Shown here: piece by piece, positions 1-24,665 of the stretch
How the letters are laid out: each line of letters opens with the position of its first letter
How positions within the stretch are numbered: the first letter of the stretch is position 1
From: Candidatus Hadarchaeales archaeon
Lineage (GTDB): Archaea; Hadarchaeota; Hadarchaeia; Hadarchaeales; Hadarchaeaceae
Reading direction: 5' to 3'
Assembly: GCA_038872135.1 (NCBI GenBank)
Contig: JAVZGN010000015.1
Coordinates: 1-24,665, forward strand
DNA: 24,665 nt
Program-made: the position numbers and the translations under genes
The notes under the pieces: model-generated
The model's database searches: none
What the model saw: only the letters and a program-made list of their open reading frames with translations
What the model was told of the DNA's origin: nothing

Positions 1-4
1 CTTT

Positions 5-421
5 TTACACATAGCTGATGATGTGATCTGCAACATTAACAGCCACATCACTTTCAAGAAGAGTCACCTGCAACTCCCATATTATATCCTCGATATCCTC
101 TGGCGAGAGCTTCCTCCCAAAGATTTTCTTGAGCTCCCGCTTCACAAATTTCGCAGGTTTTTCTGGTGGCAGAAGAGCTGGCTTCTCCTCTAAAGGCTTT
201 TCCACTGGAGGGGGCGGTGCTGCTACCTCCTTCGGCGCCACTGTTTCTGGCCCAAGAGGCTCTGGGGGAAGGACGGCCTCAGGCCTTGGCTGTTCGACTG
301 GAGGTGTCTCGAGCTTCTCCTCCACCGGTGCTTCTTCAACTGGCTCTTCAGGTTTTGAGGCGATTTTCTGGGCTATCGCCTGCTTTATCTTCCCAAGCTT
401 CTTCTTGAGTTTGTCAAACAT
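5..421 (-). CDS. ftsY: SRP receptor FtsY, N-terminal part (acidic Pro-rich region and start of N domain); expected to continue beyond the window edge
   Basis: MFDKLKKKL start, E/P-rich linker, then the FtsY N-domain motif 'LLESDVAVNVA'; follows pfdA in the conserved archaeal cluster. A TAA at 5-7 sits 4 nt from the edge. Confidence 0.85.
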   Translation of the reverse strand: MFDKLKKKLGKIKQAIAQKIASKPEEPVEEAPVEEKLETPPVEQPRPEAVLPPEPLGPETVAPKEVAAPPPPVEKPLEEKPALLPPEKPAKFVKRELKKIFGRKLSPEDIEDIIWELQVTLLESDVAVNVADHIISYV

Positions 422-424
422 CGC

Positions 425-838
425 CTACTCCTTGGGCCCTTCCTCGAGAATCGCCTGCTCGAGGGCGCCGATGTTTGCCTCTATCTTCCGCAGCCTTGCC
501 AATGCCTCGTTTATGGCCTTTTCAATTGCCCCGCTTCTCTCCGAAAGGGTTGCAATGGCTTCATCGGTCGTCTTCTCAACGAAAACATCTGCGCCAAGCC
601 CCACAATCACCTTTTCATTTGAATCAAGCCTCGCTTTGATGAACGCTTCCCCTCCCATTGGGACCAGCATCTCCGTCCCCTGCTTCACTTCCTTCAAAGT
701 TTTCAAAGATTCTGTGCACATGGAGAGCTCCGCCAGCGCAGAAGACAGAATGTCTATCCGTCTTCTGAGAGAGTTGTAGAGCCCCCTGTAGATTTCCATC
801 TGCCCAAGCATTTCCTCCTCTTTTTTTGCTTCGGCCAT
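425..838 (-). CDS. pfdA: Prefoldin alpha subunit
   Basis: Coiled-coil ends around 'EMLVPMGGEAFIKA...KVIVGLGADVFVEK' beta-hairpins; conserved position between rpl18a and ftsY. Confidence 0.95.
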   Translation of the reverse strand: MAEAKKEEEMLGQMEIYRGLYNSLRRRIDILSSALAELSMCTESLKTLKEVKQGTEMLVPMGGEAFIKARLDSNEKVIVGLGADVFVEKTTDEAIATLSERSGAIEKAINEALARLRKIEANIGALEQAILEEGPKE

Positions 839-843
839 TCAAA

Positions 844-1065
844 TCACTCCAACATGGCGAGTATTCTTGGGTCCTTTACCTCTTCAGGCTTTATCTCCGT
901 CACCTTCTCAATATTTATTTGGTTTCTAGTTACTTTATGCTTGCTTCCAACATCTGAATAGATCCTCTCCAGTGCATGTTTCTCTGACAATCCCAATACC
1001 TCCTTTGAAAACTTCTGCTTGAAGATGCCCTTTTTAAACCATCCCTCAACCCTGTAGATTTTCAT
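844..1065 (-). CDS. rpl18a: 50S ribosomal protein L18Ae (LX)
   Basis: 'MKIYRVEG...FSKEV...ALERIYSDVGSKHKVTRNQINI' signature; ATG at 1065 chosen over GTG at 1074. Confidence 0.95.
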   Translation of the reverse strand: MKIYRVEGWFKKGIFKQKFSKEVLGLSEKHALERIYSDVGSKHKVTRNQINIEKVTEIKPEEVKDPRILAMLE

Positions 1066-1070
1066 CTGCC

Positions 1071-1721
1071 TCACCCCACAAGGTTCAACGCACTTTCTAT
1101 CCTTCCCAGCTCAGGTCCAGTTGTTGTAATCCCGGCAATGGCGCAGCGAGAGTTTGCGATCACGCAGAGCCCAACAAACTTTGTGCCGGAACATGCAGTA
1201 CCTATGTCTGCTGGCACCCCGAGGATTTCTGAAGCTGCGTCCATTTCCTCCTTGGAAACATTTGGATGTAGGATGGCTCCTTTATTTGTCGCAACGCCAA
1301 CGGCGCCAACATTTCTGAAACCTGCAATCGTTCCCTTCCTCACCCTGACCCCAAGGGCCTGTTCAACAATTTTAGCGATGCTGTCCGGAAACTCCGGGCT
1401 GATCAGCGCCCCGTAATCATTTGCCAAAATCATGTTCCCAAGAGCTGTGTGCTTTCCCGGAAGATAATAAACATTTAACTCTCCCCCCTCAAATTCAACA
1501 TCAAAAGTTTCCGAGCACAGGACAGCGTTTGAGTTCCCAGCCATCAGAACTCCCACCAGTGGGCTCTTTGAAACGCTTGCCTTTATTATCGAGACACCGA
1601 GGGAACTTGCCACATCTTTCTTGAATGGCAGCCCTTTGGGAAATATTGCAAATTTATCTGTTGAGAGGGAAAATGCCCCAATGAAGGGGTTCTTTCCAAA
1701 GCCCATCCTTTTCACAACCAT
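1071..1721 (-). CDS. eif6: Translation initiation factor 6 (aIF6)
   Basis: 'NPFIG', 'GNMILANDYGALISP', 'VATNKGAILHP', 'TTGPELGRIESAL' motifs; start trimmed to ATG at 1721. Confidence 0.95.
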   Translation of the reverse strand: MVVKRMGFGKNPFIGAFSLSTDKFAIFPKGLPFKKDVASSLGVSIIKASVSKSPLVGVLMAGNSNAVLCSETFDVEFEGGELNVYYLPGKHTALGNMILANDYGALISPEFPDSIAKIVEQALGVRVRKGTIAGFRNVGAVGVATNKGAILHPNVSKEEMDAASEILGVPADIGTACSGTKFVGLCVIANSRCAIAGITTTGPELGRIESALNLVG

Positions 1722-1725
1722 CCTC

Positions 1726-1977
1726 TCACTCCGCCAGGGAGGCCCAGACGGTTCCATCGTCCTTCTTCGTGACCTTAACCTTAATTTTTGTAGGTGGCTT
1801 CTTCGATCCCCTCTCCCAGATTTTCTCCGTCACAGTTCTGTCCAGCTTTATTTCAGGTTCTTTCGTGTGCCTGACGAGAAAATCTCTCACTAGGTTGACC
1901 GCCTTTTTTGCCCTTTTGTACTCCGGGGCCTTTTTCACCTCAGAGAGGGGGATGATGTAAATTTTTTCCTCCGCCAT
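1726..1977 (-). CDS. rpl31e: 50S ribosomal protein L31e
   Basis: 'IYIIPL...KRAKKAV...IWERGSKKPPTKIKVKV' signature; start may be ATG 1977 or 1983. Confidence 0.95.
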   Translation of the reverse strand: MAEEKIYIIPLSEVKKAPEYKRAKKAVNLVRDFLVRHTKEPEIKLDRTVTEKIWERGSKKPPTKIKVKVTKKDDGTVWASLAE

Positions 1978-1982
1978 GTCCA

Positions 1983-2138
1983 TCACGGTTTTATCCTCTG
2001 CCTCCTCCAGCTTCTCTGCTTGATGCTCGTCCTGATCTTCCCCCTAGTTTTTATTATCACCCAGATGGGTGCTCTCTGAGCTCTTCTTCCAGCTTTTATC
2101 AGCCGCTTCTTTTTTGGGAATGGTTTGTTTTTCGCCAT
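1983..2138 (-). CDS. rpl39e: 50S ribosomal protein L39e (51 aa; not in ORF track)
   Basis: Manual translation: MAKNKPFPKKKRLIKAGRRAQRAPIWVIIKTRGKIRTSIKQRSWRRQRIKP*; canonical position before rpl31e. Confidence 0.95.
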   Translation of the reverse strand: MAKNKPFPKKKRLIKAGRRAQRAPIWVIIKTRGKIRTSIKQRSWRRQRIKP

Positions 2139-2140
2139 CC

Positions 2141-2470
2141 TCACAGCCTCGTTATCCTCGTCTCTCTCCTCTTTGAAACGAGCCTGTTCAAAAGAGCTTT
2201 CAGCTGGTCATCTGTTATCTGGGAGGTGATCTGCCCGGCCTGCGCAAGCTGGATGAGCTGTAGCTCAAGCTGCTCGGCGAAAGCCGGCTTAGCCGCCCTG
2301 ATGTTCGCCAACCTGCTCCTAGCCTCCGGTGTCAGGATTTGCTGGAGGATTAACCGCTTCTGAATCTCTATCTGCCTCCTGAGTTCCATCTGCCTTTGGC
2401 GCTCCTGCAACTGGGCCTGAATCTCCTGCATCTTTCTCATTCTTATCTGCTCCAGCTCATCCTCGTCCAT
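2141..2470 (-). CDS. PDCD5/TFAR19-family DNA-binding protein
   Basis: 'DELEQIRMRKMQE...ILQQILTPEARSRLANI...QLIQLAQAG...ITDDQLKALL'; canonical position after rps19e; start trimmed to ATG 2470. Confidence 0.93.
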   Translation of the reverse strand: MDEDELEQIRMRKMQEIQAQLQERQRQMELRRQIEIQKRLILQQILTPEARSRLANIRAAKPAFAEQLELQLIQLAQAGQITSQITDDQLKALLNRLVSKRRETRITRL

Positions 2471-2474
2471 CTCA

Positions 2475-2885
2475 TCACCTTTTAGCAATTTCTCCTGCAA
2501 CCTTTTCCAGAAGCGAGATACCCTTCTTCGTGATTTTCCTTCCAGATTTCTCCTTTTTCACTAGGCCTGCCTTCTCAAGCTGCTGGAGAATCGTCCTTAT
2601 TATCTTTCCGCTTCCCTTCCTGAAGTGCTCGGGCGGTTGCCCCCTGTTCTGACGCCCCCCATAATATGTGCGGAGCCTCGAAACCCCCACCGGCCCATCC
2701 ACATAAATTCTCCTGAGTATCGAGGCCGCCCGCATGTGCCACCAGTCAAGCTGCTCCGGCGGGCGCTCCCTCGAAACCCCAGTCTTGACAAAATAGCTCC
2801 AGGGTGGCGGTGTGAGCTCCTCCATCTTCTTCAGCTCTTCCTTAAGCCTCTGGAGGAGATCCGCGACCGGGACTTCAGATATCAT
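2475..2885 (-). CDS. rps19e: 30S ribosomal protein S19e
   Basis: 'PPWSYFVKTGVSRERPP..DWWHMRAASILRRIY..GPVGVSRLRTYYGG' signature. Confidence 0.97.
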   Translation of the reverse strand: MISEVPVADLLQRLKEELKKMEELTPPPWSYFVKTGVSRERPPEQLDWWHMRAASILRRIYVDGPVGVSRLRTYYGGRQNRGQPPEHFRKGSGKIIRTILQQLEKAGLVKKEKSGRKITKKGISLLEKVAGEIAKR

Positions 2886-2896
2886 CTTCTCACCCT

Positions 2897-3220
2897 CTAT
2901 TCTTTATGACAGCCATTAAAACGCTTTTTTGGAACCGGGATTCTATATCTCCTTCCGCACTTTAAACATGTTATCGTAACAATTTTTTTCCTCACCCTCA
3001 CCCTGCAGGTTGCCCCCGGTCTCCAGAAGGAGAGACATTTTCTGCAGAACTTCAACTTGATTTCCCTGGGAAGTCTGAGGAGGAACTTTTCCTTTATTGT
3101 CCAGGCCCTTCTCACATACCTGTCGGCAAGCTCCGGATATCTGTGGAAGACCTCATCTGCAAAGTTCAAGAGCCTCTCAACCCTTTCCATCGCGATGATC
3201 TTTAAATCGCCCTTTTTCAC
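2897..3220 (-). CDS. rnp4: Ribonuclease P protein component 4 (Rpp21)
   Basis: 'IAMERVERL...ADRYV..A...FCRKC...PG...RVR...ITCLKCG..YR' zinc-ribbon signature. Confidence 0.93.
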   Translation of the reverse strand: MKKGDLKIIAMERVERLLNFADEVFHRYPELADRYVRRAWTIKEKFLLRLPREIKLKFCRKCLSFWRPGATCRVRVRKKIVTITCLKCGRRYRIPVPKKRFNGCHKE

Positions 3221-3894
3221 GAGACCACCCCAAAGTTTCTTTCATAGGCGGAGATGACCTCGGCGACCACGGTGCTGGCCATCAGAGCTTTTGGGTATAT
3301 GCTCACGATTTCATCGGTGAAACTCAGGTCTGAAAGGAAGTTCCCGTGGGGAAATCCTCCGATGATTATGCAAACATCGTCGCCAAGCGCTAGGCCCGAA
3401 AAAAGCTGGGAGAGTGCTCTTTTTTCTCCATCTTCAGATAGAGCGATGATTTTTTTCGGGGAGATCTTCCTGCAGAGATCCTCAAGGGTAGATTTCTGGA
3501 GGGTTAGGAGAGGTTTTTCCGGCGGCACGGCCTTTTTCTTAAACAGCTGCTCCAAGAGACCCTCAAACCTATGGAGAACTCTTGGAAGATTTGCCGAGGA
3601 ATCAACTGAGATGACATAGTTTTCCCTTGTGTGGAGATAGACTTTCAAGTGCCCTTCTGAGTTGAGCGGTGAGTCTAAAGCAATGAGGAGGCACATGTGC
3701 GCGATGTCTGGTCGCCCCCTTCTCTCCCAGTCGCTGAGGCTTCTCATGGCTGGGTAATGGATGCTCGAGTTCAAGAGGATGTCGGTCGGTTTCATTCCCC
3801 TCTTCCTAGCCTGCCAGAGAATCACTCGATGGTGAGCGATTTCTTCTGGCACCAGTTCTACCTCTGAGTCTGCAATTATCAGATGAAGCATCAT
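3217..3894 (-). CDS. nep1: 16S rRNA pseudouridine N1-methyltransferase Nep1/Emg1 (SPOUT)
   Basis: 'RRGRPDIAHMCLLIALDSPLN', 'LPR...RFEGLLEQL', 'IIGGFPHG' motifs. Confidence 0.93.
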   Translation of the reverse strand: MMLHLIIADSEVELVPEEIAHHRVILWQARKRGMKPTDILLNSSIHYPAMRSLSDWERRGRPDIAHMCLLIALDSPLNSEGHLKVYLHTRENYVISVDSSANLPRVLHRFEGLLEQLFKKKAVPPEKPLLTLQKSTLEDLCRKISPKKIIALSEDGEKRALSQLFSGLALGDDVCIIIGGFPHGNFLSDLSFTDEIVSIYPKALMASTVVAEVISAYERNFGVVS

Positions 3895-3964
3895 CCCAAT
3901 CTCCACCTTCTGATATTTAGCCAGTGTGTTTTTGAGTGGGCTTTATCGGACAACTTTGAAAATC

Positions 3965-4645
3965 TCAGCTACCGCCGCCCACGAGTTTTTTCATCAGCTC
4001 CATCGGTTCAAGAACTCTTCCTCCCGCGGCCGCCCTCATTGTGTCGCCATTGAGAGCATCGATGAGGATGAGAGTGCCGGCCTTTCTCCCGAACTCCACC
4101 TTCAGGTCCACAAGCTCCAGCCCACGAGATGAAAGAAATTCATGCACGGCTTCTCCAACTCTTCTCGCTGTTACTCTCATCTCCCCCACCTCCTTCCCGG
4201 TTGCTATTCCAAGCATAGGGATGGCCTGAGAGCTGAGGAGGGGATCGCCCAGGGCATCATTTTTCAGGGTGAACTCCACGAGGTCTAAGGGAGAAAGCGG
4301 TTTCACGAGAGGCCCATACCTCCTGAGAAAGCTCCCGTAAGCCAGCCTCCTGTAGATGACCTCAAGGGGGATTGGCTCAACCAAGAAAACTTCTATCTCT
4401 TCCTTTCCACTTCTTCCCACGAAATGGGTCTCCATTCCCTTTTCCTTTAACAGCTCAAAAAACATTGCAGCAGTGGCAGCACACAGCTCTCCCTTCCCCT
4501 CAGCTTCTCCAACTACAAAATCCCCGCCTGGATCTGGCCTCCCCGCTGAATCTCCAAGCACTGTATTTTTAAATCTCAGGAAAACTCTCCCTTCTCTCCT
4601 CAGCAATATCTTCGTCTTTCCCTCGTAGATTATTTCTTCCTTCAT
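3965..4645 (-). CDS. purC: SAICAR synthetase-like protein (divergent PurC)
   Basis: 'YEGKTK', 'THF', 'IPLEVIYR..AYGSFLRRY', 'EFTLKND..DP', 'LVDLKVEFG' motifs; C-terminal motif divergent. Confidence 0.8.
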   Translation of the reverse strand: MKEEIIYEGKTKILLRREGRVFLRFKNTVLGDSAGRPDPGGDFVVGEAEGKGELCAATAAMFFELLKEKGMETHFVGRSGKEEIEVFLVEPIPLEVIYRRLAYGSFLRRYGPLVKPLSPLDLVEFTLKNDALGDPLLSSQAIPMLGIATGKEVGEMRVTARRVGEAVHEFLSSRGLELVDLKVEFGRKAGTLILIDALNGDTMRAAAGGRVLEPMELMKKLVGGGS

Positions 4646-6492
4646 GGTAGCCCCAGATCATCCGCGATGTCCTTCAGCCCCAGTTCCTCAAGCTTGGCTC
4701 TAGTGGGGGCGCCGTCTTTGGTCCATCCCCGCTCCCGGTAGTAGTCATCGAGCATCAGATCAAGCTCCTCCCTCGAGATGAAGCTCCCTTGGGAGGGTCC
4801 ATTTTTTATCGGCTCCTCCATGACCCTCGGCGGGAGAACATCGTCTTTTCTCGTGAAACCCTCCCGGTAGTTGAAAGCCTTCTCAAGGTTGTAGACCCTT
4901 TCCCCGGCAAGAAGAAGATCTTTGCTCTTGAGCTTCCATCCGTTAACAGCTTTGAAGAAATCCGTGAGCTCCTCCACAAAGTAGAAGTGGCGGGAGAACT
5001 TGCATATCCCAACCATGTCGTAGAGGGTCATGACATCCTCTATAAGCTTCACATATTTCTTTCCCTGGGGTGAAAGCCTATTGACATTTTTTACCTTCCA
5101 CCATCCCCCGCTAAGCTCCGGGGCATAGGCGCAGGACCTGAGATGGCATGCCCCTCGGGTGGAGACCGCAAAGCCGAGGCCAAGACCTTTCAGCCCGCGG
5201 ACATCATAGGCCGGCGGCTCAAGGCCCTTCACGTGAAGCGCAAATTTCTCGGACCCCCCTCCTATCTTTTCTGCTGCCCTCTTCACGCCCTCAGCGAGAA
5301 GGTTGCCGACCCCCTCCCTGTATGCAATTTTTCTGATCAGCTCTAGGATGGCTTCAGGATTTCCAAAATTGAGCTTTAGGCCATCTGTTTCCCGTAGGAG
5401 CCCTCTTTCATAGGCCTCCATCGCCCAGCCGATCACAACCCCTGTGGAAATTGTGTCCAAACCAAGCTCATCGCAGAGCTGGTTGGCCCTCGCAAGAACT
5501 TCTGGGTCAGGGTTGCCCACCTCTGAGCCCAAGGAGTACTGGGTCTCAAACTCTGGCCCATCGACCACGGTCCCCGCATAGGGGCCAGACTTCACCACAA
5601 AGACTTTGCCACACGGCTTTATGCAGTTATGACAGGATTTTGTTTTAATTGAATATTTCGGAACCCAATATTGGGGGGCTATTTTTTTGTAGCCCTTGAA
5701 GGAGGACTCCTGCCAGTTCCTGGTTGGAAAAACCCCATGAACTTCATTCAGGGCCCCGATGAACTCCCCCGTTCCATATCTGATGTCTGCGATGGCGTGG
5801 GGGTGGGTAGAAATCACCTCATACCACTCCCTCAGAAGCTTTTCCATCAGAGTTGGATTGGCGAACTCAATGTCCCCTGAACCTCTGACGGCTATCGCCT
5901 TCAGCTTCTTAGATCCCATCACCGCCCCGAGACCTGTCCTGCCGGCCTGCCTGAAGTCGCACTCTATCCCGGCAATCCTCACTAGGTTCTCTCCTGCCGG
6001 CCCTATACATGCGACCATCACATACCTGTCTCCGAGATCCTTCCTGATCTCCTCCATTGTCCTGAGCGTTGATAGCCCAACAAATGATGAGGCATCTCTT
6101 ATCGCTATTTTGTCGTCGTCGATCCAAAGATACACCCACTTTTTTGAGGCTCCGGAAATTGTCAGGACATCATAGCCTGCAAACTTCAGCTCTGCGCCTA
6201 TCCCCCCGCCGAACATCGCCTCCCCAAATGCTCCGGTGAGGGGTGATTTTGCATAGAAGCCGGATTTCGATGCTTCTGGAACTGGGGTGCCACAGAAGGA
6301 GCCGGGGGAGAGGATGAGAGAGTTTTTCGGACCTAGGGGGTCGGCTTTCGGTGGAACAAAATCATGAAGAAATCTTGCCCCAAACCCATTTCCCCCAAAA
6401 TATGTCTGAGCAACCGCCTTGCTCAGCTCCTGAATCTTCACCTTTCCCGTGGAGAGATCCACATAGAGAGTTTTCCCGCCATAGCCGTACAC
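4642..6492 (-). CDS. Aldehyde:ferredoxin oxidoreductase family protein (tungstopterin enzyme)
   Basis: 'KSPLTG', 'LKFAGYD', 'IGPAGEN', 'GRTGLGAVMGSKKLKAI', 'CHNCIKPCG', 'DELGLDTIS', 'RGACH' motifs; GTG start. Confidence 0.95.
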   Translation of the reverse strand: MYGYGGKTLYVDLSTGKVKIQELSKAVAQTYFGGNGFGARFLHDFVPPKADPLGPKNSLILSPGSFCGTPVPEASKSGFYAKSPLTGAFGEAMFGGGIGAELKFAGYDVLTISGASKKWVYLWIDDDKIAIRDASSFVGLSTLRTMEEIRKDLGDRYVMVACIGPAGENLVRIAGIECDFRQAGRTGLGAVMGSKKLKAIAVRGSGDIEFANPTLMEKLLREWYEVISTHPHAIADIRYGTGEFIGALNEVHGVFPTRNWQESSFKGYKKIAPQYWVPKYSIKTKSCHNCIKPCGKVFVVKSGPYAGTVVDGPEFETQYSLGSEVGNPDPEVLARANQLCDELGLDTISTGVVIGWAMEAYERGLLRETDGLKLNFGNPEAILELIRKIAYREGVGNLLAEGVKRAAEKIGGGSEKFALHVKGLEPPAYDVRGLKGLGLGFAVSTRGACHLRSCAYAPELSGGWWKVKNVNRLSPQGKKYVKLIEDVMTLYDMVGICKFSRHFYFVEELTDFFKAVNGWKLKSKDLLLAGERVYNLEKAFNYREGFTRKDDVLPPRVMEEPIKNGPSQGSFISREELDLMLDDYYRERGWTKDGAPTRAKLEELGLKDIADDLGLP

Positions 6493-6493
6493 T

Positions 6494-6904
6494 TCATCTC
6501 ACCTCCAGAGCCTTCATGACACAGAACTTTGCGCACTTTGGATCGCCATCGCAGAGGTCGCAGATCATCGCAACTTTTTTCAGGGGATGAATTCTGATGG
6601 CGTCGTTGGGGCAGACTCTCATGCAGATCCCGCAGGCATCGCAGGCCTTTTCCTCAACCCTTATGCTCCCGAGATCTGTTTTTGTGAGGGCCTGGTTTGG
6701 GCATGCTCTTACGCATGGGGGATTTTCACACTGGGTGCAGACGTGGGGGATGTCCTCTTCAACGCTTTTTCTCTCCACATGAATCCTCGCCTTCGCTGGA
6801 TTGCAAACATCCTCATGGTAGAATGAGCAGACTAGAGTGCAGACCCGGCATCCTGTGCAGACTTCCTGATTGACCGCGAGTTTCATCTCAGTCCATTTCA
6901 TCAC
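6494..6904 (-). CDS. 4Fe-4S dicluster electron-transfer protein (probable AOR partner)
   Basis: Four Cys clusters (CTGCRVC..C, CTQCENPPC..CP, CDACGIC..CP, CDLCDGDPKC..C) directly upstream of the AOR gene. Confidence 0.92.
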   Translation of the reverse strand: MMKWTEMKLAVNQEVCTGCRVCTLVCSFYHEDVCNPAKARIHVERKSVEEDIPHVCTQCENPPCVRACPNQALTKTDLGSIRVEEKACDACGICMRVCPNDAIRIHPLKKVAMICDLCDGDPKCAKFCVMKALEVR

Positions 6905-6992
6905 GCATCTTAGTCTATTAAATTTTGCTGGAGCTTTCAGGACGGGTTAACATCGTTACTTTATCCCCCATCATCTTGAGCGCCTCTCACAG

Positions 6993-8096
6993 ATGGATAA
7001 AGCAAATGGTCTCCCGCTGCTATATAGAATGTTGAGAGGAGAAGTGTTTGTGAGCAGTGTTATCTTCAGGCCTGTTTGGTTTGATTCAATGGGGGCAAAG
7101 AGCAGCTGCACCATAGTTGAAACCCCAGAAGTGAAGGTTCTCATTGACCCTGGGGCGGCGATAATGCAACCGGGCTTTCCCGCTTCCTGGGCAAAGAAGA
7201 TTTACTGGCTCGCCAAGGCCGAGCTTGCCGTCAAAAGGGCGGCGAAGGGGGCAGATGTCGTGGTGATTTCTCACTATCATTATGATCATTTCACGGATTT
7301 TGATGGAAGCATTTACAAAAACAGGCTTGTTCTGACAAAGAATCCAAACGAGTACATAAACGATTCTCAAAGAAAAAGGGCAGAATCCTTCTTCACAACA
7401 TTTGCTAAGGAGCTTGGCAGGATGGAGCTCAAAATGGAGGAGAGAGAAGCCAAAGAATTTCCCGACCCTCTCGAGGAGATTCCGATCGCCGCAAGGAAAA
7501 GCTTTGGAGACTACATGAAAAGGAGGAGGGAACTCTTCAGAAAGGGTTCGAGATGGCTCGAAGGGAGAGTCAGGAGATGGAACTCCTCTGGATGGATTCC
7601 TGAGATGAGGTTTGGAAAGACGAGGGTGGAGTTCCCGGAAGGAAAAACCTACAGATTCGGGCGCACAAAAATTTCATTTTCAAGGCCATTTTTCCACGGT
7701 GTTGAGTTTTCGAGAGTTGGGTGGGTTTTTTCAACAATTGTGGAGAGGGGTGATGAGAAAATCATTCATTCCTCTGACCTGAACGGTCCGGTGATAGAGG
7801 ACTACGCTGAGTGGATCATAGAGCAGGCCCCCACAGTTCTGATCTTGGATGGGCCAATGACATACATGATGGGATATCTCGTCACGAGAACAACATTGGG
7901 TCGGGCAATTGAAAATGCTGTGAGGATTTTGAGGGAGACCCAGCTTGAGCTTCTCGTCTATGACCACCACCTTCCCCGCGAGCCAAACTTTAGAAAACAC
8001 GCCCAGAAGGTGTGGGAGGAGGGGAAAAAGCTTCACAAAAAAGTGATGACGGCGGCGGAAGTTCTGGGGAAAAAGCCGGTTGTGGAAATTTCATAA
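6993..8096 (+). CDS. Metallo-beta-lactamase-fold hydrolase (UPF0282-like)
   Basis: 'FDSMGAKS', 'LIDPG', 'ISHYHYDH', 'HSSD', 'LDGPMTY', 'DHHL.R' motifs; true start probably about 7029-7050. Confidence 0.85.
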   Translation: MDKANGLPLLYRMLRGEVFVSSVIFRPVWFDSMGAKSSCTIVETPEVKVLIDPGAAIMQPGFPASWAKKIYWLAKAELAVKRAAKGADVVVISHYHYDHFTDFDGSIYKNRLVLTKNPNEYINDSQRKRAESFFTTFAKELGRMELKMEEREAKEFPDPLEEIPIAARKSFGDYMKRRRELFRKGSRWLEGRVRRWNSSGWIPEMRFGKTRVEFPEGKTYRFGRTKISFSRPFFHGVEFSRVGWVFSTIVERGDEKIIHSSDLNGPVIEDYAEWIIEQAPTVLILDGPMTYMMGYLVTRTTLGRAIENAVRILRETQLELLVYDHHLPREPNFRKHAQKVWEEGKKLHKKVMTAAEVLGKKPVVEIS

Positions 8097-8199
8097 ATCA
8101 TTAGCCCTTGAAGGGTTTTCTTGGTGCGGTGAAGCCCGGCGGTTCCCAATGAGCCCCCATTTATACCACTATGGCAGAGAATCTTCTGGGGTGAAAGAG

Positions 8200-9990
8200 A
8201 TGAAGGAGTCTATCAGACAGCCAATCATCGCAGTCCTCGGGCATGTGGATCACGGGAAGACATCGCTTCTCGACAGGATAAGGGGGACATCTGTGGCAGC
8301 AAGAGAACCCGGAGCGATAACCCAGCATGTTGGGGCCACGGAAGTTCCGGCCGCTGCGATAAAAAAATTCTGCGGTCCCCTTCTAGAAAAGTTCAAGATT
8401 GAGATAAAGATACCTGGGCTTCTTTTCATTGATACTCCCGGGCATGAGGCCTTCACGAACTTGAGGAAGAGGGGAGGGGCGCTGGCAGATCTTGCTGCGC
8501 TGGTAATCGACATCAACGAGGGGGTGATGCCCCAGACGATTGAGTCCATAACCATTCTCAAGACCTTCAAGACTCCCTTTATGGTGGTCGCCAACAAAAT
8601 AGATACCATCCCCGGGTGGAAACCTTTCCCGCAGGCCCCATTCCTTGAAACAATTTCTAAACAGGGGAGAGGGGTTCAGCTGGCCCTGGATGAGAAAATT
8701 TACAGGCTTGTGGGCAGCCTCTATGAGCATGGGTTTGAGTCGGAGAGGTTTGACAGAATCACTGAATTCAGGAGGCAGGTGAGCATAGTGCCGGCCAGCG
8801 CAAAGACCGGGGAGGGAGTGCAGGAGGTCTTAGTTGTCCTCTTCGGGCTTGCCCAGAGATACCTGGAGGAGGAGCTGAGAGTGAGGGTCTCTGGAAGGGC
8901 GAGGGGTACTGTTCTCGAGGTAAAGGAGGAGACTGGACTTGGAGCAACCCTTGACGTTATCATCTACGATGGATGCCTGAGGAGGGGGGACCTCTTCGCG
9001 ACATGCCGGCTTGATGGCCCCACAGTCTCTAAGGTAAGGGCAATTCTGAAGCCCAAGCCCCTTGACGAGATAAGGGACCCTGAGGAGAAGTTCTCCTCTG
9101 TGGCTGAGGTCTACGCTGCAGCGGGGGTGAAAGTTGCCGCCCCGGGGCTTGAGGGGGTTGTGGCTGGAGCCCCCTTCCAGGTAATTGAGGAGGAGGTGGA
9201 TGCAAGAAGGGTCTGGGAGGAGATGCAGGCGGAGCTGGAGAGCGTGAAGATTTCTTCAGACATAAATGGGGTTGTTGTGAAGGCTGATGCCATCGGGTCT
9301 TTGGAGGCCATCGAGGGGCAGCTAAAGGCGAAGAGCATCCCCATCAGGCTTGCGGATATAGGCAGTGTTTCCAAGAGGGATGTTGTTGAAGCCGCCACAG
9401 TTGCCGCCGATGAACCTCCCCTTGGGGCTGTGCTGGCTTTTAACGTTGATGTTCTAGAAGACGCCGCGGCAGAGGCCGAGAAGAGGGGCATAGAAATCAT
9501 GAGGGAGAATGTGATTTACAGGTTGATTGAAATGTATGAGGAGTGGGCGAAGAAGAAGAGGGAGGAGGTTAGGGAGAAAAAACTTGAGGTCTACGTGAGG
9601 CCGGCGAAGCTGGCTGTCAAACCTGGCTATGTGTTCAGGAGGAGCGAGCCGGCCATTGTCGGTGTCGATATCCTTGGTGGAGTCCTGAGGCCGAAGGCCC
9701 CCCTGATGAAAGCAGATGGAAAGAAGATTGGCGTGGTGAAAGAGATTCAGAGGGAGAAGAAGCCGGTTCATGTGGCGAGGCTGGGCGACGAGCTTGCCAT
9801 CTCCATAGAGGGGGGAGTTGTGGGGAGAAACCTGGAGGAGGGAGACATCCTTTACACAGATATTCCACGGGATCATGTGCTGGTTCTCAAAAGGGATTTC
9901 AGGGAGTTCCTTTCAGGTGATGAGCTGGCGGTGCTGGATGAAATAATCTCCATCAAGCAGCGGGAAGATCCAACCTATGGGGTGCTGTGA
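8200..9990 (+). CDS. infB: Translation initiation factor aIF5B (IF-2)
   Basis: 'RQPIIAVLGHVDHGKTSLLD', 'ITQHVGAT', 'DTPGHEAF', 'NKID', 'VFRRSEPAIVGV'; start trimmed to ATG 8200; no intein seen. Confidence 0.97.
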   Translation: MKESIRQPIIAVLGHVDHGKTSLLDRIRGTSVAAREPGAITQHVGATEVPAAAIKKFCGPLLEKFKIEIKIPGLLFIDTPGHEAFTNLRKRGGALADLAALVIDINEGVMPQTIESITILKTFKTPFMVVANKIDTIPGWKPFPQAPFLETISKQGRGVQLALDEKIYRLVGSLYEHGFESERFDRITEFRRQVSIVPASAKTGEGVQEVLVVLFGLAQRYLEEELRVRVSGRARGTVLEVKEETGLGATLDVIIYDGCLRRGDLFATCRLDGPTVSKVRAILKPKPLDEIRDPEEKFSSVAEVYAAAGVKVAAPGLEGVVAGAPFQVIEEEVDARRVWEEMQAELESVKISSDINGVVVKADAIGSLEAIEGQLKAKSIPIRLADIGSVSKRDVVEAATVAADEPPLGAVLAFNVDVLEDAAAEAEKRGIEIMRENVIYRLIEMYEEWAKKKREEVREKKLEVYVRPAKLAVKPGYVFRRSEPAIVGVDILGGVLRPKAPLMKADGKKIGVVKEIQREKKPVHVARLGDELAISIEGGVVGRNLEEGDILYTDIPRDHVLVLKRDFREFLSGDELAVLDEIISIKQREDPTYGVL

Positions 9991-9994
9991 AAAG

Positions 9995-10051
9995 ATTTCT
10001 TGACCATCAGCATCTTTATTTGTCCGGTGGCACGGGACCGAGTTTAGGCAT
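9995..10051 (-). pseudogene. HicA toxin remnant (N-terminus only)
   Basis: ATG at 10051 overlapping the hicB end reads MPKLGPVPPDK* and continues IKML in a shifted frame, resembling HicA N-termini (MPKL.P....IK.L). Confidence 0.5.
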
Positions 10052-10283
10052 GAACTTCTACTCTCTGAAGCCCAACGATTGACTGGGCAGCGCGGATGGC
10101 TTCAGACTTCTCCTCTTCCTCGAGAGTGTCCAGGTAAAGCTCGATCGCATCTTCGACATTTTTCATGAGCTCTTCAAGTGTATCACCTTGGGTGTGGCAG
10201 CCAGGAAGGGAGGGGACAAATGCCACGTAACCCCCGCTCTCGTCCTTCTGCACCACAACATCAAACGCTAACTTTTTCTTCAT
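10044..10283 (-). CDS. hicB: HicB-family antitoxin
   Basis: 'GGYVAFVPSLPGCHTQGDTLEELMKNVEDAIELYL' signature. Confidence 0.92.
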   Translation of the reverse strand: MKKKLAFDVVVQKDESGGYVAFVPSLPGCHTQGDTLEELMKNVEDAIELYLDTLEEEEKSEAIRAAQSIVGLQRVEVHA

Positions 10284-10447
10284 GCCACCATCAGCTGAAC
10301 ATTGGTCAGCAAACTAATAAACATTCCACCTTGGATGGCTGGAAAACGGAGTGGAGAACCATGCCCCACGGGTGAGCAGGAGTGAGGATTCGTATCTGGG
10401 AACTTGGCCTCTGAACGCATTATCCGAGCTTTACAGCACATTGATGA

Positions 10448-10522
10448 TGCCCCGGGCGGGATTTGAACCCGCGTCGCAGCCTCGAAAGGGCTGTATGATT
10501 GACCGGGCTACACCACCGGGGC
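10448..10522 (-). tRNA. tRNA-Glu(TTC)
   Basis: Reverse complement GCCCCGG...CAGCC-CT-TTC-GA-GGCTG...GGTTCAAATCC..CCGGGGCA folds into a cloverleaf; CCA not encoded. Confidence 0.96.
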
Positions 10523-10628
10523 ACAATCTCTCTTAGCACAGCCAAAATAAATGATTGCGTGCCGCAGAATTTCTGGCTCCTCTCAAACAACCTTTTTATC
10601 GCTCAGAGGTGAGGCTGAGAGGGATGGG

Positions 10629-10817
10629 ATGACTTTCGGACAGCTGCTCGTCTACCTCATCCTGGTCATCTCGGTGGTGATGGTCTGGCGGGGACTCTGG
10701 GGGCTCATGGATGAGTACCTCTTCCCCACAAACCGGAGACGCAGCTACTGGGTATCTTTTATCATTGGCTTCATCCTCATCAGCGTCTTCCTCTCGCTGG
10801 TGTCCCGCGTCCCGTGA
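10629..10817 (+). CDS. Small 2-TM membrane protein (WRGLWGLMD motif)
   Basis: 62-aa ORF from ATG 10629 with two hydrophobic helices; GAGGTGA at 10606-10612 upstream; co-oriented with the NUDIX gene. Confidence 0.7.
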   Translation: MTFGQLLVYLILVISVVMVWRGLWGLMDEYLFPTNRRRSYWVSFIIGFILISVFLSLVSRVP

Positions 10818-10829
10818 AGGAGGGAGCCC

Positions 10830-11237
10830 ATGGCCGATGTCGATGTAAAGGAGGTTGTGACCTGCTTCCTGGAAAACAACGGGAGAATCCTCATCCTGAA
10901 GCGGGGAGACAGAGTTAGGACCTACAAGGGGAAGTGGGGGGTTGTGGCCGGCTATGTGGAGAAAGGTGAAAACCCCGATGAAACAGCTGTCAGGGAAATC
11001 TCAGAGGAAGCCGGCTTTAGAGATGCGAGGCTGGTGGCAAAAGGGGAGCCCTATGAATTTTACGATTTTGAGGTTGGGATTCTCTGGAAAATCCACCCCT
11101 ACAGGTTTGCCGTGAACTCAGATCGCGTGCAGATCGACTGGGAGCATGTTGAGAGCAGGTGGATTCCCCCAGAGGAGCTGAAGAACTACGACACCGTCCC
11201 CATGCTACTGGAAAGCTGGAAGAGGGTCTCAAGGTGA
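10830..11237 (+). CDS. NUDIX hydrolase
   Basis: Nudix box 'GYVEKGENPDETAVREISEEAG'; 'DWEH...WI' motif. Confidence 0.92.
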   Translation: MADVDVKEVVTCFLENNGRILILKRGDRVRTYKGKWGVVAGYVEKGENPDETAVREISEEAGFRDARLVAKGEPYEFYDFEVGILWKIHPYRFAVNSDRVQIDWEHVESRWIPPEELKNYDTVPMLLESWKRVSR

Positions 11238-11248
11238 GAGTGGGTTCG

Positions 11249-11770
11249 ATGAAAGTCTGCGTTGGGTCAACAAACCCAACTAAAGTGATGGCTGTCGAGC
11301 GGGTGTTTTCCAGGATTTTCCGGGGAGTGAAAGTTGTTGGGATGGATGTAAACCCTGGAGTCTCCATTCAGCCGATGAGCGAAAGGGAGATAGTTCGGGG
11401 GGCGATCGGGAGGGCAAAGATGGCCCTCAAGGCTGGGGATGGGGATTTCGGTGTTGGGATTGAAGGGGGAGTTGCGAGGTTCGGGGGAAGATGGTACAAC
11501 TTGGGGTTCGTGGCCATCGTCGATAAAAGAGGAAGAATCGGGACCGGGACTTCAGGGTGGTTTGAGTGTCCGCCGAAAATCCTGAGGGAGCTTAAAAAGG
11601 GGAGAGAGCTTGGCGACGTAATGGATGACCTCACGGGGAGGAAAAACACGAAAAGAAGCGAGGGGGCGATTGGGATTTTCACCCGGGGGGCTGTGGACAG
11701 GACATCTCTCTATGAGCATGCTGTCTGGATGGCCCTCTGCAGATTCCTTTCACCGGAGTTTTTCAGATAA
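11249..11770 (+). CDS. yjjX: Inosine/xanthosine triphosphatase (YjjX family)
   Basis: 'VGSTNPTKV', 'GVSIQPM', 'GVGIEGG', 'ELGDVMD', 'GAIGIFT', 'DRTSLYE' motifs; alternative GTG start at 11234. Confidence 0.9.
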   Translation: MKVCVGSTNPTKVMAVERVFSRIFRGVKVVGMDVNPGVSIQPMSEREIVRGAIGRAKMALKAGDGDFGVGIEGGVARFGGRWYNLGFVAIVDKRGRIGTGTSGWFECPPKILRELKKGRELGDVMDDLTGRKNTKRSEGAIGIFTRGAVDRTSLYEHAVWMALCRFLSPEFFR

Positions 11771-11801
11771 AAGTTTAAGTGGAGGCCGAAATTTTCTTTT
11801 G

Positions 11802-12605
11802 ATGCCCAGGAGGAAAAAATTTCCAATTAAAATTTTTGCTGCTGGAGTGGTGATTGGGATGGTGCTGGGAAGCGGGGGCTATTTCCTCGCCCAGCATTTC
11901 CCGGCGCTCTGGGTTGGAAGGGCGAGCATCGATATTCAGAAGTGGTTAGAAAATTCCACCGGAGCTGTTGTCCCAATTGTCGCGGTTGCCAGCGGTGCCC
12001 AGACTTTCGGTGTTGTGTGCACCCTCGCCGTGAAGGTGGAGCCAGGGGATGGCTTCATCTATGTGAGCCCTGACCCCATGCTCGTTGGGTTTGACTTCCA
12101 AGACGCAGACAGAAAGGCTGTGAGGGTTGCCGGGAGCCTCGCGGGGTATCCTCTGGATGCCGATGGTGTCGGAATAAAGGGGCTGGATATAAAGTTTCTT
12201 GTGGTGGGGCCGGGGCAGCAGGTTCAGATAGAGGCAATCGATGGACCGAGCGCTGGGGCGGCAACTACCATCGCTCTTCTGGCTGCCCTGGAAAACAGAA
12301 GAGTTAGAGAAAACACAATAATCACCGGGACGATTGAAGAGGATGGAAGCATAGGGCAGGTTGGAGGAATTTTTTACAAGGCGCAGGCGGCTCATGAGGC
12401 CGGGGCAACGCTTTTCCTCGTCCCCCGGGGCCAGAGCACCGTTACCGTCTATAGGGAAGTTACCAGAAAAGTTGGGCCGTGGACATTTGTGAGCTATCAA
12501 CCAGAGCTTATCAACCTCAACCAGTATTCGCAGAGCCAGGGGTGGGGAATGGAAATCGCTGAAGTCTCCACCATTCAGCAGGCCGCAGCTCTCATGCTCG
12601 AGTGA
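11802..12605 (+). CDS. Membrane-anchored S16 (Lon C-terminal-like) serine protease lacking an ATPase domain
   Basis: N-terminal hydrophobic helix; catalytic 'DGPSAG' and 'ITGTIEEDGSIGQVGGIFYKAQAA' (Ser-Lys dyad). Confidence 0.88.
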   Translation: MPRRKKFPIKIFAAGVVIGMVLGSGGYFLAQHFPALWVGRASIDIQKWLENSTGAVVPIVAVASGAQTFGVVCTLAVKVEPGDGFIYVSPDPMLVGFDFQDADRKAVRVAGSLAGYPLDADGVGIKGLDIKFLVVGPGQQVQIEAIDGPSAGAATTIALLAALENRRVRENTIITGTIEEDGSIGQVGGIFYKAQAAHEAGATLFLVPRGQSTVTVYREVTRKVGPWTFVSYQPELINLNQYSQSQGWGMEIAEVSTIQQAAALMLE

Positions 12606-12810
12606 TCAGCTCCACGAGTCTTCTTCTCCTTGCAAGGCCTCCAACCAGCCTGACCTCGCACCCGAAGTGTTTTGAGAGGAGCCTGAGGAGCGCCAGGTTG
12701 GCCTTTCCACTTTCAGGCGGCTCCTTTACTTTCACCACCAATGGGGTTCCCTCGACAGCCTCCTCAACTGGGGAGTTTGAGATAACCTTCACTTGAATGA
12801 TTCTGCCCGT
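12592..12810 (-). CDS. DUF167 (UPF0235/YggU) family protein, start uncertain
   Basis: 'IIQVKV..NS...LVVKVKEPPESGKANLALLRLLSKHFG.EVRLV.G' signature; the expected start position holds ACG. Confidence 0.7.
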   Translation of the reverse strand, partial: TGRIIQVKVISNSPVEEAVEGTPLVVKVKEPPESGKANLALLRLLSKHFGCEVRLVGGLARRRRLVELITRA

Positions 12811-13166
12811 CTTGCTCGTGCTATGATTGTAGCAAATATTGAAAAGTTTGCTATAATGATGGCAAATTTTAAAATTTAGCCTGGCGCAAAGCTTTCTGAA
12901 ATGAGCCAGAGCAAGCCAGCTGAAGCATGCAATGTCCTTCCCAAAAGAACTTACGACTCGGTGGACGGTAGCAGGAGCATCAGGCACCGGGAGAAGCCGA
13001 TTGCCCTGTTAGAGAAGCATCCCAACGGCGGGCAACCATCAAAAGTGGGTGATGGAGCGTGGTGGATGAATTTCTCGCTAGTTGCGGGAAGCATCCGGGT
13101 GGTTAATTTTGCTCAAGTTTTGGACGATTCTTGCAAAGTTTTTTCTCCGCGAGACGATGGATAACC

Positions 13167-13243
13167 GGGCCGGTAGTCTAGCCAGGATAGGACGCGGGCC
13201 TCCGGAGCCTGCAGCACGGGTTCGAATCCCGTCCGGCCCGCCA
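13167..13243 (+). tRNA. tRNA-Arg(CCG), CCA encoded; anchor of the island
   Basis: GGGCCGG/CCGGCCC acceptor stem, anticodon arm CGGGC-CT-CCG-GA-GCCTG, T-loop GGTTCGAATCC, G73, CCA at 13241-13243. Confidence 0.96.
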
Positions 13244-13458
13244 CCGACAAGAACTCGGGGCAAAATAAACTGGTGAACCTCCCCTTACTCGCTCCCACCC
13301 CGCATCCACGGGCATCATCCTTTCAGGGGAGACCCCGGCAGTGCCGGGCGTTAGTCACCAATCTACTCTCCGTGGGGCGATGTTTATGGCTTTTGGCGAG
13401 TCAAAAGGCAGACGCTAAAGATCATGGATTGTTTGACATGGCGGTGCTACCCTCGGGC

Positions 13459-16400
13459 TCATTTGGCTGCGCTGACCCTCCGCTCGACCGTCAGGTCTAC
13501 TTGGCGCTGTATGTTCTCGACATCCGCATCCTTGATGCCCAAGATTTTTGCCACGGCGCGGTCGATCTCGTATATCTTGGGCTTGAGCTTCTCAATCTGC
13601 TCCTTGGTTGAGGCGCCACCGATTTTCCTCGCTTCATGTTCTAAATCGCCGAAAAGCTTAGCCAGCGATTTCAACTGTTTTTCATCCAGTTTGTTTACGT
13701 CAAGGATTGGCATTTCTCTGGCAACATTTATCTCGAAACCAATTATCCCGCCAGGGCTTTTTCTACCGTTAGTTTCGATGTAGGCCTGCGTAAAGCTTGA
13801 GTTGAGATATGCTAAAAGCGCTTTAGTTTTGATTTCATCAAAAGACACGCCTTTCTTAGGAATCAAAGCTATCAGTGCATGATAAGTAGCCACTGGAAAA
13901 TTACACCATATAAATCTGGTCTTGTACCATGCTTGGTAAATTGCAAATATCGGTGCTGTGACCACACCACCCAAGTCGTACCAACCATAGAATTTCTTCT
14001 TTTCTTTTGCCCTGTTTTTCGCTGCTTCAGTTTCATTTGCTAGCCTTCCTCCCCCTCGGCTTCCTCGTATCTTTGTTCTGCACTCGGTCTCGCCCCATTT
14101 GATGTAGCCCACAACCTCTTTGGGCAGTTTTTCTTTTGGAGAATGACCGATGAACATGTAACACTTATCATCTGATTTGTGCATCTCCTCCCAGTCCTCC
14201 TCGGTAAAAGTGAAGAAGTTGGTCTGTCTGGCGCTTGTTATGGCCGGGTACACCAAAGCCTCGTCCAAAGAGGCCTTTGGGTAAGCCCATTCTTCAAGCC
14301 CGAAATCTTTGATTTTGGACGGCGACAAGTAGTGGAATTCGCTGGAACCTGGATCTGGTCTTTTTCCATGAGAGATGGACCATTGGGCCCATGTGGTGTT
14401 CCCTCTTAACGGCTCGAAAATCTCGCCAAGTTTTATCATAAGCGGGTGTTCTGAAATATCCACAGTCTTGAAGAACATGTCTATCCATTTTCTATCTCTC
14501 GGGATCTCTCCCTGCTTAACGAGCCTAACCTCGAATTTCTCTGATTTTCCGGTCTGAATCGCTTTCAAAAGAGCGCCAACATCCTCCTTCTCGACCTCAC
14601 CGGGGATGTGTATAAAAACAGTTTCATTTTCTAGTCTTTTTGCTTCATCACTCTCCCGCTCCGCAAGCACTATGCACGTTGTTACCAAGGCATCTTTGAA
14701 AAGTTTGAGAGCAGTGTCAATAATTGCCTTTATCCTGAAGTTGTCGAGGAGAAAATTCCCAAACCCTATTCCATAATCTGTCTGGAGCCAGGTGTTGGAA
14801 ATGATCATTCCAAGCCGTCCCCCTTCTTTCAAAAAGTCCGTCGCATGCATTATCCAGTAGGTGTAAATCCCTGGTTCAACACCCCTCGAAACTTGAGGCG
14901 TCAACCCGTACTTTTTCATCTGCTTTTCCAAGTGTTTCTTGATCAACGCCTTGGACTCTTCAGGTATCTCAGTCCACCGGGTGTACGGAGGGTTCCCGAT
15001 TACTGCGTCAAATTTCGGGAACACTACCTCCCGCTCCTCGTCCCTCACAATTCCCTTGACCTTGTACGGGCTCAGAACCTTCTGCCCGGGCTTGATGGCA
15101 AAAAAGTCGGAAACCAGCACATTAAGGCTCGTGGAGGGGGCTCTGATGCTTTTGATCGATACCCCCATCGCCGTAAGGTGGGCCGGGAAGGGGTTTATAT
15201 CTAAAGCGTAGAGCTGGCTGAGAATTCTTTCATGAACCTCCGGGCGAACAATCGAAATCATGCTTGGACCAACTTTTAGCTCCCGAAGGCGCTTATACGC
15301 CTCCAGCAGGAACCCTCCACTCCCGACACCGGGATCCAGTACAATGTCTCCCTGGTCCCTGATGCACCATTTGGTTATAAGTTCGCAGACCCAAGGGGGC
15401 GTGTAAAACTGGCCGAACTGGTGCCTCTCCTCGGGCGGGATGAGCACCTCGTACATGTAGCCTATTTGATCCCCAATTTTGACGACATCAATGCTCTCAA
15501 GATCGTAAATGAAATCGTTGATATACTCCATCAACTCTGGGTCATCCGGGAGCAGGGACAGAAGCCTGTCATAAACTCCCGCCCGGAATATTGGCTCAAA
15601 ATCTTTGGTGGCGTCAATGGCTCTCTCAAAGTGGTAGCCGAGCTGTTCCTTGAACTTGGCCAGCGATGAATAGTCGAGCTCAACCATCGGGGGCAGGCTG
15701 TAGCTTTTCTCAAGAATCTTGCGAAAGATGAGTTTGTTCATCAAAACGTATGCCATCATGCGCGCCAAGATGTTTGTTGTCTGAAACAGCGCATCGGGAG
15801 TTGTCTTGTATCCGAGTTTTTCCACCTCGCTTCTAAAAATCTCGTCTTCTTTGAGCCTAGACTCCAGAAGGGGCGCACACCGCTCTGCCACCGTCCTCAC
15901 GAAGCCCCTGAACCTGCCTATCATCGCCTCGGTTGGTTCAGGTTTTGTCGGCTTTTTCTCGACATATTCTTTAGCAAGGGTCTCGAGTAGCGACTCAACA
16001 AATTCATGGCTCAGCGAGAGCTTCTGAACCTTGCCGACCATATGCTCTTCGAGGATGAAACGATACTTCCGTTTTATGGCATCCTTATAATTCCGCTCCA
16101 GCAGGGCCGCCCGATCGATATAATCCTCAATGTTCTTAGGGACTCTAAAAACCGCGATGTGCTCTGGGTTCGCCGTGGCAACAAATGGAACTTCGTGTTC
16201 GGGGTGGGAGCGCTTCCAGATTGCAGCGTAGCTCATAACCTGCCCAACCACGGAAGCATCGAGAGGGTCGAAAAGGGTTCCCCTGCCTTTCCCCTTTCGC
16301 TTGGTCTCGATAAACATGAATGGAATTTCGCCCCGCATAAAGAGTACTAGATCAACTTCTCTTCCGTCCACAGGATAGTCTCTCTCGACATGAGCGATCT

Positions 16401-16482
16401 CAATCCCGTGGAACCTTTTCCCTTTTGTAACCCGCTCGATCAATGCCCGTAACTCGTCCTGAATCTTGGCTTCCCGCTCCAT
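13459..16482 (-). CDS. Type IIG-like restriction-modification enzyme (fused PD-(D/E)xK nuclease, N6-adenine MTase, TRD)
   Basis: N-terminal 'EVDLVL...FIETKR'; 'GQFYTP', motif I 'DPGVGSGGF', motif IV 'NPPY'; 1007 aa. Confidence 0.88.
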   Translation of the reverse strand: MEREAKIQDELRALIERVTKGKRFHGIEIAHVERDYPVDGREVDLVLFMRGEIPFMFIETKRKGKGRGTLFDPLDASVVGQVMSYAAIWKRSHPEHEVPFVATANPEHIAVFRVPKNIEDYIDRAALLERNYKDAIKRKYRFILEEHMVGKVQKLSLSHEFVESLLETLAKEYVEKKPTKPEPTEAMIGRFRGFVRTVAERCAPLLESRLKEDEIFRSEVEKLGYKTTPDALFQTTNILARMMAYVLMNKLIFRKILEKSYSLPPMVELDYSSLAKFKEQLGYHFERAIDATKDFEPIFRAGVYDRLLSLLPDDPELMEYINDFIYDLESIDVVKIGDQIGYMYEVLIPPEERHQFGQFYTPPWVCELITKWCIRDQGDIVLDPGVGSGGFLLEAYKRLRELKVGPSMISIVRPEVHERILSQLYALDINPFPAHLTAMGVSIKSIRAPSTSLNVLVSDFFAIKPGQKVLSPYKVKGIVRDEEREVVFPKFDAVIGNPPYTRWTEIPEESKALIKKHLEKQMKKYGLTPQVSRGVEPGIYTYWIMHATDFLKEGGRLGMIISNTWLQTDYGIGFGNFLLDNFRIKAIIDTALKLFKDALVTTCIVLAERESDEAKRLENETVFIHIPGEVEKEDVGALLKAIQTGKSEKFEVRLVKQGEIPRDRKWIDMFFKTVDISEHPLMIKLGEIFEPLRGNTTWAQWSISHGKRPDPGSSEFHYLSPSKIKDFGLEEWAYPKASLDEALVYPAITSARQTNFFTFTEEDWEEMHKSDDKCYMFIGHSPKEKLPKEVVGYIKWGETECRTKIRGSRGGGRLANETEAAKNRAKEKKKFYGWYDLGGVVTAPIFAIYQAWYKTRFIWCNFPVATYHALIALIPKKGVSFDEIKTKALLAYLNSSFTQAYIETNGRKSPGGIIGFEINVAREMPILDVNKLDEKQLKSLAKLFGDLEHEARKIGGASTKEQIEKLKPKIYEIDRAVAKILGIKDADVENIQRQVDLTVERRVSAAK

Positions 16483-16576
16483 CTGTCAGCACCGTCTATG
16501 TTTTCATAGGATTTACGGTGTAACGGGTTAAAACTCTGTGGGGGGATATCGGTTGCCGGGGCGGTGGAGAGTGTGG

Positions 16577-16596
16577 ATCCAGTCCGGCCCGCCACC
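16577..16596 (+). repeat. att-like copy 2 of the tRNA-Arg 3' end
   Basis: atccagtccggcccgccacc vs 13226-13245 atcccgtccggcccgccacc, 19/20 identical. Confidence 0.9.
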
Positions 16597-16685
16597 AGCT
16601 CGGAAACCGACCCGTTGAGAAATGTTAGAAATGCGGCAGTTTTGTCTGCGGCTCACCCATGCGCGCTCTCACTTCCAGTAACCCG

Positions 16686-17111
16686 TCAACCCGAGATATC
16701 TAAAAATTGCCGTGGGGTCAGAATTTTCGCCCTCCTGAATCGTTTCAACTTGAGCAAGTGTTTGTCTCCGCTGACGATAAAATTGCAGTTAGCCTCCAAG
16801 ACGCACTCCAGTATTTTATTGTCCGCAGGATCTTCCTTTACGAGGATAACTCTTTCTTTTGGTTTAACCACCGTGCAGTTTTTCACTATGATTTGAAGTA
16901 TCTCTCGCGAGCTTATCCCGGCCAGTTTGAGCAACTCGCTGAGTTTGGGATACATCAGAACCCTCGATATTTCTTCCAAAATCTCTCTGGAAATGAACAA
17001 TTGTATTTCCCCGCTTTCGAAGATCCGGGAGAATTCTCTGCTCGGGGTCTTTTTTGTAAAAATCGACACCCATACATTGGTGTCTAAGACCGCTCCGACT
17101 TTCTTGCCCAT
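16686..17111 (-). CDS. PIN-domain toxin (PIN_3/VapC-like)
   Basis: 'VLDTNVWVS', 'ILEEI..VL.YPK', 'DPADNKILECVL...IVSGDKHLL' motifs. Confidence 0.92.
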   Translation of the reverse strand: MGKKVGAVLDTNVWVSIFTKKTPSREFSRIFESGEIQLFISREILEEISRVLMYPKLSELLKLAGISSREILQIIVKNCTVVKPKERVILVKEDPADNKILECVLEANCNFIVSGDKHLLKLKRFRRAKILTPRQFLDISG

Positions 17112-17353
17112 TCAAGCGCCTCAGAGATCAACTTGTCCACGTCGATTCCCTTTTCTCTTATGGTCTTCTCCATCCTTTCTCCTATTTCCTCTGCTGATAC
17201 CTCCAATTTTTTAAGCAGGATATCTCTGTCCTTGCTTATCACCAGAAGTTTTTCTCCAGCGCTTATCCCTAGTTTTTCCCTGAGTTCCTTTGGTATCACG
17301 ATTTGGCCCTTTGGCGAGACTTTTACCACGCCCTCGATTTTTTCATTCATCAT
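17084..17353 (-). CDS. AbrB/MazE-family antitoxin
   Basis: 'VKVSPKGQIVIPKELREKLGI..GEKL' motif; overlaps the PIN gene start; start trimmed to ATG 17353. Confidence 0.9.
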   Translation of the reverse strand: MMNEKIEGVVKVSPKGQIVIPKELREKLGISAGEKLLVISKDRDILLKKLEVSAEEIGERMEKTIREKGIDVDKLISEALEWARKSERS

Positions 17354-17436
17354 ACAATTCATACTTTTCTTACAAGTATCTAATGTCTTACTCATGAGAA
17401 ACAATCGATCGGGGTCGGTTTTCGAGGAGGTATAAA

Positions 17437-17454
17437 GAGTCCCGTCCGGCCCGC
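17437..17454 (+). repeat. att-like copy 3 of the tRNA-Arg 3' end
   Basis: gagtcccgtccggcccgc vs 13224-13241 gaatcccgtccggcccgc, 17/18. Confidence 0.88.
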
Positions 17455-17470
17455 TTTTGCGCGGGTTAGA

Positions 17471-17767
17471 TTACTTCATCACCTTGTACATCGTGTAGAG
17501 CCCCGCCAGCAGAGAGATTAGCACGACCCATTGGAAAGTCTCTTCTAGGACGGCATCCGTCTGCGCATCCACCACGCCGAAGTTGTATAGGAGGGTAGCA
17601 ACAGACAGGATTGCCACAACGAGGAGGGCCACCTTTACCCCGTTCACCAGCTTCCTCAGCGTCCCCACGGCCTTGAACTTCATCTGGAAGAACACCAGCC
17701 CGCCGATGGCAAACACAGCCTGAATGATGTCAATAACAGTCTCTACCGCCCCTGTCATCTCTATCAC
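17471..17767 (-). CDS. Small 3-TM membrane protein of unknown function
   Basis: 98-aa ORF with three hydrophobic segments; only intact gene in cassette 3. Confidence 0.7.
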   Translation of the reverse strand: MIEMTGAVETVIDIIQAVFAIGGLVFFQMKFKAVGTLRKLVNGVKVALLVVAILSVATLLYNFGVVDAQTDAVLEETFQWVVLISLLAGLYTMYKVMK

Positions 17768-17894
17768 CTGTAAGTTGCTGGGCAGGATTTTTATACATTA
17801 TGCTGACCGGTTCCGCGCCCTTTTAAGGATATACGCCTTCTTTAGATTGGCTGGGTTTGGGGCGGTGGTTATGAAAACCGAAGAAGATGAGAGT

Positions 17895-18020
17895 ATGAGC
17901 CCCAAATCAAATCCGAAATGCCCGGTCTGCAGAGCAGGCTCGTGAAAAATTGGTCTTCGACCGGTTGGCGCCGCTACAAGTACTCCAAGTGCGGCAAGAA
18001 GTTCGTGGATAAATTGCTGG
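17895..18020 (+). pseudogene. Degenerate IS1/InsA-type zinc-ribbon fragment
   Basis: MSPKSNPKCPVC, frameshift, then LVKNWSSTGWRRYKYSKCGKKF, resembling CPxC...vKNG...GxQRYxCxxCgxxF. Confidence 0.5.
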
Positions 18021-18107
18021 GTAAATTTAAGGCGAGAGGGGAGTACCCTGCTCCCGTCTGGATTAAGGTTTTGGTTCTGGAGAGGGCGGATTCAACCCTT
18101 TTTAGGG

Positions 18108-18129
18108 TCGAATCCCGTCCGGCCCGCCA
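18108..18129 (+). repeat. att-like copy 4 of the tRNA-Arg 3' end
   Basis: tcgaatcccgtccggcccgcca identical (22/22) to 13222-13243. Confidence 0.93.
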
Positions 18130-18213
18130 TCAACTCGGAAACCGACCTGGCGGGGGAGGCAAGCTAGGCTGATTGTCAACCAGATGCCTAGAGACGGGCA
18201 CGCCGCTCGAACC

Positions 18214-19431
18214 TCACAAATCCGTTACGCACACAAACCCCTTTCCATCCACAAACGTCTTCGTGACGACATAGTGCTCACGCAAACCTAATGACTTTGC
18301 AACCCGCGCCAGTCTTTTTATGTCTTGGACAGTCCCTCGTTCCTTCACCTCCACCGCAACGCCCTGTTTTTTCATGATGAAGTCAATCTCTGCCGTGCCG
18401 GTCCGTCGCTGATAATACATGATTTCATCCCTTCTCTTCAAAATGTTGAAAACGGCATTTTCGAGTAGCGCGCCTGAGGAAACCTGCGCGAAGTTGTTCA
18501 GGATTCCGGTATCACAGAGATACACCTTCCTCGCCCCGCTCACCTCACGATCAACATTCCTGCTGAACGGCCGCACCAGGTTGATGAAGTAGGTCGCCTC
18601 AAGAAACGAGAGATACGAGTACACTGTCTCCCGCGCTAGGCCCAGCTCGGAGGAAATTCTGCTCACGTTCAGCTTAGAACCGGTGCGTTGCATGAGCAGG
18701 AGGATCAGCTCCTGTAGTTTGCCGATGTCCCTGAAGTCGGCCAGCGATCGAACATCTTTTTCAAAATAGGACTTGTAGATGTCCTCCAGGAATGTCTTCT
18801 TCTCGCTTGGGGAGTCGGACAAAGCCACCCTCGGAAATCCGCCATAAGCCAAGTACTCTTCGTAAAGTTTTATGTTCTTCTCGTAATCAACGTAATTTTT
18901 GTGTCTGTCTTTTTCCGCAAAGGTTGTATAGAACTCCTTTCGCGCGTTCTTAAAAACCAGAAACTCTTCAAAATCAAGCGGGTACAGCTGGAACATCACC
19001 TTCCTGCCCGCAAGGCTTTCTGGAAACAGGTTTTTCAGGTAGAAACTGCTAGATCCCGTGATGAAAAACTGCACGTTGTAGTGGTCGAAAAGGTACCTCA
19101 CCGCTTTCGCGGTTGTTGGTGCCGCCTGCATCTCATCCAAAAAGAGGTAAGCTTTTTCCTTTGGAGAAACGCCGTATGGCCGCAGGTTTGCCCAGATATT
19201 ATCATAATTTTTTTCTTGGAAGAGGCGGGAAACGATCGGATTTTCCATATCAAGGAACGCCTTGTTTTCACTCGCGATCTCATCGAAAAGCATTTTTAGC
19301 AGGGTTGTTTTTCCAACTTGGCGCGCCCCAGTCACAACAACGATGGCTTTCTTGCCCACCCATTTCCTCAGTTCAGGCAGCAGCTTACGTTCGTAGAGCT
19401 GGTTCTTTTTTCTTTCCCCAATTTTGTCCAT
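18214..19431 (-). CDS. AAA+ ATPase with C-terminal DUF4143 (COG1373 type)
   Basis: Walker A 'GARQVGKT', Walker B 'LFLDEMQ', 'ITGSS', 'ESLAGR', 'YGGFP', 'KVYLCDTG', 'EIDF...VEVK'. Confidence 0.92.
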   Translation of the reverse strand: MDKIGERKKNQLYERKLLPELRKWVGKKAIVVVTGARQVGKTTLLKMLFDEIASENKAFLDMENPIVSRLFQEKNYDNIWANLRPYGVSPKEKAYLFLDEMQAAPTTAKAVRYLFDHYNVQFFITGSSSFYLKNLFPESLAGRKVMFQLYPLDFEEFLVFKNARKEFYTTFAEKDRHKNYVDYEKNIKLYEEYLAYGGFPRVALSDSPSEKKTFLEDIYKSYFEKDVRSLADFRDIGKLQELILLLMQRTGSKLNVSRISSELGLARETVYSYLSFLEATYFINLVRPFSRNVDREVSGARKVYLCDTGILNNFAQVSSGALLENAVFNILKRRDEIMYYQRRTGTAEIDFIMKKQGVAVEVKERGTVQDIKRLARVAKSLGLREHYVVTKTFVDGKGFVCVTDL

Positions 19432-19532
19432 ATATATCTTACAAAATTTTACTAAAATTGTCTATTTAAATATTACGAAATAATCCATTCAGCGTCGACG
19501 AACAGGTTGGCTGTAAATAGAGACTCATCGAT

Positions 19533-19549
19533 GAATCCCGCCGGCCAGC
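19533..19549 (+). repeat. Degenerate att-like copy 5 of the tRNA-Arg 3' end (island right boundary)
   Basis: gaatcccg-ccggccagc vs gaatcccgtccggcccgc: one gap and one mismatch. Confidence 0.7.
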
Positions 19550-19599
19550 AGCCCCACACACCAACATGTATTTTTACCCTTCTGCTATGGTTGTAGCTG

Positions 19600-19959
19600 A
19601 TGAAGCGGAGAATTAGGATAATCACGAATGACTTTGCGGTGGAAGCTGAACTCCTCCCAGAACGCCCAAAAACCTGTAGCGGGATTTGGGATGCTCTGCC
19701 ACTGGAGGCAGAAGTCGAGATCTGGAAGGAGGAGGTCTACTTTGAGATTCCTGTGAAAATTCCGCCGGAAAATCCAACCCCAAATACAACTGCAGGGGAT
19801 GTCGCGTACTGGCCGGAGGGCCCGGGCTTCTGCATCTTCTTTGGGAAGTCGCAGCCCCTGAGCCCAGTGAACACCTTTGCCAGGATTGGTAAAGGGGTTG
19901 AAAAATTCAGGCGGGTGAGATCTGGGGACTGGGTGAGGGTCGAGGCCTCCAAGGAATAA
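19600..19959 (+). CDS. Cyclophilin-like fold protein (TM1367/DUF369-like)
   Basis: 'PKT...IWDALPL....WKEEVYF.IP....EN....GDVAYWP.G.GFCIFFG..P.SPVN' signature. Confidence 0.85.
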   Translation: MKRRIRIITNDFAVEAELLPERPKTCSGIWDALPLEAEVEIWKEEVYFEIPVKIPPENPTPNTTAGDVAYWPEGPGFCIFFGKSQPLSPVNTFARIGKGVEKFRRVRSGDWVRVEASKE

Positions 19960-20122
19960 ACTCCTATAACATGGCAAAAATGAGGTGAAAGGATCGCTAG
20001 CCATTGCCCATTCTATTCTCAAATAGCTTGGCGCATTCTCGTGTCGCGTCCAGATTTTCAAATGCCGGCGGATAGATAAGGCCAAGGATTCAGGCAAGGG
20101 TGGAAGCCTGATTATGAATATA

Positions 20123-20332
20123 ATGGCAACCACAATTCAGGTAAAGGAAGAGACCATGAGGCTTCTCTAAACTTTGAAGCGGGTAAACAATGCGATAAGC
20201 TATGATGAGGTAATCAGGATGCTCTTGACCGAAAAACTCCAAATAAAGGAGATGTTTGGCGTCGACCGCGGGAAGCTGAAGCCGTTCACTGAGGCCGATA
20301 GGCTGGAGGAGCGGGATGCTGATCTTAGATAG
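20123..20332 (+). pseudogene. VapB-type antitoxin with in-frame stop
   Basis: MATTIQVKEETMRLL*TLKRVNNAISYDEVIRMLL...MFGVDRGKLKPFTEADRLEER; TAA at 20168-20170. Confidence 0.8.
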
Positions 20333-20700
20333 CTGCGGGTGGGTGGAGTACTTTCTTGGAAGCGAGAAGGGTGCCATTGTGAAGGGATATCTGGACAAAG
20401 AGCAGGTGGTGACACCCGATGTTGTGCCCGCTGAAATAGCGCGAAAATATACGCTAGAGGGAATCGCGGAGGAGGAAATTAGAAAGCGTCTTTATTTCGG
20501 CTAAGAGTGAAATCGAGGGCTTGGACGCGGAACTTGCCCTAGCGGCAGCTGAAGCGTGGTAGGAACTCATGAGTGGGGTGAAGAAAAAGCCATTCCCCAG
20601 CCTCGTTGACGGTATCCTGCTTGCAATGGCCAGGAAGCATGGCGCAAAAATTTTGACCGGCGACATTCACTTCAGGGGGACTGAAGGAAGCGATCATTCT
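20316..20700 (+). pseudogene. VapC/PIN toxin, frameshifted and with premature stop
   Basis: MLILDSCGWVEYF...AEIARKY, frameshift near 20497, TAG at 20560-20562, then SLVDGILLAMARKHGAKILTGDIHF. Confidence 0.85.
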
Positions 20701-20981
20701 ATGAGGAAATCCCGAGGAGCCGGGGCTGAGTTAAACTTGCCCACCAGAATTGCAAATACCTTAAAATCCAAAGTTGGCCTAAAACAGTTCCCTCTCAAAT
20801 CTTTTGACCTGGAGGTTGCTGCCCTTTGCTGACTCCACCGCTGCTGCTCAATCGGGGTGCCGAAAGTTTCTAGGTAATGGTTTCAAGGGGCCGCCCCACG
20901 GAAAATTTTATTCAGACTGCCGAGGGTGCACAGTCAGAACACTAACCTTGAAAACCAGTCCTACAGAAGCTATTCTTATGT

Positions 20982-21006
20982 CTCGCAACTCTGTCCCTGC
21001 AGAGGG
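20982..21006 (+). repeat. 25-bp direct repeat of the anticodon-loop/variable-arm segment of the adjacent tRNA
   Basis: ctcgcaactctgtccctgcagaggg vs 21076-21100 ctcgcaaccctgtccctgcagaggg, 24/25. Confidence 0.9.
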
Positions 21007-21010
21007 CAAT

Positions 21011-21026
21011 TTTATTTATGTTTAAA
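21011..21026 (+). promoter_or_regulatory. Candidate TATA box for the anomalous tRNA
   Basis: AT-rich tttatttatgtttaaa, 16-31 nt upstream of tRNA position 1. Confidence 0.45.
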
Positions 21027-21041
21027 CTCTTATTTATAGTT

Positions 21042-21128
21042 GCCGGGGTGTCGGAGCTCGGTCAAACGAGCAGGGCTCGCAACCCTGTCCCTGCAGAGGG
21101 TTCGCGGGTTCGAATCCCGCCCCCGGCA
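21042..21128 (+). tRNA. Class II (long variable arm) tRNA with Leu-type body and anticodon CGC (nominally Ala)
   Basis: Acceptor GCCGGGG/CCCCGGC+A73; D-arm TCG-GAGCTCGGTCAAA-CGA; anticodon arm CAGGG-CT-CGC-AA-CCCTG; variable arm CCCT-GCAG-AGGG; T-arm GCGGG-TTCGAAT-CCCGC; CCA not encoded. Confidence 0.88.
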
Positions 21129-21955
21129 CGAGACGACCATGCCAATCGTCTCGATCTGTGGGGAGGAGAAACGGGCGGCATCCCGTATCTTGGCCGGGCT
21201 CTCCGGAGTTCGGCCTTCTCCTTTTCATCTCAAAATTTTTGAAAAGTTTTCTTGCCTCATTTCTGCTTAACGGCAAAACCTTGCGCAAGGATGTAGCCGG
21301 CGGGTCTTTTCACCGAGCTTCAATTTCCCCGCTGATCGATGTTCTCATCAGCAACTGTTATGAAGGCCGCCTGAACGACCTAAGTGCTGTGGGTATGATT
21401 TTCTGATATCGTGCGAATTGCGCGTATGGGCAGCCGAAGGCTTTTCAGCTAAAATGGGAGAATCAATCGCTGGGTGGCGAGGCTGATTATGCTCGAACCG
21501 GTGGAGCAGCTTTAACACTTCTCTGAAGTATCTTTGAAAGAGTGGTGGGGTCGGCAGTTTTGAGGCTCGGAGGCGATAATTTTGATTGATGCGTGGAAAA
21601 TCTCTGAAATTTAAGAATTTCGGCTGTTTTGTTTTTAAAGATTTCTGAAAAAGCCGAAAATCCATAGTAGTAGCTGAAGGTGCCTTTTTATTTAAGCTTT
21701 ATCGGGAAAAGCCGAAAAGATTGGGATAAATTTCCTGTTTAAAATCGCTCGATTTGGCACATTCTAATTCAGAAAGCCTGCAGGTGTACACCTTGGGTGG
21801 GGGATATCGCCATTTGGCTGGGGGAATAGCCCTTGCTGGATCGGGGAGGTGTTATTTTAGGTTCTGGCCCATTCAGCAATTCATTTTGCAATTGAGAATT
21901 GGCGAATGTCCCCCATCTAACTGTTCTCGGTTTTTATTGCTGACAATTTTCCCTT

Positions 21956-21963
21956 GGAGGTGA
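21956..21963 (+). promoter_or_regulatory. Shine-Dalgarno site of the surface-protein gene
   Basis: GGAGGTGA 6 nt before ATG 21970. Confidence 0.7.
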
Positions 21964-21969
21964 CCGGCG

Positions 21970-24665
21970 ATGAGTAGAGATGAACTGTGGATCTGGTTGA
22001 AGTGGGCCGAAAAGGTTTTTGTTGGCTCCGGGCCCGAAGTCCCTTCTCACGCTGATTTTTCATCCCCCACTGGGAGCGGTGCCCCAAACATTGCAGGGGG
22101 TGCCGCTCCCTTCCCCCAAGCTGATTTTTCAACCCCCAAGAGCGGTCCCGATGACGTTGGAGGGGCCGCTCCCCCCACCTTTGTCCCCCTCTGGCAGAAG
22201 GTGGCTTCAGTCCTTCTCTGCATCTTCCTCCTCTTTTCTCCATTTCCTGCTCCTCCCGTTGCCGCCGCTGAGATTTCTGCCGGCGGGGGGGCTTTTGAGA
22301 ACACCGAGAATGTTGGAGGGGTCATCAGGCTTGTCTACGGGTACACTTCCGGGACATTTACCTCCGAGCCAATATATGTCGGGGAAAACTGGGAGGGGCT
22401 GGCGCTGTGGTGGAGGGAGGAGGAGCCGAGCCTCCTGCAGGAGATATCGCGGGCTGGGTTGCAGCCGTCCACTTCTCCCGCTGCAGGAAATGCCGGGAGC
22501 CTTGGGCCTGTTGCAGACGCCTGGACGAACATCACGATTTCGGGCTACTTGGAGAGCGCTGGAAATGTGAACGGGAGTTCTGAGAGCACCGGCGGAGGCT
22601 TCGGCCCCCACGCTGAATCCTGGACGAACATCACGATTTCGGGCTTCTGGCTTTCAGAAAATGGGGTTGGAACCGGTGAAGCGGAGAACTCCCTTCCAAA
22701 GTTTGCCGCCCTCGACGAAAACTCCCCGACGCTTGAGCAGGGGACTGACAACCTGAACCTTCCTGAAAACTCCGAGGTGCCAGAAAATGCCGTGGAGAAC
22801 CTTCAGGGTGGGGCACCGGCAGATAACACCATCCAGCAGGAAAATGCCGCCCCCTCCGCCAAAGAGAACATCCTCCTGACATCGAGCGTCAGGGTTCAGG
22901 TAAGGGTGAGCGAGAATGGAGAGGGATGGAGCGATTGGATTGGGCCTGATGGGAGCTCCTCGAGCTACTTTGAATCGCCGCCCGCAGATCTCTCCAGGCT
23001 TTCGGGGCGCTACCTGCAGTTCAGAATCTATTTCAGGAGCGATGGGCCAAGGCTCAGCGGGGCTTCCGGGCCGCTCGTCTCTGCTGTGATGGTGCTGCGT
23101 GGAGGGGAGGCTCCCGCTGAAAATTTTGCTTTTGAAGAGGTGGAGGAGCTCCAGGTGGGAGAGAAAGTCGGGGCGAGGATAAGGAGGCTCCAAAAAGGGG
23201 TGGGAAAAAGGGTTGAGCTCAGACGCCCTGGGCTTTCGCTGAAAAGGGTCTCGCTGAAAGTCCTTAGGGACCTAGACAATGTAGAGATCTGGGCGGAGCC
23301 CCTCGAGAACCTCTCTGGGATTCCCCCGCTGGAAAGCCGGAGGGTGGTGGAAGGGAACAATGAATATGTCTATGTTGGGGGCGGGCTGAAGGTCTATTCT
23401 TATGTAGACATCTCAACATCTGTTCCTGAGGGGCTTCTTGCAGAGGGCGAAGTGGAGTTCCGGGTTCCAAAGGGGTGGATGGAGGCCAACGGGCTGAAGG
23501 CCTCGTCATTTAGAATCTACCACTTTAACGGCTCTGGGTGGGAGGAGCTGCCGATAACCGCTGTCGGGGAGGATGGCGGGGAGGTCTTCGTCTCGGCCAG
23601 GACTTCCAGCTTCTCTCCATTTTCCTTTGCCTACGTCACGGGGGAAACTGTCTATGAGGGGGGAACAACTGGGATTTCTGGGGCGATGTACGATGATGGT
23701 GTTTATGAAAATATTTTTGAAAACGCATATAGATTTGGGCGGGAAGTCAAAACAGTCGAATTCATCATAGGGCAGGACACTAACACCAGAGCTGGCGGCT
23801 CAACTGTCTCTTGGCCCTTCACATTCTACATCCCTGAGTCGAACCCGCAACTTGAGAATGTGTATGTCCAGGTGACGGGTTCCAGATCCACCACGGCTGC
23901 CAACCTCCTCATCGCTGTAAACATAAACGGGACCCAGACCGGGACCTATGCGATGGCGCAGAGTCGCGAATCCTGCATGTTCAGAGTTTTCTATGACAAT
24001 GCGAAGAAGGTGATAACCTCTATAAACCAGGGGTGGAACGGACCATACACTCTCAATGTCACTGGGACTGGAGACACCTTTGCCCAGCTTGGTGCGAAGC
24101 TTATTCTCACCTACAGCTACGACGCCAGCTCCCCCATCCAGCTCAAGACCGTGAAATATCTGATAGATCAGGATACGGACGTAAGGGCTGCGGGGTCGAC
24201 CATCTCTGTCCCATTCGTCTTCAACATTCCCGAAGTCAGCCCGCAGCTGGACAACATCTGGGTTGAGGTGGAGGGGATAGACACAGCTTCCGGCGCAACT
24301 GCCCTGACGTACACCGTGAACATAAACGGCCAGCAGGTCCAGACTCAGCCAGCCATTCCGGACGGCGCTGAACTCACGGGAATTTTCACCCTCTACGAGA
24401 ATGCGAAGAAGGTGATAACATCCATAAGCCAGGGGACGAATGGGCCCTATACGCTAAACGTGGGAAACACCGGCGACAGCGTCTCGCTCGTGAAGTCGGA
24501 GCTTGTGGTTACCTACAGGTACGACGCTTCTTCAACTGTCCGAGAGGTGAAGACGGTGGAGCTCATCATAGGGCAGGACACTAACACCAGAGCTGGCGGC
24601 TCAACTGTCTCTTGGCCCTTCACATTCTACATCCCTGAGTCGAACCCGCAACTTGAGAATGTGTA
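21970..24665 (+). CDS. Large secreted/surface protein with PGF-pre-PGF-like domain and tandem ~133-aa repeats; 3' partial, absent from ORF track
   Basis: Open frame from ATG 21970 to the window end (898 full codons); hydrophobic helix KVASVLLCIFLLFSPFPAPPVAAA; 'VYSYVDIS...VEFRVPKGWMEANG...IYHFNGSGWEELP...ARTSSFSPF' domain; repeats starting about 23740, 24139 and 24541. Confidence 0.85.
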   Translation, partial: MSRDELWIWLKWAEKVFVGSGPEVPSHADFSSPTGSGAPNIAGGAAPFPQADFSTPKSGPDDVGGAAPPTFVPLWQKVASVLLCIFLLFSPFPAPPVAAAEISAGGGAFENTENVGGVIRLVYGYTSGTFTSEPIYVGENWEGLALWWREEEPSLLQEISRAGLQPSTSPAAGNAGSLGPVADAWTNITISGYLESAGNVNGSSESTGGGFGPHAESWTNITISGFWLSENGVGTGEAENSLPKFAALDENSPTLEQGTDNLNLPENSEVPENAVENLQGGAPADNTIQQENAAPSAKENILLTSSVRVQVRVSENGEGWSDWIGPDGSSSSYFESPPADLSRLSGRYLQFRIYFRSDGPRLSGASGPLVSAVMVLRGGEAPAENFAFEEVEELQVGEKVGARIRRLQKGVGKRVELRRPGLSLKRVSLKVLRDLDNVEIWAEPLENLSGIPPLESRRVVEGNNEYVYVGGGLKVYSYVDISTSVPEGLLAEGEVEFRVPKGWMEANGLKASSFRIYHFNGSGWEELPITAVGEDGGEVFVSARTSSFSPFSFAYVTGETVYEGGTTGISGAMYDDGVYENIFENAYRFGREVKTVEFIIGQDTNTRAGGSTVSWPFTFYIPESNPQLENVYVQVTGSRSTTAANLLIAVNINGTQTGTYAMAQSRESCMFRVFYDNAKKVITSINQGWNGPYTLNVTGTGDTFAQLGAKLILTYSYDASSPIQLKTVKYLIDQDTDVRAAGSTISVPFVFNIPEVSPQLDNIWVEVEGIDTASGATALTYTVNINGQQVQTQPAIPDGAELTGIFTLYENAKKVITSISQGTNGPYTLNVGNTGDSVSLVKSELVVTYRYDASSTVREVKTVELIIGQDTNTRAGGSTVSWPFTFYIPESNPQLENV
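23762..24665 (+). repeat. Exact 103-bp intragenic direct repeat (23762-23864 = 24563-24665), period 801 bp
   Basis: Base-by-base identity from tcatcatagggcaggacact to gagaatgtgta; the second copy runs to the window end. Confidence 0.95.

Follow-up and report, generated by a model that had tools for sequence, protein, structure and literature searches.

A tRNA-anchored tandem array of small integrase-free gene modules in a hot-spring Hadarchaeota archaeon

In the genome of an uncultured hot-spring Hadarchaeota archaeon (1.08 Mb, 91% complete), an intact tRNA-Arg(CCG) gene is followed by four displaced copies of its own 3' end, which bound four small units that each hold one intact module and are accompanied by no detectable recombinase. 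We give roughly even credence to the explanation that this array arose by Campbell-type, site-specific accretion of four integrase-less modules, with a crossover in the T-loop and an enzyme that would be supplied in trans, unless the modules are now stranded. Hadarchaeota genomes are tiny (0.8-1.3 Mb), and we found no published description of mobile elements from this phylum in the literature. If docking at a tRNA tail can indeed proceed without an integrase of the module's own, streamlined archaea would have a cheap means of acquiring and exchanging defence and niche genes, and the variable islands of many uncultured lineages would be accounted for. The 18-25-nt core and its short arms also provide a concrete site for fishing out the missing recombinase or helper element.

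Results

Copies of a tRNA-Arg(CCG) tail bound four units

The window, meaning the whole stretch of 24,665 nucleotides that was analysed, contains the tRNA gene and, downstream of it, four copies of its T-loop-to-CCA segment (13219-13243, hereafter O), all on the same strand:

13167..13243, + strand: intact tRNA-Arg(CCG) (ARAGORN; Rfam tRNA 60.3 bits; sequence)
16575..16597, + strand: O copy closing unit 1 (two mismatches in the 18-mer; 19/20 from 16577, that is, 16577-16596)
17437..17454, + strand: O copy closing unit 2 (17/18, no CCA)
18105..18129, + strand: O copy closing unit 3 (24/25; 22/22 over 18108-18129)
19533..19549, + strand: distal, degenerate O copy (one gap, one mismatch), bordering conserved chromosome

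An earlier sequence-only reading of this DNA had proposed an array at tRNA-Arg(CCG) with the tRNA 3' end as direct repeats, and ARAGORN, Rfam, the sequence itself and shuffled controls all bear this out. The repeat scores it gave (19/20, 17/18, 22/22, and one gap plus one mismatch) agree with the sequence, as do three of its four unit lengths; measured from start to start, successive repeats lie 3351, 862, 673 and 1423 bp apart, the last distance having been put at 1422 bp. The copies are unequally worn, with the outermost being the most degenerate, and beyond it lies a cyclophilin-like gene (19600-19959) that is conserved in 20/24 same-family genomes sampled.

The array repeats exceed chance expectation. 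With up to three mismatches allowed, the O 25-mer gave two matches compared to none in each of 100 shuffles, and the 15-mer core with at most one mismatch occurs at four places genome-wide, every one of them in the array. Within two edits, the 18-mer is listed at eight places in the genome, or seven distinct sites once the overlapping entries at 18105 and 18110 are counted as one; five are in the array, counting the tRNA and the 19533 copy, and two are in other tRNA-Arg genes, while five shuffled genomes yielded 0, 0, 0, 0 and 1. In a genome-wide scan for tRNA tails whose listing was judged by eye, the only non-tRNA places picked out were the array and a tRNA-Ala-like position (C1:16498).

Short arms adjoin the repeats

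Sequences flanking O also recur, among them an arm that we call X:

16594..16613, + strand: arm X(+), unit 2 left end, inverted partner of 17412-17431
17412..17431, - strand: arm X(-), unit 2 right end
18130..18147, + strand: arm X(+), unit 4 left end (direct repeat D1, 92% over 36 nt)

The two arms of unit 2 form an inverted repeat (I6; 20 nt, 85% complementary) located just inside the direct repeats, an anatomy that is found again in units from relatives G052 and G022. Such inverted repeats are offset from O by 6-10 nt on one side and 10-23 nt on the other. The arm X 14-mer has three matches in the window compared to a shuffle mean of 0.20, and its exact 13-mer occurs at only three places in 66 genomes, always right after O and in two genera. 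Short arms next to O are shared by different genera. A class-B arm, TTTTGCGCGGGTTAG, directly follows the O copy at 17437..17454 and is common to G015 (90.6% over 32 nt).

Across junctions, AACCC lies 15-23 nt to the left of O in 10/24 non-tRNA entries, and GGGTT lies 9-11 nt to the right in 9/32 entries and anywhere within 40 nt in 12/32, compared to a background of approximately 4% per 40 nt and with three window junctions counted as one entry. AACCC and a T-arm-like GGGTC precede the O copy at 18105..18129. In the distal O copies, similarity to the tRNA carries on, imperfectly, into the first (5') half of the T-arm; these copies are preceded by a T-arm mimic, in which GGGTCG abuts GAAT where the tRNA itself has GGGTTC abutting GAAT.

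Each unit is nearly filled by one module

The four units and their contents are as follows:

13271..13360, - strand: unit 1 left arm, DUF3800-X RNA motif directly downstream of the type IIG gene (Rfam RF02984)
13459..16482, - strand: unit 1, type IIG restriction-modification enzyme, 1007 aa (Pfam N6_Mtase 3.2e-25, Eco57I 4.4e-20; PADLOC MTase_II, REase_MTase_IIG)
16686..17111, - strand: unit 2, PIN-domain toxin (Pfam PIN_3 1e-20; NCBIfam TIGR00305 5.2e-20)
17084..17404, - strand: unit 2, AbrB/MazE-type antitoxin (Pfam MazE_antitoxin 3.8e-11; NCBIfam AbrB domain 3e-15)
17471..17767, - strand: unit 3, 98-aa hydrophobic orphan ORF
17830..18008, + strand: unit 3, IS6-family insertion-sequence stump (frameshifted; comprises the left end and about 38 codons)
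18214..19431, - strand: unit 4, AAA_14 and DUF4143 ATPase (Pfam AAA_14 9e-31, DUF4143 6.4e-30; PADLOC candidate defence family PDC-S01 6.6e-72)

Units span 0.67-3.4 kb, and their modules leave 32-215 bp at each end and therefore no room for a decayed backbone. As had been proposed from the sequence, there is one functional module per unit, with Pfam, PADLOC and NCBIfam backing the type IIG, PIN/AbrB and AAA_14/DUF4143 cargo, and the intact cargo ORFs all lie on the minus strand (4/4 modules). The 98-aa ORF, previously described as a 3-TM protein, has no match in Pfam, PADLOC or NCBIfam and no homologue but itself among 5.8 billion proteins. The DUF3800-X RNA match is full length (1-73) and, at 71.8 bits, exceeds the gathering score of 38.2; this motif is present in 1/66 genomes of the phylum, and no DUF3800 gene was found in the archaeon's own genome. 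None of the other 65 genomes contains a near-identical copy of any of the four units.

The IS6 stump is 72-80% identical at the nucleotide level, over approximately 140-200 nt, to loci in four relatives (G004, G015, G056 and G024). Those in G015 (C1) and G056 (C1) are intact genes of 297 and 312 aa, the G004 copy has an in-frame TGA, and the two intact genes match DDE_Tnp_IS240 and NCBIfam transpos_IS6. This transposase stump is unrelated to the tRNA repeats. The only ORF that reads into an O copy (17918-18172) starts in the stump, continues into ORFan sequence and has no relatives among 1.84 billion representatives.

No recombinase or helper accompanies the repeats

The array had been described as lacking any recombinase, and this stands for tyrosine and serine recombinases, Cas1 and Y1 transposases, of which the array and the 91%-complete genome showed neither genes nor remnants; it needs amending for the stump of an IS6 DDE transposase noted above. 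Six-frame searches of the same genome gave no matches to PF00589 or PF16795 and no integrase fragment. Upstream of the array, the genes are Lon_C-like, DUF167, NTPase_I-T and NUDIX, and no IntI-type integrase gene lies beside it. The units are non-autonomous and have att-like copies of the tRNA 3' end as their boundaries, in keeping with the sequence-only reading.

Tyrosine recombinases occur in 44/66 Hadarchaeota genomes. Among the 10/66 genomes with at least two copies of the tail, no integrase match falls on a contig with an extra O copy; G005 has one copy only, of the distal type, and there the contig includes an integrase match at a distance of about 84 kb. Cas1 (PF01867) is present in 24/66 genomes, never on a contig with an extra O copy; neither the archaeon's own genome nor any of the array-bearing G051, G052, G022 and G006 has it. 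A helper element carrying both O and an integrase was found neither in the own genome nor near O in the 66 phylum genomes, nor in IMG/VR or the JGI metagenome contigs, the last of which gave one match that we judged to be due to chance. No circular junction or back-joint was seen in four runs, a weak test because these were represented by assembled contigs only.

Relatives use the same site for other cargo

The ten genomes with extra tRNA-Arg tail copies have the tail at 2-7 places (18-mer, at most one mismatch), and the O-bounded units of the relatives measure 0.6-2.9 kb and hold unrelated cargo. This cargo extends beyond defence to a ferredoxin with an aldehyde:ferredoxin oxidoreductase, TspO and a PQQ-type propeller, and its orientation is mixed, being minus in the G051 and G022 units and plus in those of G015, G010 and G052. 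Content differs between relatives, and neither outcome that would have told against the sequence-only reading was seen: one content and order common to all relatives, or remnants of an integrase-carrying element.

Comparison across relatives at the tRNA tail, as the sequence-only reading had suggested, uncovered a precise insertion opposite an empty site. In G051 the order is tRNA-O, a 1.35-kb unit, O and flank, and in its sister species G023 (C6) it is tRNA-O followed by the same flank, with the two alignments overlapping by 24 nt that correspond to O. Elsewhere in G023, again bounded by O, lies a copy of this integrase-free unit, and the two are 99.6% identical over 1367 nt, whereas flank identity between the two species is 96.7% (7670 nt), 95.1% (748 nt) and 96.1% (7427 nt). 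This copy in G023 abuts dapB, a spot that has no O in any of five further genus-g8 genomes searched (G051, G050, G052, G017 and G010), and so its position may reflect rearrangement. Similarly, a single flank sequence directly follows the tRNA in G006 (empty) and follows the distal O in G050 and G052 (C27; occupied). Inverted O copies are found 17 kb apart in G006 and about 325 kb apart in G010. All of these relatives are metagenome-assembled genomes, in which chimeric joins at repeats are possible.

A strain from another study, approximately 97% identical to ours, has largely unchanged array content, and one of its contigs joins 17439 to 18214 and thereby lacks unit 3. The right end of this joint, at 18214, has no O copy, and the joint is contained in one low-depth contig with a 28-nt side.

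Discussion

Under the explanation we favour, four small modules would have inserted successively into the 3' part of tRNA-Arg(CCG) by Campbell-type site-specific recombination. The identity block runs from the T-loop to the discriminator or CCA, so that each insertion would have rebuilt the tRNA and pushed a partial copy, O, outward; each module has kept element-side arms beside O at its two ends, which are therefore still attL- and attR-like. Because of its T-arm symmetry, the site suggests a tyrosine-type recombinase, which would be encoded outside the array and the assembled genome. The modules were probably mobilised in trans, whether by a helper element or by an unrecognised host enzyme, in the manner of cis-mobilizable elements, or they may now be stranded. 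Arguing for this accretion are the O copies around the units, the tight packing of the units, the Campbell topology of G051 and G023, the flank shared by G006, G050 and G052, the spread of the tail through ten genomes, the recent movement of the 1.35-kb unit, the T-arm mimic, the arms in general and arm X in particular, and the strain contig that lacks unit 3. Against it count the lack of a helper or integrase with O, of circles and of near-identical unit copies, as well as a strain joint located off O, the G023 copy at dapB and the possibility of chimeric joins. A further development of the same idea, which we rate as rather unlikely, is a dedicated Hadarchaeales cassette-exchange system in which the tRNA-Arg(CCG) tail would be a common docking site and a recombinase not recognisable as tyrosine, serine, Cas1 or Y1 would integrate and remove one-gene modules with short conserved inverted arms and exchange them among species; this would be a functional integron analogue in streamlined archaea.

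It is also possible, if somewhat doubtful, that each unit is the dead remainder of a larger virus, plasmid or island with an integrase, which entered at this tRNA and later lost its integrase and backbone, leaving useful genes between att scars with nothing mobile now. For archaeal tandem integrations and for integrated elements that lack an integrase, PMC8371274 gives integrase loss after integration, in the sense of 'gene capture', as the default account, which counts against the accretion of integrase-less modules. Tycheposon islands, as described in bioRxiv 10.1101/2020.12.28.424599, likewise hold partial tRNAs and integrase-less material. The frequency of tyrosine recombinases in the phylum, the unequal wear of the O copies and the second strain with largely the same array content fit this history as well. 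Decay of this kind is harder to reconcile with six-frame searches that recovered no integrase fragment, with an ORF into O that consists of IS6 stump and ORFan sequence, and with a 1.35-kb integrase-free unit that is nearly identical between species whose flanks are 3-5% apart. Moreover, units in the window and in relatives are trimmed to one intact module with both arms kept, a repeated outcome unexpected from random decay.

Casposons target tRNA 3' ends and can sit in tandem, and their target repeat is 14-15 nt. This preference, the 20-nt inverted repeats just inside the direct repeats of unit 2 and the matching G052 and G022 units could be taken to indicate transposon-like units with terminal inverted repeats, for which the tRNA tail would be a long target-site duplication made by a casposase-like or other transposase. 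We regard this as very unlikely, since Cas1 is absent from the own genome and the four array-bearing genomes searched, the inverted repeats are set back from O and appear not to be terminal, the distal copies reach into the T-arm 5' half unlike a target duplication, and the 18-25-nt repeat exceeds the casposon length. We regard it as equally unlikely that host homologous recombination alone integrated or exchanged DNA from relatives via the short tRNA tail and arms. The failure to find a recombinase would suit such a process, the inverted O copies in G006 and G010 suggest that copies also recombine and rearrange chromosomes, and integrase-independent exchange between tandem elements is discussed in PMC8371274. 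However, 18-25 nt is very short, the insertions are at one tRNA and not at many similar tRNA tails, and the conserved inverted arms and the T-arm mimic by O resemble protein-binding sites.

Among known systems, archaeal tandem accretion and 'gene capture' by SSV- and pNOB8-type integrases, as described in PMC8371274, share with our array an intact tRNA followed by displaced partial 3' copies and tandem units, some of them integrated elements without an integrase. The array differs in consisting of 0.67-3.4 kb single-module units with no integrase fragment and none detectable in the genome, and this small format recurs in 10/66 phylum genomes. The 'suicidal' form of SSV-type capture is ruled against, as no int(N) or int(C) halves adjoin the att copies (PF16795 has no match, and ORF 17918-18172 has no relatives).

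Cis-mobilizable elements (CIMEs) of Firmicutes are att-flanked, lack recombination and transfer genes, and undergo accretion-mobilisation together with integrative conjugative elements; tandem CIMEs occupy a tRNA gene or another att locus, and their movement is believed to depend on the integrase of a neighbouring element. Our units resemble them in that att-like sites flank each unit and genes for recombination or transfer are missing, and differ in that the host is an archaeon and that searches of 66 genomes, IMG/VR and JGI contigs gave no helper sharing the att site. Prochlorococcus Tycheposon islands, according to bioRxiv 10.1101/2020.12.28.424599, likewise lie at tRNA genes with partial tRNAs between them, carry defence and niche cargo and have older arrivals pushed outward by new ones; they encode their own tyrosine or serine recombinase, often possess replication genes and measure about 10-20 kb, whereas the array has neither kind of gene and consists of one-gene units.

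Integrons (IntI, attI, attC) are the system to which the sequence-only reading had likened this locus, as an integron-like defence cassette array. The non-autonomous units and the other small units at the same tail speak for that likeness, as do stacked one-gene cassettes each closed by a recombination-type site, with short inverted arms at some junctions, and the shared direction of the window cargo. The likeness is only partial: no IntI-like gene is adjacent, orientation is mixed in relatives, cargo there extends beyond defence, a tRNA tail takes the place of attC, and the cassettes appear to carry putative expression signals of their own. As in a tRNA-anchored, Campbell-type array, direct tRNA repeats bound the units and an intact tRNA stands at one end, although no integrase was detected in the units or the genome; in relatives, the repeat marks precisely where an occupied site departs from an empty one.

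Copies of the tRNA-Arg(CCG) 3' end delimit four one-module units

The sequence-only reading noted four same-strand copies of the tRNA-Arg(CCG) 3' end downstream of the gene, and a sequence check together with genome-wide and shuffle counts agrees with this. The start-to-start spacing of the tRNA tail and its copies, collectively termed O, is 3351, 862, 673 and 1423 bp, and each of the resulting units, numbered outward from the tRNA, holds a single module.

Features of the tRNA-Arg(CCG) array
13167-13243, plus strand: tRNA-Arg(CCG), anchor of the array
13271-13360, minus strand: DUF3800-X RNA motif of unit 1, full length, 71.8 bits
13459-16482, minus strand: unit 1 cargo, type IIG R-M enzyme, 1007 aa
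16575/16577, plus strand: O copy closing unit 1, 19/20 against the tRNA 3' part
Unit 2, minus strand: PIN toxin and AbrB/MazE antitoxin
17437, plus strand: O copy closing unit 2, 17/18, CCA absent
Unit 3, minus strand: 98-aa hydrophobic ORF without relatives
17830-18008, plus strand: IS6-family transposase stump of unit 3, left end and ~38 frameshifted codons
18105/18108, plus strand: O copy closing unit 3, 22/22 (24/25 counted from 18105)
Unit 4, minus strand: AAA_14/DUF4143 ATPase, PADLOC candidate family PDC-S01 (6.6e-72)
19533, plus strand: outermost O copy, one gap and one mismatch

The genome assembly comprises 1.08 Mb in 34 contigs, one of which (C15) is the entire window, and is 91% complete. 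Throughout it, a 15-mer core of O with at most one mismatch occurs only at the array. An 18-mer of O within two edits was listed at eight places, two of which overlap (18105/18110), leaving seven distinct sites: five within the array and two within other tRNA-Arg genes. The same search of five shuffled genomes returned 0, 0, 0, 0 and 1 matches. When all 42 tRNAs were scanned against the genome, matches were almost entirely to other tRNA genes; the non-tRNA places, picked by eye, were the array and a tRNA-Ala-like site at C1:16498, and a duplicated tRNA-Ser(GGA) was conspicuous. The O repeats are thus real and beyond chance.

The proposed content of one module per unit (R-M enzyme, PIN/AbrB pair, membrane ORF and ATPase) was confirmed in the window, as was the location of every intact cargo gene on the minus strand. 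Outside the module, only 32-215 bp remain at either end of a unit. The IS6-family gene reduced to a stump in unit 3 is intact in genomes G015 and G056 (297 and 312 aa). Past the last repeat on the right, a cyclophilin-like gene (19600-19959) is kept in 20 of 24 sampled same-family genomes, and the array therefore stops there.

The DUF3800-X motif, flanked by the tRNA and the type IIG gene, is the sole match among 66 Hadarchaeota genomes, and its own genome has no DUF3800 gene. Its 39-nt core (13286-13324) has counterparts on high-depth contigs from other organisms of the same springs; the core pattern had 0 matches in IMG/VR.

Two further loci in this genome may record similar events. At 20174-21129, a broken VapBC-like pair with a split PIN domain (20316-20504 and 20569-20832) is followed downstream by an 88-nt tRNA, called as Ala(CGC), whose anticodon and variable region has a 25-nt copy 94 nt upstream (20982-21006 versus 21076-21100, 96%) that may be another integration scar. 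Two same-strand tRNA-Ser(GGA) genes 1.56 kb apart (C2:13082-13168 and C2:14638-14724), with exactly matching 5' and 3' 20-nt ends, may bracket another small unit.

O borders small units with unrelated cargo across Hadarchaeota

An 18-mer of O with at most one mismatch is present in 44 of the 66 genomes and at two to seven places in 10 of them. Extra copies in relatives enclose small units whose cargo is unrelated from one to the next and whose direction relative to O varies.

O-bordered units in relatives
G052, 2.9 kb: ferredoxin and aldehyde:ferredoxin oxidoreductase
G022, 1.6 kb: PQQ-type propeller
G051 and G023, 1.35 kb: wHTH-nucleotidyltransferase
G015, 0.83 kb: DUF6036-type nucleotidyltransferase
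G010, 0.62 kb: TspO
G050, 568 bp: no clear gene
G022 and G005, single O copies: adjoining genes Fic/DOC and PIN/AbrB

The ferredoxin/oxidoreductase, TspO and propeller units take the cargo beyond the defence cassettes first suggested. In three same-genus genomes (G001, G002 and G003), the tRNA and the gene upstream of it are retained, without repeats and with a different downstream region; these genomes are therefore uninformative about an empty site for the window's species. Two candidate units were discarded: a toxin-antitoxin homologue in G001 has tRNA-Glu and tRNA-Arg(CCT) nearby, but neither tRNA is repeated there, and no O could be recognised at the distal border of a DeoC segment on G022 contig C5.

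On G022 contigs C5 and C19 (loci L158 and L159, bases 1-394), which represent co-binned related genomes with flanks ~84% identical, a common Fic/DOC-bearing segment is 98% identical and ends exactly at an O copy; both contigs begin inside this segment, and bin contamination is 8%. Inverted O copies were seen 17 kb apart in G006 (C62:10563, plus; 27451, minus), where they enclose housekeeping genes, and ~325 kb apart in G010 (C1:868117, plus; 542780, minus), which suggests chromosomal inversions at O sites, as reported for Thermococcales (PMC5495485).

A unit inserted precisely at O is nearly identical in two species

In comparisons of G051, G023, G006, G050 and G052, all resting on MAG contigs, precise insertion at O could be traced. 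Around tRNA-Arg(CCG), G051 and G023 are collinear over >15 kb at 95-97% identity, and in G051 the tRNA tail is separated from a distal O by 1.35 kb that G023 lacks; the alignments on either side overlap by 24 nt, corresponding to the O repeat. A copy of this unit elsewhere in G023 is 99.6% identical over 1367 nt, with five differences observed against ~48 expected at flank divergence, and the unit occurs nowhere else among the 66 genomes. Likewise, the flank that adjoins the tRNA itself in G006 recurs beyond a distal O in G050 and in G052 (contig C27).

This G023 copy is O-bounded and sits on the margin of a defence-gene region, beside dapB (contig C1). The dapB border has no O in G051, G050, G052, G017 and G010, the other genus-g8 genomes searched, and a second attachment site was accordingly rejected; the position probably reflects a rearrangement or a rearranged array. 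Elsewhere in G023 (C6, locus L166, 7652-8460), ~0.8 kb lies between tRNA-Arg(TCG) and tRNA-Arg(CCG) that is absent from G051 and may be an insertion at the adjacent tRNA.

The read run that best covers the window and a further run, produced by a different study, are both labelled hot-springs metagenomes. The second-study strain, of the window's own species and ~97% identical, carries pieces of units 1, 2 and 4, and a single low-depth contig runs from 17439 straight to 18214 without unit 3; on its left this joint falls at the O repeat, on its right it does not. No circular joint was seen in the contigs of four runs, two of which (X3 and X4) contain almost nothing of the stretch, and uncovered parts carry no weight. 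The other genomes of the 66 yielded no recent copy of any of the window's units.

Junctions resemble tyrosine-integrase sites and share arms

At all O copies, identity to the tRNA starts within the T-loop or next to it. In front of many distal copies stands GGGTCG|GAAT, the tRNA counterpart of which is GGGTTC|GAAT. The former imitates the T-arm, in which a 7-nt loop separates two stem halves that are inverted repeats of each other; this is reportedly a classic layout of tyrosine-integrase core sites. AACCC lies 15-23 nt left of O in 10 of 24 non-tRNA junction entries, and GGGTT 9-11 nt right of it in 9 of 32 (12 of 32 within 40 nt), against a background of ~4% per 40 nt and with three window junctions merged into one entry.

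Arm X, an inverted repeat of 20 nt, additionally lies just within the O copies of unit 2. An exact 13-mer of arm X occurs at three places in the 66 genomes, two after window repeats and one after a repeat in G052, a genome of another genus with unrelated cargo. Unit 3 has its left arm in common with a G015 unit, and a ~45-nt right arm is common to units of G051/G023, G006, G015 and G047. Unrelated cargo between conserved arms would be expected of a module family handled by one recombination system, and also of the remains of related parent elements.

No recombinase was detected with the array

The claim that the units are integrase-free held in six-frame family searches of the 91%-complete genome, which gave no match to Phage_integrase, the archaeal SSV-type integrase family, Cas1, resolvase or Y1 transposase; at this completeness, a recombinase gene could still be absent from the assembly. 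Lacking any Phage_integrase-family match, the genome has no recognisable XerA, and such a match is likewise absent from 22 of the 66 Hadarchaeota genomes. The sole transposase-type matches lie side by side on its contig C19 (4469-6578), an ORF distantly resembling IS6 next to a broken gene of IS110 type; two TnpB-like zinc-ribbon matches were sub-threshold.

Tyrosine recombinases are present in 44 of the 66 genomes, for example on G004 contig C16 and G001 contig C2, with SSV-type matches in 23. No integrase match shares a contig with an extra O copy; in G005, which has a single distal-type O copy, one lies ~84 kb away on the same contig. IMG/VR scans for a helper element with O or O plus arm gave 0, 3 unrelated and 0 matches, and JGI metagenome contigs gave one chance match, inside a coding repeat.

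An integron-style integrase was rejected, with none among the upstream genes. ORF 17918-18172, which runs into the 18105 repeat, was dropped as an int(N) remnant: its start is the IS6 stump, and a search of 1.84 billion representatives returned only itself and zinc-ribbon noise.

Origin of the units

The junction topology, B-O-P' and P-O-B', fits Campbell integration. Three observations favour small units that are themselves mobile, with the enzyme supplied in trans: the modules retain both arms despite their tight packing, searches detected no integrase debris, and two species share one almost identical unit. The mobile-unit reading is held back by three negative results: no helper element, no circular form in the contigs of four runs and no recent copies of the window's units elsewhere. 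Loss of an integrase after integration, which is the published default (PMC8371274) and would make the units leftovers of larger elements, therefore stays a serious rival. Casposon-like insertion, duplicating the tRNA tail as a target site, is unlikely given that the array genomes have no Cas1, the inverted repeats are non-terminal and the O repeat reaches imperfectly into the T-arm.

The likeness to integrons also proposed earlier holds only in part: the array has no adjacent integrase, cargo orientation is uniform in the window but mixed in relatives, and cargo extends beyond defence. Literature searches found no description of arrays of this type in Hadarchaeota; the closest accounts concern archaeal elements integrated in tandem or without an integrase (PMC8371274), tycheposon islands (bioRxiv 10.1101/2020.12.28.424599) and CIME accretion. 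The tRNA-Arg(CCG) array belongs to known tRNA-anchored accretion, within which its one-module, integrase-less units with conserved arms are unusual, as is the comparative evidence of precise insertion and spread of such units.

What the first reader, a model, noticed from the sequence alone, without database searches (positions are those of the whole stretch)
21042..21128. tRNA with leucine-type body but alanine anticodon (CGC)
Seen: an intact 87-nt cloverleaf with all stems paired, a long variable arm (CCCT-GCAG-AGGG), A73, a C3:G70 pair and anticodon loop CT-CGC-AA. Known: tRNA-Ala is class I and needs G3:U70. Archaeal class II tRNAs are Leu (A73, variable-arm recognition, anticodon largely not read by LeuRS), Ser (G73) and Sec. 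The D-loop and the TCCC...GGGTTC variable region resemble archaeal tRNA-Leu. The CGC is repeated in the upstream partial copy, so a single base-call error is unlikely. Inference: if charged by LeuRS it would insert Leu at GCG codons (programmed mistranslation), or it acts outside the ribosome as an aminoacyl donor, decoy or integration target. GCG still appears to mean Ala here (aIF5B G-A-ITQ at 8314-8316; L39e Met-Ala).
Basis: partly seen in the sequence, partly recalled or inferred. Interest (0 to 1): 0.85.

Follow-up and report, generated by a model that had tools for sequence, protein, structure and literature searches.

The report
Leucine-type tRNA with alanine anticodon
An uncultured hot-spring archaeon carries one extra, perfectly folded tRNA gene built like a leucine tRNA but reading the alanine codon GCG; it is not shared with relatives and does not change the genetic code, so it is at most a source of occasional alanine-to-leucine errors.

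Summary
Window 21042-21128 (+) is an intact 87-nt class II tRNA gene with anticodon CGC, A73 and C3:G70, and a 24/25 copy of its anticodon loop to variable arm lies 94 nt upstream. Models built here score it as leucine-type (78.9 bits) over serine-type (63.1).

The genome also holds a normal tRNA-Ala(CGC) with G3:U70 and a 14-nt intron. GCG is common (5292 codons, 23.6% of Ala codons) and aligns with Ala, not Leu. No counterpart was found in the 65 other genomes of the phylum.

Similar leucine-type tRNA(CGC) genes occur sporadically elsewhere. One is in an unrelated archaeon, which also has an upstream anticodon-arm copy. Five are in Gemmatimonadales-type genomes.

Best reading (0.45): an accessory body/anticodon-mismatch tRNA of recent recombinational origin. 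If expressed, the single LeuRS would charge it, giving at most low-level GCG-to-Leu misreading, like nematode nev-tRNAs.

Main rival (0.33): an unselected relic.

Expression and charging are untested. This scan noted comparable mismatched tRNAs before, on other DNA.

The parts
21042..21128 (+). 87-nt class II tRNA gene, leucine-type body, A73, C3:G70
   Evidence: ARAGORN. Rfam tRNA 54.4 bits. Leu model R1 78.9 bits against Ser model R2 63.1 bits.
21078..21080 (+). Anticodon CGC (reads GCG) inside the 7-nt loop CTCGCAA (21076-21082)
   Evidence: ARAGORN places the anticodon at position 37 of the gene. The cmscan alignment places it in the loop. A contig of run X1 has the same letters.
20982..21006 (+). 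Same-strand partial copy of tRNA positions 35-59 of the gene (anticodon loop, 3' anticodon stem, variable arm); 24/25 identical
   Evidence: the repeat finder family D7. Genome-wide mismatch scan: the next best hit has 6 mismatches.
21010..21023 (+). A/T-rich TATA-like box (TTTTATTTAT...) about 32 to 23 nt before the tRNA 5' end
   Evidence: An 8/8 A/T window at -34, at the same distance as the A/T boxes of most host tRNA genes. That it acts as a promoter is inferred.
21129..21153 (+). Hairpin directly after the discriminator base (CGAGACGA - 9 nt - TCGTCTCG)
   Evidence: Sequence. Inverted repeat I2. Its role is unknown.

Best explanation
This is an intact, accessory 'mismatch' tRNA gene: a leucine-identity class II tRNA carrying the alanine anticodon CGC. 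It is specific to this lineage. It arose or arrived recently by recombination through its anticodon arm, and the 25-nt direct repeat in front of its promoter is the trace of that event.

Shown: the gene, its leucine-type architecture, the lack of alanine identity, the presence of a normal tRNA-Ala(CGC) and tRNA-Ala(UGC), one LeuRS gene, GCG meaning Ala, and no counterpart found in relatives.

Inferred: it is transcribed from its own TATA-like box. The single host LeuRS, which in archaea reads A73 and the variable arm rather than the anticodon, charges it with leucine. It then competes weakly with the two cognate Ala tRNAs, giving at most low-level, tolerated GCG-to-Leu substitution. It may instead be largely kept out of translation, as reported for nematode nev-tRNAs. 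It is not a change of the genetic code.
For: - Fold and identity: a cloverleaf with all stems paired, and U8, A14, G15, G18G19, U33, A37, the T-loop and C48 in place.
- Isotype scores: Leu model 78.9 bits against Ser model 63.1, with correct separation of untrained controls.
- An A/T box at -34, as in host tRNA genes.
- One LeuRS, 961-aa frame, 1121 bits to TIGR00395.
- The anticodon loop differs from every host Leu loop at positions 35, 36 and 37 and has the A37 form seen in Ala tRNAs, while no stem is damaged.
- The design recurs elsewhere. An unrelated archaeon (G101) has an 83-nt Leu-type tRNA(CGC) beside its own class I tRNA-Ala(CGC), also with an upstream anticodon-arm copy. Five Gemmatimonadales-type genomes share a Leu-type tRNA(CGC) whose anticodon stems differ by paired changes.
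- Literature: nev-tRNAs with Gly or Ile anticodons are leucylated through A73 and the variable-arm tip (PMC3333845, passages read).
Against: - There is no evidence of expression, CCA addition or charging.
- No counterpart was found in 65 other genomes of the phylum, including 3 of the same genus at 88-95% completeness.
- There is no tRNA at the matching place in 5 relatives that share the neighbouring cyclophilin-like gene, nor beside 4 homologous vapBC cassettes.
- GCG is common: 5292 codons, about 2% of all codons counted. Efficient Leu insertion would be costly. nev-tRNAs, by contrast, target rare codons.
- It is only 64/87 identical to the nearest host tRNA-Leu, and its acceptor stem equals that of the host tRNA-Ser. 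Recognition by the host LeuRS is therefore not certain.
- The neighbouring genes are decaying.
Confidence: 0.45

Rival explanations
1. It is an unselected relic. Recombination at tRNA anticodon arms in a decaying accessory region produced a by-product that still folds but is silent, uncharged or irrelevant, and it will decay.
For: - It is a singleton among the 66 genomes of the phylum.
- A partial duplicate sits next to it.
- The window carries other recombination scars: three copies of the tRNA-Arg(CCG) 3' end, at 16582, 17440 and 18108.
- The adjacent vapBC pair has two in-frame stops and a frameshift.
- A family relative (G045) has a Leu-type gene with anticodon UGG and two acceptor-stem mismatches, which looks like a later stage of such decay.
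- The tRNAscan-SE 2.0 paper treats body/anticodon conflicts as 'probably not functional' but not automatically pseudogenes (PMC8450103, passages read).
Against: - None of its 25 stem pairs is broken except the usual 13:22 position, and the tertiary-pair nucleotides are kept.
- A promoter-like box sits at the right distance.
- The loop is a well-formed 7-nt anticodon loop three changes away from any Leu loop.
- The same design occurs in a second archaeon and in a small bacterial group with paired stem changes.
Confidence: 0.33
2. It has a role outside decoding. It could be an attachment site for integrating elements, a processing signal cut by RNase P and RNase Z, a decoy or target for an anticodon nuclease such as the neighbouring PIN/VapC type, or a leucyl donor for a non-ribosomal enzyme.
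For: - The direct repeat starts exactly at the first base of the anticodon loop, where one class of integrases crosses over. That class is recalled, not looked up here.
- In G101 the canonical tRNA-Ala(CGC) also has 11-13-nt copies of its anticodon-arm region on both sides.
- In G059 a 3' fragment of a tRNA-Leu begins inside the anticodon loop.
- A PIN-domain gene remnant lies 350 nt upstream.
Against: - No integrase, and no displaced 3' fragment of this tRNA, was found anywhere in the genome.
- The two repeat copies are only 69 nt apart, so no element lies between them.
- No conserved gene starts at the tRNA 3' end.
- The vapBC pair is broken, and its homologues in 4 relatives have no tRNA beside them.
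- No candidate tRNA-dependent transferase is nearby.
Confidence: 0.12
3. GCG is reassigned or dually decoded as Leu, in the whole genome or in a gene set linked to the tRNA.
For: The tRNA exists. The nearby AAA_14/DUF4143 ATPase gene uses GCG for 16 of its 26 Ala codons.
Against: - aIF5B: 12 of 15 GCG columns have an Ala majority in 29 orthologues, with cells 248 Ala against 6 Leu of 435. This is like GCA, GCC and GCU, and unlike the Leu codons.
- The ATPase: 9 of 16 GCG columns have an Ala majority and none a Leu majority among 120 homologues.
- A normal tRNA-Ala(CGC) and a tRNA-Ala(UGC) are present.
- GCG makes up 23.6% of Ala codons.
Confidence: 0.02
4. It is an assembly chimera, or a contaminating contig from another organism.
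For: - The depth is low, about 5.
- The last 31 nt of the tRNA differ by 1-2 letters from a tRNA of a far more abundant community member (records at depth 93-340).
Against: - One 447-nt contig of run X1 at the genome's own depth spans both flanks and the whole gene with 0 differences.
- The contig carries core genes shared with relatives: aIF5B in 40 of 41 genomes, the tRNA-Arg(CCG) neighbourhood, and the cyclophilin-like gene matched in 37 of 45 family genomes.
Confidence: 0.03

Closest known systems
[quoted passage not shown] 2012, PMC3333845; passages read)
   Same: A class II, leucine-type body with A73 carries an anticodon of another amino acid. It coexists with the normal tRNA for that codon, and the standard meaning of the codon is kept. 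Charging with Leu is expected through A73 and the variable-arm tip.
   Different: nev-tRNAs are eukaryotic. They are conserved across nematodes in many copies, carry mainly Gly(CCC) and Ile(UAU) anticodons, and tend to match rare codons. This gene is archaeal, single-copy and not conserved, and it matches a common codon. Its charging is untested.
Bacterial allo-tRNAs and 'irregular tRNAs' (Mukai et al. 2017, PMC5389517; passages read)
   Same: They are prokaryotic tRNAs whose anticodons do not fit their identity elements. They are patchily distributed, some lie near toxin-antitoxin genes or mobile elements, and their function is mostly unknown.
   Different: Allo-tRNAs have 8/4 or 9/3 acceptor/T-stem geometry and serine (G73) or alanine (G3:U70) identity. 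This tRNA has the canonical 7/5 geometry, A73 and a leucine-type D loop and variable arm.
Anticodon/isotype-model conflicts ('IPD') flagged by tRNAscan-SE 2.0 (Chan et al. 2021, PMC8450103; passages read)
   Same: It is the same annotation category: a high-scoring tRNA whose body and anticodon disagree. Possible causes listed there include code change, lateral transfer and pseudogenes.
   Different: The examples in the passages I read are human, fungal and one methanogen tRNA-Arg(ACG). I saw no leucine-type/Ala(CGC) case there. I could not see the supplementary tables, which may list more.
tRNAProA/ProRSx deliberate mistranslation in Streptomyces (recalled; only the listing and abstract start of the commentary PMC10365949 were seen)
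   Same: A natural tRNA with an alanine anticodon is charged with another amino acid.
   Different: That system has a dedicated synthetase paralogue and is conserved in a bacterial group. Here there is one LeuRS, no paralogue was found, and there is no conservation.

Membership tests
tRNA (Rfam RF00005) | Cloverleaf with conserved D- and T-loop nucleotides, scoring above the family threshold | tested here: met
   54.4 bits against a gathering score of 29. ARAGORN also calls it.
Archaeal tRNA-Leu (class II, LeuRS identity) | Discriminator A73 | tested here: met
   A at 21128. All 8 aligned tRNA-Leu of the phylum have A73, and all 10 tRNA-Ser have G73.
Archaeal tRNA-Leu (class II, LeuRS identity) | Leu-type long variable arm and 11-nt D loop (overall body) | tested here: met
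   Leu model R1 78.9 bits against Ser model R2 63.1. Untrained Leu control 84.6/60.7; untrained Ser control 64.6/82.6. The models are small (8 and 10 sequences).
Archaeal tRNA-Leu (class II, LeuRS identity) | Leucine anticodon (NAG or YAA) with G37 | tested here: not met
   The loop is CU-CGC-AA. All 8 aligned tRNA-Leu have A35 and G37.
Archaeal tRNA-Leu (class II, LeuRS identity) | Aminoacylation by LeuRS | not testable with these tools
   One LeuRS gene is present.
tRNA-Ala | G3:U70 wobble pair in the acceptor stem; class I body | tested here: not met
   It has C3:G70, no G:U pair in the acceptor stem, and a 16-nt variable region. The host's real tRNA-Ala(CGC), (GGC) and (UGC) have G3:U70.
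tRNA-Ser (archaeal class II) | G73, 9-nt D loop, longer variable arm | tested here: not met
   It has A73 and an 11-nt D loop, and the Ser model scores 15.8 bits lower than the Leu model. Only the acceptor stem GCCGGGG equals that of the host tRNA-Ser.
nev-tRNA | Class II Leu-type body with A73 and a non-Leu/non-Ser anticodon | tested here: met
nev-tRNA | Conserved within its lineage (nematodes), multi-copy, matched to rare codons | tested here: not met
   It is present in 1 of 66 genomes of the phylum and is single-copy. GCG is 23.6% of Ala codons. It works like a nev-tRNA but is not a member.
allo-tRNA | 8/4 or 9/3 acceptor/T-stem configuration | tested here: not met
   It has a 7-bp acceptor stem and a 5-bp T stem.
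Intron-containing class I tRNA (variable arm = intron) | Bulge-helix-bulge motif around the insert; removal gives a standard tRNA of matching identity | tested here: not met
   The insert is a plain 4-bp hairpin with a 4-nt loop and aligns with the Leu variable arm in model R1. By eye, removing it would still leave C3:G70, so there would be no Ala identity. I made no formal BHB scan.

The most novel reading that the evidence does not exclude
Leucine-type tRNAs with the alanine anticodon CGC are a recurrent, selected device rather than accidents. They appear independently or by transfer in archaea (this genome and G101, both with a copy of the anticodon arm placed just upstream of the promoter) and in a small group of Gemmatimonadales-type bacteria (paired changes in the anticodon stem). 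They supply regulated GCG-to-Leu statistical mistranslation or a dedicated Leu-tRNA pool. The upstream anticodon-arm copy would be part of how the gene is made, moved or switched, for example by recombination that deletes or restores the promoter and the 5' half.
Probability: 0.12. Interest if true: 0.8.

Novelty: new variant of a known kind. Interest (0 to 1): 0.45.

Why it matters
Natural tRNAs whose body and anticodon disagree are the raw material of genetic-code change and of deliberate mistranslation. Well-studied cases are nematode nev-tRNAs, bacterial allo-tRNAs and the Streptomyces tRNAProA.

My three literature searches and the passages I read did not turn up a leucine-type tRNA with an alanine anticodon in archaea. 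This is not proof that none is in print, and I could not see supplementary tables.

If this RNA is made and leucylated, an archaeon tolerates a competitor for a codon that makes up about 2% of its coding sequence. That would be a direct test case for how much ambiguity a small genome can carry.

The same odd layout in a second, unrelated archaeon also gives a concrete hypothesis about how such genes arise. If the gene is silent, it is simply a well-preserved recombination scar.

Tried and rejected
- **Variable arm as intron.** Rejected: it is a plain hairpin that aligns with Leu variable arms, and there would be no Ala identity after removal.
- **Dispersed repeat family containing the 25-mer.** The 13-15-nt hits on other contigs are chance. 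A full-length scan gives only the 20982 copy, and the next hit has 6 mismatches. My first fuzzy-regex scan missed the known copy and was discarded.
- **Decayed 5' half upstream of the partial copy.** Not significant: 305 of 2000 shuffles for X and 572 of 2000 for L115 reach the score.
- **C/D-box guide RNA on the opposite strand of the copy.** No boxes seen by eye; no formal search was made.
- **Displaced 3' fragment of X elsewhere.** The 14-nt match on C2 lies in unrelated sequence.
- **Conserved partner of the vapBC cassette.** 4 homologous cassettes in relatives have no tRNA within the stretches fetched.
- **Orthologous locus.** Synteny with two same-genus genomes ends at tRNA-Arg(CCG), and those genomes are only about 67% identical in DNA there.
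- **Close homologues of X in metagenome contigs (9 stretches) and viral contigs (11 stretches).** None found. Most hits were initiator tRNA-Met, or introns containing the motif.
- **RNA evidence.** No RNA holder was listed for this stretch.
- **Runs X2-X4.** These come from other hot-spring studies. Their contigs, about 90% alike, cover only 20362-20732 and 21586-21900. The part with the tRNA had no cover apart from short high-depth pieces of other tRNAs, and no contig bridges it, so nothing can be said about presence in those strains.
- **Thermodynamic fold.** The minimum-energy structure is not the cloverleaf (-50.1 kcal/mol, z -4.4 against 300 mononucleotide shuffles).
- **Protein search with the 182-aa minus-strand frame 19585-20133.** It found nothing. 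The real gene is the plus-strand cyclophilin-like frame 19600-19959.
- **Gene neighbourhoods of 4 Gemmatimonadales-type loci.** No shared neighbour.

Full report
**What is there.** The window is contig C15 of a 1,081,149-bp, 34-contig archaeal genome, 91% complete and 50.3% G+C. Earlier notes of this scan call it Hadarchaeota. I did not verify that name.

ARAGORN finds three tRNA genes in the window. One, at 21042-21129 (+), has anticodon CGC. Rfam's tRNA model matches 21042-21128 at 54.4 bits, against 61.2 and 60.3 bits for the two ordinary tRNAs of the window, and flags no non-standard pairs.

Read directly, the gene has these features:
- a 7-bp acceptor stem GCCGGGG/CCCCGGC, so C3:G70 and no G:U pair;
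- A73;
- a 4-position D stem (3 pairs plus G13-A22) with an 11-nt loop;
- a 5-bp anticodon stem;
- the loop CU-CGC-AA;
- a 16-nt variable region with a 4-bp stem and a 4-nt loop;
- a 5-bp T stem with UUCGAAU.

A 25-nt stretch running from the first base of the anticodon loop to the end of the variable arm is repeated at 20982-21006, 24 of 25 identical. A genome-wide scan shows this is the only other copy. The next best hit has 6 mismatches, which is within what shuffled cores give. A contig of public run X1 covers 20776-21222 without a difference, at depth about 5. That run is probably the source sample.

**Which kind of tRNA.** I built two covariance models from tRNAs of this phylum: 8 tRNA-Leu (5 of this genome, 3 of relatives) and 10 tRNA-Ser.

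| tRNA | Leu model (bits) | Ser model (bits) |
|---|---|---|
| This gene (X) | 78.9 | 63.1 |
| Untrained tRNA-Leu of another archaeon | 84.6 | 60.7 |
| Untrained tRNA-Ser of another archaeon | 64.6 | 82.6 |

The gene shares A73, the 11-nt D loop with GGUCAA and the variable-arm layout with tRNA-Leu. Only its acceptor stem equals that of the host tRNA-Ser, tRNA-Met and tRNA-Cys.

It is not a recent copy of a host gene: the best host tRNA-Leu is 64/87 identical. Its anticodon loop differs from all aligned Leu loops at positions 35, 36 and 37. The variable arm is not an intron (see Tried and rejected).

**The host does not need it.** ARAGORN lists 46 tRNA genes in the genome, including five tRNA-Leu isoacceptors plus tRNA-Ala(GGC) and tRNA-Ala(UGC). 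A pattern scan then showed a normal tRNA-Ala(CGC) at G000:C3:67755-67844. It has G3:U70, A73, an encoded CCA and a 14-nt intron after position 37. ARAGORN miscalls it as Phe or Arg. There is one LeuRS gene.

**GCG still means Ala.**
- In 698 long reading frames, GCG occurs 5292 times, which is 23.6% of Ala codons.
- In aIF5B, 12 of 15 GCG columns have an Ala majority in 29 orthologues. The cells hold 248 Ala and 6 Leu of 435. This matches GCA, GCC and GCU, and is the opposite of CTG, CTC and CTT.
- In the nearby AAA_14/DUF4143 ATPase, which uses GCG for 16 of 26 Ala codons, 9 of 16 GCG columns have an Ala majority among 120 homologues. None has a Leu majority. The others are M, V, V, I/V, S, K and E.

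**Distribution.**
- BLAST of the gene against 101 genomes (66 of the phylum plus other archaea) gave no counterpart. The best full-length hit is 76%, a tRNA-Leu(CAG) of the same genus.
- A pattern for the loop TCGCAW followed 12-30 nt later by the T loop matched in 33 of 66 genomes of the phylum. Every match other than X was a class I tRNA-Ala(CGC), with or without intron, or an intron that happens to contain the motif.
- A second pattern for class II bodies with a middle anticodon base other than A found, among the 150 matches listed (17 more were not listed), only X and one gene in G045. The G045 gene has a Leu-type body (82.3/61.2 bits), anticodon UGG and two acceptor-stem mismatches.

**Surroundings.**
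- Left of the gene, the 3' end of tRNA-Arg(CCG) (13167-13243) is repeated at 16582 (13 nt), 17440 (15 nt) and 18108 (22 nt). These copies bound cassettes with a restriction-modification methylase-type protein (13459-16482) and a PIN/MazE pair (16686-17404). Synteny with two same-genus genomes ends at that tRNA-Arg.
- Next come an AAA_14/DUF4143 ATPase (18214-19431) and a cyclophilin-like gene (19600-19959, +). The stretch holding the cyclophilin-like gene is matched in 37 of 45 family genomes.
- Then comes a broken vapBC-like pair. The antitoxin frame starts at 20124 and has an in-frame TAA at 20168. The PIN frame starts at 20316 and has a frameshift near 20500 and an in-frame TAG at 20560.
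- About 280 nt further lie the partial copy, an A/T box, the tRNA and a hairpin. After about 800 nt without a convincing gene, a large repeat-rich protein starts at 21970.
- Five relatives with the cyclophilin-like gene, and four with a homologous vapBC, have no tRNA nearby.

**The same thing elsewhere.** Most rows were initiator tRNA-Met, whose D arm contains the motif. Among the rest:

(a) An uncultured archaeon (L115 = G101) has an 83-nt tRNA with A73, a Leu-type body (69.7/55.6 bits) and loop CU-CGC-AA.
- It is 73% identical to that genome's tRNA-Leu(CAA).
- The same genome has a class I tRNA-Ala(CGC).
- It too has a same-strand copy of its anticodon arm (15 nt) 51 nt before the gene, just upstream of a TATA-like box.
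- In 401 sampled genomes of its class, only G101 has such a gene.

(b) Four Gemmatimonadales-type genomes have a bacterial Leu-type tRNA with the same loop.
- They share the same variable arm and T arm, and their anticodon stems differ by paired changes. None has an upstream copy.
- Two of the four also show a class I tRNA-Ala(CGC).
- In the order of one of them, 3 of 121 sampled genomes have the gene.

(c) A viral contig has a class II-like CGC gene with a poorly paired anticodon stem.

As a control for the upstream copy, I checked 202 distinct tRNAs with 300-nt flanks in all DNA held. Flank repeats of 12 nt or more were mostly neighbouring tRNA genes or downstream copies of 3' ends. Upstream copies of the anticodon arm were seen only for X, the G101 gene and G101's canonical tRNA-Ala(CGC).

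**Literature.**
- nev-tRNAs of nematodes are class II, A73 tRNAs with Gly or Ile anticodons. They are leucylated in vitro through the variable-arm tip, are weakly expressed and are matched to rare codons (PMC3333845, passages).
- Allo-tRNAs of bacteria carry anticodons for many amino acids and sit near toxin-antitoxin genes and transposable elements. Many seem unused in translation (PMC5389517, passages).
- Three searches gave me no archaeal leucine-type/alanine-anticodon case. Supplements were not visible.
- Earlier notes of this scan report serine-type tRNAs with Ile or Val anticodons in DPANN archaea, and a phage Leu-like tRNA(CGC). I did not check them.

**Reading.** The gene is real and leucine-type, surplus to requirements, and not part of a code change. 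I judge it most likely (0.45) to be an accessory mismatch tRNA that can be transcribed and leucylated. Its effect would be small because two cognate Ala tRNAs compete for GCG. In other words, it works like a nev-tRNA without being one.

Nearly as likely (0.33) is that it is an unselected, still-intact scar of recombination in a decaying accessory stretch.

A non-decoding role (0.12) cannot be excluded. The repeat that begins exactly at the anticodon loop, seen in two unrelated archaea, is unexplained. I could not make simple tandem duplication, an attachment-site core or a target-site duplication fit.

Expression, CCA addition, charging and ribosomal use are all untested.

Noticed in passing
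window 13167-18129: The 3' end of tRNA-Arg(CCG) (13167-13243) is repeated downstream at 16582 (13 nt), 17440 (15 nt) and 18108 (22 nt). These look like nested attachment-site scars. They bound a 1007-aa N6_Mtase/Eco57I-type protein (13459-16482), a PIN/MazE pair (16686-17404) and small frames. No integrase was seen in the window.
   Followed up: partly
window 13271-13360 (-): A DUF3800-X RNA motif (Rfam RF02984, 71.8 bits) lies directly beside tRNA-Arg(CCG), at the start of the inserted stretch.
   Followed up: no
window 20124-20700 (+): A decayed vapBC-like pair. The antitoxin-like frame has an in-frame TAA at 20168-20170. The PIN-domain frame (Pfam PIN 23.8 bits for 20316-20504) has a frameshift near 20500 and an in-frame TAG at 20560-20562. 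Homologous stretches exist in 4 relatives.
   Followed up: partly
G000:C3:67755-67844 (outside the window): This is the genome's normal tRNA-Ala(CGC), with a 14-nt intron after position 37. ARAGORN labels it Phe(aaa) or Arg(tcg). Many relatives have the same intron, while the three same-genus genomes have an intron-less gene. By eye, two ARAGORN 'tRNA-Leu with intron' calls (C3:10341-10435 and C24:12355-12448) look like intron-containing tRNA-Pro(UGG/CGG).
   Followed up: partly
L069:4248-4332 (G045:C55): A family relative has a Leu-type class II gene (82.3 bits Leu model, 61.2 Ser model) with anticodon UGG, one change from UAG. It has two acceptor-stem mismatches, is followed by a hairpin and is preceded by three copies of a GACTTTTT(AA/GG)ACA motif.
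   Followed up: partly
L115:6159-6241 (-) and L212:1489-1564 (-) (G101): An unrelated archaeon has its own Leu-type tRNA(CGC) with a 15-nt upstream copy of the anticodon arm. Its canonical tRNA-Ala(CGC) is flanked by 11-13-nt copies of positions 23-37, 52 nt upstream and 19 nt downstream. What looks like another tRNA 5' half lies further upstream.
   Followed up: partly
L098, L108, L141, L179 (G502-G505) and G611:C188:1016-1056: Five Gemmatimonadales-type genomes share a bacterial Leu-type tRNA with anticodon CGC. It has A73, no G3:U70, variable arm GGGC-GNAA/UAAC-GCCC, and anticodon stems that differ by paired changes. The gene sits at different loci in each. Two of the four genomes checked also hold a class I tRNA-Ala(CGC).
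   Followed up: partly
L067 about 4084-4160 (G059:C3:130083-130126): A 3' fragment of a tRNA-Leu(UAG)-like gene begins inside the anticodon loop and has no 5' half. This is what a displaced attachment-site fragment of an element that crosses over in the anticodon loop would look like.
   Followed up: no
window 18214-19431 (-): The AAA_14/DUF4143 ATPase gene uses GCG for 16 of its 26 Ala codons, against 23.6% genome-wide. Its closest database relative is 86% identical.
   Followed up: partly
L198 / L200 (one 53,117-bp viral contig): A class II-like tRNA gene with loop CTCGCAA but a weakly paired anticodon stem.
   Followed up: no
window 19585-20136: The long minus-strand frame (182 aa) is a shadow frame and has no homologues. 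The real gene is the plus-strand cyclophilin-like frame 19600-19959 (Pfam PF04126, 104.9 bits).
   Followed up: yes
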